A DNA stretch of 64,000 nucleotides from an uncultured Bacilli bacterium (lineage in GTDB: Bacteria > Bacillota_I > Bacilli_A > RF39 > UBA660), in assembly GCA_947626565.1 (NCBI GenBank), contig CANQSQ010000003.1:1518-65517 (forward strand), read 5' to 3'. Below, piece by piece: positions 1 to 64,000 of the stretch. The translations under genes and the position numbers were made by a program. Every line of letters starts with the position of its first letter. The first letter of the stretch is position 1. A model generated the notes under the pieces. The model saw nothing but the letters and a program-made list of their open reading frames with translations. It ran no database searches and was not told where the DNA came from.

Positions 1-1176
1 GGAATATATGGACATTATGCTGTAGATAGAGATTTATCTTTAGAAGAAATAAAAGAAAAGTTAGCTAATGGTGAAGAATATGTTATTAGACTTAAATCAC
101 CAGGTAATAGTAAAAAAGAAGTAGAAATGGTTGATTGTATTAAAGGAAAAATCAAATTTCCGGAATATGATATGGATGTTGTATTATTAAAAAAAGATGG
201 AACACCTACATATCATTTAGCTCATGTAATAGATGATCATTTAATGCATACAACACATGTTATTAGAGGTGATGAATGGGTATCTAGTTTACCTCTTCAT
301 ATTCAATTATTTGAAATATTAGGCTTTAAAAGGCCAGAATATGCTCATATAGCTCCAATTACTATTAAAGATAGTGAAACGGGTACAATTAGAAAACTTT
401 CCAAGAGAAAGGATTTATGGGCCGGTGCAAAGTATTATGAAGAAGAGGGTATTCCTATTGAAGCATTACATCTTTATCTAGCAACAATTACAAATACTAA
501 TTTTGAAGAGTGGTATTTGAATAATCAAGATAAAAGTATAGAAGATTTTACATTTAGTTTTGATAAACAAGCTATTGGAGGAACATCTTTTGATGAGGCT
601 AAATTAAATAATATTTGTAAGACTTATTTTTCACGTAAAAGTGGTGAAGAAGTTTATGAAGAAACTTTAAAATATACGGAAAAATTTGATAAAGAATATC
701 ATAAATTGTTAGTAGAGAATAAAGATTTAATGATTAAATTTTTAAGTATAGAAAAAGATAGTAGTAGACCTCGTAAAGATATAAGTAAGTATAGTGATGT
801 TAAAGAAGAATTCTCTTACGCTATTGATAGTATATTTAAAAAAGAAAATTATAGTAAATATGATGGCAATAAACAATATGATGTTAAGTTAGTAACAGAT
901 TATATAGATAATTATTTAGATTTAGATGTTTCTAATGATGAATGGTTTAGTAAGATAAAAGATTTTGCAAGAGAAAATGGTTATGCTAGTAGTCCTAAGG
1001 ATTATAAAAATAATCCTGAGATGTACAAAGGTCATGTAGGTGATATTTGTGAGGCTATAAGAGTAATTGTTACAGGAAGAGATAAATCACCTGATTTATT
1101 TTCAATAATGAAAATTTTAGGAAAAGAGGATATTAAGAAAAGAATAAGGTTATATGATAATTATTTGAATAAATAG
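1..1176 (+). CDS. gltX: glutamate--tRNA ligase, C-terminal part (5' end outside window)
   Basis: Frame 1 is open from base 1 (GIYGHYAVDRDL...). The listed ORF carries class-I GluRS core motifs HLAHVIDDHLMHTTHVIRGDEWVSSLPLH and the KMSKS-like KLSKRK. Stop TAG at 1174-1176. Confidence 0.9.
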   Translation, partial: GIYGHYAVDRDLSLEEIKEKLANGEEYVIRLKSPGNSKKEVEMVDCIKGKIKFPEYDMDVVLLKKDGTPTYHLAHVIDDHLMHTTHVIRGDEWVSSLPLHIQLFEILGFKRPEYAHIAPITIKDSETGTIRKLSKRKDLWAGAKYYEEEGIPIEALHLYLATITNTNFEEWYLNNQDKSIEDFTFSFDKQAIGGTSFDEAKLNNICKTYFSRKSGEEVYEETLKYTEKFDKEYHKLLVENKDLMIKFLSIEKDSSRPRKDISKYSDVKEEFSYAIDSIFKKENYSKYDGNKQYDVKLVTDYIDNYLDLDVSNDEWFSKIKDFARENGYASSPKDYKNNPEMYKGHVGDICEAIRVIVTGRDKSPDLFSIMKILGKEDIKKRIRLYDNYLNK

Positions 1177-1205
1177 TATTTTTTACTAATTTTTTCAAAG
1201 TTTTG

Positions 1206-1214
1206 TGATATAAT
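1206..1214 (+). promoter_or_regulatory. candidate extended -10 promoter (TGATATAAT) for the cpsCDB module
   Basis: tgatataat at 1206-1214 sits just upstream of the cpsC-like ORF. The same TGNTATAAT pattern recurs in front of many operons in this window. No good -35. Confidence 0.4.
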
Positions 1215-1222
1215 ATGACCTA

Positions 1223-1909
1223 ATGAAAGGGAATGTGGTTATGGAAGAGATTAATTTAAAAGAATTATGGATGTATTTTAAATCGAAAATAGGATTAATT
1301 ATATTACTAGTTTTTCTTGTAATTACAATTGGTAATGCTTTTACAATATTTACAAGAGTACCAATGTATCAAAGTACAACGACGATAGTTTTAGTAAGTG
1401 AAAAAAGTGGTTCAGCAGTTAGTCAAACAGATTTAAATTTAAATAGAAATTTGATTGGAACTTATAGTGAAATTGTTAAAAGTAGAAAAGTTTTGAATAA
1501 GGTTATTGATAATTTAGGAATAAATGAATCAGTAGCGACACTTTCAGCAAATGTAGAAGTTAGTTCAGTTACTAATACTGATATTATAAAAATTACAGTA
1601 AATAATCCGAATAGTGAAGATGCTAAAAATATTGCGGATGAAGTTGCTGAAGTATTTATGGCTGAAATAAAAGATTTGTATAGTTTAAATAATATTAGTG
1701 TTCTTGATAAAGCTCAAAGTTCTTCAGCACCTTTTAATGTTAATTATGTTAAAGATAATGTAATTTATTTAGCTATTGGTTTAGTAATTGGTTTAGGTAT
1801 TACATTTGTAATGTTCTATTTTGATACTACAATTAAAACAAATACAGAAATAGAAGATAAGTTAGGATTAACAGTACTTGGTATTGTACCTAGAGAAGAA
1901 AAGGAGTAG
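1223..1909 (+). CDS. cpsC: capsular polysaccharide chain-length regulator (Wzz/CpsC/YwqC family, BY-kinase transmembrane modulator)
   Basis: Two TM segments (IGLIILLVFLVITIGNAF and VIYLAIGLVIGLGITFVMFYF) flank a soluble loop with YQSTTTIVLV...NLIGTYSEIVKSRKVL typical of the Wzz family. It directly precedes and is translationally coupled to the kinase. ATG 1241 (RBS aaggga) is a plausible true start. Confidence 0.8.
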   Translation: MKGNVVMEEINLKELWMYFKSKIGLIILLVFLVITIGNAFTIFTRVPMYQSTTTIVLVSEKSGSAVSQTDLNLNRNLIGTYSEIVKSRKVLNKVIDNLGINESVATLSANVEVSSVTNTDIIKITVNNPNSEDAKNIADEVAEVFMAEIKDLYSLNNISVLDKAQSSSAPFNVNYVKDNVIYLAIGLVIGLGITFVMFYFDTTIKTNTEIEDKLGLTVLGIVPREEKE

Positions 1910-2646
1910 TGGCTATGGGAAATTCATCAGATTTAATTATTAGTAAAAATCCGAAAAGTATTTTTAGTGAAGCAATAAAGAGTATACGTACCAACTTAGC
2001 GTTTTCTTCTATTGATAAAGAAATTAAGGTAATATTAAATACATCTCCTGAAGCTGGTGATGGTAAGAGCTTTATTTCAGCTAATTTAGCAGTTGCTTAT
2101 GCTCAAGCAGATAAACGTGTTTTAATAATTGATTGCGATTTACGTAGAGGTAGACAACATGAAATATTTGAGGTTATGAATGTAAGTAGTGGTGGTTATT
2201 CAAATTTAATTTTGAATTTTGAAGAAGGTATTGATTTTGCTAATTATATTTCAAGAACAAATGTTAAAGGAGTTCATTTGTTACCTACAGGACCAACACC
2301 ACCAAATCCGGTAGAACTTTTGTCAAGTGATAATAATAAGAGACTTATAGCTCGTTTAAAAAGAATTTATGATGTTATTATTCTTGATTGTCCACCAGTT
2401 TTAGGACTTAGTGATGCTTTAGTTTTAACGCAATTTAGTGATGTTAATTTAGTAGTTGTGTCTGCTAAAAAGACTAAGTTTGAGAATTTAGAGAGAACTA
2501 AGAAACAATTTGAACAAGTAAAAGCAAGTATTGCTGGTGTTATTTTAAATAAATCTTGGTCTAATAAAAATGAGCAATACGGTTATTATTATAATGACTA
2601 TTTCAACGATGATAAAAAAGAGAAAAAGAAAAAAGGTAAGAAATAA
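1909..2646 (+). CDS. cpsD: CpsD/YwqD-type bacterial tyrosine (BY) autokinase
   Basis: Walker A PEAGDGKS, Walker A' LIIDCDLRR, Walker B VIILDCPPV, C-terminal tyrosine cluster EQYGYYYNDYF. Start overlaps the cpsC stop. Confidence 0.9.
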   Translation: MAMGNSSDLIISKNPKSIFSEAIKSIRTNLAFSSIDKEIKVILNTSPEAGDGKSFISANLAVAYAQADKRVLIIDCDLRRGRQHEIFEVMNVSSGGYSNLILNFEEGIDFANYISRTNVKGVHLLPTGPTPPNPVELLSSDNNKRLIARLKRIYDVIILDCPPVLGLSDALVLTQFSDVNLVVVSAKKTKFENLERTKKQFEQVKASIAGVILNKSWSNKNEQYGYYYNDYFNDDKKEKKKKGKK

Positions 2647-3377
2647 TGAAAGATTTGCATTCACATTTGTTATATGGAATTGATGATGGTTCTAAGAGTT
2701 TAAAAGAAAGTCTTGAAATATTAAAAAAGGCGCAAGCAGCTGGTGTTACAGAGATGCTTATTACACCACATTATATTGAAGATAGCAAGTATAATTGTAA
2801 TAATAAAGATAAGAAAAGTATTTTTAATAATTTAGTAAAAGAAGCTAAAAAAGAAAAAATAGATATTAAACTTTATTTAGGCAATGAGATTTATTTAACA
2901 GAAAATATTTTAGAATTAATAGAGAAGGGTGAAATATTACCTTTAAATGATAGTAAATATTTATTAATAGAATTTCCAATGAGTAATATGTTTCATAATA
3001 CGAGTGATTTGTTGTTTTCTTTTATTAATAAAGGATATATTCCAATAATTGCTCATCCTGAAAGATATGTTGTTTTTCAGGAACACCCCGATTATGTTGA
3101 AAAATACTTAAATATGGGTGTATTATTTCAAGGAAATTATATGAGTTTATATGGAAAGTATGGCAGAGGAGCTAAAAAGACTTTAAAAAAGTTATTGAAG
3201 AGTGATTACATCTCTTTCTTAGCTAGTGATATACATCATGAAGATGATGAGTTTAAGTTAGATAAGATAAAAAAACATGTTAAAAGATATGTTAAAGATG
3301 AAGAAAAAGTTAATGATCTTTTAGAAAATAATTTTGATATAGTTGTTAAAAATAAAAACTTTGGAATAAAGAGATAA
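2646..3377 (+). CDS. cpsB: CpsB/YwqE-type PHP-family protein-tyrosine phosphatase
   Basis: N-terminal DLHSHLLYGIDDG, IIAHPERY and ASDIHH metal-binding motifs. ATGA overlap with the cpsD stop. Confidence 0.9.
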   Translation: MKDLHSHLLYGIDDGSKSLKESLEILKKAQAAGVTEMLITPHYIEDSKYNCNNKDKKSIFNNLVKEAKKEKIDIKLYLGNEIYLTENILELIEKGEILPLNDSKYLLIEFPMSNMFHNTSDLLFSFINKGYIPIIAHPERYVVFQEHPDYVEKYLNMGVLFQGNYMSLYGKYGRGAKKTLKKLLKSDYISFLASDIHHEDDEFKLDKIKKHVKRYVKDEEKVNDLLENNFDIVVKNKNFGIKR

Positions 3378-3388
3378 TAATTAATTTT

Positions 3389-3428
3389 AGATGGTCATGG
3401 TATTAAAACTTGACTATCTTTTTTTTGA
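3389..3428 (+). terminator. intrinsic terminator after cpsB
   Basis: Hairpin agatggtca / tgactatct (9 bp, one G-U) with a 13-nt loop, followed by a T9 run. Confidence 0.7.
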
Positions 3429-3500
3429 ATTTTTTATTGAAGTTACTGGCTATAATGGTTAATTATGTTTGCAAATTATGTGATATTTAAGGAAAAATAG

Positions 3501-3520
3501 TACTGGCTATATAGCCAGTA
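3501..3520. repeat. perfect 20-bp palindrome TACTGGCTAT|ATAGCCAGTA (same family as the array at 19476-19657)
   Basis: Read directly: tactggctatatagccagta is its own reverse complement. A half-site ttactggctata lies at 3444-3455. Confidence 0.9.
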
Positions 3521-3653
3521 TCTGGAAGTAAAAAATTGTTGTATTTATGATGAAAAAAGGAAGTTTTTAATTTTATGTATTTCTTTAAAAGATAGTTATT
3601 GAAATTAATTATTATAATGGACTTTATTATTTAAGGTGGATATAATAAAAAAA

Positions 3654-4047
3654 TTATTTATTATTATTGTTTAGAAAATTAGGATTTTTATAATTATCAA
3701 TATTATCATTTACAAAAATAATGCGTATATTATAAAGAGAAAAAATATATTTGAGACATTTTCCTAAAGTTATATAATTTCTTTCTAATCTTGATAGGTC
3801 TTTTATAATTATAATATTTATTCTTTCTTATTTTATATCATTATAATTTTAAGAAAAGCTGATCGATTAAAATCTGTTCTCGTATAACCATCATCAATGT
3901 AATAATCAATTATTTTAATATTTTTTCATGAGCTAGATAAGCTAGTAATAAATTTTTTTGATTAGAAATACTATTGCTTTCTTTTATAGTTTCATCATTT
4001 CTAAATATATGAGCATATATACCAACTTTAAATAATTTACTATTCAT
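3654..4047 (-). pseudogene. decayed serine recombinase (resolvase catalytic domain only, at least 2 frameshifts, truncated)
   Basis: The minus strand reads in three frames. These are MNSKLFKVGIYAHIFRNDETIKESNSISNQKNLLLAYL (4047-3910), IDYYIDDGYTRTDFNRSAFLKII (3910-3833) and NIIIIKDLSRLERNYITLGKCLKYIFSLYNIRIIFVNDNID (about 3821-3654). They match serine-recombinase signatures YARVS..SI.NQ, Y.DDG.SG and KDLSRLGRN. The catalytic Ser position reads Phe, and no recombinase or zinc-ribbon domain follows. Confidence 0.7.
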
Positions 4048-4290
4048 TATACCATTCTTAATTTGATTATTATATTATAAATTAAAAAAATAGAGGTACT
4101 TGTTAAATTATAATTAAAAAGATTAAAATTTAATTTTATAAGTAATTATTGATGTATATTATTGACAATTTTTATTAATTTACATTGTTATTTTCTTTGA
4201 ATTATTTTTATAAAATGATATAATTATTAAGGATATAGTTAATGGATGAAGTGAATGTAATTATTTAGTAATTAAATAACTATATTTTTC

Positions 4291-4319
4291 TTGCCTTTTT
4301 TTATTTAATATGTTATAAT
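4291..4319 (+). promoter_or_regulatory. candidate sigma-A promoter for the glycosyltransferase operon
   Basis: TTGCCT (4291-4296), 17-nt spacer ending in TG, TATAAT (4314-4319). A GCAACA/TGTTGC hairpin at 4324-4348 lies in the predicted leader. A second candidate is TTGAAT-16-TATAAT at 4197-4224. Confidence 0.5.
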
Positions 4320-4539
4320 AACCGCAACATTTATTTAATGGGTGTTGCTTATATCTAATTTAATACAAATAAAAAAAATAAGAAAATGTTTAATAATGGT
4401 GGGAGAGTTGAACATAACATGCAAACATTCAATAAAAAAAAGAATGAAAAGATAGTAGATTTTAAAATAGCAATATTAGGTATCACAGGATGGTGGGCTT
4501 CACATGGACGAAGCTTTATTTTTGGAAAGGAGAATTACA

Positions 4540-5220
4540 ATGGATAATAATGTTGAAAGTATGGAAACTTCTGTAGTAGCTTTTATTACCTTAAAAAAAT
4601 GTATTTATGCTTGTCTTAAAAGATTGTTTGATATTGTATGTGCTCTTATTGGTTTAATTGTTTTAATACCAATAACTATTATCGTAAAAATTTCTTATTT
4701 ATTATCAGGTGATTTTCATTCCATTATTTTTACTCAAAGTAGAATTGGTAAAAATGGAAAAGAATTTAAATTTTATAAATTTAGAACAATGGTTCCCAAT
4801 GCTGATGAAGTTTTATTTAAACTTTTAAAAGAAGATAAAAAGGTAGCCAAAGAATATAAGAAAAATAAGAAATTAAAAAATGATCCCCGTATTACTAGAG
4901 TTGGAAAAATATTAAGAAGAACATCAGTTGATGAACTTCCTCAATTATTAAATGTTTTACTTGGCAATATGACAATGATTGGTAATCGACCATATTTACC
5001 AAGAGAAAAAGAAGATATGGGCAAATATTATAACGATATTATTAAAACTAAACCAGGAATAACAGGATATTGGCAAGTATCAGGAAAAGAGAATACTACA
5101 TTTAATAAACGTTTAGAATTAGAAAGCTTCTATTCTAAAAATTGTGGCTTAAAAATGGATATAAAAATATTTTTTAAAACATTTGGAGCTGTGATTAAAG
5201 GCCATGGAGCAGAAGAATAA
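4540..5220 (+). CDS. initiating undecaprenyl-phosphate sugar phosphotransferase (bacterial sugar transferase / small PGT family)
   Basis: One TM segment, then FKFYKFRTM, DPRITRVGKILRRTSVDELPQLLNVLLGNMTMIGNRPYLPRE and GITGYWQVSG motifs. ATG 4540 has RBS aaggag. The ORF track start at 4504 is in frame upstream. Confidence 0.85.
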   Translation: MDNNVESMETSVVAFITLKKCIYACLKRLFDIVCALIGLIVLIPITIIVKISYLLSGDFHSIIFTQSRIGKNGKEFKFYKFRTMVPNADEVLFKLLKEDKKVAKEYKKNKKLKNDPRITRVGKILRRTSVDELPQLLNVLLGNMTMIGNRPYLPREKEDMGKYYNDIIKTKPGITGYWQVSGKENTTFNKRLELESFYSKNCGLKMDIKIFFKTFGAVIKGHGAEE

Positions 5221-5407
5221 TATTATTAATGAAAAAATATTATATGAAGAAAGATTAGAATTAAAATATTATTATGTTAAAAATATAATTTTGTCTTTAG
5301 AAGTTAAGTATATTTTTGATACAACAAAAACTATCATTACAAAAATGAAGCAAAATAAAGTTAAAAAGATATGCAATTATGTATGTCTTTTTGTTAATAC
5401 AACATGA
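5204..5407 (+). pseudogene. probable relic: 3' fragment of a second sugar-phosphotransferase gene
   Basis: The 67-aa ORF contains YEERLELKYYYVKNIILSLEVKYIFDTTKTIITK. This aligns with the C-terminus of the intact upstream enzyme (FNKRLELESFYSKNCGLKMDIKIFFKTFGAVIKG). No catalytic core and no RBS. Confidence 0.45.
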
Positions 5408-5456
5408 AAAATACTAAAATATAAAAGAATATTATTAAAATAAGAGGGGTAACTAT

Positions 5457-6641
5457 ATGAAACTTTTATTTATTCAAGGCGGAAGTAAATGGAAAATCGA
5501 TACTGAAAATAATTTATATACCGATTCTAATTATAACGAGGATATTTGGAATAGATATTTGAGCTATTGTGAAGATTTAACTGTTGTTTTGAGAAAAGAA
5601 AGCAAAGTCTATTCTCCAGAAGTTGCTAAAAAGAGTTTTAATTTTTTTAATAAAAAAAATAAAAAGTTTGTTTTGTTGGATGATCTTTATAATCCTAAGA
5701 AAAACTATATTAATTTAAAAATAAGAGGTAGAATAAAAAAAGAAATTAAAAATTTAATTAGAAATTCTGATAGAATTATAATACGTTCTTTAGGAAATTA
5801 TTATACAAATTATGCTATTAAAGTTGCTAAAAAATTCAATAAAATATTTTTGGTTGAGGTAACAGGATGCATTTTTGATGGATATTGGAATCATGGCATT
5901 TTTGGCAAATTAATAGCTTTTCCACAAGAATGTAATTATAAACGACTAATTAAAAATTCTCCATATACTTTATATGTAACTGAAAGTTTTTTACAAAAAA
6001 AGTATCCAGTATTAAATAAAAAAATAAGCTGTTCTGATGTTTATGTAGAAATTGATGAAAATGCATTAAGTAATAGAGTAAATAAAATAGAGAATAAGCC
6101 TAAAAAAATAGTAATTGGAACTATTGGCCAAGTTGATTCAAAGTTAAAAGGTCAACAAAATATTATCAAAATTATAAAAAATATTGAAGAAAAATTAGAT
6201 GTAAAAATTGAATATCAATTAATAGGAAAAGGAAATAACAATAGGTTGTTAAATTTAGCAAAAAAATATAGAGTTGAAAATAGGGTTAAATTTCTAGGTC
6301 AAGTTCCTCATAAAGAAGTTTTAAAATGGTTAGATAATATTGATATATACATACATCCTAGTTATACAGAAGGACTTTGTAGATCAATTATAGAAGCAAT
6401 GAGTAGAGCTTGTCCAATAATATGTTCCGATGTTGGTGGAAATTATGAATTAGTAGATAAAGAGTATTTGTACAAAAAAAATAATTTGAGTCAATTGATT
6501 GATAAAATAGAAAAAATTTTAAAACCTGAGAATATGAGAAGTCAGGCAATAAGTAATTTTGAAAGTTCAAAAAAATTTTCTAATGAATCTTTGTCTATGC
6601 GAAGAGATGTCTTCTATAAAGAATTTATAAATAATAATTAA
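5457..6641 (+). CDS. glycosyltransferase family 4 (GT-B)
   Basis: C-terminal GT1/GT4 signature PSYTEGLCRSIIEAMSRACPIICSDVGGNYELV. RBS agagggg upstream. Confidence 0.8.
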   Translation: MKLLFIQGGSKWKIDTENNLYTDSNYNEDIWNRYLSYCEDLTVVLRKESKVYSPEVAKKSFNFFNKKNKKFVLLDDLYNPKKNYINLKIRGRIKKEIKNLIRNSDRIIIRSLGNYYTNYAIKVAKKFNKIFLVEVTGCIFDGYWNHGIFGKLIAFPQECNYKRLIKNSPYTLYVTESFLQKKYPVLNKKISCSDVYVEIDENALSNRVNKIENKPKKIVIGTIGQVDSKLKGQQNIIKIIKNIEEKLDVKIEYQLIGKGNNNRLLNLAKKYRVENRVKFLGQVPHKEVLKWLDNIDIYIHPSYTEGLCRSIIEAMSRACPIICSDVGGNYELVDKEYLYKKNNLSQLIDKIEKILKPENMRSQAISNFESSKKFSNESLSMRRDVFYKEFINNN

Positions 6642-6681
6642 ATAGAAAGGAAGAAACTATAATAAATAGTTAGGAAATATT

Positions 6682-7782
6682 ATGAAGGGTTATTTTATTT
6701 GTATTGTTGTAACACTTGTATTATCTTTTTTTGCTGACTTAAGTTTTAAAAAGGGACGAAAAAAAATTAGTATATTTTTTTTAATCTTTGCTGGTTTAGT
6801 TATGTCAGCCTTTGCAGGAGTTAGAAGTGATAGTGTTGGTAGAGACATTAAGAATTATGTATCGCCATTATTTTATAATTTTTTAAGTGGGCGTAGTATA
6901 ATTGAAGTTTATAATATTTTTGGTAATGAGATTGGATATACCATATTAGTTTATATTTTTTCACTTTCTAAAAATTTAAATTTTGTTCTATTTGGTATAG
7001 AACTTGCAGTTGTTTTTCCAATTTTAATTTATTCGTACAAAGTTAAAGATAAAATTAGTATGACTTTAAATATTTTTATTTTTTTAATGATAATGTATAG
7101 TTATTCATTTAGTATGATGCGCCAAAGTATTGCAATAAGTATTGGGATTTTATCACTTTATTATTTTAGAAATAATTGTAACAAGAAAGGATTTTTATGT
7201 ATTTTGCTTGCTTATTCATTTCATAGGACTGCAATAGCTCTAATATTTATATACTTGTTTGTTAAAAATATCTTTTACTTCAAAAAATATAATTATTTAC
7301 TACCAGTTACCTTTTTATCAGTTGTTTCATTATTTTTAATTATAATTATTATTTCATTTTTGCCTTTGAAATATTCAATCTATATAAATAATGCTAATTA
7401 TATAACATCTTTTAATATTTTAAGTTTTGTAAAAATTGCAATATGGCTTTTACCAATTTTTTTCTTAATTAATTTGATAAAAAATAAGGATTCTATAAAG
7501 TTTAAGGATTTAAAGTTGTCAATTATTTTGATTATATTTAGCATAGTAATTTATTTAATTGGAATAGAGGTACCTACATTTTCTAGATTATCACTATATT
7601 TTTCTGACATAGCTTCATTTATTTATATACCATATTTAGTAAAATGTACAAATCCAAAAGTAATTTCATTGATATCATTTTCAATTATTTTAATATTTCT
7701 TTGGTGGCATATGATTACTAATGATAAAAGTGCCCAAATTTATCCTTATAGATCTGAATTGGTTAGTTTTTTAAATGAGTAA
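6682..7782 (+). CDS. EpsG/Wzy-like polysaccharide polymerase (multi-pass membrane protein)
   Basis: About 10 predicted hydrophobic segments. RSDSVGRDIKNY and MMRQSIAISI match EpsG-family features. The locus also has a Wzx and a Wzz/BY-kinase. Confidence 0.65.
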   Translation: MKGYFICIVVTLVLSFFADLSFKKGRKKISIFFLIFAGLVMSAFAGVRSDSVGRDIKNYVSPLFYNFLSGRSIIEVYNIFGNEIGYTILVYIFSLSKNLNFVLFGIELAVVFPILIYSYKVKDKISMTLNIFIFLMIMYSYSFSMMRQSIAISIGILSLYYFRNNCNKKGFLCILLAYSFHRTAIALIFIYLFVKNIFYFKKYNYLLPVTFLSVVSLFLIIIIISFLPLKYSIYINNANYITSFNILSFVKIAIWLLPIFFLINLIKNKDSIKFKDLKLSIILIIFSIVIYLIGIEVPTFSRLSLYFSDIASFIYIPYLVKCTNPKVISLISFSIILIFLWWHMITNDKSAQIYPYRSELVSFLNE

Positions 7783-7870
7783 TTGTAGTTAGTAATTATA
7801 AGTTTAGTGAAATAATTTGAAACATAAATGATTATGCACCATGAATAAGGTGGGAAAGAGTGAGTGTAAT

Positions 7871-8968
7871 ATGAAAAAAATTTTATTTTTTATTCCAACA
7901 CTTCTTGGTGGTGGGGCAGAAAAAGTTCTTGTAAACATGGTTAATAGCATTGATAAGAGTAAGTTTGATGTAACTGTTATGACACTCTGCAATGTTGGAA
8001 TAAATATTCAATACTTAGATGATGATGTTAAATATAAATATGTTTTTAAAAGAAATATTAAAGGAATAAGACACTTGTTGAAGCTTATTAAACCTAAAAA
8101 GTTATTTAAGAAATATATCACTGATAAATATGATACCATTGTTTCTTATTTAGAAGGACCAACTACTAGAATTGTATCTGGTTGTACTAATAATACTAAA
8201 CTTATTGCTTGGATACATACTGAAAATACTAAAAGCTTTGATATTGCATTTAGAAATAAAATAGAAATGATTAATAGTTATCATGCATATGATAAAATTA
8301 TATGTGTTTCAAATGATGTCTTAAAAAGTTTTAATAATTATACTGATTGCCAATTTGAAAAAAAACTTTTAGTGATAAAGAATATTTCAAATCCATTTGA
8401 GATAATAAAGTTATCAAAAGAAAAAGTGAATTTTAAATTTTTAAATAAAATTTTTAAAATTATTATAGTTGGTAGATTAGATAAAAATAAAGCTCAAGCT
8501 AGGATGGTTAATATTATTAAAAGGTTAAATGAAGAAGGTTTTTCTATTGAACTTAATATTTTGGGTGATGGTGTTGAAAAAGAAAACATAATTAATTTAA
8601 TTAATAAGAATAATATTTCTAACATAAAGTTGTTGGGATATCAGAGTAATCCATATCCTTTCATAGCTAATTCAGATTTGTTCATATGTTGTTCACACAA
8701 AGAAGGCTTTAGTACAACAACAATAGAGGCATTAACATTAAATGTTCCCATACTTACTACTGATTGTTCTGGTATGAGAGAAATTCTTGGTAATAATGAA
8801 TATGGTCTTATTGTGCCTGATAATGATGATGAAATATACAAAGGAATTAAGAAATATATTCAAGATAAGGCTTTTTTTAAAAAAATAGAGAAAAATCAAA
8901 GTAAAAGAATTGTTAAAATGAAAGATGAATTTAAACAAAATGTTTGCTCAATTCAAAATATTTTATAA
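7871..8968 (+). CDS. glycosyltransferase family 4
   Basis: MKKILFFIPTLLGGGAEKV N-terminus and HKEGFSTTTIEALTLNVPILTTDCSGMREIL C-terminal motif. The ORF track start at 7841 is in frame upstream. Confidence 0.8.
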   Translation: MKKILFFIPTLLGGGAEKVLVNMVNSIDKSKFDVTVMTLCNVGINIQYLDDDVKYKYVFKRNIKGIRHLLKLIKPKKLFKKYITDKYDTIVSYLEGPTTRIVSGCTNNTKLIAWIHTENTKSFDIAFRNKIEMINSYHAYDKIICVSNDVLKSFNNYTDCQFEKKLLVIKNISNPFEIIKLSKEKVNFKFLNKIFKIIIVGRLDKNKAQARMVNIIKRLNEEGFSIELNILGDGVEKENIINLINKNNISNIKLLGYQSNPYPFIANSDLFICCSHKEGFSTTTIEALTLNVPILTTDCSGMREILGNNEYGLIVPDNDDEIYKGIKKYIQDKAFFKKIEKNQSKRIVKMKDEFKQNVCSIQNIL

Positions 8969-9071
8969 CTATATCAATTATTTATTTAGTTAAATAGTAA
9001 AATGCAATTTATATTAAATTAATGAAAAACAAGAGAAAATGTAATTTTTTCTTTAAAAAAATTATAAATAA

Positions 9072-9080
9072 TGATATAAT
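9072..9080 (+). promoter_or_regulatory. candidate internal extended -10 promoter (TGATATAAT)
   Basis: tgatataat lies in the 180-bp gap before the GT2 gene. Confidence 0.35.
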
Positions 9081-9147
9081 ACCAGCTATTATTATTTATG
9101 TATTCTGAAACTTATGTTTATTTGATTGTGAGAGGAATGGTATTTAA

Positions 9148-10086
9148 ATGGAAAAAGTATTGTTAAGTATTGTTATTCCAACATATAAAAGAAATGACTC
9201 TCTTTGTAGAGCAATTGATAGTGTTTTAAAAAATAAGGGAAGTTATGAAATAATTGTTGTTGATGATAATGATGAAGACTCAGTTTATAGAAAAAATAAT
9301 ATTGAGTTAATGAAAAAATATGACAATAACGATAAAGTAAAATATATTGTTCATGAAAAAAATAAAAATGGTGCGGCTGCGAGAAATACAGGTATAAGTC
9401 ATTCGAAAGGACTTTATATTACTTTTTTAGATGATGATGATGAATTTACTTATGATAGAATAACTGAAATAGAAAAAGTAATTAGAAAAGAAAAAAAAAC
9501 TGATTTTATTTTTACGGGAACCATTTTTAAAAGAAATAACAAAATTATTAGGACAAATAAAAAACTTAATGAAGAGAATCTTGATTCAAAGACACTTATT
9601 AAATTATTACTGCTTGAAGAATCATTTATTGGAACTGGCAGCAATATGATTTGTAGGAGCGAAATTGTTAAAAAGATAAATGGTTTTGATGAAACATTTA
9701 CTAGAAATCAGGATTTGGAGTTTTTGATTAGATTTTTAGAATTATCAAAAAAAAATATTTATATTGATATGAATTTAGTTATAAAGCATTTAGATGATAC
9801 TTCAAATTTTCCAACATATCAAAAAATGTTAATTGTTAAAGAAAAATTTTTGACTAAATTTTTACATTTGATAAATGAATATGATGCATGTACTATAAAA
9901 AAAATTTATACAAAAAATTATAAGACACTTTTAAGATGTGCTTATAATGATGAAAAAAGTCAACGCAAATTGGCAAGAATATATATCAAAAATAAAGGAT
10001 ATAATTTGTTCTTTTACGAATTAGAATTATCTATGAGAAGTAAATTAAAGAAAATAAAAAATTATTTGCAAAAACTTAAACATTAA
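9148..10086 (+). CDS. glycosyltransferase family 2
   Basis: LSIVIPTYKR, VVDDNDEDS and the DxD-type FLDDDDEF motifs of GT-A/GT2 enzymes. Confidence 0.85.
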   Translation: MEKVLLSIVIPTYKRNDSLCRAIDSVLKNKGSYEIIVVDDNDEDSVYRKNNIELMKKYDNNDKVKYIVHEKNKNGAAARNTGISHSKGLYITFLDDDDEFTYDRITEIEKVIRKEKKTDFIFTGTIFKRNNKIIRTNKKLNEENLDSKTLIKLLLLEESFIGTGSNMICRSEIVKKINGFDETFTRNQDLEFLIRFLELSKKNIYIDMNLVIKHLDDTSNFPTYQKMLIVKEKFLTKFLHLINEYDACTIKKIYTKNYKTLLRCAYNDEKSQRKLARIYIKNKGYNLFFYELELSMRSKLKKIKNYLQKLKH

Positions 10087-10166
10087 TGTGAGTATAGTTA
10101 TGATTGGAAAAACTATTAGTTCTACTTATCTTTTATTAAGAAAATTGAAGAAAAGGAGTATAAATT

Positions 10167-11039
10167 ATGATATCAATAAAAGAAAAAATAAAAAAATTAA
10201 TTCCAGATAAAATATTTTTAAAGATTTTATATAGGAAAATCTTTAATGAAAAATTGAATTTAAAAAATCCACAAACATTTAACGAAAAATTGCAATGGTT
10301 AAAATTGTATAATAGAAATCCTGAATATACAAAAATGGTTGATAAATATGAAGCAAAAAATTATGTTGCATCAGTTATTGGCAAAGAATATATTATTCCT
10401 ACTATAGGTTTATATGACAAGTTTGATGATATTGATTTTGATAAACTACCAAATCAATTTGTAATAAAGTGTACACATGATTGTGCAAGTACTATAATAG
10501 TAAAGGATAAAAATAATTTTGATATTAATGAGGTAAGAAAAAAAATTAATACTAATTTGAAAAAAAATTTTTTTTACAATGGACGTGAATGGGTTTATAA
10601 AAATGTAAAGCCTAGAATAATAATAGAAAAATATATGGAAGATAAACAAAATAAATCAATGAGAGATTACAAATTTTTTTGCTTCAATGGAATGGTTGAA
10701 TTATTATATATAAGTGATGATTCTCATACAAATTATCAAAAAATTGCTTTTTTTGATAAGAATTTTAACAAATTAGACTGTAAAAGGAAAGATTATAATG
10801 ATTTTAAACAATTACCAAATAAACCAAAAAATTTTGAAAAAATGAAAACTTTTTCTTCCATTCTTTCTAGAAATATACCACACGTTCGAGTTGATTGGTA
10901 TGAAATTAATGGAAAACTTTATTTTGGCGAATTAACGTTTTATACATGTAGTGGTTTTATTCCTTTTGAAGATAAAGAATGGGATAAAAAATTAGGTGAT
11001 TTGATTTCACTAGATAAGGTTGATATGCATGAGAAGTAA
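10167..11039 (+). CDS. TupA-like ATP-grasp family protein (amidoligase-type polysaccharide modification)
   Basis: N-terminal PQTFNEKLQWLKLYNRNPEYTKMVDKYEAKNYV and C-terminal VRVDWYEINGKLYFGELTF are characteristic of the ATPgrasp_TupA family. Confidence 0.7.
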   Translation: MISIKEKIKKLIPDKIFLKILYRKIFNEKLNLKNPQTFNEKLQWLKLYNRNPEYTKMVDKYEAKNYVASVIGKEYIIPTIGLYDKFDDIDFDKLPNQFVIKCTHDCASTIIVKDKNNFDINEVRKKINTNLKKNFFYNGREWVYKNVKPRIIIEKYMEDKQNKSMRDYKFFCFNGMVELLYISDDSHTNYQKIAFFDKNFNKLDCKRKDYNDFKQLPNKPKNFEKMKTFSSILSRNIPHVRVDWYEINGKLYFGELTFYTCSGFIPFEDKEWDKKLGDLISLDKVDMHEK

Positions 11040-12528
11040 AAAAGCTTTGTATAATATAGTTAGTAACTTGGCATTGCAATTAATTATTATTATTTATGGA
11101 TTTGTTGTACCAAAAATCATCATTAAGGGATATGGTTCAGATGTAAATGGTCTTGTTGTTTCTATTACACAATTTTTAACATATATTACTTTATTAGAAT
11201 CTGGTTTTGGCCCAGTTATTAAGTCTATATTATATAAACCAATTTCTAAAAACCAAAAAGATAAAATTGTAAATATTTTAAAATCAGCAGAAAAATTTTT
11301 TAGAAATATTGCAAAAATATTTATAGTTTATATTATTATTTTAAGTTTTATTTATCCTATATTGGTAAACAATCAATTTTCTGCCTTATATACTGTATCA
11401 TTAATTTTAATCATTTCAATAACAACTTTTTTTGAATATTATTTTGGAATTACTTACCGAATTTACTTGGAGGCTGAGCAGAAAAGCTATATTATTTCGT
11501 TGATTCAAATTATATTATATATAATCAGTATATTAGTAATATTAATTAGTAGTTACTTTAATTTGCCAATACATATTTTAAAATTAATTAGTGGTTTGAT
11601 TTTTATCTTAAAACCGCTTATGCAAAATTTTTATATAAGAAAACATTATCAAATTAATTTAAATACTGCAAAAGAAAACTACAATATAAAAAACAAATGG
11701 GATGGCTTGGCTCAACATATTGCATTTGTTATTCATACAAATACAGACATAACGATTTTAACAATTTTTAGCACATTGAAAGAGGTATCAGTATACTCAA
11801 CTTATTTATTAGTTGTAAAAGGAATAAAACAATTAATTCAAGCAATATCTTCGGGAATTGAGTCGTCATTTGGTGATATGATAGCAAGGAATGAAATAGA
11901 AAACTTAAATAAAAAATTTCATTTATATGAAATTATATATTTTTCATTGTGTACTGTTGTTTTTACATGCACTATAATTTTAATTACACCATTCATAGCT
12001 GTTTATACTAAAGGAATATCTGACGCAAATTATATTAGATATTCTTTTGGATACTTGTTAGTTATAAGTGAATATATTTGGGCAATTAGATTACCATATA
12101 GTACTATTACAATGGTGGCTGGACATTTTAAAGAGACTAGAAATGGAGCTTGGATAGAAGCTTTTACTAATATTTTTTTATCAATAATATTAGTATGGAA
12201 ATATGGAATTATAGGTGTTACCATAGGAACAATTGTTGCTATGGTAATAAGAACTTTAGAATTTGTTTATCACACTAATAAATATATATTAAAAAGGAAC
12301 TTATTTACTAGTGTAAAGAAAATCCTGATAATTATTGTCGAAACAATTGCCATTATATTATTAAGCAAATATATTCCTTGCTCTTTAAGTTTGTCATTTT
12401 TAAATTGGATTTTTAGAAGCTGCATTACATGTTTTGTAGCAATAGTTACTGTATTAATTATTAATTGTTTGTTTTATAAAAAAGAAATTAAAGACATTTT
12501 TAATAGTATATTTAAAAAAAGAAAATAA
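11029..12528 (+). CDS. Wzx-type oligosaccharide flippase (MOP superfamily polysaccharide biosynthesis protein)
   Basis: About 500 aa, hydrophobic throughout (12-14 segments), located inside the cps operon. Overlaps the stop of the upstream gene. Confidence 0.8.
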   Translation: MRSKKALYNIVSNLALQLIIIIYGFVVPKIIIKGYGSDVNGLVVSITQFLTYITLLESGFGPVIKSILYKPISKNQKDKIVNILKSAEKFFRNIAKIFIVYIIILSFIYPILVNNQFSALYTVSLILIISITTFFEYYFGITYRIYLEAEQKSYIISLIQIILYIISILVILISSYFNLPIHILKLISGLIFILKPLMQNFYIRKHYQINLNTAKENYNIKNKWDGLAQHIAFVIHTNTDITILTIFSTLKEVSVYSTYLLVVKGIKQLIQAISSGIESSFGDMIARNEIENLNKKFHLYEIIYFSLCTVVFTCTIILITPFIAVYTKGISDANYIRYSFGYLLVISEYIWAIRLPYSTITMVAGHFKETRNGAWIEAFTNIFLSIILVWKYGIIGVTIGTIVAMVIRTLEFVYHTNKYILKRNLFTSVKKILIIIVETIAIILLSKYIPCSLSLSFLNWIFRSCITCFVAIVTVLIINCLFYKKEIKDIFNSIFKKRK

Positions 12529-12565
12529 GTATTTAGAATTAAAATTTTTTGAAGGTGATGATTCA

Positions 12566-13131
12566 ATGATAAAAAATAAAAAAGATTATTTAGAATATTT
12601 GAAAAGAGATAAAATAGCTTTAGGAAGGACAGCTAAATTTCCTAGTATGTTTGATTATATTTGGAAATATGAAATTTTATTAAGAAAATGTGAATATCTA
12701 AAAAATTGTGGGGGGGGGTATATAATAAAATATTATTTAAATATTTTATTATAAAGAGAAATAAATTAGGAATAAAGCTAGGTTTTAGTATACCATTAAA
12801 TGTTTTTGACTCTGGTTTAAGTATTGCTCATATAGGACCAATAATTGTTAATGGAGGTGCCAAGATTGGAAAAAATTGTCGCATTCACGTTGGAGTTAAT
12901 ATAGGAACTAAAGCTGGTTTTGAGCATGATGCACCAATACTTGGGGATAATATATACATTGGACCGGGAGCAAAATTATTTGGAAAAATACATATAGCTG
13001 ATAACATAGCTATAGGGGCTAATGCTGTTGTTAATAAAAGTTTTGCTGAAACAGGAATTTCAATAGCTGGTGTTCCAGCTAAAAAAATTAGTAATAAAGG
13101 TACAAAAAATATAATTAAGTTAAATAAATAG
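12566..13131 (+). pseudogene. hexapeptide-repeat O-acetyltransferase (serine-acetyltransferase-like), split by a frameshift at a G9 tract
   Basis: ORF 12566-12754 encodes the family's N-terminal helical part (DYLEYLKRDKIALG...LLRKCEYLKN). ORF 12706-13131 encodes the left-handed beta-helix part (GLSIAHIGPIIVNGGAKIGKNCRIHVGVNIG...). The two frames meet inside GGGGGGGGG, and adding one G would fuse them. Confidence 0.8.
12710..12718. repeat. G9 homopolymer (slipped-strand phase-variation candidate)
   Basis: Read directly: tgtgggggggggta. It is the only long G/C homopolymer I noticed in this very AT-rich window. Confidence 0.95.
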
Positions 13132-13143
13132 GAGGATTTTTTT

Positions 13144-14310
13144 GTGAAAATAGCAGTTGCAGGAACAGGTTATGTAGGATTATCACTTGCTACATTGCTT
13201 AGCCAAAATAATGAAGTTATGGCACTTGATGTCATAGAAGAAAAAGTTAATATGATTAATAATAGGATATCACCTATTAAAGACGAGTATATCGAAAAAT
13301 TTTTTAAAGAAAAACAATTAAATTTAAAAGCAACTCTTGATTATGAAGAAGCTTTTAATAATGCTAAATTCATTATAATAAGTACCCCCACGAATTATGA
13401 TGATGAACTAAACTATTTTGATACTTCTTCCGTTGAAGATATAATTGAAAAAGTTATTAGTATGAATATTGATACAACTATTGTTATTAAATCAACTATA
13501 CCAGTAGGTTTTGTTGAATCTATGAAAAAGAAATATCATATTGATAATATTATGTTTTCACCTGAATTCTTACGTGAAGGAAAAGCTTTATATGATAACT
13601 TATATCCATCTAGAATAATAGTTGGATCTACTGATGATAAAGCTCATTTATTTGCTTCAATTCTAAAGGAAGCTTCTTTAAAAGAAGAGGTTCCTATTTT
13701 ATATATGAATTCAACAGAAGCTGAAGCAGTTAAGTTATTTGCTAATACTTATTTAGCTTTAAGAGTATCTTATTTTAATGAATTAGACACCTATGCTGAA
13801 ATTAAAAATCTAAATACAAAAGATATTATTGATGGAGTTTGTTTAGATCCAAGAATAGGAACTCATTATAATAATCCATCATTTGGTTATGGAGGGTATT
13901 GTTTACCAAAAGATACTAAGCAATTATTAGCTAATTATAAAGATGTACCTGAAAATTTAATAGAAGCTATAGTTAAGGCTAATGATACAAGAAAAGATCA
14001 CATTGTTAATATGGTTTTGACAAAAAAACCTAAAGTCGTAGGAATTTATAGATTGACAATGAAAACTGATTCTGATAATTTTAGAGCTAGTGCTATTCAG
14101 GGTATAATTGAACGTTTAAAGAATAAAAATATTGAGATTATTATATATGAACCAACTTTAAATATTAATATTTTTAATGATTGTTTAGTAGTTAATGATT
14201 TTTCACAATTTTCAGAGAAAGCTGATTTAATTTTGGCTAATAGGCTAGATAGTAAAATTAAGATTTTAAAAGATAAAATATATACGAGAGACATTTTTTC
14301 AAGAGATTAA
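13144..14310 (+). CDS. ugd: UDP-glucose 6-dehydrogenase
   Basis: GTG start with RBS aggagg. Rossmann MKIAVAGTGYVGLS, catalytic-Cys motif GYGGYCLPKDTKQL, FSPEFLREG. Confidence 0.9.
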   Translation: MKIAVAGTGYVGLSLATLLSQNNEVMALDVIEEKVNMINNRISPIKDEYIEKFFKEKQLNLKATLDYEEAFNNAKFIIISTPTNYDDELNYFDTSSVEDIIEKVISMNIDTTIVIKSTIPVGFVESMKKKYHIDNIMFSPEFLREGKALYDNLYPSRIIVGSTDDKAHLFASILKEASLKEEVPILYMNSTEAEAVKLFANTYLALRVSYFNELDTYAEIKNLNTKDIIDGVCLDPRIGTHYNNPSFGYGGYCLPKDTKQLLANYKDVPENLIEAIVKANDTRKDHIVNMVLTKKPKVVGIYRLTMKTDSDNFRASAIQGIIERLKNKNIEIIIYEPTLNINIFNDCLVVNDFSQFSEKADLILANRLDSKIKILKDKIYTRDIFSRD

Positions 14311-14391
14311 ATTTAAATTATAAAGTCAAAATACAAATATTACATAATATTTGATTGAAAATGTAATGAATTGAAAGTGGTGATTTTAAAA

Positions 14392-15435
14392 ATGAAAGAA
14401 ATTAAAAGTATTAATTTTATAAAATTCTTTTCTTTTTTGTCAATTTTTTTGTTACATACTAATAATATAATTGATTTAAAAATAAATTCTTTGTCAAGAT
14501 TTGGAGTAGAAATATTCATTGTTTTATCTGGCTTCCTAATGTATTACAATTATTATGATAAGTTTGACAATACTGGTGAAAAGATACCCTTTTTTTTAAA
14601 AAAACTTAAAAAATTTTATCCATTATTTATAATTTCTTTATTAATTAAATTGCCTGTTACTTTGTATAAATACTATTTGGAATTTAATGGATTAAATTTT
14701 CTATTTTTTACCAATTCAGTATTAAGACTAATTCCATCGCTATTTTTATTTCAAGCTTTTATACCTAGTGAAAAGTATTATTTTGCTTACAATGGTGTTG
14801 CTTGGTTTTTAGATGTTTTGTTCTTTTGTTATTTGTTTACACCATTTCTTGTAGGGCAACTAAAAAAAATAAAGAATAAAATTTTAGCTTCTGTAATTGT
14901 CTTTTTAATACAATGCTTTTACATCCTTATATTAAATAAATATCAAATTAATGAATACTGGTATTATATTTTTCCACTTTCTAGAATATTTGACTATATT
15001 CAAGGAATGTTACTATGCAGTATTTATCTTCATTTAAAAAAATGTAAACAAAATATGAAACCATATATATATATATATACAATAATAGAAGCAATAACTA
15101 TATTTTTAATTTTTGTAGCTTTCTTTAATGATTGGTTTCATTATGATATATTTGTCTTATTAATGTCTCTTATCACAATTTTAGTATTTGTAATATGCAA
15201 AGGTCACATATCTAATTTTTTATCTAAATCTAGAATATTAAATAAATTTGGTAAACTTAATTTGGAATTTTATTTGTTACATCAGCCTATTATAAAATAT
15301 TATGAATTTATTTATCAAAAACTTAATATAATTAATCCATATTTATCTGTTTTTATTATATTTGTCATTTTTGTTAATTTATATTTAATTTCGGTAATAA
15401 TTCATGAAAAACTTTTTACCAAAAAAATTAAATGA
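14392..15435 (+). CDS. membrane acyltransferase family 3 (O-acetyltransferase)
   Basis: Multi-pass membrane protein with FGVEIFIVLSGFLM and WFLDVLFFCY motifs typical of acyltransferase_3. The ORF track start at 14371 is in frame upstream. Stop TGA. Confidence 0.75.
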   Translation: MKEIKSINFIKFFSFLSIFLLHTNNIIDLKINSLSRFGVEIFIVLSGFLMYYNYYDKFDNTGEKIPFFLKKLKKFYPLFIISLLIKLPVTLYKYYLEFNGLNFLFFTNSVLRLIPSLFLFQAFIPSEKYYFAYNGVAWFLDVLFFCYLFTPFLVGQLKKIKNKILASVIVFLIQCFYILILNKYQINEYWYYIFPLSRIFDYIQGMLLCSIYLHLKKCKQNMKPYIYIYTIIEAITIFLIFVAFFNDWFHYDIFVLLMSLITILVFVICKGHISNFLSKSRILNKFGKLNLEFYLLHQPIIKYYEFIYQKLNIINPYLSVFIIFVIFVNLYLISVIIHEKLFTKKIK

Positions 15436-15479
15436 TAAAATGTTCTGTTAAATATTTAATAATTTTTAGAATTTTGCCA

Positions 15480-15488
15480 TGATATAAT
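15480..15488 (+). promoter_or_regulatory. candidate internal extended -10 promoter (TGATATAAT)
   Basis: tgatataat lies in the 110-bp gap upstream of the GT4 gene at 15546. Confidence 0.35.
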
Positions 15489-15545
15489 ATGCTTGATTAT
15501 GTTGATTATTGTTTCATTATATAAAATTAGAAAGGAATATTATTT

Positions 15546-16658
15546 ATGAAAAAGCAACCTCTTATAATTGCTCAAATAATGGGTAAATGGAATGGTGGTG
15601 GTGTTGAAGCAGTTGTTATGAATTATTATAGACATTTAGATAGAAATAACATACAATTTGATTTTATTTGTGATAATGATTCAACTAATATACCATATGA
15701 AGAAATAAAAAGGTTAGGTGGCAAAGTTTTTTTAGTACCACCTTATCAGAAAATATTCGAATATAATAAAGAATTATTTAAAATATTTAAAAAAGAAAAG
15801 TATAAAATAGTTCATTCACACATAAATACTTTGTCAATATTTCCATTGAGAATAGCAAAAAAAGCAAATATACCAGTGCGTATAGCTCATAGTCATTCGA
15901 CCTCTAATAAAAAAGAATGGAAAAGGAATTTAATAAAGCAATTATTAAGACCATTTTCAAAAATGTATGCAACTGATTATATGTGCTGCAGTGAGTTTGC
16001 TGGAAGATGGCTTTTTGGAGATAAAGAATTTGACAAGGGAAATGTATATCTTTTAAACAATGCAATAGATGTAGATAAATTTAAATATGATGAAAAGATA
16101 AGAAAAATGAAAAGAGAAGAATTAGGCATAAATAAGGATACTCTAGTGATAGGTCATATTGGAAGATTTGTTTCTCAAAAGAACCATACATTTTTAATTG
16201 ACATTTTTAAAGAAATACATAGACAAAATAAAAATACAACACTTTTATTGGTTGGACAAGGACCCCTTAAGAAGACAATAGAAGAAAAAGTAAAAGTATT
16301 GAACTTAGAAAATAGTGTTATATTTTTAGGACAAAGAGAAGATGTTAATGATTTGTACCAAACTATGGACGTATTTGTATTGCCAAGCCTTTATGAGGGG
16401 CTTCCTGTTGTTGGAGTTGAAGCTCAAGCGAGTGGTCTTTTATGCATGTTTTCTACTGACATGACAAGAGAAGTAAAAATATTAGATACATCTATTTTTA
16501 TACCTTTGGAAAAGTCAAGCAGTTATTGGGCAAAAAAAATTATGGATAATTATACTGCAAATAAAAGAAAAGATGAAAGAAAAGCTGTTACTATGGCTAA
16601 TTTTAGTATTAATGAAGAAGCACAAAAACTAGTAGAAAAATATAAATCTTTAATATAG
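15546..16658 (+). CDS. glycosyltransferase family 4
   Basis: GRFVSQKNH and PSLYEGLPVVGVEAQASGL motifs of GT-B/GT4 enzymes. Confidence 0.85.
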   Translation: MKKQPLIIAQIMGKWNGGGVEAVVMNYYRHLDRNNIQFDFICDNDSTNIPYEEIKRLGGKVFLVPPYQKIFEYNKELFKIFKKEKYKIVHSHINTLSIFPLRIAKKANIPVRIAHSHSTSNKKEWKRNLIKQLLRPFSKMYATDYMCCSEFAGRWLFGDKEFDKGNVYLLNNAIDVDKFKYDEKIRKMKREELGINKDTLVIGHIGRFVSQKNHTFLIDIFKEIHRQNKNTTLLLVGQGPLKKTIEEKVKVLNLENSVIFLGQREDVNDLYQTMDVFVLPSLYEGLPVVGVEAQASGLLCMFSTDMTREVKILDTSIFIPLEKSSSYWAKKIMDNYTANKRKDERKAVTMANFSINEEAQKLVEKYKSLI

Positions 16659-16670
16659 GAGTTATTCTTT

Positions 16671-19043
16671 ATGAAAAAAGTGGGAATTGTATCGTGTTAT
16701 TTTAAAGAAAATTATGGAAGTGTCCTTCAAGCATATGCAACTCAAAGATTTTTGAATAATAATAATGTACAAAATGAAACTATTGAAATAGAAAAAAATA
16801 TTGATTTTAAGAATGGCAAAAAAAAGTTTTATCTTTCTCAAATTATGAATTTTAACTTTTTAAAAACAAAGTTTGGAATGGTAAAATTTAAAATAGATAA
16901 AAAAATCAAGAAAAATTTAAAACAAAATATTTTGATAAGAAATAATGAATTTAAAAAATTTAAAAATAATTTTAGTTTATCCAAAAGTTGTAACACTTAT
17001 AATGAATTGACGGAGTTATCAAAAAATAATTATTCAGACGTTATAGTTGGTAGTGATCAACTATGGCTACCAGTAAATGTTGTTGCTGATTACTATACTT
17101 TGAATTGGGTACCAAATGATATAAATAAAATTTCTTATGCCACAAGTTTTGGAATTTCTGAAATACCCAATAAATATCAAAAATTATATAAAAAGTTTTT
17201 GAAAAGAATTAATTATTTGTCAGTAAGAGAGGAAACTGGTGTAAATTTAGTAAAAAAAATGGCAAATAAAAATGCTAAATTAGTGTGTGATCCTGTATTC
17301 CTTTTAACTAAAGAAAAATGGGATGAGATAGCACCTAAAGAAAGAGTTATAAAAGATAAATATATTTTATGTTACTTTTTAGGAAATAATATTAATCATA
17401 GAAAGTTTGCAGAAAAACTAAAAGAAGCAACTGGCTATAAAATAGTTTCAATAAATCATTGTGATGAATATGTAAAATATTCAGACAAATTTGCTGATAT
17501 TATACCATACGATGTTGGTCCAGATAAATGGTTGGATTTAATAAAAAATGCTGAATATGTATGCACTGATTCTTTTCATTGTACTGCCTTTTCAATAATT
17601 TACAATAAAGAATTTTTTGATTTTAGAAGATATAGTTCTAAAAATAGGAATTCCACTAATTCAAGAATTGATTCATTACTAAACTCATTAAAAATAGATA
17701 AAAATAGAATTTTAGCTGGGACTGAGGATGTAATAGATATTTTAAATCTTAAAATAGATTACGAAAAAGTAAACAAAAAATTAGATGAAATTTCTAAAAC
17801 TTCAGGAGAATGGTTATTAAATTCTATTAAGTGGAAAAAAGAAGAAAGTAAATATATAAAAATTACTAATAAAGAATTTTGTACTGGATGTACTGCTTGT
17901 AAAAATATTTGTCCCAAAGATGCAATAGAAATGATAAGGGATGAAGAAGGTTTTTTATATCCAAAGGTAAATGAGCAAAATTGTATAAAATGTGGTTTAT
18001 GCAAGAAAATCTGCCCAGTATTAAATAAGCTATTAAGAGAAGATTTCAAACAGGAAGGATATATTTTTCAGCATAGTAATAAAAAAATAAGAAAAGAAAG
18101 TACAAGTGGTGGAGCTTTCACTGCAATATCTGAATATATATTAAAAAATGGAGGAGTTGTTTATGGTGTTGGCTTTGATTCTAACTTTAATGTTAAACAT
18201 ATAAGAATTACACAAGAAAAAGATTTATATAAATTTAGAAATTCTAAATATGTCCAGAGTGATCCCAATTCTACATTTTTACAAGTATTAGATGATTTGA
18301 AAAAGAACTTGTTAGTTTGTTATAGTGGCACGGCTTGTCAGATTGAAGGATTAAAGGCATTTTTAAGGAAAGATTATGAAAATCTTATTACTGTTGATGT
18401 AGTTTGTAGGGCAGTTCCTTCACCATTATTATGGAAAAAATATTTTGATTATAGGAATAATCAAAAAAATATTAAAAAAATATATTTTAGAGAAAAATTT
18501 TATGGTTATAAATATTCCAATTTAAGTATTTATAATGAAAATGACTGTATTTATCATAACGGTATAGATACGGATCCATATCTACGAGCGTTTTTTTCTA
18601 ACATTGCATGTAGACCATCGTGTTATAATTGTCATTTTAAGGAACAATTGCATAAGTCTGATTTTACAATATGGGACTGCTTTGAAGTAGATAAATTTTC
18701 CAAAGATTTTGATGATGACTTAGGTACTACGAGAGTGCTTATTAATAGTCAAAGAGGCAGGAAAATTTTTGACAATATTAAAATAGAACATAAATACAAA
18801 GCAATTGATGTTAATATATTGGTAAATAATTTTTATCAAATGTTTAATTCTATAAAATATAATTCTGAAAGAGAGCAATTTTTTGAAGATTTAAACAATG
18901 CTGATTTTAACTCCGTTATTAACAAGTATTTTCCAAATAATATTAAGTGTATGATAGAAAAATATTCTAGAAAAATATTAATATTTATTGGAATATATAA
19001 ACCACTATTAAAATTGGGAAGAAAATTAAGAAGGCGTGACTAA
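16671..19043 (+). CDS. fusion protein: polysaccharide pyruvyl transferase + 2x[4Fe-4S] ferredoxin + coenzyme F420 hydrogenase/dehydrogenase beta (FrhB)-like domain
   Basis: The N-terminal ~390 aa have pyruvyl-transferase features (VGIVSCYFKENYGSVLQAYATQ, VGSDQLW). The centre is CTGCTACKNICPKDAI...CIKCGLCKKICPV (two CX2CX2CX3CP clusters). The C-terminal ~330 aa resemble the FrhB-like family (SGGAFTAISEY, GTACQIEGL, VDVVCRAVPS). Confidence 0.7.
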   Translation: MKKVGIVSCYFKENYGSVLQAYATQRFLNNNNVQNETIEIEKNIDFKNGKKKFYLSQIMNFNFLKTKFGMVKFKIDKKIKKNLKQNILIRNNEFKKFKNNFSLSKSCNTYNELTELSKNNYSDVIVGSDQLWLPVNVVADYYTLNWVPNDINKISYATSFGISEIPNKYQKLYKKFLKRINYLSVREETGVNLVKKMANKNAKLVCDPVFLLTKEKWDEIAPKERVIKDKYILCYFLGNNINHRKFAEKLKEATGYKIVSINHCDEYVKYSDKFADIIPYDVGPDKWLDLIKNAEYVCTDSFHCTAFSIIYNKEFFDFRRYSSKNRNSTNSRIDSLLNSLKIDKNRILAGTEDVIDILNLKIDYEKVNKKLDEISKTSGEWLLNSIKWKKEESKYIKITNKEFCTGCTACKNICPKDAIEMIRDEEGFLYPKVNEQNCIKCGLCKKICPVLNKLLREDFKQEGYIFQHSNKKIRKESTSGGAFTAISEYILKNGGVVYGVGFDSNFNVKHIRITQEKDLYKFRNSKYVQSDPNSTFLQVLDDLKKNLLVCYSGTACQIEGLKAFLRKDYENLITVDVVCRAVPSPLLWKKYFDYRNNQKNIKKIYFREKFYGYKYSNLSIYNENDCIYHNGIDTDPYLRAFFSNIACRPSCYNCHFKEQLHKSDFTIWDCFEVDKFSKDFDDDLGTTRVLINSQRGRKIFDNIKIEHKYKAIDVNILVNNFYQMFNSIKYNSEREQFFEDLNNADFNSVINKYFPNNIKCMIEKYSRKILIFIGIYKPLLKLGRKLRRRD

Positions 19044-19475
19044 ACTATTTATTAAAAGCAGTACTATAAAAACATGTGATAAAAGTTATATGTAAATTAC
19101 AAAATTTAAAATTTGATGAGTTTGAATAATAATAGGATATAAGATATTAAATTATTAAAAAACTTTTTTTAGCATAGCATAAATTAATTTAAAAGAGAGA
19201 AAATAAATATTCTCTGTCAAATAGTGTTGATAGACAATAAAAATGATAAATGAATTAAAATATAGAGGATGATTAAAGTCATCCTTGAATAATTTTTTTG
19301 ATATAAAATGGTTTAACTTTGATAACATTCATAGGTGGCTTTTAATTCTTGATTAGTATTTATCATAAAAGTAACCATTTTTTTGAGATATAATTTTCTT
19401 AAAATATTTATAGTAATGATTAATATTAATTATATAGGTGCTTATTTAGGCACTTTTTATTTTGTAAATTTTTAG

Positions 19476-19657
19476 TACTACTGGCTATAGAGCCAGTGGT
19501 TGATAAAAAATACTACTGGTTCTACAGCCAGTATGAAATAGATATTATGTACTGGTCTTAGAGCCAGTATTGATAAATAAATTTGGTACTGGCTCTGTAA
19601 CCAGTAGTGAATAGATAAATGTGGTACTGGTTGTAGAGCCAGTACTTTTGTTTTTTG
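19476..19657. repeat. five tandem ~35-39-bp units, each with a TACTGGYT-loop-AGCCAGTA hairpin; last unit followed by a T-run
   Basis: Units start at 19476, 19511, 19550, 19587 and 19625. Stems are ACTGGCT/AGCCAGT, TACTGGTT/AGCCAGTA, TACTGGT/GCCAGTA, TACTGG.T/A.CCAGTA and GTACTGGTT/AGCCAGTAC. Linkers share tgaWtaRataaat. Non-coding. Confidence 0.9.
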
Positions 19658-19751
19658 TAATTATTGTTATTTGTAATAAAACTTAATCTTAATTTTAAAT
19701 ATTTTGTACTAATTTAGTTTCTTACTTTATTTAAAAATAAATTCTCTTTAC

Positions 19752-19777
19752 ATATATTAACGTTTATGTTAATATAT
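19752..19777. promoter_or_regulatory. candidate operator: 10-bp inverted repeat ATATATTAAC-n6-GTTAATATAT upstream of the toxin-antitoxin pair
   Basis: A perfect 10/10 inverted repeat 55 bp upstream of the toxin ATG, overlapping AT-rich -10-like hexamers. The downstream HTH protein is a plausible binder. Confidence 0.4.
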
Positions 19778-19832
19778 ATTTATAAATTAGAAAAATTTTT
19801 GAAAGGAGAAAAGTAGGGAGGTTTTACAACTA

Positions 19833-20168
19833 ATGAATATAATATATACTAAGAGTTATGATAGAATGGCTAAAGGTCTGAAGAAACATATTAATGAAAA
19901 GAATACTTTAGAAGTTATAAAAGAATTAATTGAAAATTCAAGTGATTTTGCTGAATTAAAAAACAATCCTATAGCTAAAAGATATAATTATGAATGACTA
20001 AAACACCAATTAAATGAATTTTGGTCTTTTTATCTTGATAAAGATGGTGGAGTAATTAGACTTATAGTAAAACCTACTGAAAATACTGATGAGTTATATT
20101 TAGTATTTGTGAGCTTTGATCACTATGAAGATTTTTCTAAGGAAAAGGTGATTTATTATGATGAATAA
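19833..20168 (+). pseudogene. RelE/HigB-like toxin interrupted by an in-frame TGA (19995-19997)
   Basis: Translation: MNIIYTKSYDRMAKGLKKHINEKNTLEVIKELIENSSDFAELKNNPIAKRYNYE*LKHQLNEFWSFYLDKDGGVIRLIVKPTENTDELYLVFVSFDHYEDFSKEKVIYYDE. RBS gggagg. It overlaps the start of the downstream HTH gene by 11 nt, which is a toxin-first HigBA-type order. Confidence 0.55.
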
Positions 20169-21186
20169 ATTTGGTAGTCAATTGGGTGAATTTTTAAATG
20201 ATAATAATATTAGTATTAAAGAATTTGCTAATAGAATTAATACTTCTCAAAAAAATCTGATTGATATTTTAAAAGGAAAAATAGAGTTATCTCAAAATAT
20301 GATTTATAATATTTCTTTTGTTACTAGTATTCCAGTTAATTATATTGAGAATGTAGAATCTAATTATAAATTAGAAGTAACACTAAAAAAATTTCTTGAA
20401 GAAAGAAATATGACGGTAAGAGAATTTATTAATAAATTTAGTTATAAAGAATTTTCTAAAAAATATAATTTTAAATTTAGTGATGAAAGAAATGATTATA
20501 GTATAGCTAAAGGCATATTAAAGTATTTAAGAATAACTGATCCTAGTCTGTTGTACAAAAAAGATAATACTATTTTTTATAAAAGTAAAAATGACAAGAT
20601 TGAATTGTTAGTTTTATGGTTGGAAAGATGCTACAAGATTGTATCTGAACAAAAAATTAGTGAATATAAGAAAGAAAATATTGATATTGTGGTTGACTAC
20701 ATAAGAGATTGTGCAGCTAATGATGAGTTTAATGAAAAAAAGTTAATTACTAAATTTAATGATAATGGTATATATTTGGCAATTGAAGATGATTTAAAGG
20801 GTTCAAAAATTAGAGGAGCTTTTAAAGTGTTAAATGATAAACCAGCTATTTATATTACTAGAAAACATAAAAGATATGCCGATGTTTACTTTGCTTTGTT
20901 ACATGAGTTAGCTCATTGTAAGAGTGATTTTAATAGGGCAAAAAATGGATCACTTGTGTCATTTCAAGATGAAACGATGGATGATGATTATGAAATTAGA
21001 GCAGATAAGACAGCATTTAATTGGATGGTAGATGATCAATTATATAATAAAATAAAATATAATTATAATAATATTGACAAATTTGAAGTTGTAAAATCAT
21101 TCTTTGTATATAGATTAGCAAATGATAAAATTATCAGTTATGCTTCTAAATTATATCAGGAAAATAATAAAATAATAGTAAAGTAA
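20158..21186 (+). CDS. XRE-family HTH fused to ImmA/IrrE-type zinc metallopeptidase domain (HigA-like partner)
   Basis: N-terminal HTH (ISIKEFANRINTSQKNLIDILKGK). C-terminal HEXXH motif in YFALLHELAHCKSD, typical of the COG2856/ImmA family. Confidence 0.8.
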   Translation: MMNKFGSQLGEFLNDNNISIKEFANRINTSQKNLIDILKGKIELSQNMIYNISFVTSIPVNYIENVESNYKLEVTLKKFLEERNMTVREFINKFSYKEFSKKYNFKFSDERNDYSIAKGILKYLRITDPSLLYKKDNTIFYKSKNDKIELLVLWLERCYKIVSEQKISEYKKENIDIVVDYIRDCAANDEFNEKKLITKFNDNGIYLAIEDDLKGSKIRGAFKVLNDKPAIYITRKHKRYADVYFALLHELAHCKSDFNRAKNGSLVSFQDETMDDDYEIRADKTAFNWMVDDQLYNKIKYNYNNIDKFEVVKSFFVYRLANDKIISYASKLYQENNKIIVK

Positions 21187-21214
21187 AACTTTCTTTTCAA
21201 TTTTATATAAAGTA

Positions 21215-21223
21215 TGTTATAAT
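21215..21223 (+). promoter_or_regulatory. candidate extended -10 promoter (TGTTATAAT) for the LCP gene
   Basis: tgttataat lies 37 bp upstream of ATG 21260. Confidence 0.4.
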
Positions 21224-21259
21224 CATTTTATGATAAAATAGATGATGAGAGGTTTTTAT

Positions 21260-22783
21260 ATGGGAAAAGAACAGAATGTAAATGAAGAAAAAGAAGAAAT
21301 AAAAGAAACTAAAGAAGAAAAGCAGGAACAAGAAGATAAACCAGTAAGACACAGAAAAAAATATGTTAAGAAAAAAAGATTTAAAAAAATTAATATTTTA
21401 GGACTAATTAGTTTAATTTGTCTTAGTGTTTTCTTAGTTTTATTTGTAAGAATGGGTGTTTTACCTTTACCTTATTTGATTGTTTCTATTAATTTATTTA
21501 TAATATTTCAGGTAATTGGTATTGTCTTAATTAATGTAAAAAAGAAAGCACTTAAAACAATTGGAATTATTTTGTTATGTTTATCAATACTAATAAATGG
21601 TGCTGGAAGTTATTATTTATATCATACCAATAAATTTTTAGATGATTCTTTTGGTAATGATGTTTTGATAAGTACTGATACTTATTATATAGTTACTAGT
21701 AAAACTAGTGGTTTAACTAAAGATACTATTCAAAATAATGTTTCTTATTATGATGGAACTAATAAAAATGAAAAAGCTCTTAAAAAGATTAATGAAATGT
21801 ATGATGTTCAAATGAAACCATATGTTGATTTGGTATTAATGTTTAATGATATATTAGCAAATACAGCTAATTATATGTATATAGAGAAAAATCAATTTAA
21901 TTATGTTATTGAATTAAATGATAGTTTAAATAAGGATGATTTTGTTATTTTAGATAAAATTGATATCAAGACAAAGACAACTATTAAAAAAGCTGAGGTA
22001 AAAGATACATTTAATATATATGTTGGTGGTGTTGACTTTACAGAGAATTGTGTAGATTTTAATATGATAATTAGTATTAATACAAAGACAAGTGCTGTTG
22101 TATTAACAAGTATTCCAAGAGATTATTATATTGAAGCTGTAGGTTATAATGGAGCATATGATACACTTAGTTTTATGGGACCATATGGTATAGAGACATC
22201 AATGAAGTCTATTGGAAAGTTGTTTGACATTGATATTGATTACTTTATAAAATTGAATACAACTAGTTTAGTTGAAGTAGTCGATAAAGTAGGGGGAATT
22301 ACTTATTGTAGTGATGAAGCTTTTACTACGACACATGCCCTAGTTTTAGATACATATGATGACAGAGGACAAAAGTTACATGTTGATAAAGGATGTCAAG
22401 AAATAAATGGAATTCAAGCTTTGACGATTGCGAGAGAAAGAAATGCTTTTGTTGGAAGAGATAGAGTAAGACAAGAGAATTGCCGTAAAATATTATTAGC
22501 AATCTTAAAGAAATTGAATAATGTTAATACTATAAAAAATTATACAGGTATTTTAGATTCATTTAGTAATTTGTATGAAACAAATATTCCTAAAGAAGTT
22601 ATTAGTAATATTGCTAAGACGACTTTAAATAATAAAGGAAATTGGAATATAACAGAACAATCAGTTAATGGTGGAGATGGTTTTGATTATGTGCATATGT
22701 CTGGTTTAAAATCATATGTAATGATACCAGATATGAATACAGTAAATGCTGCTAGTAGTAAAATAAAGGGAATTGTTAAGTAA
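21260..22783 (+). CDS. LytR-CpsA-Psr (LCP) family glycopolymer ligase
   Basis: Lys/Glu-rich cytoplasmic head, TM segments, then the LCP core with VLTSIPRDYY, LSFMGPYG and ALTIARERNAF...RVRQENCRKIL. ATG 21260 has RBS gagagg. The ORF track start at 21242 is in frame upstream. Confidence 0.85.
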   Translation: MGKEQNVNEEKEEIKETKEEKQEQEDKPVRHRKKYVKKKRFKKINILGLISLICLSVFLVLFVRMGVLPLPYLIVSINLFIIFQVIGIVLINVKKKALKTIGIILLCLSILINGAGSYYLYHTNKFLDDSFGNDVLISTDTYYIVTSKTSGLTKDTIQNNVSYYDGTNKNEKALKKINEMYDVQMKPYVDLVLMFNDILANTANYMYIEKNQFNYVIELNDSLNKDDFVILDKIDIKTKTTIKKAEVKDTFNIYVGGVDFTENCVDFNMIISINTKTSAVVLTSIPRDYYIEAVGYNGAYDTLSFMGPYGIETSMKSIGKLFDIDIDYFIKLNTTSLVEVVDKVGGITYCSDEAFTTTHALVLDTYDDRGQKLHVDKGCQEINGIQALTIARERNAFVGRDRVRQENCRKILLAILKKLNNVNTIKNYTGILDSFSNLYETNIPKEVISNIAKTTLNNKGNWNITEQSVNGGDGFDYVHMSGLKSYVMIPDMNTVNAASSKIKGIVK

Positions 22784-22848
22784 TTGACAATTCTTTTTTT
22801 TTAAGATTATTTGTGGTAAAATATTATTATAATGATGGAGATGATGTG

Positions 22849-24321
22849 ATGAAAGATGATAAAAGAAATTTTTATTTAGCGATAATTGTGTTTATTAGTA
22901 TTTTTACAATATGTTCTACGACGTCTTTTTTATATCCATTTTGTGATGAATCACATTGCTTTTTTAATGTGGGTAAAGCAATTTTAAATGGTCGGGTTTT
23001 ATATAAGGATATTTTAGAACAAAAGGGTTTATTAATATATATTATTCAGATACCAGCTTATTTAATTTCACATACTAATTTTTTTGGTGTTTGGTTAGTT
23101 CAATTATGTTTTATGATACCTAGTGCTATAGCAATTTATAAGATAGCTAACTTTTATTTAAAATCATCATTTAAAAGTTTAATTGCTACAAGTTTGTGTG
23201 CTTTTATAATATTTACCTCTAATGCTTTAGCTAGTGGACAAGTAGTAGAAGTTTATGCTTTACCGTTTTTCTTATTTCCTCTATATTGGGCTATTAAATA
23301 TATAAAGGAAGAAAATTTAATTCCAAATAAAAAAATATTTATATGTGGTTTATTCGCGGGAATTGTTTTTTGGATGAAATATTCTTTATTAGGCTTTTAT
23401 TTTGGGTATATGGCTTATATTTGTATTAGACTTTTGAGTGAAAAAAAGATAAAAGAGGCATTTAAAAAAGGATTTATATTTGTGGGTGGTTTTATTCTAG
23501 TTAGTGTTCCGTGCATTTTATATTTTGTTTTTAATGATGCTACTAAGGAATTACTTGATTATTATTTTTTGAATAATATAGTAGGATATGGAACACAGCT
23601 TACTTTTATTTCAATGTTAAAAGTATATTGGCATAGTTTTATTCAACAATTCAGATGGAATTTATTATTAATGATATCCTTATTAATAGGGTTGATTTAT
23701 GTATTGAAGAAGATGAAATTTAAAGATAGCTTATTAATTGCAGTTACATTTATAATTCAATATGCCATTATTTTTAGCCATGGAGGAATGTATGCATATT
23801 ATTTGTTTGCCTTTTCATGCTTTGCTATTTTTGGTTGTGTGGCTATACTTGATATAAAATTTGTAAAAACCAAGGCTTTGCCTTGGTATATAGTATATAC
23901 TATATGTTTATTCTTTATTGTAATGGCTAATATATTTAAACCATGTCCTAATCAATTTTTAAAAAAACCACAAAAACTAGCTCAATATCAATTTGCAGAT
24001 TATATGAATAGTCATTATAAAAAACCAACAATGTTGGATTTAGACTTAGATGGAGGTTTTTATACAGTGGCTGATATAGTGCCAAGTACTTGGGCATATT
24101 GTAAATTGAATTGGGGTAATTCTAAGATGATAGATGATCAAAATAATACAATTAAGAATAAATTAGTCGATTTTATTGTTTTTAGGCAAATAGAGGGTGA
24201 AGAGAAAAGAAAGGTACCTTATTTAGAAGAAAATTATAAGTTAGTTAAAAAGGTTGGGCAATATAGGGATGATATTTATATAACTTATTATTTATATGAA
24301 GTTGTTAGAGAGAAAGTTTAA
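22849..24321 (+). CDS. GT-C fold membrane glycosyltransferase (PMT_2/ArnT-like)
   Basis: About 11 hydrophobic segments. The first loop, FCDESHCFFNVGKAILNGRVLYKDILEQKGLLIY, resembles the D/E...G..(L/P)Y.D...KGP motif of family-39/83-like enzymes. Soluble C-terminal domain. Start 22849 has RBS ggaga. Confidence 0.5.
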   Translation: MKDDKRNFYLAIIVFISIFTICSTTSFLYPFCDESHCFFNVGKAILNGRVLYKDILEQKGLLIYIIQIPAYLISHTNFFGVWLVQLCFMIPSAIAIYKIANFYLKSSFKSLIATSLCAFIIFTSNALASGQVVEVYALPFFLFPLYWAIKYIKEENLIPNKKIFICGLFAGIVFWMKYSLLGFYFGYMAYICIRLLSEKKIKEAFKKGFIFVGGFILVSVPCILYFVFNDATKELLDYYFLNNIVGYGTQLTFISMLKVYWHSFIQQFRWNLLLMISLLIGLIYVLKKMKFKDSLLIAVTFIIQYAIIFSHGGMYAYYLFAFSCFAIFGCVAILDIKFVKTKALPWYIVYTICLFFIVMANIFKPCPNQFLKKPQKLAQYQFADYMNSHYKKPTMLDLDLDGGFYTVADIVPSTWAYCKLNWGNSKMIDDQNNTIKNKLVDFIVFRQIEGEEKRKVPYLEENYKLVKKVGQYRDDIYITYYLYEVVREKV

Positions 24322-24408
24322 TTTCTCTTTTTTTATAACTTATATTTTTCTTTATTTATGGTAGTGATTGTGTTATTATAAATAATTAAATAAATGGAGG
24401 TAGAGTTG

Positions 24409-27400
24409 ATGAAATTACAGGTAAAATATATAAAAGAGCGAATAAAAGCTGTTCAAGAGAAGATAAGAAGATATCTTAAAATTAGATTAGCAAAGAATGT
24501 AGACTATGCACCTCTTTCTCCAGTAGAAATTGTAGAAGAACATATTGATGAATACATGAAAGTTTTAAATATGGTTATAAATAATGATGAGTTAAATAAT
24601 GTAGCAATAACAGGGGGATATGGTACAGGTAAAAGTTCCATAATAAAGACGTTTATAAAACGACTTTGTTTAAAGAAAAAACAATATAGTATTATAACTA
24701 TTGGATCATATTTTAAAGACGAAAGTATTAGAAAAGATGTTTTACAAAGAAATAATTTAAATAATGAAAGTGATGAGGAAAAAGAAAATAAGAATATAGA
24801 AGATAATAAGCAAGAAAAAAGAACATTAGAAGAAAGTAGAGAAAGTGATTACTACTTAAGTGAAGATGAGATAAGATTAGTTAATAAAATAGAAAATGCT
24901 ATTATAAGACAATTACTTTTTAAAAATAACTCAGAAGATATTTTAGAAAGTAATTTCAAAAGATTAAGTAGTAGAAGTCATAGAATTATACAATTATTTA
25001 GTTATTTATATTTACTTTGGTTTGGCTTATTATTAATAATTTTAAAATTTATTTTTACGTATCAAGAAGAAATTACTTCATTTATGATAAATAATTTTTA
25101 TAAGATGGTTGTATTTTTTAATAGTTCTATTTTTGATAAGATTTCTCCGGTAATTATTTTGAGCATAATTATATTATTAATATTTGCTGGTGGTAGTTTA
25201 ATAGTAAGTATTGCTGAAGGGATATTTAAAGCAACTAAGCATTTTAATTTTAGTGTAAAACAGAATAAATTATCATTGGCAGTTAGTTATGATATGGCTT
25301 TTGCTAAGGAACTTAGAGAAATAATAGCTTTTTTTGCCTATAATAAAAAGTGTAGAATAGTCTTCTTTGAAGACATTGATCGTTTTTCAGTTGATGTTAG
25401 TTTGAAAATGGTAGAGGAGTTAAAAGAACTTAATACTATTATTAATAATTCGGATTCGGTAGAACAAAATGTAACTTTTATATATTCTTTTAAAGAGGAT
25501 ATTTTTAAGAATTATAAAGATAAAAGTAAGTTTTATGACTATATTATATCAGTGATGCCTATATCTACTTTTTATAATTCTGCAGAGGTTTTAGAAATGG
25601 CTTTAAAAAAAGCTAATGTAACTTATAAAATTTCTGATAAATTACTAGATATTGTAGCTAATAATATTTATGATGTAAGAACACTTAATTTGATAGTTAA
25701 TGATTTTAAGTTATTTGTGAAAACATTAAAGACCAATAATTATGATAAAGTGTTTGCTATGGTTACATTTAAAAATTACTATATAAAAGAATATGATGGT
25801 ATTTTAGAAAAAGATAATTTTATTGATAAGAGATTTAATGCATATTTTAATAAGAAAAGTGAATTATATAAAATTACTAATCGTAAAATTACTGAGTTAA
25901 AGGGAAAAATAAAAGAGTTTACGAGTGAGGTTTGTAGTAATGTTAGGGAATTGAAACAATTATTATGGTTTAATAATTTTAATAATAGTGTAAATAATAC
26001 TCACATTTTTTGTAATGGAAAATATTATTACTATCAAGATTTTATGAAAGATAACTTTGATATGGAACAGTTAAGAAATAATGAAATTAGGATTTATGGT
26101 GCTTTTAATAATTATTTTGATTATGAATTTGCGGGTGGCAAAGTTAAGTTTTTCGAACGGTTAGATAAAATTACTAATAAAGAGAAGTTACGAGAATTAG
26201 AAGAAGAATTAGCTGCTAGTAAGTATGATTTAGATAGAATTGATGATTTAACAAAGAATGAAGTTATACTAGAATATGGTAAAGAAGAGGTCGTTGTTAT
26301 TGATCTTTTGGATCAATTAATAATTAATAATTTTATTGAAAGAGATTATTTAGATTATATAACGTTACCACCTAGTAATGGTTTAACTGTTAGTGATAAT
26401 AAATTTATTTTTGATGTTAAACATAAAAGTTTTTCAGAAATGACAGGAATAACTAATTGTGCTAAAATCTTAGAAAAATTGGCATTAGAAGAGTTTAATG
26501 GAGTGTATACTTTCAATGTTAACTTAATAAATTTTTTAATTAATAATAAAGACCAGTATACTACTATTTATGGAATGATTTTGGATAATTACAAAAGATT
26601 AGATGATGTTAAGATTAAACAAATTGAAATGCTTTATAATTTTTCATTAGTGGTATATTTAAAATTTATGAATGATATTAATAAAACAGGTACTGATATT
26701 TGGAATGTTTTTATGGATAAGGTTAGTGAAGAAAATAGAAATATTTACAGTAAGATGATGTTTGAAACAATATTATTATTAGATAAAACTACTAATATGG
26801 GAAATAAAAAAACATTTATTGAATATGCTAATGAGTATTTTAATAAGACAGCTAATATAAGGGAAAACTTTGCTATGCTTTTTAGATTAACGGATAACGT
26901 TAAAAGAAATTTAGTAAAATTATTGGGTTATAATTTACGAATTATTGATTTAAATGAATTTTTAGAAAAAGAAAAAGACTTTTTTATTAATAATGGAATG
27001 TATTATTATAATATAAATAATATGAAAGAAATATTGAAGTTTATACCTACTAGTCTAAGTAATAGTGCTTTGAAAGGAATAAGAGAAGGAGAAGTATTTA
27101 TTGAGCATATTCTAAATAATTTTAATTGTTTTGCGAAAGAATATTATTTAGAAAATAATTTTAAAATTGATGATAAAGATATTATAAAGAAACTATTACT
27201 GAGAAATGATATAGCACCAGAAATTAAGAAAGAAATCTTAAAACGGGAGCAGTTTACGGTATATAAGGATGAAGTAGACGAGGGTTTTGATGAGTTGATG
27301 TTTGAATATAATCATTGGACTAGTTCTTGGATTCTTGTTAATTATGTATATGAAAAAATGGGACTAAAAAAAGTAGGTTCTTATGTTTATAAGAATAGAG

Positions 27401-27999
27401 ATACATTATTAAAAGATGCGGGTATTAAAGAAGCAGAAATGGTTGTAAAACCAGAGATAATGGCAGAAATAGTAGTGGAGTTATTAAGAATTGATATTGA
27501 GTTAGATATTGATAAGTTAATGCGAAAATGCTTACAAGAAAAAGACTTTAAATATGAATCATTTAAAATGTTTTATAATAATGAACAAATATTTTTGATT
27601 TTAGAAAAAAATGATTTATTAAAATATGGTCATAAAGCATTTTTAAATAGATTAATAAATATATCCTTAGACTTAGCTTGTGATTACTTAAATAAGTGGT
27701 ATAAGAGTGAAAAAAATATTAAGGATATTTATTTGGATATTAAAAATAATAAGAAATTAATAGCTAAATTATTAAGGGTGATTGAAGATAATGATGCGAA
27801 AATGAAAATTATTTTAGAAGAAGTTAAGAAAGATAATGAACAATTAGGACCATTAATAGAGATAGCTTTTAAAAAAGAAATAAAATATCAAGTTACGTAT
27901 GATTCAGATTTACTAAAGTATATTTTTAAAACTACTATGGCTTCTAAAATATTTAAAAATATTAAGATAATGAAAGGTACTATAGAATTTATCCGATAA
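24409..27999 (+). CDS. KAP-type / YobI-like transmembrane P-loop NTPase (~1196 aa)
   Basis: Walker A ITGGYGTGKSS (about 24610-24640). An acidic low-complexity linker follows. Two TM helices (IIQLFSYLYLLWFGLLLIILKFIF and VIILSIIILLIFAGGSLIVSIAEGIF) come before Walker B RIVFFEDIDRF (about 25353-25385). The last ~850 aa are helical and of unknown function. RBS ggagg before ATG 24409. Confidence 0.7.
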   Translation: MKLQVKYIKERIKAVQEKIRRYLKIRLAKNVDYAPLSPVEIVEEHIDEYMKVLNMVINNDELNNVAITGGYGTGKSSIIKTFIKRLCLKKKQYSIITIGSYFKDESIRKDVLQRNNLNNESDEEKENKNIEDNKQEKRTLEESRESDYYLSEDEIRLVNKIENAIIRQLLFKNNSEDILESNFKRLSSRSHRIIQLFSYLYLLWFGLLLIILKFIFTYQEEITSFMINNFYKMVVFFNSSIFDKISPVIILSIIILLIFAGGSLIVSIAEGIFKATKHFNFSVKQNKLSLAVSYDMAFAKELREIIAFFAYNKKCRIVFFEDIDRFSVDVSLKMVEELKELNTIINNSDSVEQNVTFIYSFKEDIFKNYKDKSKFYDYIISVMPISTFYNSAEVLEMALKKANVTYKISDKLLDIVANNIYDVRTLNLIVNDFKLFVKTLKTNNYDKVFAMVTFKNYYIKEYDGILEKDNFIDKRFNAYFNKKSELYKITNRKITELKGKIKEFTSEVCSNVRELKQLLWFNNFNNSVNNTHIFCNGKYYYYQDFMKDNFDMEQLRNNEIRIYGAFNNYFDYEFAGGKVKFFERLDKITNKEKLRELEEELAASKYDLDRIDDLTKNEVILEYGKEEVVVIDLLDQLIINNFIERDYLDYITLPPSNGLTVSDNKFIFDVKHKSFSEMTGITNCAKILEKLALEEFNGVYTFNVNLINFLINNKDQYTTIYGMILDNYKRLDDVKIKQIEMLYNFSLVVYLKFMNDINKTGTDIWNVFMDKVSEENRNIYSKMMFETILLLDKTTNMGNKKTFIEYANEYFNKTANIRENFAMLFRLTDNVKRNLVKLLGYNLRIIDLNEFLEKEKDFFINNGMYYYNINNMKEILKFIPTSLSNSALKGIREGEVFIEHILNNFNCFAKEYYLENNFKIDDKDIIKKLLLRNDIAPEIKKEILKREQFTVYKDEVDEGFDELMFEYNHWTSSWILVNYVYEKMGLKKVGSYVYKNRDTLLKDAGIKEAEMVVKPEIMAEIVVELLRIDIELDIDKLMRKCLQEKDFKYESFKMFYNNEQIFLILEKNDLLKYGHKAFLNRLINISLDLACDYLNKWYKSEKNIKDIYLDIKNNKKLIAKLLRVIEDNDAKMKIILEEVKKDNEQLGPLIEIAFKKEIKYQVTYDSDLLKYIFKTTMASKIFKNIKIMKGTIEFIR

Positions 28000-28063
28000 A
28001 GGTAGTATAAACTAGGTAGTTAATTAATACTAAACTTGTATATTGAATAGTCGTTTGAAAAGG

Positions 28064-28098
28064 AAAAAGTTAAATTCAGTAGATGAATTTAACTTTTT
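28064..28098 (+). terminator. intrinsic terminator after the NTPase gene
   Basis: aaaaagttaaattca-gtaga-tgaatttaacttttt: 10-bp core stem with A/T extensions and a trailing T-run. Confidence 0.7.
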
Positions 28099-28215
28099 TA
28101 GGTTGTTTATACTTTGAAAAAATATTTTTAGACATTTTACCTATTTAAAATTTTATGCTTAAATAAGTGCATTAAATTTAGACAAATTTCCATATTATTA
28201 AATAGGAGGGGTAAA

Positions 28216-28329
28216 ATGTTGAAAAGTCTATTAATATGTTTGCTAATTATATTATTATTGTTTATATATTGTGCTTTAAGAGTTAGTAGTATGTGTGATG
28301 AAGAGGAAGAAAAAAAGACATTCAAATAA
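28216..28329 (+). CDS. 37-aa small membrane peptide (Fst/type-I-toxin-like architecture)
   Basis: Not in the ORF track because it is short. Strong RBS aggagggg lies 5-6 nt before the ATG. Sequence MLKSLLICLLIILLLFIYCALRVSSMCDEEEEKKTFK has one TM helix plus a charged tail. Its stop is 8 nt from the stop of the convergent SDR gene. Confidence 0.45.
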   Translation: MLKSLLICLLIILLLFIYCALRVSSMCDEEEEKKTFK

Positions 28330-28337
28330 GAATGCTT

Positions 28338-29492
28338 TTATAATATTTCAACATCTTCTTCAGATTCGGTTTCTGAGTTAGATGAATCTTTAGTAGTATC
28401 TTCTTCTTTAGTTGTTTCTGCTTGAGAAGGTTCTTCTTTAGATTCTTCTGCTTGAGCAATTGGTTCTTCTTTGGCTGGAGCTTCTTCTTGAGCTTGTTTT
28501 TCTTCTGATGAGGTATCTTCTTTAGGTTGTTCCTTAGTTTGTTCCTCTTTGGTAGAATCTTTGGAAGTCTCAGAAGATGAAGTAGAAGTGGTTTTTTGAT
28601 CAAGTGGTTCAAGTTGTTTTTTTAGAATATTTTGGAAAAAGTTTAAATTTAAAAGTTTAGAACCAACTCTAGTATTAAGACGATCTTTTTTCAACTTAAT
28701 ATTTATTAAAGCCTCATTGGCATAATCTACTATTAGAGGGTGTCCACTGATAAAACCAGCCATATCACTATTTAAGAAAATTAATGGTAAAGCCATTTCC
28801 TCAGGAGTAGCTAGACGATGAGCAACACCAGTTTCAGCAATTAAAGCATCATTGCCACCAGCTTCAACTTCAAATTCATCTATCATTCCAGTATCAGTAC
28901 TACCTGGAAGTAAAGCATTGACTCTAATACCAATGTCGCCTAATTCAGCGGCTTTTTCAGCCATATAGAAGTTCATAGCTCTTTTTGATAGAGGATAACT
29001 CATCATACCAATAGTGTCTTCATTAGCTTGATTGTGAAGAGCGGTAATCATTTCTTCCCAAGTTTTTGCCTTAATAAAAGGGGCAAATTCATGGGAGTAT
29101 TTTTCCCAGTGACGACCACCAGATGAAGTTACATAAGCAATAGCACCACCTTGAGACATCCTTGGTTTTAAATACTCTTCAGTAATATATTTATTAGCAA
29201 TAAAATTAACAGTAAAAGTTGTGTAATAATTGGTTATAGCTCCTGATAGGCCAGCAACTCCGAAGAAACAATCAATGTGATCAGGAATTAATTTAAAAGC
29301 ATCATCAATGCTATTTTTATCATTTAAATCAACAGAAATATATTTGACATTTTCTTGATCAATTGGATTTCTATCTAAAGCATAAACTTCAGCATTTAAT
29401 TCATTAAGGATATCAATAGTAGCTTTACCAATACCAGAAGCAGCTCCTGTAACAACACAAATTTTACCAGTATAGTTAAGATAATCTTTCAT
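28338..29492 (-). CDS. SDR-family oxidoreductase with ~110-aa acidic low-complexity C-terminal tail
   Basis: VVTGAASGIGKAT (TGxxxGxG), NALLPG and the YPLSK catalytic YxxxK. The tail is TSTSSSETSKDSTKEEQTKEQPKEDTSSEEKQAQEEAPAKEEPIAQAEESKEEPSQAETTKEED... Confidence 0.85.
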   Translation of the reverse strand: MKDYLNYTGKICVVTGAASGIGKATIDILNELNAEVYALDRNPIDQENVKYISVDLNDKNSIDDAFKLIPDHIDCFFGVAGLSGAITNYYTTFTVNFIANKYITEEYLKPRMSQGGAIAYVTSSGGRHWEKYSHEFAPFIKAKTWEEMITALHNQANEDTIGMMSYPLSKRAMNFYMAEKAAELGDIGIRVNALLPGSTDTGMIDEFEVEAGGNDALIAETGVAHRLATPEEMALPLIFLNSDMAGFISGHPLIVDYANEALINIKLKKDRLNTRVGSKLLNLNFFQNILKKQLEPLDQKTTSTSSSETSKDSTKEEQTKEQPKEDTSSEEKQAQEEAPAKEEPIAQAEESKEEPSQAETTKEEDTTKDSSNSETESEEDVEIL

Positions 29493-29631
29493 AAAAATCC
29501 TCCTTATTCTTTACTATATTGTAACATTTTAGAATTTAAATTAACATAGTATTATGTAAAGTATTGTTTTTTGTTGACATTATTTTGTAAAATTTAAGAA
29601 CTTGTGATAGACTAAAGAAAAGGAGATTAAT

Positions 29632-30228
29632 ATGAAAAAAGTAGAGAAAAAGGATAATAAAAAAATAATATTCATAGTACTTGCTGTTGTAGCTGTAATA
29701 ATAATTTTAATAGTAGTTTGGGGAGTTAGTACATATAATGGTCTAGTATCATTGAAAGAAGATGTAACGGGAGAATATGCTAATATTGAAGTACAGTTGG
29801 AAAGAAGAGCTGATTTAGTACCTAATTTAGTTAATACTGTTGAAGGATATGTTAAACATGAAAGTAGTGTTATTAAAGATATTACTTCAGCAAGAGAAAG
29901 ATTAATTTATGCTGATGATATAGAAGATAAGGCTAAGGCTAATAGTGAGTTAACAAGAGCTATTGATGCTTTGATGGTAGTAGTAGAAAATTATCCTGAT
30001 TTAAAAGCTAATACTAATTTTATTAATTTACAAGATGAATTAGCTGGAACAGAAAATAGAATTGCGACAGCTAGAAGAGATTATAATGAAATAGCTAAAA
30101 AATATAATAGTAAAATCAAAAGAATTCCCACTAATATTATTGCAGAGATTGGAGAATTTGATGATGTTGATTACTTTGAGGCTAGTGCAGATAAAACGTC
30201 TGTTCCTGAAGTAGATTTTGATGATTAA
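29632..30228 (+). CDS. lemA: LemA family protein
   Basis: N-terminal TM segment, then YNGLVSLKEDV...EVQLERRADLVPNLVNTV...YPDLKAN...LAGTENRIATARRDYN, the LemA signature. Confidence 0.9.
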   Translation: MKKVEKKDNKKIIFIVLAVVAVIIILIVVWGVSTYNGLVSLKEDVTGEYANIEVQLERRADLVPNLVNTVEGYVKHESSVIKDITSARERLIYADDIEDKAKANSELTRAIDALMVVVENYPDLKANTNFINLQDELAGTENRIATARRDYNEIAKKYNSKIKRIPTNIIAEIGEFDDVDYFEASADKTSVPEVDFDD

Positions 30229-30275
30229 AGGGTTGATTGAGAAGAGAAATCTTCTTTTTCTTTAAGGAGAAAGTT

Positions 30276-31229
30276 ATGAAAAAATATGGGCAAGACTTAT
30301 TGATTTTCGTTAGTATTATAATTATTTTCTTTAGTAGTAGTGTTTGTTATGCGCTGGTAAAACCTACAAAGAATTTTTATGTAAATGATTATGCAGATAT
30401 TTTGAGTTCGGATGTTGAAAAGCTTATTATAGATTATTCTTATAGTTTAGAGAAAAAGACAAAGGCTCAAATTGTAGTAGTGACTGTTAAAAATTTGGAA
30501 GGAAAAGCAATCGAAGAATATGCTACAGAGTTGTTTCGTAAATTTGGAATTGGTGATAAAAAAGAAAATAATGGGTTATTACTGTTATTAGCTTTAGAAG
30601 AAAGAGAATTTAGAATAGAAGTTGGCTACGGTTTAGAAGGAATATTACCTGATGGTTTAACAGGTAGATATCGAGATGAATATATTTTGCCCTATTTAAA
30701 AGAAAATAAATGGGATGAAGGAATAAAAAATGGTTATTTAGCTTTTTATAAGAAAATTTGTAGTGAATATGGAGTTGATACTAGTATGGTAGAAGCTCCT
30801 AAGGTAATTGAAGAAGGACAAGAAATAGATGAATTAACTAGTACAATAGCTACGCTTTCAGTATCTTTTTCTCTAATTATGGGTGCTGTTTTTGGTACTT
30901 TTATGTTAGAACGCAAAAGAAGTCGTAGAAAAAAGAAAAATAAAAATGATAAATCTTTACTACTTTTTTTGATGGGTATGCTTGTACTTAATATTGGTTT
31001 ATTAGTTTATGATTATTTTATGTTATTTATAGCTTTTGCTGTTTCCTTAGCTGTAGAAATTTTTACTTATGTTTTGGTTAGATTTACTCCGTTTATGAGT
31101 TCAAGTAGAAGATTTAGATCTGGTGGATGGGGAGGCTTTGGAGGCTTTTCGGGTGGCTCTTCATCATTTGGAGGTTTTTCCGGTGGAGGAGGTTCATCAG
31201 GTGGAGGAGGAAGCTCTGGTAAATTTTAA
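30276..31229 (+). CDS. TPM-domain protein (YgcG-like) with Gly-rich C-terminus
   Basis: Signal/TM segment, then FYVNDYADILS...IVVVTVKNLEG TPM domain, TM segments, and a GGWGGFGGFSGGSSSFGGFSGGGGSSGGGGS tail. It shows the typical pairing with lemA. Start 30276 has RBS aaggaga. Confidence 0.85.
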   Translation: MKKYGQDLLIFVSIIIIFFSSSVCYALVKPTKNFYVNDYADILSSDVEKLIIDYSYSLEKKTKAQIVVVTVKNLEGKAIEEYATELFRKFGIGDKKENNGLLLLLALEEREFRIEVGYGLEGILPDGLTGRYRDEYILPYLKENKWDEGIKNGYLAFYKKICSEYGVDTSMVEAPKVIEEGQEIDELTSTIATLSVSFSLIMGAVFGTFMLERKRSRRKKKNKNDKSLLLFLMGMLVLNIGLLVYDYFMLFIAFAVSLAVEIFTYVLVRFTPFMSSSRRFRSGGWGGFGGFSGGSSSFGGFSGGGGSSGGGGSSGKF

Positions 31230-31326
31230 ATAGACAGAGCTTTTTCTTTTGAAATAAATTAAGGTCATTTAGTGGACTATTTTCCTAATAAATGAAGTTT
31301 TCAAGCTTTCCAAAGAAAAGTATTTT

Positions 31327-31335
31327 TGATATAAT
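31327..31335 (+). promoter_or_regulatory. candidate extended -10 promoter (TGATATAAT) for mutS
   Basis: tgatataat lies 22 bp upstream of ATG 31358, which argues against the GTG at 31343 as the start. Confidence 0.4.
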
Positions 31336-31357
31336 GTGATTAGTGGTGAACAGAAAT

Positions 31358-33904
31358 ATGAAACGTAGTGAAGTAGATAGAGAAAAATTAAGTCCCATGA
31401 TGCAACAATATATGGATATAAAAGATAAATACGAAGATTGTATTGTTTTTTTTCGATTAGGTGACTTTTATGAAATGTTTTTTGACGACGCTATTTTAAC
31501 TTCAAGACTTCTAGAATTGGCCTTGACAGGAAAACAAGCTGGATTAGACGAAAGAGTACCTATGTGTGGGATACCACATCATGCTTATAGTACTTATGCA
31601 GATGAATTAGTTGATAAAGGCTATAAAGTAGCTATTTGTGAGCAATTAGAAGATCCTAAAGAAGTTAAAGGGATGGTAAAAAGAGATGTTATTCAGGTAA
31701 TTACTAAAGGAACAAGAATAGACTCTAATATTGATTCAAAGAGTAATAATTTTATAGCCAATATATATTCATTTAATTATTGCTATGGAATAAGTTATGC
31801 CGATATTTCTACAGGAGATGTTTATGCTTTATTGGTAGAGGGAGATAATGATAAAGTTATTAAAGAAATAACAAGACATAATTTTCGAGAAATAATTGTT
31901 AATGATGAAGTTGATAGAGAAATAGTAGAGACTTTAAGAAAAAATTATGATGCTTTAGTAACGATTACTAAGGAAGAATTAAATGATAAAAATTATGAAT
32001 ATATTTATAAAGATATTGAAGATGTAAGATTAGTTAATACATTAAAACACTTGCTTTTTTATATAATTGATACTAAAAAAGGAGACTTACATCATTTACA
32101 AAAATGTCAGATTATTAAGGCTAAAGAATACTTAGAATTTGATAATAATACGAAGAAGAATTTAGAATTAGTAGAGACTCTAAGAAATCGTGAGAGACAA
32201 TTTAGTTTGTTGTGGTTACTTGATAAAAATAAGACAGCTATGGGGTCAAGATTTTTAAAACATAATATAGAAAATCCTTTAACAGATAAAGAGGCTATTG
32301 AAAAAAGATATGATTTTGTTTCTAAATTGTCAACGGAATTTATTTTAAGAGATGATTTAATAAAAGCATTAGGTAATGTCTATGATTTAGAAAGGTTATG
32401 TGGAAGAATAACTTATGGTAATTTAAATGCTAAAGATTTGTTACAGTTAAAGAGTTCATTAAAAGAATTACCTGGTATAAAGAAAATTTTACAAGAATTA
32501 AAGTACGATAAAGAAATTGAAACATTTGAGGAGTTATATTCATTGTTAGAAAGAACTATTTATGAAGATGCACCTTTTACATTACATGAAGGACATTTGA
32601 TAAAAAGTGGGTATAATGAAGAGTTAGATGAATTGAAAAAGATAAGTAGTGGTTCAAAAGACTTTATTTTAGAGATGGAAAAAGAAGAAAAAGAGAAGAC
32701 TGGTATTAAGACTTTGAAAGTAGGCTTTAATAAAGTTTTTGGTTATTATATAGAAGTTAGTAAGGGACAGATTCCTCTTATTAAAGAAGAATTTGGGTAT
32801 GAAAGAAAACAGACACTGGCTAACTGTGAAAGATTTATTACTCCTGTTTTGAAAGAGAAAGAAAATATTATTTTAGGGGCTGAAGAAAAGATAATTAATT
32901 TAGAATATAAATTATTTATGGATATTCGAGAAGTCGTTAAAAGATATGTTAAGAAATTACAAAGATTAGCTAAAGTAATAAGTGAAGTAGATATGTTACA
33001 GGCTTTTTCGGTTGTAAGTGATACTTATAAATTTGTAAGACCGGAATTGACAGAAGAAAAAATGATTAAGATGATTGAATGTCGTCATCCAGTTGTGGAA
33101 CAAGTTATGAAAGATAAATATATTCCAAATGATATTATTATGGATAAGACGACTAATATTTTGCTTATTACTGGACCTAATATGGCTGGTAAATCAACTT
33201 ATATGAGGCAATGTGCAATTACGGTTATAATGGCGCAAATTGGTTGCTTTGTTCCTTGTAAAAGTTGTGTTATGCCTATTTTTGATAAAATCTTTACTAG
33301 AATTGGAGCTAGTGATGACTTAGTTAGTGGTGAATCAACCTTTATGGTAGAGATGAAAGAAGCTAATTATGCTATTAGTGAGGCCACAGAAAATAGTTTG
33401 ATTCTCTTTGATGAGTTAGGAAGAGGAACAGCAACATATGATGGAATGAGTTTAGCTCAAGCTATTTTGGAATATATTCATGATAAAATAAAAGCTAAGA
33501 CCATGTTTTCGACACATTATCATGAACTTACTTCATTAGAAAGAGATTTAAAACATCTTAAGAATATTCATGTTTCAGCTATTGAAGAAAATGGAAGTAT
33601 TACTTTTTTACATAAGATAAAAATGGGAGCTGTTGATAAGAGTTATGGTATTCATGTAGCAGCTTTAGCTAAATTACCAGATTCGTTAATAAAAAGAGCA
33701 GATGACATTTTAAATGTCTATGAGAAAAAGACAGTCAAAAAAGAAGTATTTACTCAAACATCGTTGTTTGAATTAGCAGATGTTGAAGTTAAAGAAAAGA
33801 CTAGTCCTATAGAAGAGGAAATTAAAAAGATTAATCCTTTGGAAATGACACCAATGGAGGCCCTTAATTTCTTATATAATTTAAAAAAAGAAATAAAAGA
33901 ATAA
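31358..33904 (+). CDS. mutS: DNA mismatch repair protein MutS
   Basis: TPMMQQY-type N-terminus (LSPMMQQYMDIKDKY...FFRLGDFYEMF), Walker A GPNMAGKSTYMRQ, STFMVEM, DELGRGT. Confidence 0.95.
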   Translation: MKRSEVDREKLSPMMQQYMDIKDKYEDCIVFFRLGDFYEMFFDDAILTSRLLELALTGKQAGLDERVPMCGIPHHAYSTYADELVDKGYKVAICEQLEDPKEVKGMVKRDVIQVITKGTRIDSNIDSKSNNFIANIYSFNYCYGISYADISTGDVYALLVEGDNDKVIKEITRHNFREIIVNDEVDREIVETLRKNYDALVTITKEELNDKNYEYIYKDIEDVRLVNTLKHLLFYIIDTKKGDLHHLQKCQIIKAKEYLEFDNNTKKNLELVETLRNRERQFSLLWLLDKNKTAMGSRFLKHNIENPLTDKEAIEKRYDFVSKLSTEFILRDDLIKALGNVYDLERLCGRITYGNLNAKDLLQLKSSLKELPGIKKILQELKYDKEIETFEELYSLLERTIYEDAPFTLHEGHLIKSGYNEELDELKKISSGSKDFILEMEKEEKEKTGIKTLKVGFNKVFGYYIEVSKGQIPLIKEEFGYERKQTLANCERFITPVLKEKENIILGAEEKIINLEYKLFMDIREVVKRYVKKLQRLAKVISEVDMLQAFSVVSDTYKFVRPELTEEKMIKMIECRHPVVEQVMKDKYIPNDIIMDKTTNILLITGPNMAGKSTYMRQCAITVIMAQIGCFVPCKSCVMPIFDKIFTRIGASDDLVSGESTFMVEMKEANYAISEATENSLILFDELGRGTATYDGMSLAQAILEYIHDKIKAKTMFSTHYHELTSLERDLKHLKNIHVSAIEENGSITFLHKIKMGAVDKSYGIHVAALAKLPDSLIKRADDILNVYEKKTVKKEVFTQTSLFELADVEVKEKTSPIEEEIKKINPLEMTPMEALNFLYNLKKEIKE

Positions 33905-33937
33905 TAATAAAGAAATAGATAAGAAGAGGTGATATAA

Positions 33938-34339
33938 GTGAAAAACCGTAGTGAATTAAGAGAAATTATCATGAAAGTTATTTATCAAGTAAAAATTTTT
34001 AATGACGCCAAAACAGATTATGATGTAAAGGATTTAATAAAAGAACAATTAGAAGTAGAAAATGAATTTGTAAATAGTTCTGTTTTGGGTATAATAGAAA
34101 AGAAAAAGGAGATAAATAAATTAGCTAATAAATATTTAAAAGATTGGACTATTGATAGATTGAATAAGGTTGATCAAGCAATTCTCTCTTTAGGTATTTA
34201 TGAATTATGTTATACAGATACTCCTTCAGTGGTAGCGATAAATGAAGCTATTGAATTAGCAAAGAAATATTCTGATGAAGCAGTTGTGAAAATGATTAAC
34301 GGAGTTTTAGATAAGATTTATCACGAAGAAGAAAAATAA
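33938..34339 (+). CDS. nusB: transcription antitermination factor NusB
   Basis: About 130 aa. [14 protein letters not shown] start and W.IDRL...D..IL.LG.YEL...[13 protein letters not shown] motifs. GTG start with RBS agaggtg. Confidence 0.85.
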
Positions 34340-34348
34340 GAGGTTTTT

Positions 34349-35602
34349 ATGAATGATAAATATATTACAGTAACACAATTAACGAGATATATTAAATATA
34401 AAATTGATAATGATATTCATTTGAATGAAGTTTTTCTAAAGGGAGAAATTTCTAATTTTAAAGCACATAGTAGAGGACATTTTTATTTTACTTTGAAAGA
34501 TGAAGGTAGTAGAATCAATGCTATTATGTTTGCTTCTAATGCTAGAAGTATTAAGTTTAGACCACAAGATGGAATGAAAGTATTGGTAGTAGGAAAAATA
34601 AGTGTTTTTGAAGCTAATGGTTCTTATCAAATTTATGTTAATGACATGGTTGAAGATGGAGTAGGAAATTTATATATTGCTTACGAACAACTTAAGAAAA
34701 AATTGGAAATGGAAGGGTTGTTTGATGTAAATGTTAAGAAGAAAATTCCTAAAATTCCAAGTAAAATTGGGGTAATTACAGCTCCAACGGGAGCCGCTAT
34801 TAAAGATATTATTTCCACTATAAAAAGAAGATGGCCTTTAGGAGAAATATATTTATTTCCGTCATTAGTACAAGGTGAACAGGCTAAAGATGATATTGTA
34901 AAGCAAATTAATAGGGCTCAGGAATATGATTTAGATACTTTAATTGTAGGTCGTGGTGGTGGAAGTATTGAAGACTTGTGGCCTTTTAATGAGGAAGTCG
35001 TCGCTAGAGCTATTTATGATTGTAAGATTCCAGTTATTAGTGCTGTAGGGCATGAAATTGATTTTACAATAGCTGATTTTGTAGCTGATTTGCGAGCACC
35101 AACACCAACAGGAGCGGCGGAAATGGCCGTACCACAAATTAATGATGTGGCTAATTATTTGAATCAGTTAGAAATACGATTAAATACAATAATTGCTCAT
35201 AAAATTAAAAATTATCGACAGAAATTAACGGATATTAAAAGTCGAAGTATATTTATGAATCCCGTTATGATATATCAAGCTAAAGATATGTTATTTGATA
35301 ATTTGTTAGAAAGATTGAAACATAGTACTTTAAATTTAGTTAATATTAAAGGAAGAGAACTAGGTGAAATAAAAAATTCGTATGTGTTAAAAAGTCCATA
35401 TCAATTACTGGATAAGAAAGCCAATAAGTATTTACAGATTGTGTCAAAGTTAGAGACTTTAAGTCCCCTTTTAACGTTAAAAAGAGGTTATACGATGACA
35501 AAAGTGAATGGTAAAGTTATTAATTCTGTAAAAAATGTTAAAAAAGATGAAAAAATAGAAGTAACCTTTAATGATGGTTCAATAGATGCAATAGTTATAT
35601 AG
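34349..35602 (+). CDS. xseA: exodeoxyribonuclease VII large subunit
   Basis: OB-fold N-terminus (TVTQLTRYIK...LKGEISNFKAHSRGHFYFTLKD) and catalytic core (IGVITAPTGAAIKD, GRGGGSIEDLWPFNEE, ISAVGHEIDFTIADFVADLRAPTPT). Confidence 0.92.
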   Translation: MNDKYITVTQLTRYIKYKIDNDIHLNEVFLKGEISNFKAHSRGHFYFTLKDEGSRINAIMFASNARSIKFRPQDGMKVLVVGKISVFEANGSYQIYVNDMVEDGVGNLYIAYEQLKKKLEMEGLFDVNVKKKIPKIPSKIGVITAPTGAAIKDIISTIKRRWPLGEIYLFPSLVQGEQAKDDIVKQINRAQEYDLDTLIVGRGGGSIEDLWPFNEEVVARAIYDCKIPVISAVGHEIDFTIADFVADLRAPTPTGAAEMAVPQINDVANYLNQLEIRLNTIIAHKIKNYRQKLTDIKSRSIFMNPVMIYQAKDMLFDNLLERLKHSTLNLVNIKGRELGEIKNSYVLKSPYQLLDKKANKYLQIVSKLETLSPLLTLKRGYTMTKVNGKVINSVKNVKKDEKIEVTFNDGSIDAIVI

Positions 35603-35612
35603 GAGGAAAATT

Positions 35613-35861
35613 ATGGCAAAAGTTGAAAAAAAAGAGGAGCAAGAAGAAAAATTAAGTTTTGAAGAAAGTCTTGCGAAATTGGAAGAAATAGTAAAAAAAT
35701 TAGAAGTTGGTGATGTACCTTTAGATGATGCGATAAATGAATTTAATAAAGCTATGAAATTGGCTGCGGTTTGTGATGAAAAATTAAAAAATGCCGAGGA
35801 AGCCATAACAAAATTAGTAAAAGATAATGGAGAAGTAGAAGATTTTGAGGTTGAAGAATAA
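35613..35861 (+). CDS. xseB: exodeoxyribonuclease VII small subunit
   Basis: FEESLAKLEEIVKKLEVGDVPLDDAINEFNKAMKL, with size and position right after xseA. Confidence 0.85.
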   Translation: MAKVEKKEEQEEKLSFEESLAKLEEIVKKLEVGDVPLDDAINEFNKAMKLAAVCDEKLKNAEEAITKLVKDNGEVEDFEVEE

Positions 35862-35950
35862 TACTTCTTTTTTTTGCCAAAAATTGTAAGGTGTAGATTT
35901 AATAGAAGAGGTGAAACTATTAATGTAGTAATTGAAAAAGAGGTGAATTT

Positions 35951-36934
35951 ATGGAGAAAAAAAGAAGATTATTACAATTTGTATTTTTACTATTAGCTTT
36001 ATTTCTACCTTTAAATGTTTTAGCCTATTCTGATAAAGTTATTGTAGGTGGTGAAACAATTGGAATCGAAGTGCATTCAAAAGGGGTTTTAATAGTAGAT
36101 TTTTACAAAATAAATGATAAATATATTGCGAAAGATGCTGGGTTTCAAGTAGGAGATATTATTACTAAAGTAAGTGGTGAGGAAATAAATGGTATTGAAG
36201 AACTTACTAATATGCTGGAAGGTAGACAGGGAGAAATTACTTTTACGGTGGAAAGAAATGGTAAGGAAAAGTATATTAATTTTACATTAGTAGAAGATGA
36301 AAATGGTATATTAAAGACAGGTCTTTATATAAAAGATCAAATTAATGGAGTTGGAACTCTTTCTTACATTGATCCAAATAGTAAAATCTTTGGTTCTTTG
36401 GGACATGAAATAATAGAGAAATCGACTATTTCTAAGTTTGAAATAAAAGATGGCGAAATATATGAGGCTAATGTTACTAATATTATTAAAAGTACAGATG
36501 GAAGAGCTGGAGAAAAGAATTCAGTTTACAATAGAGAAAATGTATATGGTAAAATTGAAGAAAATGAATTAACGGGTATTTTTGGTACTTATACTGGAGA
36601 TTTGACTGAAAAAGAAATTATGGAAGTTGGTAAAGAAGAAGATGTACATACGGGTAAGGCTAGTATTAGAACCGTTGTTAGTGATAATAATGTAGAAGAG
36701 TTTGATATTAATATTTTGACACTTAATTTAGACAGTGAAACAAAAAATATTTTGTTTGAAATAACTGATAAAGAATTATTAGAAAAAACAGGAGGAGTTA
36801 TTCAAGGAATGAGTGGTTCACCCATTTTGCAAGATGGTAAAATAATTGGGGCAGTAAACTACGTTATTGTAAATGATACATCGAAAGGTTATGGAGTCTT
36901 TATAACAACGATGTTAGAAGAAGGGGAAAATTAA
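35951..36934 (+). CDS. spoIVB: SpoIVB peptidase (S55, sporulation signalling protease)
   Basis: Signal peptide, PDZ region (GFQVGDIITKVSGEEINGIEEL), then the S55 domain with GTLSYIDP, SLGHEI and catalytic-Ser motif GGVIQGMSGSPILQDGKIIGAV. Confidence 0.85.
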   Translation: MEKKRRLLQFVFLLLALFLPLNVLAYSDKVIVGGETIGIEVHSKGVLIVDFYKINDKYIAKDAGFQVGDIITKVSGEEINGIEELTNMLEGRQGEITFTVERNGKEKYINFTLVEDENGILKTGLYIKDQINGVGTLSYIDPNSKIFGSLGHEIIEKSTISKFEIKDGEIYEANVTNIIKSTDGRAGEKNSVYNRENVYGKIEENELTGIFGTYTGDLTEKEIMEVGKEEDVHTGKASIRTVVSDNNVEEFDINILTLNLDSETKNILFEITDKELLEKTGGVIQGMSGSPILQDGKIIGAVNYVIVNDTSKGYGVFITTMLEEGEN

Positions 36935-36952
36935 AAATAAGATGTTGGTATG

Positions 36953-36983
36953 AAATAAGATGTTTGGTATGCATCTTATTTTT
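36953..36983 (+). terminator. intrinsic terminator after spoIVB
   Basis: aaataagatg / catcttattt 10-bp stem with a 9-nt loop, followed by Ts. The left arm is part of an 18-19-bp tandem duplication (36935-36971). Confidence 0.6.
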
Positions 36984-37002
36984 AAATGAAAAGAATTTAG
37001 GA

Positions 37003-37031
37003 TTGAAAAAGTAGGTAAAAATAGTTATAAT
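37003..37031 (+). promoter_or_regulatory. candidate sigma-A promoter for the pilin-like gene
   Basis: TTGAAA (37003-37008), 17-nt spacer, TATAAT (37026-37031). RBS gtgaggag precedes ATG 37058. Confidence 0.55.
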
Positions 37032-37057
37032 TAATGGTATAGTAGTGAGGAGTAGAA

Positions 37058-39523
37058 ATGAAAAAGAGTAAGAGGAAGAAGAATAAGAATGAAAAAAAAT
37101 TAAAAGGTTTCACATTAGTAGAACTTTTAGCTGCTATTACGATAATGGGCATTATTCTCATTATGGCGATGCCTTCAATAGGCTATATTCAATCTAAAAA
37201 TGAAAAACAACGTTATGAAAAATATGCTAATACTCTTGAAGCAGCTGGAAAGTTATATACCGATTCTAATGCTATTGATATGTTTGGTTATAATGGAGTA
37301 GGTTGCTATGACATTTCATTTGCTGATTTGAAAGATAAGAAATTAATAAGTGATATTGAATATAAAAGCGTTACTTGTGCTGATAGTTCTAAGAAAAGAA
37401 CTTTTGTTAGAGTAAAAAAATACCAAGATACTTTTGATTATCAAGTATCCATATATTGTGCTGATGGGAATAAGAACGAGATATATTCTAGTTTAATAGG
37501 AAGTGACGCTATTTGTACTGAGGAAACTTCTACTGAAGGACCAACTATTACTTTGACACCGACCGGTACAAAACCTAATAATGATCCTAAGTATCAAGTA
37601 AATATCAAAATTGAAGATCAAGATGGTTTATTAGAAAACACTATTGTAGAATATGCTTGGAGTACGGATAAAGATACAAATAATGGTACTTATCAGAAGG
37701 TATATTTTAAAAACAAACGTAACGATAAAAAGACATCTCATAAAGTAACAAGACCAGCTAAAGATGGAACATATTATTTGTTTGTTAAGCCTGTGGCAGT
37801 GGCTGATGTTTTTAATAATCAAAGTATTGATACAGTGAAAACAGGACCTTATGTTTTCGATACTGTACCACCAGATTGTCCTACGATAACAACTAATATT
37901 GCGGACAATAAATGGACGAATCAAAATATTCAATTTACCTTTAAGTTTACAAGTGATACCGTTAAATATAATTGGTATACGAATACTAATGGCGGAAGTT
38001 ATAGTGATTTTGGTTCCAATAATGCTTCTGTAACAACCAAAACATTGTCAGGTGAAGGAACAAGACAAGTAAAGGTTCGTGTTTACGATGAAGCTGGTAA
38101 TTATAGTGAATGTATCAATAATAGTAAAAAATATTTAATAGATTTAACTAGACCTACTTGTACTTCAAGTGGTGGTAGTACCAGTTGGACTAATGGTAGT
38201 AGAACCTTAACAGGAACTTGTCATGATACCGGTGGTAGTGGTTGTGTTGGAAATGCTACTAAAGGTTATACAACTGAAATAAATAGTAGTAAAGAGTCTC
38301 CTGGTACTGTTTATGACCATGCAGGTAATTCTAGAGCTTGCGATGCCAACCAAACGGTTAAAATAGATAAAACGGCACCAACTAATCCAAGTATATCTAA
38401 TCCAACAGGTGGTAACTGGACGAAAGATAATTTTCAATTAAAAGTTTCGGCTAAAGATAATCGTTCTAGTATTAATTCTGGAATACATCATTGGGCTTAT
38501 AGTTATGATAATGCTAACTATACAAATTATCCATCATCAGCAGTTGAGAACTTTACGACTTCAGCATTTAGTACAGAAAGAGGTCAAGTTGTTTATATAA
38601 GAGTATGTGATAATGCCGGTAATTGTTCAACTAACTCAACTTGGATAAGAATAGATAAACATGCTCCATCATGCAGTATTAACTTGTCAGGAACAGCTGG
38701 TAGTAATGGTTGGTACAAATCAAATGTAGGGGTTAATATGACACCATCCGATAATGCCAGTGGCGTATCTAGTTATGGTCTAACAACATCAACATCAGCT
38801 ACTTATAATAGTTCCAAGAGTGCAAGTCAAGGTAATACTACTGGTGTAACTTGGTATGGTTATGTTAAAGATAATGCTGGTAATACTAGTAGTTGTTCTA
38901 AAAACTTTAAAGTTGATGCTAGTCCGCCAACATGTTCAACATCAGGTGGTGGTGGTTGGACAAATAGAAATGTTCAAATTACAGGTACTTGTAGTGATAC
39001 TGGTGGCAGTGGTTGTAGTAAAGCTTCAGTAAGTAAAACATTTACTGATAGTAGTAGAAATTCTAATGAAACACCTGGTGCTGTTTCAGATAATGCTGGT
39101 AATAGCGTTACTTGTCCATATACTTCAGTAATGATAGATAAAATTTATCCTACTTTTGCCGTAACAGGAAGTACTTATGCTAATAATATTGACGGCTATA
39201 GAAATCATTATTTAAAATTGTATATAGATTGGGGCGATACCGGTGGTAGTGGTGTAAAAGATAATTGCGTACCATTTTATTATTGCTACGGGGCTTCAAG
39301 TTGTAGGTCTTTAGGTTATGATATTAATTCTCCAACCATACCAGATAGTGAATACAAAGTTAACGCTTTAGAGTATCATTTGTATTTTGGTTATCGAGCT
39401 AATACTTTTTATTCATATTTTAAAATATGTGATTATGCTGGTAACTGTTCATATTATAATTACCGAGTATCATGGAATTATGGTCCAGCAAGTTACCAAT
39501 TAATTGCTCAAACAAGAAATTAA
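37058..39523 (+). CDS. 821-aa prepilin-type N-terminal cleavage/methylation domain protein with six tandem beta-sandwich-like repeats
   Basis: A basic leader, then KG|FTLVELLAAITIMGIILIMAMP (class III signal, Glu at +5). Six modules each end in D.AGN...C...(I/V)D...P. Two close paralogues are TCTSSGGSTSWTNGSRTLTGTCHDTGGSGC...DHAGNSRAC (about 38150) and TCSTSGGGGWTNRNVQITGTCSDTGGSGC...DNAGNSVTC (about 38920). Confidence 0.75.
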   Translation: MKKSKRKKNKNEKKLKGFTLVELLAAITIMGIILIMAMPSIGYIQSKNEKQRYEKYANTLEAAGKLYTDSNAIDMFGYNGVGCYDISFADLKDKKLISDIEYKSVTCADSSKKRTFVRVKKYQDTFDYQVSIYCADGNKNEIYSSLIGSDAICTEETSTEGPTITLTPTGTKPNNDPKYQVNIKIEDQDGLLENTIVEYAWSTDKDTNNGTYQKVYFKNKRNDKKTSHKVTRPAKDGTYYLFVKPVAVADVFNNQSIDTVKTGPYVFDTVPPDCPTITTNIADNKWTNQNIQFTFKFTSDTVKYNWYTNTNGGSYSDFGSNNASVTTKTLSGEGTRQVKVRVYDEAGNYSECINNSKKYLIDLTRPTCTSSGGSTSWTNGSRTLTGTCHDTGGSGCVGNATKGYTTEINSSKESPGTVYDHAGNSRACDANQTVKIDKTAPTNPSISNPTGGNWTKDNFQLKVSAKDNRSSINSGIHHWAYSYDNANYTNYPSSAVENFTTSAFSTERGQVVYIRVCDNAGNCSTNSTWIRIDKHAPSCSINLSGTAGSNGWYKSNVGVNMTPSDNASGVSSYGLTTSTSATYNSSKSASQGNTTGVTWYGYVKDNAGNTSSCSKNFKVDASPPTCSTSGGGGWTNRNVQITGTCSDTGGSGCSKASVSKTFTDSSRNSNETPGAVSDNAGNSVTCPYTSVMIDKIYPTFAVTGSTYANNIDGYRNHYLKLYIDWGDTGGSGVKDNCVPFYYCYGASSCRSLGYDINSPTIPDSEYKVNALEYHLYFGYRANTFYSYFKICDYAGNCSYYNYRVSWNYGPASYQLIAQTRN

Positions 39524-39537
39524 AGAAGGTTGTATAT

Positions 39538-39852
39538 ATGTATATTGATTTAGTAGTATTTATTGTTTTAATATTAGTTGTAGTAATGTTTTTTAAACGA
39601 TTTGATTCATTTGTATATTTTATGGCTATAATTGACATATTCTTGAGAATTTTAGCATTTATAAAAAATAATATCGGTTTACCAGATGTTAGGGCTTTGA
39701 TTGATAAATATTTACCAGAAAGTGTCATAGCAATTATAAATAAATATACAACAGGATTAGTTAATACATTATTACAATGGGCTTTTGTAGTTATTATGGC
39801 AATATTTTTAAGCTATGTAATAAAGATATTTGTAAAGAAAAAGAAAATTTAA
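39538..39852 (+). CDS. small membrane protein (104 aa), function unknown
   Basis: MYIDLVVFIVLILVVVMFF... has 3 hydrophobic segments. RBS aagaagg lies just after the pilin stop. The ORF track start at 39472 would overlap the pilin gene by 52 nt. Confidence 0.5.
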   Translation: MYIDLVVFIVLILVVVMFFKRFDSFVYFMAIIDIFLRILAFIKNNIGLPDVRALIDKYLPESVIAIINKYTTGLVNTLLQWAFVVIMAIFLSYVIKIFVKKKKI

Positions 39853-39862
39853 TTTGAGAAGT

Positions 39863-39890
39863 AAAAACGACAATTAAGTCGTTTTTTTCT
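39863..39890 (+). terminator. intrinsic terminator
   Basis: aaaaacgac-aattaa-gtcgttttttt. Confidence 0.7.
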
Positions 39891-39916
39891 TTGTATATTA
39901 ATGCTGGTGATATATA

Positions 39917-40684
39917 TTGAAGATATATTTAGATGTGGTCTTTTTACTTAACTTTATATTGGATTTCTTTATTTTATATGGAGTATTAAAAGTACTTAAA
40001 AGAAATAAGAAGATTTATCGCCTATTATTAGGTAGTTTAGTAGGAAGTTTGACGACTTTTTTACTATTAGTAAAAATAAGTTCAGGAGAGTTGTTTTTAT
40101 GTAAAATACTTTTAAGTTGTTTAATTATAATAGTTAGTTTTGGTAAAGAAGAGTTCTTTAAAAATCTTTCGTATTTTTATTTGATTAGTATTATTTTAGG
40201 AGGCTGTTTTTATTTATTAGATTTAGGAGTTGTATTTCAAGGAAAAGGTTTAATTATAGCGAAAGATAAACAGTTATTTAATTTTATTTTTTTAATAGGT
40301 GGAAGTTTAGTAATTATCTTTTTATTTATAAGAGAACAATTACAGTATAAAAGTACTTATAGTGATAAATATATAGTGAAGATATATATTAATAAAAAAT
40401 GTTATGATTTGGAGGGGATGATTGATACTGGTAATAGATTAAAAGATCCATATAAGAAAAGAGATGTTATATTAGTTAATTTAAAGTTAGATAGAAGATA
40501 TAAATATATTTATGTACCATATAAAGCTTTAAATACAGAAGGAGTTATTCCTTGCTTAAAACCCGATAAAGTAGTGATTGCAGAAAAGGAATTTAGTAAT
40601 TGCTTAATTGGGTTTAGTAAAGATCATTTTGCTTTAGATGGTGCTAATTGTATATTACCAAATACTTTTAAGGAGGAATTATGA
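39917..40684 (+). CDS. spoIIGA: sigma-E processing peptidase SpoIIGA
   Basis: MKIYLDVVFLLNFILDFFILY start, five TM segments, then a C-terminal aspartic protease region with MIDTGNRLKDP. TTG start. ATGA overlap with sigE. Confidence 0.85.
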   Translation: MKIYLDVVFLLNFILDFFILYGVLKVLKRNKKIYRLLLGSLVGSLTTFLLLVKISSGELFLCKILLSCLIIIVSFGKEEFFKNLSYFYLISIILGGCFYLLDLGVVFQGKGLIIAKDKQLFNFIFLIGGSLVIIFLFIREQLQYKSTYSDKYIVKIYINKKCYDLEGMIDTGNRLKDPYKKRDVILVNLKLDRRYKYIYVPYKALNTEGVIPCLKPDKVVIAEKEFSNCLIGFSKDHFALDGANCILPNTFKEEL

Positions 40685-41373
40685 AAAAAATAATTGCATT
40701 TTTTAAAAAGTTATTTTTAAAAGTTGGTAGTTGTTTTTATGTTGGGGCAACTGATATGTTACCGGAACCATTATCTAGAGAAATGGAGGATTATTATATA
40801 AGTTTAAAGGATGATGGTGACCCATTAGCGAGAGATAAATTAATTGAACATAATTTAAGATTAGTGGTGTTCTTGGCTAAAAAGTATGAAAATACAGGAG
40901 TTGACTTGGAAGATTTAGTTAGTATAGGGACGATTGGTTTAATTAAAGGAATTAATACATTTAGTCGAGGGAAAAATATAAAGTTAGCTACTTATGCTTC
41001 CCGGTGTATAGATAATGAGATATTAATGTATTTACGGAAAAATAAAAAGATTAAAAGTGAAGTTAGTATTGATCAATCTTTATCGTTTGATGGTGAAGGT
41101 AATGAGTTACATTTAGAAGATATTTTAGGAACCGATCCTGATGTTGTGACGCGAGGTATAGAAGAAGAAACAGAAAGAAGTATTATGATTAATGAAGTTT
41201 TACATTTAAAACCAAGAGACCGCGATATTATGATTTTAAGATATGGTTTGATGGGTAATGAAGAGATGACCCAGAAAGAGGTGGCTGAAAAATTAGGGAT
41301 TAGTCAATCATATATTTCTAGAATAGAAAAGAAAGTAATAAAAAGATTAAAAACTCTAGTTAATTATAGTTAA
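40681..41373 (+). CDS. sigE: sporulation sigma factor SigE (pro-sigma-E)
   Basis: The pro-sequence is followed by LPEPLSREMEDYY...IEHNLRLVVFLAKKYENTGVDLEDLVSIGTIGLIKGINTF...KLATYASRCIDNEILMYLRKN...ISQSYISRIEKKVIKRLK, almost collinear with Bacillus SigE. Confidence 0.92.
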   Translation: MKKIIAFFKKLFLKVGSCFYVGATDMLPEPLSREMEDYYISLKDDGDPLARDKLIEHNLRLVVFLAKKYENTGVDLEDLVSIGTIGLIKGINTFSRGKNIKLATYASRCIDNEILMYLRKNKKIKSEVSIDQSLSFDGEGNELHLEDILGTDPDVVTRGIEEETERSIMINEVLHLKPRDRDIMILRYGLMGNEEMTQKEVAEKLGISQSYISRIEKKVIKRLKTLVNYS

Positions 41374-41377
41374 AGTT

Positions 41378-41386
41378 TGCTATAAT
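41378..41386 (+). promoter_or_regulatory. candidate extended -10 promoter (TGCTATAAT) for tdk
   Basis: tgctataat lies 20 bp upstream of the tdk ATG. RBS aggagg. Confidence 0.4.
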
Positions 41387-41405
41387 TAATTAGGAGGTAA
41401 GGTAT

Positions 41406-42041
41406 ATGGCAGAATTATATTTTAGATATGGAGCCATGAATAGTGGTAAATCTTCATTAATTTTACAAGTTGCTCATAATTATGAAGAAAAAAAGATGAA
41501 TATTTTATTAATGAAACCAATGGTTGATTCAAAAGGAGATGACATGATTGTTTCAAGAATTGGTTTACAAAGAAAAGTTGATCATTTAATTGATATAGAT
41601 GAGGATTTATATCAGTTTATAAAAGATTATAATGATATTAAAGAAATAAAAGCTGTTTTAGTAGATGAAGCGCAATTTTTAGAGGAAGAACAGGTTGACC
41701 AATTATTAAAAGTAGTGACAAAGTTAGATATTCCAGTTATTTGTTATGGTTTGAGAGTGGACTTTTTACAAAATGGTTTTAAAGGCTCTAATCGATTATT
41801 ATTACTTAGTCATAGATTAGAAGAAATGAAAACGGTGTGCAGATGTGGTAGAAAAGCTATGGATAATGCTAGAGTAGTTAATGGTGAATATGTATTTGAA
41901 GGAGATCAATTAGCTATTGATGGTCAATTAGATATATCTTATGAGTCTCTTTGTCATCATTGCTATTTAGAGGAAAAAGAAAAGTATTTACAAAGGATTA
42001 AGGAAAGAGGAAAAGTTAAGGTCAAAGAAAAAAGCCTTTAA
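41406..42041 (+). CDS. tdk: thymidine kinase
   Basis: P-loop GAMNSGKS, VLVDEAQF, and zinc ribbon CRCGRKA...CHHC. Confidence 0.95.
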   Translation: MAELYFRYGAMNSGKSSLILQVAHNYEEKKMNILLMKPMVDSKGDDMIVSRIGLQRKVDHLIDIDEDLYQFIKDYNDIKEIKAVLVDEAQFLEEEQVDQLLKVVTKLDIPVICYGLRVDFLQNGFKGSNRLLLLSHRLEEMKTVCRCGRKAMDNARVVNGEYVFEGDQLAIDGQLDISYESLCHHCYLEEKEKYLQRIKERGKVKVKEKSL

Positions 42042-42060
42042 AGGGCTAAGAAAAAAGATG

Positions 42061-42091
42061 AGGATTGTAATCTAATAGGTACAATCCTTTT
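42061..42091. terminator. bidirectional terminator between tdk and yigZ
   Basis: aggattgta / tacaatcct 9-bp stem with a 10-nt loop, A-run upstream and T-run downstream. Confidence 0.65.
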
Positions 42092-42094
42092 AAG

Positions 42095-42673
42095 TTAGGA
42101 AGTTTCATCGAAAATGAAGATGTCTTTAATTATATCGTAATCATAATTTTTTAAGAGGGAAAGTTTTGTTTGGGGAATATTAATAAGATAGATAATTGAG
42201 GAGTTAAAGTCTTTAGTATAAGATATATTTTTAAGAAGATAATCAAGTTGTTTTTGTTTAGTATAAGGAATAATTAATTTTACTTGATAGCCAGCAAGGA
42301 CATTTTTAATTGTTGCTTTAGTTAGGGCATCTTTAACTGATTGTTGATACGCTCTAATTAGGCCTCCTGGTCCTAGTTTAATACCACCAAAATAACGAAC
42401 TGTAACGGCTAAGATATTTATTAACTCTTGGTGTTCTAGGACATTTAACATAGGAAGACCAGCCGTATTACTTGGTTCTTTGTCATCACTATAATGTTTA
42501 CTTTCTTTAGTGATATAGGCATAACAATAATGAGTAGCTTTAGGATATTTTTGTTCTAACTTTAGAAGATAATCTTTAACTTCACTGGGAGAAGAAAGTG
42601 GAAAAAGTTCAGTAATAAACTTAGAATTTTTAATTACTATTGTATTGTTGACATTATTGACGATTGTTTTCAT
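42095..42673 (-). CDS. yigZ: YigZ / IMPACT family (UPF0029) protein
   Basis: IKNSKFI, ATHYCYAY, DDKEPSNTAGLPML and VTVRYFGGIKLGPGGLIRAY motifs. Confidence 0.85.
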   Translation of the reverse strand: MKTIVNNVNNTIVIKNSKFITELFPLSSPSEVKDYLLKLEQKYPKATHYCYAYITKESKHYSDDKEPSNTAGLPMLNVLEHQELINILAVTVRYFGGIKLGPGGLIRAYQQSVKDALTKATIKNVLAGYQVKLIIPYTKQKQLDYLLKNISYTKDFNSSIIYLINIPQTKLSLLKNYDYDIIKDIFIFDETS

Positions 42674-42752
42674 CTAATCACCAATAATATTATATAATAA
42701 AAACTACAAATATAAAATATTTGTGTTATAATTATTAAAGAGGAGGAGTCTT

Positions 42753-43946
42753 ATGTTGAAAAAGAAGAAAGATACGGAATTAGATATTCATAGTTTAAAT
42801 AGTATCTTAGTTACAGGTAAAAAACTAATTAATTTAGGTTATTTTATGGCAATAATAGCTTTAATATTATTAGGTACTTATTTAGTAAAAGAATGGATGA
42901 TATTAGGTTTTTTTAAGGAATTATTGATAGTTATATCACCGATTTTTATAGGGTTTATTATTGCTTGGTTATTTGATCCAGCTGTTTCTTATTTACAAGA
43001 GAAAAAATTACCTAGAGTTATTGCTTGTATTTTAGTTTATTTATTATTTGTAGGAGGAATAGTGTTATTCTTTTGGTTAATTATTCCAACCTTTTTAACG
43101 CAAATTAAAGAGTTTGTATCTACTATTCCAAGTATTTTGAAAGATGTAGCAGGTTTTATTGATAATTTATTTAAAGGTATAAATACAAATAATATTAATA
43201 TTGGTGATATTAAACAAAAAATTTATCAATCATTAGAAGATTTTGGAGTTAATATTACAACAGAGTTACCAAACTATATTGTTGGTTTTGGAAAGAGTAT
43301 GTTTAGTGGCGGTATGACAATTGTTTTAGGACTAATGATTGGTTTTTATATGTTATTTGATTTTAATAAGATTAATTCTAATTTAAGAAAAATGATGCCT
43401 AGAAGTTGGCATAGTAATTATGATGATTTATGTAATAGAATAAATACATCACTTAGAAATTATATTCAAGGTGTCTTACTTGTAATGATTTTAGTATTTG
43501 TAACACAAAGTATAGGACTAACTTTAGCGGGATTAGAAGCTCCAATGATTTTTGCCATGTTTTGTGCTATTACAGATATAATTCCTTATTTTGGACCATA
43601 TATTGGAGCTATACCGGCTATTATTGTTGGTTTTACTATTTCACCTTTAACAGGAGTTTGCTCTATTATTTCAATTGTAGTAGTACAATTATTAGAAAAT
43701 AATTTCTATCAACCATTAATTATGGGACATACTATGAAATTACATCCAGTAACAATAATGGTAGGGCTATTGATTTTTCAACATTTCTTTGGTATTATTG
43801 GTATGGTAGTAGCAACTCCAGTCATTGCTTGCTTAAAAGTCATTTTAGTATTTGTAAATGAAAAATTAAATTTGACTGATTATGTTATAAAAAGTGATGA
43901 TGAGAAAGACAAAAAACCGCTAGTAGAAAAACTAGATGAAGTATAA
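42753..43946 (+). CDS. AI-2E family transporter (PerM/UPF0118)
   Basis: About 8 TM segments. The C-terminal half has DIIPYFGPYIGAIPAIIVGF and LHPVTIMVGLLIF, typical of the family. Preceded by TGTTATAAT (42724-42732) and RBS gaggagg. Confidence 0.85.
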   Translation: MLKKKKDTELDIHSLNSILVTGKKLINLGYFMAIIALILLGTYLVKEWMILGFFKELLIVISPIFIGFIIAWLFDPAVSYLQEKKLPRVIACILVYLLFVGGIVLFFWLIIPTFLTQIKEFVSTIPSILKDVAGFIDNLFKGINTNNINIGDIKQKIYQSLEDFGVNITTELPNYIVGFGKSMFSGGMTIVLGLMIGFYMLFDFNKINSNLRKMMPRSWHSNYDDLCNRINTSLRNYIQGVLLVMILVFVTQSIGLTLAGLEAPMIFAMFCAITDIIPYFGPYIGAIPAIIVGFTISPLTGVCSIISIVVVQLLENNFYQPLIMGHTMKLHPVTIMVGLLIFQHFFGIIGMVVATPVIACLKVILVFVNEKLNLTDYVIKSDDEKDKKPLVEKLDEV

Positions 43947-43967
43947 AAAAATAAAACGTTGATAAAA

Positions 43968-44140
43968 GATGAGTACTAGAAAAGATTATTTAAAGAGAGT
44001 TAATGGTGGGTGCAAATTAACAATAAGATTTTTAGGAAGCTACTTTGGGAGTTTTATCGGTTATGACCGTTATAGTAATTAAGACCGAAATAGGATGGTA
44101 CCGGGCTTATTAGTCCTCCTAGGAAGGTCTTTTATTTGTT
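43968..44140 (+). promoter_or_regulatory. T-box riboswitch leader, alanine specifier (GCU)
   Basis: AGAGAG...GGTGGGTGCAA stem-I elements (43994-). Specifier loop GGAA-GCT-A with GCT at 44039-44041. Conserved T-box sequence AAATAGGATGGTACCGGGC (44088-44106, consensus AANNNGGGTGGTACCGCG). A long terminator helix AAGACC...GGTCTT precedes TTTATTT. Confidence 0.8.
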
Positions 44141-44156
44141 GTAAAGGAGAGTAAAA

Positions 44157-44705
44157 ATGAAAATATATGTAATTGGTGGTAAGGCTAAGAGTGGAAAAAC
44201 AACTTTTGGAGAATATTTAAGAGAAGAATTGAAAGAGTATGGATATAAACCTTGTGTTATGCATATAACAGAACCATTATATACGTATGCAAGAGAGTAT
44301 TTTTCTTGGAATGGACAAGATGCGGATAAACCGAGAGAATTTTTACAGAAAATGGGATTTGAAATAATTAGAGAAAAGTTAGGTAAAAAGAAATTTTTGC
44401 TAAATAGATTATTTGAAGATATAGAAATATTAAGTTCTTTCTTTGATACTTTTATAATTACAGATGCTAGATTAGTAGATGAATTTGAAGAAATTAAAAA
44501 GACTTATGATAATGTTGTGACGATTAAACTTAATCGGGAAAATTATAATGATTTTTTAACTGATGAAGAAAGACAACATACTACAGAAGTAGAAATTGAT
44601 GGGTATAATGATTTTGATTATAGAGTACAAAATAAGTCTTTAGCTAGTTTACAAGAGGCAGCACATAATATTGTTAAAAGTGAAGAAAGGAGTGAAGTTA
44701 TATGA
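44157..44705 (+). CDS. P-loop kinase, phage-type deoxynucleoside-monophosphate kinase-like
   Basis: Walker A GGKAKSGKTT and an ITDARLVDEFEEIKK motif resembling the DVRF.NE box of dNMP kinases. RBS aaaggagag. Confidence 0.55.
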   Translation: MKIYVIGGKAKSGKTTFGEYLREELKEYGYKPCVMHITEPLYTYAREYFSWNGQDADKPREFLQKMGFEIIREKLGKKKFLLNRLFEDIEILSSFFDTFIITDARLVDEFEEIKKTYDNVVTIKLNRENYNDFLTDEERQHTTEVEIDGYNDFDYRVQNKSLASLQEAAHNIVKSEERSEVI

Positions 44706-45265
44706 AAAAATTATTAGCAATTGTAGGTATGAGTGGTAGTGGTAAAAGTATTGCGACAGAGTATTTAGAAAAAGCGGGTTGGACGAAATTATACTTTGGT
44801 GGTATTACATATAAATTAATGAAAGAAGCCGGTATTGAAAGAACAAGTGATGGCAAGAGTGAAAAAGAATTTAGAGAAAAGTTACGTAGAGAACATGGCA
44901 AAGAATGCTACGCTAAGTTTTTAGAGGAAGATATAAGAGAAGCTTTAAAAACAAATGATGTAGTCTTAGATGGATTATATTCTTGGTATGAATATAAATA
45001 TTTAATTGATAAGTTTCCTAATTTAAAGTTAATTAGTATAATTAGTGATAAAGAAATTCGTTATGAAAGGGTAGCTAAGAGAGTAGATAGACCCTTTGCA
45101 AGAGAAGATATAATATATCGAGATTTATCAGAAATAGAAAATTTAGCTAAAGGTGGTCCTATTGCTTTTGCCGATTATTACATAGATAATAATAAAGATA
45201 TAAAAGAATATTATAAGAGGCTAGAAGAAATATTAGATGATATAAGTAAACATGAAGGAGAGTAG
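44702..45265 (+). CDS. P-loop nucleotide kinase family protein (CoaE/dNMP-kinase-like)
   Basis: Walker A GMSGSGKS and VVLDGLYSWYEYKYL. ATGA overlap with the preceding kinase. Confidence 0.5.
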   Translation: MKKLLAIVGMSGSGKSIATEYLEKAGWTKLYFGGITYKLMKEAGIERTSDGKSEKEFREKLRREHGKECYAKFLEEDIREALKTNDVVLDGLYSWYEYKYLIDKFPNLKLISIISDKEIRYERVAKRVDRPFAREDIIYRDLSEIENLAKGGPIAFADYYIDNNKDIKEYYKRLEEILDDISKHEGE

Positions 45266-45270
45266 ATAAT

Positions 45271-47961
45271 ATGAAATATATGAGTCATGATGATATTAGA
45301 AAAATGTGGTTTAAGTTTTTTGAAGAAAGAGGTCATAAAGTATATGAAAGTGCTTCATTAGTTCCAGTAAATGATAATAGTTTATTATGGATAAATGCTG
45401 GGGTTGCTTCATTAAAAAAATATTTTGATGGAACAGAAGTTCCTGATTCAAGACGAATTGTAAATATTCAAAAGTGTATTAGAACTAATGATGTAGAAAA
45501 TGTAGGTATTACTAAGAGACATCAGACTTTTTTTGAAATGATGGGAAATTTTTCTATTGGAGATTATTTTAAGGAAGAAGCTATTGAATTTGCTTTTACT
45601 TTGCTTACTAGTAAAGAGTATTTTGCTATTGATAAAGATTTATTATATGTAACAGTTTATAAAGATGATGAGGTGGCTAAAAAACGTTGGATAGAAGTTG
45701 GCCTTAATCCTAGTCATATTGTACCGCTAGAAGGTAATTTTTGGGAGATAGGTGAGGGTCCATGTGGTCCAGATTCAGAAATATTCTTTGATAGAGGAGA
45801 TAAGTATGATCCAAATCATGATGCTTTTGATTTATTTAAAAATGATGAAGATCAAGAACGCTATATTGAGATTTGGAATAATGTTTTTAGTCAGTATAAT
45901 GCTAAAGCGGGTGTAGATAGAAAAGATTATAAAGAATTACCTAGTAAAAATATAGATACAGGAGCAGGTCTTGAAAGATGGTGTTGTATTTTTCAAGGTG
46001 TTGATTCTAACTTTGAGACTGATTTATTTAAACCTATAATTAAGCATATTGAAGAATTAGCTAAGTTTGAATATGTTGGTCAAAAAGAATTTAAAATTAT
46101 AGCCGATCATATTAGAGCTATTACGTTTGCTTTAGCTGATGGAGCTTGTTTTGAAAATGTAGGACGTGGTTATGTTTTAAGAAGATTACTTCGTCGTAGT
46201 GTGCGTTTTGGACGTCAGATTGGTTTAGAATGTCCATTTATGTATAAAATAGTTAGCGATGTTGTTGATGTAATGAAAGAAGCTTATCCTTATTTATTAG
46301 AAAAAAGACCTATCATTGAAGCTTTAGTTTTAGATGAAGAAAAACTATTCTTAAAGACGTTAGAAGCAGGAGAAAGAAGATTAAAGGAACTAATTGCAGA
46401 ATCAGAGGATGGATATATAAGTGGTGAAGAGGCTTTTAAATTATATGATACTTATGGTTTCCCATTTGAATTAACTGAGGAATATTTACAAGAATTAGGT
46501 TATAGAGTAGATAAAGATGAATTTGATAAGTACATGCAGGCACAAAAAGATTTAGCAAAGAAAAATGCTAAAAATAAGAGTCAAATGGCTAGTCAAAAGA
46601 AAGTACTTTTAGATTTTAAAGACAAGTCACAATTTGTGTATGGTATATATCGTCTTAAAAGTAAAGTTTTAGCTATTTTTTCCAAAGATGAGATGGTTGA
46701 TGCTATTGATCATGATACTTACATAGCTGTAGAAAGAACCTGTTTTTATGCAGAATCTGGTGGTCAAGTAAGTGATACAGGTATGATTGTTGGTAAAAAC
46801 TTTAAAGCTAGAGTTGTTGATGTTTTTAAAGGACCTAATGGTCAACATATTCATAAAGTACGTTTATTAGATGGTATTATTAGAAAAGATGATGAGTGTG
46901 AACTAATAATTGATGAAGATCGAAGAAAAAAGATTCAAGCTAATCACTCAACTGTTCATATTTTACAATATGCATTGCAACAAGTAATTTCAGGAACTAT
47001 TAAACAAGCTGGTAGTTATGTCGATGATGAAAAATTAAGATTTGATTTTACTTATGCTGGTAAGATTACAGATAATAATATTTTAGAAGTTGAAAAATTT
47101 GCTAATGACATGATTAATAAGCATTTAATTGTTTCAACAGAGATTATGCCTCTTGATAAAGCTAAAGAATTAGGAGCTATGGCTTTATTTAGTGAAAAGT
47201 ATGGCGATGTAGTTAGAGTTGTTAAAATAGGTAAATCAATCGAATTATGTGGTGGTACACATGTTACAGATACAAAAGATATAGGTAAAATGGCTATATA
47301 TTTATGTGAGTCTAAAGGAAGTAATGTTTATCGTATTGAAGCTGCTACTAATGATAAGATTGAAGATATCTTATTTGAGACTATAAAACCATATAACGAT
47401 GAAATGATTAAATTATTAATGAAAGCTAGAGAGATACTTGATAATGCTAAAGCTGATGGTATTAAATTAGATTTTGATGTAGATATAAATAATGATAAAC
47501 CCGTTTCTTATAAAGATATTATCTTTAATAAAAATGAATTACAGTATATTCAACAAGAAGTTAAGAATTTAGAAAAGAAGTATTTTGACTTAAAAGAAAA
47601 ACAAATATTAGAAAATTTAGATATTTATCGTGAAAAAGTAAAACAATATAATAAAGTTTTAGGAATAGTAATGGAGTTACACGATAAAGATGTTAACTTA
47701 GTTAAAAGTATTGCGGATGCTTTAATAAATGAATTAGGAGAAGGTTTAGTTTTCTTTGCTAATGTAAAGAAAGATAATTCTGTTAATTTCATTTGTCGTA
47801 GTTCATGTCAAGTTAATGCTGGTTTAATAGTTAAAGAAGCTAGTGTCTTAGCTCATGGTAATGGGGGAGGTAGTGCCACATTTGCTCAAGGAGGCGGCAA
47901 AGAAGTTACCAATTTAGAAGAAATCTTTAACTATGTAGGGAAAGCTTTAGAAGATGCATAA
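45271..47961 (+). CDS. alaS: alanine--tRNA ligase
   Basis: RHQTFFEMMGNFSIGDYFK, GAGLERW, the editing-domain HSTVHIL...CGGTHV, and the C-terminal DHHA1-like GGGSATFAQGGG. Confidence 0.97.
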   Translation: MKYMSHDDIRKMWFKFFEERGHKVYESASLVPVNDNSLLWINAGVASLKKYFDGTEVPDSRRIVNIQKCIRTNDVENVGITKRHQTFFEMMGNFSIGDYFKEEAIEFAFTLLTSKEYFAIDKDLLYVTVYKDDEVAKKRWIEVGLNPSHIVPLEGNFWEIGEGPCGPDSEIFFDRGDKYDPNHDAFDLFKNDEDQERYIEIWNNVFSQYNAKAGVDRKDYKELPSKNIDTGAGLERWCCIFQGVDSNFETDLFKPIIKHIEELAKFEYVGQKEFKIIADHIRAITFALADGACFENVGRGYVLRRLLRRSVRFGRQIGLECPFMYKIVSDVVDVMKEAYPYLLEKRPIIEALVLDEEKLFLKTLEAGERRLKELIAESEDGYISGEEAFKLYDTYGFPFELTEEYLQELGYRVDKDEFDKYMQAQKDLAKKNAKNKSQMASQKKVLLDFKDKSQFVYGIYRLKSKVLAIFSKDEMVDAIDHDTYIAVERTCFYAESGGQVSDTGMIVGKNFKARVVDVFKGPNGQHIHKVRLLDGIIRKDDECELIIDEDRRKKIQANHSTVHILQYALQQVISGTIKQAGSYVDDEKLRFDFTYAGKITDNNILEVEKFANDMINKHLIVSTEIMPLDKAKELGAMALFSEKYGDVVRVVKIGKSIELCGGTHVTDTKDIGKMAIYLCESKGSNVYRIEAATNDKIEDILFETIKPYNDEMIKLLMKAREILDNAKADGIKLDFDVDINNDKPVSYKDIIFNKNELQYIQQEVKNLEKKYFDLKEKQILENLDIYREKVKQYNKVLGIVMELHDKDVNLVKSIADALINELGEGLVFFANVKKDNSVNFICRSSCQVNAGLIVKEASVLAHGNGGGSATFAQGGGKEVTNLEEIFNYVGKALEDA

Positions 47962-48895
47962 TTACTTATTAGAAGGACTTGACAATTTAGCCATAGAATT
48001 AGAAGTTAATAAAATAATAAAAAGTAATAAATTTGAAGAGGCTTCAAAAAACATTTACGATATGGAAATAACGACTTTAGATAAAGCCTTAGAAGATTTA
48101 GATACTTATAATTTTTTAAGTACTAAAAAGATTGTAGAGATTAGAAAGATAGAAGAATTAAATCAAGATGAAAATAAAGAGTTTTTAAATCATTTATATA
48201 AATACTTAGATAATCCTAATGATGATAATTTACTAATAATTGAAACTAATAAACTTAATAATACATTAAAAATGACTAAGGAATTAAAAAAGAAATGTCA
48301 ATATGTTTTTTGCGAAGAAAATGTTAAAATTTTTATTAAGAGTAGTTTAAAAGGATATAATATTGATAATGAAACATTAGATTTATTAGATGAATTTTGT
48401 CTTGGAGATATAAGTAAAGCTTATAATGAATGTCAAAAATTAAAAGATTATGCTTATAAGGAAAAGACTATTACCAAAGAAATGGTTTTGGATTTGGTAG
48501 TTCAAAAATTAGGTGATAGTAAAGATTTAACGTTTGCTTTTACGAGAAGTTTAGCAGAAAAGGATAAAAAGAAGGCTTTAGAAAAATATAATAAATTATT
48601 AGCTTATAATATAGAACCAGTCGCAATTTTAGGTTTATTAGCTAGTCAAATAAGGATAATGTATCAGGTTAAGGTTTTAGAGAAAAAACATTTAACAAAT
48701 AAAGAGATAGCAACAATATTAAAAGAAAAGTCTGATTATCGAATTAGTAAGACAAAAGAATTAACAAAATATTATAGTGAAGATGAGATTTTAGAATTAA
48801 TGATTAAGTTAGGGCAAATAGATGTACAAATGAAAAGTCAGGATGTTGATTCTAATTTCTTAATTCAATTATTTATAATGAATATGGGTGAGTAA
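47954..48895 (+). CDS. holA: DNA polymerase III delta subunit
   Basis: 313 aa with HolA-like layout: YLLEG start, F.S.KKIV.I, YLDNPNDDNLLII, ECQKLKDY...ITKEMV, ALEKYNKLL...EPVAILGLLASQIRIMYQVKVL. Overlaps alaS by 8 nt. Confidence 0.7.
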   Translation: MHNYLLEGLDNLAIELEVNKIIKSNKFEEASKNIYDMEITTLDKALEDLDTYNFLSTKKIVEIRKIEELNQDENKEFLNHLYKYLDNPNDDNLLIIETNKLNNTLKMTKELKKKCQYVFCEENVKIFIKSSLKGYNIDNETLDLLDEFCLGDISKAYNECQKLKDYAYKEKTITKEMVLDLVVQKLGDSKDLTFAFTRSLAEKDKKKALEKYNKLLAYNIEPVAILGLLASQIRIMYQVKVLEKKHLTNKEIATILKEKSDYRISKTKELTKYYSEDEILELMIKLGQIDVQMKSQDVDSNFLIQLFIMNMGE

Positions 48896-48897
48896 AG

Positions 48898-48923
48898 GAA
48901 GTTGGTATAACAACTTCTTTTTT
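48898..48923 (+). terminator. intrinsic terminator after holA
   Basis: gaagttg-gtataa-caacttc followed by T6. Confidence 0.65.
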
Positions 48924-48942
48924 GGTAGAAAAAAAGAAAAGC

Positions 48943-50157
48943 TTAGGAGTTATTAAGCTTTTCAAGACGTTCATAAATTTCTTTTAGAGTTTTTTCATAG
49001 CCTAGATCTTTAGGATGATAGTATTTAGCATTTTTAATATTGTCGGGAAGATATTGTTGTTTTACAAAGGCGGATTTATAATCATGAGGGTATTTGTATA
49101 GTGGGGAGTTATTTTTTAAGTGAGGAGGAAGGTTACCAGTATTACCTTTTTCAATATCTTGAAGAGCAGCATCAAAAGCTAGGTGAGCGGTGTTACTTTT
49201 AGGAGATAAGGCCATTTCAATAACAATGGTACCTAGAGGAATACGAGCTTCAGGAAGACCAATTCTTTCAGCAGCATTGATAGCAGCTTCTAGACGAGGA
49301 CCAATGGCTGGGTTAGCTAAACCAATATCTTCATAGGCAATGACTGATAAACGACGATATATAGAGTCAAGATCACCTTCAGTTAGTAAACGACCTAAAT
49401 AGTGAAGACTAGCATCGACATTACTACCACGAATAGATTTTTGAAGTCCACTTAAAACATCATAATGACCATCACCATTTTTATCAGTAAAGAAAACAGG
49501 ACGATTATTAATATTTTTAATGGTTGTAGTAGTTATTTGTTTATGATCAGTAGAATAATAGGCTATTTCAAGGAGATTATAGGCGTATCTTAGGTCATTT
49601 CCGGATAATTTAGCTATGAGATTGATACTTTCTTCGTCAATAGTAATTCCGGCTAAATCAGGGTGTTTTAGGGCCTTTTTTAGACCAGTTATGATATCGG
49701 TAGTAGTTAATTCATGAAGTTCAAATAATTGACAACGACTACGAATAGCTGGATTAATAGCGTGGTAAGGATTAGAAGTAGTCATACCAATTAAAGTAAT
49801 AAGACCACTTTCTAAGGCCGGAAGAAGGATATCTTGTTTATCTTTATTAAGACGATGGATTTCATCCATAATTAAAATGAGTCCATCATACATTTTAGCT
49901 TCTTCAATAACAATATCAAGGTCTTTTTTAGTATTAATAGTTGCATTTAAAAAACGATAACGTTCTTGCAAATCATTGACTAAAGCATTAGCTATAGAAG
50001 TTTTACCAATACCAGGTTTACCATAAAGAATCATAGAAAAAAGTTTTTTATTCTTAACTAAATTAGTAAGAATTTTACCTTCTCCTAGTAAATGGTGTTG
50101 ACCTATGACATCAGATAGAGTTTTAGGAGCTAATTTGGTTGCGAGAAGTTTATTCAT
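48943..50157 (-). CDS. rarA: replication-associated recombination protein A (MgsA/RarA AAA+ ATPase)
   Basis: LAPKTLSDVIGQHHLLG, Walker A GKPGIGKTS, Walker B ILIMDEIHRLNK, and the C-terminal HYDVLSGLQKSIRGSNVDASLHYL motif. Confidence 0.9.
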   Translation of the reverse strand: MNKLLATKLAPKTLSDVIGQHHLLGEGKILTNLVKNKKLFSMILYGKPGIGKTSIANALVNDLQERYRFLNATINTKKDLDIVIEEAKMYDGLILIMDEIHRLNKDKQDILLPALESGLITLIGMTTSNPYHAINPAIRSRCQLFELHELTTTDIITGLKKALKHPDLAGITIDEESINLIAKLSGNDLRYAYNLLEIAYYSTDHKQITTTTIKNINNRPVFFTDKNGDGHYDVLSGLQKSIRGSNVDASLHYLGRLLTEGDLDSIYRRLSVIAYEDIGLANPAIGPRLEAAINAAERIGLPEARIPLGTIVIEMALSPKSNTAHLAFDAALQDIEKGNTGNLPPHLKNNSPLYKYPHDYKSAFVKQQYLPDNIKNAKYYHPKDLGYEKTLKEIYERLEKLNNS

Positions 50158-50238
50158 TTAAATCACCTTTATATATTGTAACAAAGTTTTAGGATTATAA
50201 AAATTAATTCATGAAAAAACTATATATATTATATATAG

Positions 50239-51258
50239 TTAATCGCCATAATAATTTGGTCGTATTTTTTGATAAAGTTTTTTTTCAATAGCCGTTGGAG
50301 TGGTAGCTTTGATATGAGAGGTTGCTTCATAGGCATCACCAGTAGTTGGAAATTCATCTAATATTTTAGTAAGGTCTATGTGACCATTACTGCGAGCTTG
50401 TATAGCTACTTCTTTTTCAGAGGTATGACCAATAGCAAAAGCGGCATCTACTTTATATCTAAAGCACATTTCAGTAGCTTCTTTTAATTCTTCTTCGGTA
50501 TATTTTTTGTGTTCTTCACCAGTGACACAAGCTATTGAGTAACTTAAGACTTTAATATTATTTAAAACCAAATTTTTAATTTTTTGATTTTGAGAATCTT
50601 CTTCAATTAAAAAAGCATTAGTACTATCAATATCAGCGCCAGTATCAATAAGATAAGAAGCTAATTTAATGGTTTCATTAGCTTTACCTTTTTTACTAAA
50701 GCGGTTACTAGCAAGATAAATACCGGTATATAAGTAGGTTGCTAATTCTTTATCAAATCTTATTTTAGATTGATGTAACAGTTTAGTAATAATTTCACAT
50801 AAACTAACATAATTAGAAAAAACAAATGTTTGATTATTATTTAAATAGGTTTCTGAAGTAGTAGGTTCTTCATATGTTAAAGAAATAACTTGTTTAAGAG
50901 CACTTTTTTTAGAAAGATAAGTTTTATCTAGAGGTACTTTTGATAGGTCTTTACCTAGTAAAATGATAAGAAAGTTATTAGCAGGAGGAAGAGTACTAGT
51001 AGTATGAAAACCACGACGTTTAATGATACTGTATAAAATTTTAGAACTATTATGTAAATTGTCAGGATCTTCAATGAAAATAGAAGGCATTTTGTTAGCT
51101 CTTAAACTTAGAATATATAAAGCTATACTAGCAGCAATGGCATCAAAGTCACGATAATTACTTGGAATAATAATGACTTCGTCTGTTGTAGCAAACTTTT
51201 TAGTAATAGTATTGTTTAAGTTATTAATGTCTTCATCCATGATAGTTTTTATTTTCAT
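50239..51258 (-). CDS. DHH/DHHA1-like phosphoesterase family protein with degenerate catalytic motifs
   Basis: Length and layout resemble NrnA-type DHH proteins (VIIIPSNYRDFDAIAASIALY, LYTGIYLASNRF, IDTGADI, C-terminal GDAYEATSH). The DHH, DTG and GGGH signature residues are substituted. Confidence 0.4.
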   Translation of the reverse strand: MKIKTIMDEDINNLNNTITKKFATTDEVIIIPSNYRDFDAIAASIALYILSLRANKMPSIFIEDPDNLHNSSKILYSIIKRRGFHTTSTLPPANNFLIILLGKDLSKVPLDKTYLSKKSALKQVISLTYEEPTTSETYLNNNQTFVFSNYVSLCEIITKLLHQSKIRFDKELATYLYTGIYLASNRFSKKGKANETIKLASYLIDTGADIDSTNAFLIEEDSQNQKIKNLVLNNIKVLSYSIACVTGEEHKKYTEEELKEATEMCFRYKVDAAFAIGHTSEKEVAIQARSNGHIDLTKILDEFPTTGDAYEATSHIKATTPTAIEKKLYQKIRPNYYGD

Positions 51259-51376
51259 ATTAATTGCTCCCTTCCTTTTTCTTGGTAGGGATATTTTATA
51301 ACATTTTAGCTATTTTGTCAATTTTAAAGGCATTTAATTGACTATTTTGTGTTAAGATATATTTAAGGTGGTAAGT

Positions 51377-52264
51377 ATGAATATTCAGGAAGCAATAGAT
51401 GACTTTTTAAATTATTGTATTTTTGAAAAGGGATTGGCAGATAAGACCAAAGAATCATACGCTAATGATTTAGACGTTTATTTAAATTTTTTAAAGGAGC
51501 AAGGAAAGACAAAAACCTCAGAGATAAAGAGTGATGATATTAAATTATTTTTAAAAATAAGAAGTGGAGAAGCATCAACTACTATTGCTCATAATTTAAC
51601 GGTTATTAAGAATTTTCATGCTTATTTAGTAAAGGAAAAGATTTGCAAAGAAGATCCAGCAGAATTTATAGAACGACCAAAGTTAAGAAAAGCTTTGCCT
51701 AAAACACTAAGTGAAGATGATGTTGATAAGTTGCTGGATATTAATTTAGTAACACCGTTTGACTATCGCAATAAGGCTATGTTAGAATTAATGTATGGTT
51801 GTGGTTTAAGAGTAAGTGAAGTTATTAATTTAGAAATAAATGATATTGATGTTACTAATTGTTTAATTAGAATACTTGGTAAAGGTAGTAAAGAAAGAGA
51901 TGTCCCTGTTGGAGAGTATGCTCTTAAGTATTTGGAACTTTATTTGGAAAAGAGAGAACTTTTACTTAAAAATAAGTCTTGTGATAAGTTATTTTTAAAC
52001 AATCATGGAGTAGGAATGACTAGACAGGGCTTTTTCAAGAATTTAAAGCAAATTTTAAAGGAAAAAGGTTTGAATACTGATGTTTCTCCTCATACTTTGA
52101 GACATTCTTTTGCTACACATTTAGTAAATAGGGGAGCTGACCTTAGAAGTATTCAGGAAATGTTAGGACATTCAGATATTTCAACCACAAAAATATATGC
52201 TGAAGTTAGTGATGATAAAGTGATAAAAGATTATAATAAATATCATTTAAGAAGTCATAAGTAA
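51377..52264 (+). CDS. xerD: site-specific tyrosine recombinase XerD
   Basis: SAM-like N-domain (FLNYCIFEKGLADKTKESYANDL). Catalytic ELMYGCGLRVSEV, HTLRHSFATHL and LGHSDISTTKIY. ATG 51377 has RBS aaggtgg. Confidence 0.85.
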   Translation: MNIQEAIDDFLNYCIFEKGLADKTKESYANDLDVYLNFLKEQGKTKTSEIKSDDIKLFLKIRSGEASTTIAHNLTVIKNFHAYLVKEKICKEDPAEFIERPKLRKALPKTLSEDDVDKLLDINLVTPFDYRNKAMLELMYGCGLRVSEVINLEINDIDVTNCLIRILGKGSKERDVPVGEYALKYLELYLEKRELLLKNKSCDKLFLNNHGVGMTRQGFFKNLKQILKEKGLNTDVSPHTLRHSFATHLVNRGADLRSIQEMLGHSDISTTKIYAEVSDDKVIKDYNKYHLRSHK

Positions 52265-52275
52265 GGAGATTAAAT

Positions 52276-53442
52276 ATGAGATTTAAAAGAGTTTTTTTAA
52301 TTGTACTTGATTCCTTAGGAGTAGGGGAAACAGCTGATGCGGCTAACTTTAAGGATAATGGATGCAATACTTTGGGACATATTAATGAGCAATATAATTT
52401 ATTTATTCCAAATTTAAAGAAAATTGGTTTTTTAAATACTTTAAATATGAATGAGGATAGTAAAGTAGAAGCTTATTATACGATTGCGAAACCAGTAAAT
52501 GCTGGTAAAGATACTTTAAATGGTCATTATGAGATGGTTGGGATAAAGAATGATATTCCGTTTAAAACTTTTAATCAAGGCTTTGTATTTGAAATTTTAA
52601 GTGGTATAGAACAAGTTACGGGTCGTAGTGTGATTGGTAATAAGTGTTGCAATGACGACAGTATTATTCAAGAATTAGGTGAAAGACAAGTTAATTATGG
52701 TTCACTTATTGTGTATACTTCAGCAGATTCTGATTTACAGGTAGCTGCTCATGAAGATAGTGTACCAATTAGTACATTATATCAGTATTGTGAAAAGATT
52801 AGAGCTTTGACTTTACAAGAAGACTGGCGCATTGGTAGAGTTATAGCTAGACCTTTTACGGGTACCCCTGGTAAGTATAAGTTTATTAATAGTGGACGGA
52901 GAGATTATGCTGTTAAACCACCTAAGAGGACAGTTTTAGATAGTTTGTTAGAGAATAATTATAATGTTATTGGTATTGGAAAGATTAATGATATTTTTGA
53001 TGGGCAAGGTATTAATAAAAATATTAAGGCAACAAATAATACTGAAGCTATAAATAAACTTACTGATATTATGGAGAAGAATTTTACGGGTCTTTGTATG
53101 GTTAATTTAGCTGATTTTGATAGTTTATATGGTCATGCTAGAGATGTGCAAGGATATGCCAATGCTATTGAGGAGTTAGATGTTGATATACCAATTATAT
53201 TAAATAAGTTGGAATTAGATGATTTATTAATTATTACGGCAGATCATGGTAATGATCCAACGTTTAGAGGCAATGATCATACTAGGGAAAATGTTCCTGT
53301 AATTATTTATAGTAGGAATTTTAAAGAACCTAAGAGATTAAGTCCTTTTGAGACGTTTGCTAATATAGGCGCAACAATTGCTGATAATTTTGAGGTAGAA
53401 TCTCCTGAAATAGGTAAAAGTATTTTAGATGAATTAGTGTAA
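52276..53442 (+). CDS. deoB: phosphopentomutase
   Basis: RVFLIVLDSLGVGE, YTSADSDLQVAAHE, NLADFDSLYGH and ITADHGNDPT motifs. Confidence 0.95.
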   Translation: MRFKRVFLIVLDSLGVGETADAANFKDNGCNTLGHINEQYNLFIPNLKKIGFLNTLNMNEDSKVEAYYTIAKPVNAGKDTLNGHYEMVGIKNDIPFKTFNQGFVFEILSGIEQVTGRSVIGNKCCNDDSIIQELGERQVNYGSLIVYTSADSDLQVAAHEDSVPISTLYQYCEKIRALTLQEDWRIGRVIARPFTGTPGKYKFINSGRRDYAVKPPKRTVLDSLLENNYNVIGIGKINDIFDGQGINKNIKATNNTEAINKLTDIMEKNFTGLCMVNLADFDSLYGHARDVQGYANAIEELDVDIPIILNKLELDDLLIITADHGNDPTFRGNDHTRENVPVIIYSRNFKEPKRLSPFETFANIGATIADNFEVESPEIGKSILDELV

Positions 53443-53461
53443 AGAAGAAAGTAGGGGAAGC

Positions 53462-53488
53462 AAAAAGGGGAGTGGTTCCCCTTTTTTT
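53462..53488. terminator. bidirectional terminator between deoB and the DUF1540 gene
   Basis: aaaaaGGGGA-gtggt-TCCCCttttttt. Confidence 0.7.
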
Positions 53489-53696
53489 ATATTTCAGCAG
53501 TTACTTCATATTCATTATCTGTAATAATACCTCTTGTTGTTTCAAAACTTTGACAGATAGTTTCTTCAGGATAGCTACAAGAAGAATTATTACAGGTACA
53601 AGAAATGTTAACTTTTTCTAAGGTACAAGTCCCCTCTTCATTATTATTGTGATTGCAGCTATCGACATCACATTTAATAGTATTTTTTTTATTCAT
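53487..53696 (-). CDS. DUF1540 family Cys-rich small protein
   Basis: The 69-aa protein has KCDVDSCNHNNNEEGTCTL...ISCTCNNSSC, the duplicated C..C.H/C pattern of DUF1540 proteins from spore formers. Confidence 0.65.
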   Translation of the reverse strand: MNKKNTIKCDVDSCNHNNNEEGTCTLEKVNISCTCNNSSCSYPEETICQSFETTRGIITDNEYEVTAEI

Positions 53697-54441
53697 AAAT
53701 TGACCTCTTTTCTTTTAGTTATATTATTAGTTTGATGCAGATAAAGATTTTTATACAAAAACTAAAGTGAATTTTAAGCGATTTAATTATTAGAAAACGG
53801 ATAGTTCTTAAGCTCGATTTCCTAAAATTGATGCAAATCTTCTAGGAAATATTTTAATAGTTAAAGAGAGAGGGGTTATTATGAATGATTATTAAGAGTA
53901 CTTATTATTAGAATTAAGTTATATTATATAATGTATAATTAGTTGTAAAATAAAGATAATTTATAAAGATATATTTTATTTTTAGGAAAATAAATGGTAT
54001 GATAATAACATAGTAATTAAGTAAGAAGTATTTGAGGTATTTATATATTGTAGTTAGGGGAGTATTTATTTATATATTTAAAATAGTTTATATAGAAGTT
54101 AACATAATATCAATTATAGGAAGTTGATTAAAACGTTGTCATATATAGCAATACTTTCATTTATACAACCTTTTTTGATTTATCGGAAGTAACTAAGTAT
54201 CTAACTCTTTATTCTTTTCCTTATTATTAAGCGATTTTATATAAAGTATTTTAAGGACAAATTTAATAATTTGAAATTTATTTAAAATATTTTTTTTATT
54301 AAAATTTAATTAAATTTACGGTTTCATTATAAATATTAATATTATATGCTTACTTATGATTAATAAATAATCTATCTGATTATTAATCTGGGACAATACA
54401 CTCCCTACTCTAATTTAAATGAAATGAGATGATTAAGTAGA

Positions 54442-54960
54442 ATGAATAATATTAATATTTTTTCTTTTATTTTCTATCTTATTATGATTGTTATGGCAAT
54501 GAGATTAATAGCTATGGCTTTAAAAGATAATAATAAGGAAGAAACGTCTGAAACAGCCAAAACTATATATAAAAAGAAAGATTTTATGACGTTAGCAGAA
54601 AGAGATTTTTTTAATAAAATTAAAGTATTAGAAACGGATTATAATTATAGAATTGTACCTCAACTTAATTTAGCAACTATTGCTCAAAAGACTACTAATA
54701 GTTATTATTATACTGATTTATTTAGAAATATAGATTTTGCTATATTTGATAATGATTATAAACAAATATTACTATTAATAGAGTTAAATGATGCTACTCA
54801 TAAAAGGAAAAAAAGACAAGCAAGAGATATAAAAGTTCAAAATATTTGTGAAGAAATTGGAGTACCATTATTGAAGTTTTATACTAATTATAGTAATGAA
54901 ACAACTTACGTAATAAATAGAATAATAAAAACTATAATTGATAATAATAAGGCAAATTAA
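54442..54960 (+). CDS. DUF2726 domain protein (restriction-endonuclease-like fold) with N-terminal TM anchor
   Basis: TM head (IFSFIFYLIMIVMAMRLIAMAL), then LAERDFFNKIKVL...YRIVPQLNLATI...IDFAIFDNDYKQILLLIELNDATH...RDIKVQNICEEIGVPLLKF, matching the DUF2726 layout (D...E.K-type core). Confidence 0.6.
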   Translation: MNNINIFSFIFYLIMIVMAMRLIAMALKDNNKEETSETAKTIYKKKDFMTLAERDFFNKIKVLETDYNYRIVPQLNLATIAQKTTNSYYYTDLFRNIDFAIFDNDYKQILLLIELNDATHKRKKRQARDIKVQNICEEIGVPLLKFYTNYSNETTYVINRIIKTIIDNNKAN

Positions 54961-54997
54961 AACACTATATTTAAATAAGATTATATAGTGTTTTTTT
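54961..54997. terminator. terminator hairpin between convergent genes
   Basis: aacactatat / atatagtgtt 10-bp stem with a 12-nt loop, followed by T7. Confidence 0.6.
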
Positions 54998-55002
54998 AAC
55001 TT

Positions 55003-55770
55003 TTAAACTTTACGAGATTGAATTTCAGCTATCTTTTCAAAGACTTCTTTAGCATTATCTTCATTTATTTCATTAAATCCTAACTCTTTTAGAGCTTGAA
55101 CTTTAACCGTATTTAATTCTTGGGTACGAGATAACTTTTCTTCTTTTTTCTGCTCTATATGTTGAACAAAACGCTTATGAGATTCACTAAGTCTAGTCTT
55201 AGAAGCTCCACCATTATTATATAGAGTCATAGCAGAAAACATAATACTTTCAAAAATAAATTGCTTCTCTTTGTTAAAAGCAAATTCTAAAGGATCTGTA
55301 AAACCTAGGGATTTAGACATATAAGCTAAAATATATTTTAATTCTTCATTAGTTTCCATTGATTGAAGGAAATGAAATAAATATAAAAAAGTATTATAAG
55401 TTTCTTTAGTTTTATCTTGAGATAATTTCTCTTTTAAAATATTAATAATTTCAGATAAAAGTTCTTGTTCCTTTTTATTAAAACCTTTTAAATCAGCAAG
55501 TACCTCTTTATTAGAAGTGTCTTTAACGCCTTCATTTAATCTATTTTCTACTTCAATTATATATTCACCAGAAATTTTTAAAGTATTTAAGTCACTAATT
55601 TTTTCAATATTTAATAAACTTAATAATTTAGCAGCTTTTTCTTTTGGCCAATCATTAATATCATCAATTGCTAAATAATTATATAACATTTGTCTTGATA
55701 CTCCTAAGTATTTAGCTAAACGAACTTTACTTATACCTAGTTCAGTAAGTGTTTTATTTAAATCTTTCAT
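55003..55770 (-). CDS. HTH (XRE-like) domain protein, 255 aa, C-terminal domain unknown
   Basis: N-terminal LTELGISKVRLAKYLGVSRQMLYNYL helix-turn-helix. The remainder is helical with no motif I recognise. Confidence 0.55.
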   Translation of the reverse strand: MKDLNKTLTELGISKVRLAKYLGVSRQMLYNYLAIDDINDWPKEKAAKLLSLLNIEKISDLNTLKISGEYIIEVENRLNEGVKDTSNKEVLADLKGFNKKEQELLSEIINILKEKLSQDKTKETYNTFLYLFHFLQSMETNEELKYILAYMSKSLGFTDPLEFAFNKEKQFIFESIMFSAMTLYNNGGASKTRLSESHKRFVQHIEQKKEEKLSRTQELNTVKVQALKELGFNEINEDNAKEVFEKIAEIQSRKV

Positions 55771-55790
55771 TTTTTTACCCTCCTAATATA

Positions 55791-55827
55791 ATTATAGGCA
55801 TTTAAGTGTAAATAATCAAGTGTAAAT
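55791..55827 (-). promoter_or_regulatory. candidate promoter with direct-repeat operator for the HTH gene
   Basis: The minus strand reads TTGATT-17-TATAAT (plus coordinates 55814-55819 and 55791-55796). A 10-bp direct repeat ATTTACACTT (plus aagtgtaaat at 55804-55813 and 55818-55827) flanks the -35. Confidence 0.45.
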
Positions 55828-55837
55828 TGACAGATTT

Positions 55838-56440
55838 TTAAAAATAAAGAAATTTTATAAAATGGGGAACGATATAAGTTTCTAGAAGACTACTTATTAA
55901 GACTAGAAATAAAGAGATAAAAAGAATTTTTAAATATCTTTTTACTAGGAGAGATTTATGATAATTTTCCTTTTTAAAGAGATGTTTATATAGCATGATG
56001 GAAAAGTTTAAAGAATAGTAAGTTAAAAAGAAAAGAGTTAATAAATTGAGTAATTGGGGCATGACATATATTAGGGCTAATAAAAGACCTTTTAATTTAT
56101 AATTATATAAAATACTAGTAAAAGTAAAACTAAAAAGGAAACTTTTGAAACTAAAGATAAGAATTATTATCGGAAAGCCTATTAAAGAGATTCCTAAGAG
56201 CCAAATTAGACCTACTATGAATAAATTACTACCGGTAATCTTAATTAAGCTCTTAGAGTAAATTATGGCGTTATTTTTTATTTGATCAAGATAATATGAA
56301 ATACTATCTTTTATGAGATTTTTATTTTGATTATCTAGGAAACTTATATAAAAAAGACCTAGAAAAAAAGAAATAAGTAGAAGACTTAGTAAGATTATTA
56401 GTAATTTATTTTTATGCGCTTTTAATGGATATTTTTTCAT
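55838..56440 (-). CDS. spoIIM: stage II sporulation protein M-like membrane protein
   Basis: About 200 aa with 5 TM segments and a soluble insert after TM1. LFIVGLIWLLGISLIGFPIIILIFSFKSF and YVMPQLL resemble the SpoIIM family. In B. subtilis, spoIIM lies near xerD and the phosphopentomutase gene. Confidence 0.5.
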   Translation of the reverse strand: MKKYPLKAHKNKLLIILLSLLLISFFLGLFYISFLDNQNKNLIKDSISYYLDQIKNNAIIYSKSLIKITGSNLFIVGLIWLLGISLIGFPIIILIFSFKSFLFSFTFTSILYNYKLKGLLLALIYVMPQLLNLLTLFFLTYYSLNFSIMLYKHLFKKENYHKSLLVKRYLKILFISLFLVLISSLLETYIVPHFIKFLYF

Positions 56441-56544
56441 ATTATCACCCTACTCTACTTTATTAGGGTTAATATAAAATAATACCTTAAATTATTTTAC
56501 TTTTTATTACAAATATTTTATAATTAATTAGAGGTGAATACTTA

Positions 56545-56631
56545 ATGAGTGATAAAGTAATAAAGATAGTAGCAATTGTAATGGTTATTGCGATGATAGC
56601 TGGATTTTTAAGTGTTTTAATTTTTATGTAA
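56545..56631 (+). CDS. 28-aa hydrophobic peptide
   Basis: Not in the ORF track. RBS agaggtg lies 8 nt before the ATG. Sequence MSDKVIKIVAIVMVIAMIAGFLSVLIFM. It has its own terminator at 56663-56697. Confidence 0.4.
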   Translation: MSDKVIKIVAIVMVIAMIAGFLSVLIFM

Positions 56632-56662
56632 AAAGCTAGAACGAAAGATAGTAATTTTAAGG

Positions 56663-56697
56663 ATTGTAACTGAGGTATCAGGATACAATTTTTTTTT
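56663..56697 (+). terminator. intrinsic terminator
   Basis: attgta-a-ctga ggta tcag-ga-tacaat hairpin followed by T9. Confidence 0.7.
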
Positions 56698-56784
56698 ACT
56701 TAGTTATGAGAAATATAATAAACATTTGGGAGAAGTATTAATATTGTTTTAGAAAAAAATAGTAGGATTTTCCTACTATTTTCT

Positions 56785-57093
56785 TTATTTACTTTCTTTT
56801 TGGATATAACCTTCTATTTCCGGTAAGATATTATCAATACGAGAAGTAATATTATATTTATTTATAATATCATTTATACGCCTATTATCTTTAGCAAGAT
56901 AAAGCATTAATAAGCCCCCTATTCTATTGGCAGTATATTGGTCTAGTTTTTTTAAATCGGTAGCTGATAAATTATATTTTTTGGCTATATCAAGAATAGG
57001 TCCATATTCATATATATAGTTAGTAAGAGCTTTAGCTATTGTTTCAATGTCTTTATTTTTATCAGTAATATGAATTTTAGTCCATATTTTCAT
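56785..57093 (-). CDS. hypothetical protein (102 aa)
   Basis: An ORF in an intergenic-size slot, on the same strand as its neighbours. No motif recognised. Confidence 0.35.
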   Translation of the reverse strand: MKIWTKIHITDKNKDIETIAKALTNYIYEYGPILDIAKKYNLSATDLKKLDQYTANRIGGLLMLYLAKDNRRINDIINKYNITSRIDNILPEIEGYIQKESK

Positions 57094-57162
57094 AAGACAC
57101 CTTCTTTCTTATCAAGTCATTATACTAACATAAATAAGAAAAAAAATAAAGATTTTAATTCT

Positions 57163-57690
57163 TTATTTTAGGTAAGGATTATGTTCCTTTTCATATTTTA
57201 AAGTTGTTTCTTCATTATGACCAGGATATAGTTTTATATCATCATCGTAGGTCAATATTTTTTTAATAGATTCTTGCATTTCAGTAGCACTACCACTTGG
57301 TAGATCAGTACGACCAATACTTTCTTTAAAAATGAAATCACCAATGAACATGACTTTTTCATCTTCAAAATAGAAAGTTACGGAATCTTTAGAATGTCCA
57401 GGAGTATAGATACATTTAAATTTAAAACTCCCTATTTGATATTCATGATTTTCTTCTAAACTACTTCGTTTAAATATTTTTATACTTCTTTTGGTTAAGA
57501 AGTTTCGTAAAGCCCCAATATGATCAAAATGAGAATGAGTTATTAATACTCCTAGAATTTTATTAGGACCAATGGCTTCTTTAATTTTTAAAAAATCATC
57601 ACCTGGGTCTATTACTAAACACTCATTATTATTAATGACGATGTAGCAATTTTCATCTAAAACACCTGTAATAACTTTTTTAATTTCCAT
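57163..57690 (-). CDS. MBL-fold metallo-hydrolase (glyoxalase II-like)
   Basis: ITHSHFDHIG (HxHxDH), TPGHS, and a GDFIF...PGH layout. Confidence 0.85.
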   Translation of the reverse strand: MEIKKVITGVLDENCYIVINNNECLVIDPGDDFLKIKEAIGPNKILGVLITHSHFDHIGALRNFLTKRSIKIFKRSSLEENHEYQIGSFKFKCIYTPGHSKDSVTFYFEDEKVMFIGDFIFKESIGRTDLPSGSATEMQESIKKILTYDDDIKLYPGHNEETTLKYEKEHNPYLK

Positions 57691-57710
57691 AATAATTCAC
57701 CTTGCTTATT

Positions 57711-58583
57711 TTAATATTTTTCTTGATATTCTTTACTTACATATATGTAATTATAATTGGTATCTAATTTAAAAGTATAAATATAAGTACCACTTTTTAA
57801 ATAGTCAGGTGGCGTTGTTGATTCGGTACCAGAATATTTTACTTCTTCTTTTAAGGTAATAGCATTGCCAGTAGAAATGGCTTCTGTTAATTCTTTAGTA
57901 ACTTTAAATGAGGTTGTAAAATGATTAGCGCAGTATCCTTCAACATATTCACCACGAGCCGCAATATATTGAAAACCACCCATACAGTTTTTACCTATTT
58001 GAACATTAGCATTAGCTATTTCTGTTTTTTCACCAAAAAGCTTTTTTAATTCAAGTTGCATGGTTTCTTCTTTAAATGCTCGAGGAGTGAAAGTAGAAGT
58101 TACTTGACAAGTATATGGTTCCATAGCATTTTCATCAAATAAGTTACAGTTAGAATCATAAAATTTATCAGGAGCAATTTGACGGTAAGCTAGGTAAAGT
58201 TTCATACTATCATTTAATTCAACAGAAGATAAATCTTCCCGAATATTTGTTTTTACTTTATTATAAAGGTCTTGTACAATTGTGGAATTTAAGTCTAATT
58301 TTTCTTCTTCTCCAGCTTTAACGGGACTACACTCATATTTTAATTTTTCAATGGTCGAATTATGATCTTGAGTTGCATAGACAATATAAGCAATTAAAAT
58401 TACAATAATAAATACTAAAAAAGGTGTCATGTGAGACTTTTTTTTAGGTTTTTCTACTTTAGTTTCAGGACTTGGAGAAGTTACTGGCGGAGTACTAGGA
58501 GTAGTAGCTTCAGTAGTTGGCACAGTAATATTAGTAGCTTCGGTATTAGTATTGGTTGTATTTGTATTAACCCCATTATTCAT
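57711..58583 (-). CDS. membrane-anchored protein with Thr/Pro-rich N-terminus, unknown function
   Basis: NTNTTNTNTEATNITVPTTEATTPSTPPVTSPSPE low-complexity head, one TM segment (FLVFIIVILIAYIVYA), then a ~210-aa extracytoplasmic domain with several Cys. Confidence 0.5.
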   Translation of the reverse strand: MNNGVNTNTTNTNTEATNITVPTTEATTPSTPPVTSPSPETKVEKPKKKSHMTPFLVFIIVILIAYIVYATQDHNSTIEKLKYECSPVKAGEEEKLDLNSTIVQDLYNKVKTNIREDLSSVELNDSMKLYLAYRQIAPDKFYDSNCNLFDENAMEPYTCQVTSTFTPRAFKEETMQLELKKLFGEKTEIANANVQIGKNCMGGFQYIAARGEYVEGYCANHFTTSFKVTKELTEAISTGNAITLKEEVKYSGTESTTPPDYLKSGTYIYTFKLDTNYNYIYVSKEYQEKY

Positions 58584-58669
58584 TCTTTATCACCTATCTT
58601 TTCATACTATTTAAATTTTAATATATTTTTTGATAATTTACAAGAGCAAAAGAAAAAGAAGTAGTAAAT

Positions 58670-60478
58670 TTACTCTTCTTCGACTTGAAATTGCGAATTA
58701 TATAAATTAGCATAAAAGCCATTTTTTTGTAATAATTCTTGATGATTACCTTGCTCGATAATGTCACCATTATTCATAACTAAAATTAAATCGGCATTTT
58801 TAATAGTTGATAAACGGTGAGCAATAATAAAACTGGTTCGTCCTTCCATTAGTTTATCCATGGCTTTTTGAATTAAGATTTCTGTTCTGGTATCTACACT
58901 TGAGGTAGCTTCGTCAAGAATTAAAATTTTAGGGTCAGATAAAATGACACGGGCTATTGTTAGTAATTGTTTTTGACCACCGGAAATGTTATCAGCTTCT
59001 TCATTTAAAACCATGTTGTAATCATTAGGAAGGGTTTTAATAAAGTGATGAACGCTGGCTGTTTTACAAGCTTCTATTACTTCTTGGTCGGTAGCATCTA
59101 GTTTACCATATTTGATATTATCTTTTATGGTACCATTAAATAACCAGGTATCTTGTAATACCATACCAAATAATTTACGTAAATCTTGACGTTTAAAGGA
59201 ATTGATATTTTTATTATCTATTAAAATACTACCACTATTTAATTCATAGAAGTGCATTAATAGTTTTACTATTGTTGTTTTACCAGCACCAGTTGGTCCT
59301 ACAATAGCAATTTTTTGACCTTTTTTAATTTTAGTTGAAAAATCATTAATAATAATTTTGTTAGGATTATAGCCAAAATGAACATTTTTAAATTCTATGT
59401 TACCTTTTATATCAGCAATACTTTCAGCATTAGTAGTAACATCTTGTTCTTCTTCTAATTTTAGAAAGTCAAAGACTCTTTCACTAGCGGCTATAGCTGA
59501 TTGAACATTGGCCATAACTTGGGATAATTGATTGATTTGTTGAGTGAAATTACGAACGTATTGCGTAAATGATTGAATATCCCCTACTTCAATTTTATCT
59601 AAAATAACCATGTAGCCACCTAGGATTGAGATAACAACATAACCTAAGTTTCCAATAAATTGCATTATAGGATGCATAGCAGTAGCTAAAAATTGCGATT
59701 TCCAAGCACTTTGGTATAAGGTCTTATTTAGGCCTTTAAAGGTTTCGATAGCAGCGTTTTCTCCATTAAAAGCTTTGACAATATCATGACCACCATATAT
59801 TTCTTCAACATGACCATTCATGTGGCCTAGATATTCTTGTTGCATGACAAAGTATTTTTGAGAACGAACGACGATTTTATTAAGGATAAACATACAGAAA
59901 GGAATGATTAAAAGTGTAGCAATTGTCATAGGAATATTAATAGATATCATCATAATTAATACACCGATTATAGTTGCTATTCCTCTAATGATTTCGGTAA
60001 TAGATTGATTTAAACATTGTGTTAGAGTATCAATATCATTAGTTACAATTGATAATATTTCTCCATGGGTTTTAGAATCAAAGTATTTCATTGGTAAGTG
60101 ATTTATTTTTTTACTTAAAGCATTACGTAAGTTGTAGGAAATATCATTAGAAATACCAGTCATTATAATACCTTGAATAGCACTAAATAAGGAACTAATA
60201 GTATAAAGAATAATAAGAATGATAGTAGTTTTTTCAATGTAGTTAAAGTTTATGCCACCAGTATTAGATATTTTTTTAATTAAACCATTAAAAATTTCCG
60301 TAGTTATATTACCCATTATTTTGGGTCCTATGATGACAAAGACAGTTGAAGCAATGGAGAAGATTATTACAAAGAATAAACCTAATTTATAGTTCTTTAA
60401 ATATGATAAAAGTTCTAGTAAAGTCTTTTTAAAATCTTTTGCTTTTTCAGATGGCATTGGTCCACGTGATCTAGGCAT
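58670..60478 (-). CDS. ABC exporter, fused permease/ATPase (type I multidrug/lipid exporter half)
   Basis: Six TM segments, then Walker A GPTGAGKTT, signature ISGGQKQ, Walker B ILILDEATS and the H-loop IIAHRL. Confidence 0.9.
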   Translation of the reverse strand: MPRSRGPMPSEKAKDFKKTLLELLSYLKNYKLGLFFVIIFSIASTVFVIIGPKIMGNITTEIFNGLIKKISNTGGINFNYIEKTTIILIILYTISSLFSAIQGIIMTGISNDISYNLRNALSKKINHLPMKYFDSKTHGEILSIVTNDIDTLTQCLNQSITEIIRGIATIIGVLIMMISINIPMTIATLLIIPFCMFILNKIVVRSQKYFVMQQEYLGHMNGHVEEIYGGHDIVKAFNGENAAIETFKGLNKTLYQSAWKSQFLATAMHPIMQFIGNLGYVVISILGGYMVILDKIEVGDIQSFTQYVRNFTQQINQLSQVMANVQSAIAASERVFDFLKLEEEQDVTTNAESIADIKGNIEFKNVHFGYNPNKIIINDFSTKIKKGQKIAIVGPTGAGKTTIVKLLMHFYELNSGSILIDNKNINSFKRQDLRKLFGMVLQDTWLFNGTIKDNIKYGKLDATDQEVIEACKTASVHHFIKTLPNDYNMVLNEEADNISGGQKQLLTIARVILSDPKILILDEATSSVDTRTEILIQKAMDKLMEGRTSFIIAHRLSTIKNADLILVMNNGDIIEQGNHQELLQKNGFYANLYNSQFQVEEE

Positions 60479-62627
60479 TTTCTAACTCCTCCTTACTTAA
60501 TTGAGATAAAGCAATTTCTTTATAAACTTGACAGTTTTTTAGTAAATCTTGATGTTTACCAATACCGACAATGTTTCCTTCATTTAAAACAACAATTTTG
60601 TCGGCATTCATAATAGTAGATATTCTTTGGGCAACAATTAAAACAGTTTTATTTTTAGTGATAGTTTTTAATTCTTTACGAAGTTTAGCATCAGTTTTGA
60701 AATCAAGAGCTGAAAAGGAATCATCAAAGATATAAATATCAGGATTTTTAGCTAGGGCACGGGCTATAGAAAGACGTTGTTTTTGACCACCTGATACATT
60801 AGTTCCACCTTGAGCGATAAGGTAGTTTTCTTGATCTTTTAATTTGGTAACAAATTCTTCAGATTGAGATATTTTTAGTGCTTCTTGAACTTTAGCATTG
60901 GAAATATTGGCATTACTATATTTAATATTATCTTTAATAGTACCGGTAAATAAAATTCCTTTTTGAGGAACATAACCGATTTTGTTGCGTAGTTCTTGCA
61001 AATTGGCATCTTTTATATTAATGCCATCGACTAATAATTCACCACCAGTAACATCATAAAAACGTGGTATTAAATTAATCAAGGTAGATTTTCCTGAGCC
61101 GGTAGAACCAATAAAAGCCGTTGTTTCACCTGGATTGGCAGTAAAGTTTATATCAGTAATTACGTCATAATCAGCATCGGGATAGCGGAATGAAACATTA
61201 CGGAATTCAATTTTACCACGCTCTTTTTTAGAAAATGGTAAAGGATTTTTAGGATTCAGGATGGTATTTTTAGTTTCTAAAACTTCCATAATTCTTTTTG
61301 CAGAGACGTTAGCTCGTGGAAGCATAATTGACATCATAGATATCATTAGAAAGGCCATGATAATTTGCATTGTGTATTGGATATAAGCTAGAATATCCCC
61401 TACTTGCATGGTTCCATTATCAACACCTTTAGCGCCTTTATAGACGATAGCTAAACAAACAAAATTCATAATAAGCATCATAATAGGCATCATAAAACTC
61501 ATGGTTCTATTAACAAAAATATTAATTTTAGTTAGTCGCTTATTGGCATCATCAAAACGTTTTTCTTCATGTTCTTCATTAGAAAAGGCTTTTATTACTG
61601 GTAAACCAGATAAAATTTCACGGGTTACTAGGTTTAACTTATCAATTAATTTTTGAATCTTCGTAAATTTGGGCATAGCAATAGCAAATAAAAGAATTAC
61701 AAAGGAGAAAATTGAGGCTACAGCAACACCAATGATATAAGTCATTGAAGAATTAGTATGTAAGGCTTTAATAACGCCTCCAATACCAATTATAGGAGCA
61801 TAGATAACAACTCTAAATAAGAAAACAATAACCATTTGAACTTGCTGAATGTCATTGGTTGTTCTAGTAATTAGGGATGCAGCACCATAAGTTTTCATTT
61901 CGTTTTTAGAGAAACTAACTACTTTTTTAAAGACCTTTTCACGTAAATTTTTTGATAAAGTAGCGGCCATTCTTGAACCTACAAATACAGTTAAAATACC
62001 ACAAAGCATAACACTTAAAGCAATTAAGGTCATAATAATACCAACTTTGATGATGTAGTTAATTTGTAGTTTGTCAATATCTACATCGAGACGTTGATAT
62101 TCATTAGTGACATAAGAAATAGCAGCTTGATTAACAAGGGTATCAGGGTAATTTTGTAACTGTTTATCAATTTTTTGTAAAAGAACTTTTTTATCAGCAC
62201 TACTAGCATACTTTAAAGCGGTAAAAAAGGCATCACTATTAGGAAGAGTATTATCTTTCGCTTGATCACTACTTAAGAAAAGAGCAATAGTCATCGGTTT
62301 AGCAAAGATAGTACTAATTTTGTCAGTATTAGCCTTTTTTTGTAATTGATAAATAGGCTCTTTAGTATCTTTTTTAGTAAGTTGATAATTATCCATTATA
62401 TATTTTTTATCCTTAGCAGTCATTAAAAGAGTTAAATTATCTAATTCTGTTTTACCTATTTTTTCAATGGCAGCATTTTCAATACCATTTTGTTGAACAC
62501 CTACATTAATTATTTTAGATGTATACTCAGGTAAAGTTAAATCTAACCAAGCTTGTACAATAAGAAGTAAGATAATTACAATGACAGATAAAAATGATTT
62601 TTTTAAGTATTTAAATATTTTTAACAT
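60471..62627 (-). CDS. ABC exporter, fused permease/ATPase with ~150-aa extracytoplasmic insert after TM1
   Basis: Walker A GSTGSGKST, signature VSGGQKQR, Walker B IYIFDDSFS. It overlaps its partner by 8 nt and the TetR gene by 1 nt, so it is probably the other half of a heterodimer. Confidence 0.9.
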   Translation of the reverse strand: MLKIFKYLKKSFLSVIVIILLLIVQAWLDLTLPEYTSKIINVGVQQNGIENAAIEKIGKTELDNLTLLMTAKDKKYIMDNYQLTKKDTKEPIYQLQKKANTDKISTIFAKPMTIALFLSSDQAKDNTLPNSDAFFTALKYASSADKKVLLQKIDKQLQNYPDTLVNQAAISYVTNEYQRLDVDIDKLQINYIIKVGIIMTLIALSVMLCGILTVFVGSRMAATLSKNLREKVFKKVVSFSKNEMKTYGAASLITRTTNDIQQVQMVIVFLFRVVIYAPIIGIGGVIKALHTNSSMTYIIGVAVASIFSFVILLFAIAMPKFTKIQKLIDKLNLVTREILSGLPVIKAFSNEEHEEKRFDDANKRLTKINIFVNRTMSFMMPIMMLIMNFVCLAIVYKGAKGVDNGTMQVGDILAYIQYTMQIIMAFLMISMMSIMLPRANVSAKRIMEVLETKNTILNPKNPLPFSKKERGKIEFRNVSFRYPDADYDVITDINFTANPGETTAFIGSTGSGKSTLINLIPRFYDVTGGELLVDGINIKDANLQELRNKIGYVPQKGILFTGTIKDNIKYSNANISNAKVQEALKISQSEEFVTKLKDQENYLIAQGGTNVSGGQKQRLSIARALAKNPDIYIFDDSFSALDFKTDAKLRKELKTITKNKTVLIVAQRISTIMNADKIVVLNEGNIVGIGKHQDLLKNCQVYKEIALSQLSKEELENA

Positions 62628-63214
62628 TAATATTCCTCCTTATATATTCCATAACATAATATGTCTAATTTTTGAAAATATTTTCTTTTTGTCGCGGAAT
62701 AGTCTTTGGTTAAAGAAAATTCTTCAATAGATAAAAATAAATTATGCATAAGCATGGTAAAAATAAATTGAACATCTTGTTTTAAGTTAGTGGTATCTAT
62801 ATACTCTTTTATGTCTAAAAAGAGGTCCTGATGAGGATTTTTAAGTGGCTTGTTTCGTAAACTCTTAAAGATAAAAATGTTTTTAAAAATACCAATAGCT
62901 TCTTCTTTATAATATTTTTTAGTAATTTCTTCAAATAGAGATTTAAAAGTTTTATATAAATCACCTTGATTTTTAATAAGAAGATTTTTGATGATACTAT
63001 TTATTTCTTTAGTATTTAATTCAATTAAGTATTCAAATAAGTCTTCTTTATCTTTAAAATACATATAAAAACTACCTCGAGGTATATTAGAATTAGCAAT
63101 AATTTTATTGATAGATACTTCGTGATACTTTTTAGTAGCAAATTCTTTTAAGCTGTTCGCGATTAGGGTTTGTTGCTTTGAAGAATCTAAATTGAAGAAA
63201 GTATTACTGGGCAT
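62627..63214 (-). CDS. TetR/AcrR family transcriptional regulator
   Basis: N-terminal HTH (KKYHEVSINKIIANSNIPRGSFYMYFKDKEDLF). First gene of the operon with the ABC pair. Confidence 0.85.
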   Translation of the reverse strand: MPSNTFFNLDSSKQQTLIANSLKEFATKKYHEVSINKIIANSNIPRGSFYMYFKDKEDLFEYLIELNTKEINSIIKNLLIKNQGDLYKTFKSLFEEITKKYYKEEAIGIFKNIFIFKSLRNKPLKNPHQDLFLDIKEYIDTTNLKQDVQFIFTMLMHNLFLSIEEFSLTKDYSATKRKYFQKLDILCYGIYKEEY

Positions 63215-63242
63215 AAAATCATCCTTTCAACCATGCCTATTC

Positions 63243-63272
63243 ATTATAATATGACAAGTTGTCATATGTCAA
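63243..63272 (-). promoter_or_regulatory. consensus promoter with palindromic operator for the TetR-ABC operon
   Basis: The minus strand reads TTGACA (plus 63267-63272), 18-nt spacer, TATAAT (plus 63243-63248). The spacer is the perfect 9-1-9 palindrome ATATGACAA-G-TTGTCATAT (63249-63267). Confidence 0.65.
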
Positions 63273-63317
63273 TATAAGAAACAAAAAAAGTGATTATTAG
63301 TCACTTTAATTTTTTAT

Positions 63318-63394
63318 TGGTAGTCTGTACGGGTTTCGAACCCGTGAATGCCACCTTGAGAGGGTGGTGTGTTAAGCCACTTCACCAACAGACC
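63318..63394 (-). tRNA. tRNA-Glu (anticodon CUC), CCA encoded
   Basis: The reverse complement is GGTCTGTTGGTGAAGTGGCTTAACACACCACCCTCTCAAGGTGGCATTCACGGGTTCGAAACCCGTACAGACTACCA. Acceptor GGTCTGT/ACAGACT (G1-U72 wobble), D stem GTG/CAC. Anticodon stem CCACC/GGTGG with loop CTCTCAA. T arm ACGGG-TTCGAAA-CCCGT. Closely resembles Bacillus tRNA-Glu. Confidence 0.85.
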
Positions 63395-63424
63395 AAGTAA
63401 TAATGTCTAAATTTGACATTATTA

Positions 63425-63453
63425 ATTTTAGCATATTTATTTGGGAAATACAA
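63425..63453 (-). promoter_or_regulatory. candidate promoter for the tRNA gene
   Basis: The minus strand reads TTGTAT (plus 63448-63453), 17-nt spacer ending in TG, TAAAAT (plus 63425-63430), about 30 nt upstream of the tRNA 5' end. Confidence 0.45.
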
Positions 63454-63531
63454 GGGAGAAAAGTATTTTTCTAACTATAAATTAGCTGCTACTTCCCCTA
63501 CTCCTTAATAATTGGTCTATAACAATAATGA

Positions 63532-64000
63532 TTAAGTAAGTAGTAATTTTTTAGGGTTAGAAGAATTAAGAAGAGCTAGTTTTAATTTAGGTATTATTTG
63601 GGTATAGATTATTTGCTCTTCTGCATTGGTAACATTACCATGATTAGGATATTCTAGGTAGTTAGAACCATAAAATTTTCGTAAAAGAAGACATTCATCT
63701 GAACTTAGCGAAGTAAGAATTACTGACAATTGGTCAATAGTAGTATCAAGGATAGCTAATAGTGTTTGACGTCGTGGATGATGAGGTCTATTTTCTTTAA
63801 TAGCTAGGACCTCTTCTAAATAAGCTTGAAGAAGATAATCATCAGTTTCCTTAATTAGTTTTTGTAAAGTAAGAATATCTAATTTTTGCTTAGCTAAAGT
63901 TGAAAGATAAGTTGTTCTTAAATAAATTTGTTCTTCTTCGGTAAAGTTTTTTAAAGCATTTTGAAGAGAACTAGTGGTATTTTTAGTATTATTTGTGTGG
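63532..64000 (-). CDS. hypothetical protein, C-terminal part (5' end outside window)
   Basis: My translation of the minus-strand frame of ORF 63532-63729 stays open up to base 64000 (...TEEEQIYLRTTYLSTLAKQKLDILTLQKLIKETDDYLLQAYLEEVLAIKENRPHHPRRQTLLAILDTTIDQLSVILTSLSSDEC...). No family recognised. Confidence 0.45.
   Translation of the reverse strand, partial: HTNNTKNTTSSLQNALKNFTEEEQIYLRTTYLSTLAKQKLDILTLQKLIKETDDYLLQAYLEEVLAIKENRPHHPRRQTLLAILDTTIDQLSVILTSLSSDECLLLRKFYGSNYLEYPNHGNVTNAEEQIIYTQIIPKLKLALLNSSNPKKLLLT

Follow-up and report, generated by a model that had tools for sequence, protein, structure and literature searches.

The 821-residue open reading frame proposed in the earlier note is confirmed within the window, the 64,000-nucleotide stretch of DNA that was analysed, and its product joins the known class of modular pilins rather than representing a new kind of system. 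A pilin module (aa 18-160) is followed by seven beta-sandwich modules, which fits the modular pilin architecture described by Raynaud et al. 2021 (PMC8179133), a pilin module joined to at least one further module that is not peculiar to type IV pili. We infer, with a probability of roughly 0.6, that the protein is a modular minor pilin or adhesin whose processing and display depend on a type IV filament machine encoded elsewhere, probably one of the Com type. The class III signal, the alpha1 helix with its beta-sheet head and the chain of Ig-like modules fit the previously suggested giant minor pilin or adhesin tip. The features of the gene, its product and its immediate surroundings are collected in Table 1.

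Table 1. Features of the prepilin-type gene, its product and the flanking control signals (positions in the window; aa, residues of the precursor).
Feature	Position	Strand	Basis
Hairpin and T-run ending the upstream spoIVB unit and separating it from the pilin gene	36931..36985	+	Sequence; arms form a perfect 14-nt inverted repeat (36931-36944 / 36972-36985), then TTTTT
Sigma-A-type promoter-like site, TTGAAA-17-TATAAT	37003..37031	+	11/12 matches
Ribosome-binding site, GAGGAG	37047..37052	+	5 nt 5' of ATG, sequence reading
Complete CDS, with stop codon, of the modular prepilin-type protein	37058..39523	+	821 aa
Basic leader (aa 1-17); its last residue, Gly-1, marks the predicted prepilin-peptidase cleavage site	37058..37108	+	N_methyl and TIGR02532 matches
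Alpha1 helix of the mature pilin, aa 18-76	37109..37285	+	AlphaFold2 (AF2) helix aa 20-76, conserved F1/T2/E5
Globular head part, aa 77-160: four beta strands, one short helix, conserved C83/C107/C134/C153	37286..37537	+	AF2, pLDDT 80-94
Beta-sandwich module 1, aa 163-270, D..NN motif variant	37544..37867	+	AF2, pLDDT ~87; D250 and N254 conserved
Beta-sandwich module 2, aa 271-366	37868..38155	+	AF2; weak Big_13 and Big_3_2 matches
Four-Cys 75-aa module, copy 1, aa 367-441 (C368, C388, C396, C428)	38156..38380	+	AF2, pLDDT >90
Beta-sandwich module 4, aa 442-537	38381..38668	+	AF2; weak OmpL47-type match
Beta-sandwich module 5, aa 538-624	38669..38929	+	AF2
Four-Cys 75-aa module, copy 2, aa 625-699	38930..39154	+	AF2; pairwise alignment, 49% identity with copy 1
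C-terminal Cys/Tyr-rich region, aa 700-821, degenerate DYAGN at its end	39155..39520	+	Poorly modelled, pLDDT 34-68
104-aa membrane ORF, three hydrophobic segments, resident of the spoIVB-spoIIGA interval	39538..39852	+	Synteny
Intrinsic terminator, kept with the 104-aa ORF in relatives	39863..39886	+	Sequence and synteny

The prepilin motif, KLKG↓FTLVELLAAITIMGIIL (the arrow marking the predicted cleavage), matches Pfam N_methyl (PF07963) with 27.0 bits against a cut-off of 21.2 and TIGR02532 with 21.8 bits against 16.3. Under the class III definition (PF07963, TIGR02532, IPR012902), the sequence MKKSKRKKNKNEKKLKG↓FTLVE combines a basic leader with Gly at -1, Phe at +1 and Glu at +5. Across 50 homologues, chosen by overall similarity, F18, T19 and E22 (mature F1, T2 and E5) are invariant and G17 is nearly so, at 90% or above. 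The type IV pilin or pseudopilin signal read from the N-terminus is thus a genuine class III signal, with both models above cut-off and conservation extending family-wide. A conserved E5 is expected in pilins that dock into a filament. Prepilin-like motifs can arise randomly, PilFind giving 4 false positives in 14,699 proteins (PMC3244431), and the gene might then encode an ordinary Sec-dependent, signal-anchored or secreted protein with a chance resemblance to prepilins, or be a decaying gene. This is very unlikely, however, because the motif is conserved across hundreds of homologues together with the head, the ORF is intact and its third-position G+C content (GC3) is that of its neighbours.

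AlphaFold2 predicts a long alpha1 helix of 57 residues (aa 20-76) in two independent models, followed by a small beta-sheet head and then seven beta-sandwich modules. Comparison of the head profile with solved structures matched 21 type IV pilins and pseudopilins via alpha1, with E values from 6e-10 to 0.06, and nearly all of these alignments begin at mature residue 1, including that with PilE1 of S. sanguinis (52 residues). The order of elements in the head (aa 18-160) is pilin-like, with four strands after alpha1 and four conserved Cys, and the mean identity of the head alignment is 55%. Foldseek against the PDB gave no significant match for the isolated head model (best E = 1.3), and phmmer against the PDB matched alpha1 only, with none for the head. 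The absence of a significant structural match to solved pilin heads counts against the filament reading, as do the lack of an assembly gene in the window and near the homologues examined, and the low scores of the ComG and Gsp models. Short pilins sharing the same head were considered as a possible tie to one pilus system and set aside, since only 13 weak matches were found and these are themselves orphan.

The Ig-like fold anticipated for the body agrees with the predicted beta sandwiches and with Foldseek, which returned multi-Ig/FN3 arrays with E values down to 4.5e-14. Among the domain models, Big_3_2 reaches 25.3 bits summed over its matches against a cut-off of 23.3, with Big_13 and OmpL47 below their cut-offs, and tblastn on the body found 26-31% identity with SLH-/FN3-containing surface proteins of Paenibacillus and Thermobacillus. 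Six D.AGN-type modules had been counted from the sequence; the six sites are present (aa 344, 420, 518, 605, 678 and 792, in a protein with 23 Cys overall), whereas the beta modules that follow the head number seven, the first bearing the D..NN variant. Neither a ligand nor a binding site is identifiable in the protein, a further point against the minor pilin or adhesin reading. Its C-terminus, ...SYQLIAQTRN, does not have the LPXTG motif, hydrophobic stretch and basic tail that define the sortase-anchored class, and no SLH domain is present. The C-terminal region (aa 700-821) diverges even from a homologue that is 89% identical (P0002).

The two four-Cys modules, previously taken for near-duplicates, share only 49% identity in protein and 60% in DNA by pairwise alignment, a self-BLAST for internal repeats having given the identity match only. 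No long DNA repeats connect them, and on sequence grounds they are old copies of the same module type. A recent module duplication or a phase-variation cassette was rejected, the DNA repeats being short and 60-86% identical and the sole homopolymer an A8 tract. C368, C388, C396 and C428 are invariant in one alignment (A1) and nearly invariant in another (A2). The module is carried by 489 of 1.84 billion cluster representatives; of the best 150 such carriers, 115 begin with a prepilin N-terminus and about 32 are fragmentary, leaving only about 3 with a different signal. Judged from these sequence matches, the module of about 75 residues is almost exclusive to prepilin proteins.

The protein is one of a large family that has no earlier description; its 814 homologues come almost entirely from uncultured low-GC gut Bacilli and "Mycoplasmatota" MAGs. 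About 100 of the best 120 homologues are flagged for N_methyl, family lengths range from 500 to 1400 aa, and the members share a common head with a variable copy number of the four-Cys module. Imm1 (PF14430) and toxin domains labelled on some homologues were dismissed as summed partial matches of 36 aa in the repeated D.AGN region; no single stretch of a homologue passes for Imm1, and the window protein has no Imm1 match. The family genes are set among housekeeping genes (rpmF, leuS, topA and similar), often as tandem paralogues. No Pfam family was found for the accessory ORFs seen in relatives, which are about 250 aa long; the putative partner ORF at L089 spans 3521-4270.

As the earlier note stated, no pilus machinery is seen in the window, where ORF reading and a motif scan of the 64 kb agree on the absence of pilB-, pilC- or pilD-like genes. 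Pfam annotation or ORF reading likewise detected no peptidase, ATPase or platform gene within 10 kb of the homologues at L001-L008, L085 and L089, and a scan for Walker-A and peptidase motifs alone saw no pilus machinery within 10 kb at the wider set of low-GC homologue loci. The prospect that homologues always sit in standard com or pil operons is therefore not realized at the loci examined. The designation of the gene as an orphan does not mark a peculiarity of it, since it has more than 800 homologues and scatter is the rule for the family, as it is for the short pilins in these lineages.

Because the family genes never lie beside assembly genes at the loci examined and occur as scattered tandem paralogues, in the manner of variable surface proteins, the class III signal and alpha1 might do no more than anchor and orient the Ig-like stalk, either in the membrane or in a stub of one or a few subunits, without a filament. 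This would amount to sortase-independent surface display in reduced-genome gut Bacilli, by analogy with the archaeal class III sugar-binding proteins of the bindosome, and we consider it possible but unlikely. RFN20 and ML615J-28 are reported to be without srtA/B sortases (PMC10868615), seven Ig-like modules could cross a thin wall unaided, and Sulfolobus offers a precedent for class III signals outside filaments (PMC3047682); the window also contains no LPXTG-type ORF, weak evidence given that it covers 64 kb only. Against this, conservation of E5 and G-1 over deep divergence is expected for peptidase processing and docking and is needless for an anchor, and the well-conserved globular head suggests packing between subunits.

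On syntenic grounds, the pilin gene is a lineage-specific insertion that separates spoIVB from the resident 104-aa ORF. The relative at locus L091 has the same syntenic block with no pilin there, and the closer relative at L089 has a different pilin at the same site, with 41% identity over the N-terminal half. The 104-aa ORF is 76% identical to its orthologue at L089 and 65% at L091. The arrangement described earlier, in which the gene is followed by this membrane ORF and a terminator, is correct as to location; both, however, are resident in the pilin-less relative and, by the same synteny, belong to the sporulation locus and not to the pilin. A role of the 104-aa ORF as a pilin accessory or partner was rejected on the synteny with L091 and L089. 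With a gap of only 14 nt between the pilin stop codon and this ORF, the two are probably co-transcribed here.

The position of the gene between spoIVB and spoIIGA-sigE is also the sole basis for regarding its product as a sporulation-related or spore-surface protein, an idea that we regard as very unlikely. Position here is the outcome of an insertion carrying its own sigma-A-like promoter behind a terminator-like hairpin; the pilin is missing from the same block in one relative and a different pilin takes its place in the other, and further family members adjoin housekeeping genes. The near-consensus promoter is present as claimed, although such sites occur at chance frequency in this AT-rich stretch (20 found against 18.8 expected). 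Similar promoter hexamers are seen by eye at the same relative position at L089.

The gene is indeed richer in G+C than its neighbours, but the excess has no meaning beyond amino-acid composition. It falls wholly at codon position 2 (0.46 against 0.24-0.29 in the neighbours), with GC3 neighbour-like (0.16 against 0.13-0.20), and so reflects a protein rich in S, T, N and G rather than a foreign origin. Horizontal transfer was rejected as a reading of the G+C content on this basis. A phage or plasmid origin was likewise rejected, with no phage match found and chromid-size plasmids giving weak Ig-domain matches only.

Among characterized systems, a close likeness is seen to PilB (vWA module) and PilC (lectin module) of S. 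sanguinis (PMC8179133, PMC9934059), likewise Gram-positive proteins in which a class III signal peptide precedes a small pilin carrier fused to bulky effector modules, for which adhesion is predicted or shown. Here, by contrast, the effector consists of seven Ig-like modules instead of one vWA or lectin domain, the gene lies outside a pil locus in a family of scattered tandem paralogue arrays, and no similarity to solved pilin heads is detected for the head, known from sequence and models. An 860-residue protein of Candidatus Falkowbacteria with 12 IPR013211 repeats, from an InterPro census (PMC8179133), is similarly very large, with tandem repeats after the pilin module; the present protein comes from another phylum and carries the nearly prepilin-exclusive four-Cys repeat together with Big_3_2-, Big_13- and OmpL47-like domains.

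CofB/TcpB of type IVb pili, ComZ of Thermus and GspK of type II secretion are also oversized minor pilins (PMC8179133 and general knowledge), with beta-rich or other extra domains, and are thought to be located at the filament tip. Unlike the gene studied here, their genes lie in the operons of the pilus or secretion system they serve, and the proteins carry one or two added domains; E5, invariant in this family, is typically missing from tip pilins of the GspK type. ComGD/E/F/G of Bacillota include the best partial NCBIfam match, ComGE (E = 2.7e-7, alpha1 only), but the present protein is 6-8 times larger and lies outside a comG operon, with no comGA or comGB near the gene. All ComG and Gsp matches are confined to the N-terminal helix and fall far below their cut-offs (ComGE 30.6 bits against 49, ComGC 19.9 against 75, ComGF 17.8 against 80, ComGD 11.8 against 70; GspH 22.3 against 80, GspG 17.6 against 88.85, GspI 14.7 against 44.35), so that the protein is neither a Com equivalog nor a type II pseudopilin. 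Gram-positive sortase- or SLH-anchored Ig-repeat adhesins share the Ig-/FN3-like stalk, whereas the anchor here is the N-terminal prepilin module.

As a modular minor pilin, the protein would consist of a carrier, comprising the class III signal peptide, alpha1 and a small, disulfide-stabilised head, and an effector, a stalk of about 650 aa built from the seven Ig-like modules, two of them of the four-Cys type. The precursor would insert into the membrane, where a prepilin peptidase of the ComC/PilD type, encoded elsewhere, would cut after Gly17 and methylate Phe18. A type IV filament machine would then take up the mature protein via alpha1. The Com pilus is the likeliest candidate because comG is reported to be vertically inherited in the neighbouring order Erysipelotrichales (PMC12786226). 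Classical Mollicutes, which are without type IV filament genes, are also without pilins (PMC3244431), and the many conserved pilins found here would therefore imply that a machine is present. The protein would be a subunit of low abundance, most likely placed at the filament tip or close to it, with its stalk reaching beyond cell wall and capsule to act as an adhesin.

A broader proposal, which we put forward as doubtful, is that the prepilin module is a general carrier of surface proteins in sortase-poor, reduced-genome gut Bacilli (RF39, RFN20, ML615J-28 and Erysipelotrichales-like), with giant, scattered, fast-evolving modular prepilins replacing LPXTG adhesins. The bodies may be Ig-like four-Cys modules, TSP1-like repeats or others, frequently accompanied by a cognate ORF for a single-pass membrane protein of about 250 aa. 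The proteins might be displayed almost or entirely without a filament, or by a Com-type machine whose use has shifted from taking up DNA to adhesion.

For annotation, it is usual in this clade for pilin genes to be 'orphan', and their neighbours should not be presumed to be partners. Bacilli of this uncultured, small-genome kind are frequent in the guts of animals and humans. If this family provides their main surface adhesins, its members would be candidate colonisation factors for gut Bacilli and possibly antigens; pilins of another uncultured gut clade stimulate dendritic cells (PMC11680825). In that case, too, a whole repertoire of paralogues would follow the 'carrier plus effector' logic of modular pilins, with the addition of a four-Cys Ig-like module that hardly occurs outside prepilin proteins.

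The pilin gene encodes an 821-aa protein whose N-terminus consists of the leader MKKSKRKKNKNEKKLKG followed by FTLVELLAAITIMGIIL, scoring 27.0 bits against Pfam N_methyl (cut-off 21.2) and 21.8 bits against TIGR02532 (cut-off 16.3). A full-length AlphaFold2 model, with 50 aligned homologues as input (mean pLDDT 76), contains a helix of 57 residues (aa 20-76), a small head whose strands span 82-87, 116-122, 125-136 and 141-145, and a long beta-rich body. Modeling aa 1-170 separately produced the same head again (pLDDT 80). The model displays seven beta modules, one more than the earlier note had counted, with D.AGN occurring at aa 344, 420, 518, 605, 678, and 792 and a total of 23 cysteines. 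The two similar modules, previously described as near-duplicates, share just 49% protein and 60% DNA identity, and inside the gene the DNA repeats are short, with 60-86% identity, indicating that the module copies are old.

A head profile built from 14 family members hits 21 type IV pilins and pseudopilins of solved structure (E 6e-10 to 0.06), among them S. sanguinis PilE1 with 52 residues aligned. All 21 matches run through alpha1 and nearly all begin at the predicted mature Phe1, so that the predicted class III signal and alpha1 are well supported. Foldseek with the head alone returned no significant match (best E = 1.3), and the modeled globular part is pilin-like in element order but without a solved relative. 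The whole model matched multi-Ig/FN3 arrays at E values as low as 4.5e-14, including the GhpA grappling hook, LILRB3, and complement macroglobulin domains. Judged by its sequence, the protein carries the features that define type IV pilins and the architecture that defines modular pilins; it differs from ComG and Gsp pilins in scoring below their equivalog thresholds, and from LPXTG surface proteins in lacking the LPXTG signal.

Features of the window and of related loci (L numbers, from related MAGs)
Feature	Position	Remarks
Capsule/EPS locus	about 1-24 kb	
1201-aa protein	24394-27999	just past capsule/EPS locus; N-terminal P-loop (GGYGTGKSS), internal hydrophobic segments
Apparent short-chain dehydrogenase	28338-29492 (-)	~90-aa acidic Glu/Lys/Thr/Ser-rich low-complexity C-terminus (translation read)
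Membrane protein	30237-31229 (+)	Gly/Ser-rich low-complexity tail (translation read)
Promoter-like site	37003-37031	TTGAAA-17-TATAAT, 5' of pilin gene
Ribosome-binding site		GAGGAG, before pilin gene
Pilin gene	37058-39523 (+)	821 aa
A8 homopolymer	37092-37099	within basic-leader codons
Beta-sandwich modules	about aa 163-270, 271-366, 367-441, 442-537, 538-624, 625-699	AlphaFold2, pLDDT mostly 75-95
C-terminal Cys/Tyr-rich region	aa 700-821	poorly modeled by AlphaFold2
104-aa ORF	39538-39852	ATG at 39538, 3' of pilin gene
Its orthologues	L089 4341-4655; L091 4395-4715	104-106 aa
Terminator	39863-39886	
sigE with thymidine kinase directly after it	40681-42041	also in L089 and L091; no sigG there
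L089 pilin	L089 1401-3506	701 aa
241-254-aa membrane ORFs	L089 3521-4270; L001 12609-13334, 15887-16651; L007 13068-13793	directly 3' of giant prepilin genes
Tandem prepilin-type paralogues	L017 4036-14797	uncultured gut Bacilli MAG

The expression signals named in the earlier note (promoter-like site, 104-aa downstream ORF, and terminator) were all found in the sequence, although promoter-like sites here number 20 against 18.8 expected from shuffled sequence, which is not above chance. The G/C-richness it reported is likewise present (G+C 0.33) without being a sign of foreign DNA: GC3 is 0.16 within a neighbor span of 0.13-0.20, and the excess lies wholly at codon position 2 (0.46 vs 0.24-0.29 in neighbors), reflecting amino-acid composition, with S, T, N, and G making up 40% of residues. 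The A8 homopolymer, the sole tract of at least 8 bases in the gene, might permit slipped-strand on/off switching.

Homologues number 814 at E <= 1e-3, are about 500-1400 aa long, and come almost entirely from metagenome assemblies; about 100 of the best 120 carry the N_methyl flag. Few carry a name, one of them coming from a 'Candidatus On...' MAG, and the only annotation given to these is 'prepilin-type N-terminal cleavage/methylation domain-containing protein'. Family members in reference genomes (L005-L008) belong to uncultured 'Bacilli'/'Tenericutes' MAGs from the gut of deer, rabbits, and humans. The Imm1 label that some homologues bear reflects summed partial matches to the repeat and does not mark a real domain. 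In the alignments the head is conserved (55% mean identity, four conserved Cys) and F+1, T+2, and E+5 are invariant; this family-wide conservation contradicts a chance prepilin motif or a decaying gene, making either very improbable. Bodies contain variable numbers of a ~75-aa module, C-x19-C-x7-C-x31-C, ending in D.AGN...C....IDKTAP, with up to 19 copies in one protein. An exhaustive search found it in only 489 of 1.84 billion cluster representatives; among the best 150 of these, 115 start with a prepilin motif, some 32 are fragments truncated at the N-terminus, and only about 3 have a Sec-type signal or plain transmembrane anchor, so the module is almost private to prepilin proteins.

As stated earlier, no pilus machinery lies nearby: ORF reading and a motif scan found no pilus ATPase, platform protein, or prepilin peptidase in the 64-kb window. 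The earlier note called the gene an orphan, yet in every homologue locus examined giant prepilin genes have housekeeping genes as neighbors and no assembly gene comes within 10 kb of them, and short pilin genes in these MAGs are scattered too, making an orphan position a rule of the clade rather than an oddity of this gene. Many pilin candidates outside biosynthetic operons have been reported in Gram-positive genomes (Imam et al., PMC3244431). Giant prepilin genes often form tandem arrays, of three in L001 and L004, after yceD-rpmF, and of two in L002, L003, L005, and L006. L017 holds five tandem ~685-aa prepilin-type paralogues, poor in Cys and with another kind of body, followed by a 1524-aa ORF; the locus contains no assembly genes. 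In L014, L026, and L085 a pair of short pilin genes adjoins the gene for endonuclease IV, and the latter two loci have efp close by as well. The arrangement is reminiscent of the linkage between comG and efp that has been reported in Erysipelotrichales, yet no comGA/comGB lies upstream, and the genes upstream in L026 resemble gyrB and gyrA in their N-terminal sequence.

All window ORFs of at least 100 aa were read; Pfam confirmed spoIVB, spoIIGA, and sigE, and the other names were read from the translations, with support from the Pfam annotation of L089 and L091, which are syntenic loci. Following the P-loop gene, the order is mutS, nusB, xseA, xseB, spoIVB, pilin gene, 104-aa ORF, spoIIGA, sigE, and tdk, with alaS and holA further on. 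The classical operon is spoIIGA-sigE-sigG; with thymidine kinase in place of sigG, it is split in this lineage. Syntenic loci were located through orthologues of AlaS, whose gene lies 6 kb 3' of the pilin gene. L091 (AlaS 77% identical) reads mutS-nusB-xseA-xseB-spoIVB-[106-aa ORF]-spoIIGA-sigE-tdk, without a pilin, whereas L089 (AlaS 87% identical) carries at exactly the same site an N_methyl protein and a 249-aa membrane ORF, then the 104-aa ORF. Identity between the L089 pilin and the window protein is just 41%, measured over the N-terminal half. The L089 protein joins the same head to a different body, whose Cys-rich C..ACGG repeats look similar to thrombospondin type-1 repeats, and weak TSP_1-family matches occur in the third pilin of L001. 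These sequences suggest that effector bodies are exchanged on one carrier head. Because L091 lacks the pilin and L089 has a different one, the gene is a lineage-specific, fast-turnover insertion in a conserved sporulation-gene block. A sporulation role, including the proposed spore-surface function, draws only on gene position, which synteny explains as insertion, and is extremely improbable.

The 104-aa protein and terminator, which the earlier note described as following the pilin gene, also occur in pilin-free L091 and lie outside the pilin's system. The ORF shares 76% identity with its orthologue in L089 and 65% with that in L091, and its terminator is kept in all three genomes. The L089 cassette carries a terminator of its own, and the 104-aa ORF there retains a separate promoter-like sequence. 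In the window, by comparison, the pilin stop codon and the ATG of the ORF are just 14 nt apart, which makes co-transcription probable. This protein lies directly upstream of spoIIGA-sigE, has three hydrophobic segments, belongs to no Pfam family, and may be an unrecognized sporulation-locus component of the lineage. A ~250-aa partner ORF following many relatives' pilin genes is absent from the window; its 241-254-aa representatives are single-pass, mutually homologous (BLASTP E 1e-6 to 1e-21), lack a Pfam family, and may be cognate accessories or chaperones of the prepilins.

The source lineage belongs to uncultured Bacilli of low GC (about 26%), keeps sporulation genes, has gut-associated relatives, and lies in or near the RF39 / RFN20 / ML615J-28 / Erysipelotrichales radiation (PMC10868615). 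The nearest AlaS sequences bearing a name, at 77% identity, are labelled 'MAG: Bacilli bacterium' and 'MAG: Mycoplasmatota bacterium'. The window protein is read, at a probability of roughly 0.6, as a modular minor type IV pilin with its machine encoded elsewhere. The earlier observation is real, and its 'giant minor pilin or adhesin tip' holds insofar as the class III signal, alpha1, and Ig-like stalk fit a modular pilin, with several details of interpretation corrected. In the vocabulary of Raynaud et al. (PMC8179133), the pilin module would be the carrier and the Ig-like stalk the effector. Prepilin peptidase processing would be followed by docking into a filament, using an assembly machine presumably encoded outside the window. 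In pilin biology conserved G-1 and E+5 point to such processing and docking, and here both are strictly conserved over deep divergence. The many conserved pilins also argue that a machine exists, since classical Mollicutes without type IV filament genes lack pilins (PMC3244431); comG operons are reported to be inherited vertically in Erysipelotrichales (PMC12786226). Filament-independent pilin-type anchoring, a sortase-free route to surface display, would suit the scattered arrays of prepilin paralogues and the reported lack of srtA/B sortases in RFN20 and ML615J-28 (PMC10868615), but the G-1/E+5 conservation argues against it, and we consider it unlikely, though it is the chief alternative.

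On this reading the protein is a fairly ordinary modular pilin with a notable family context. The literature searched contains no description of its head type, of a four-Cys module nearly private to prepilins, of a family of this size, or of a scattered, tandem, fast-exchanging organization of such genes in uncultured gut Bacilli. That sortase-poor reduced Bacilli use prepilin modules as their general carrier for surface display is rather doubtful.
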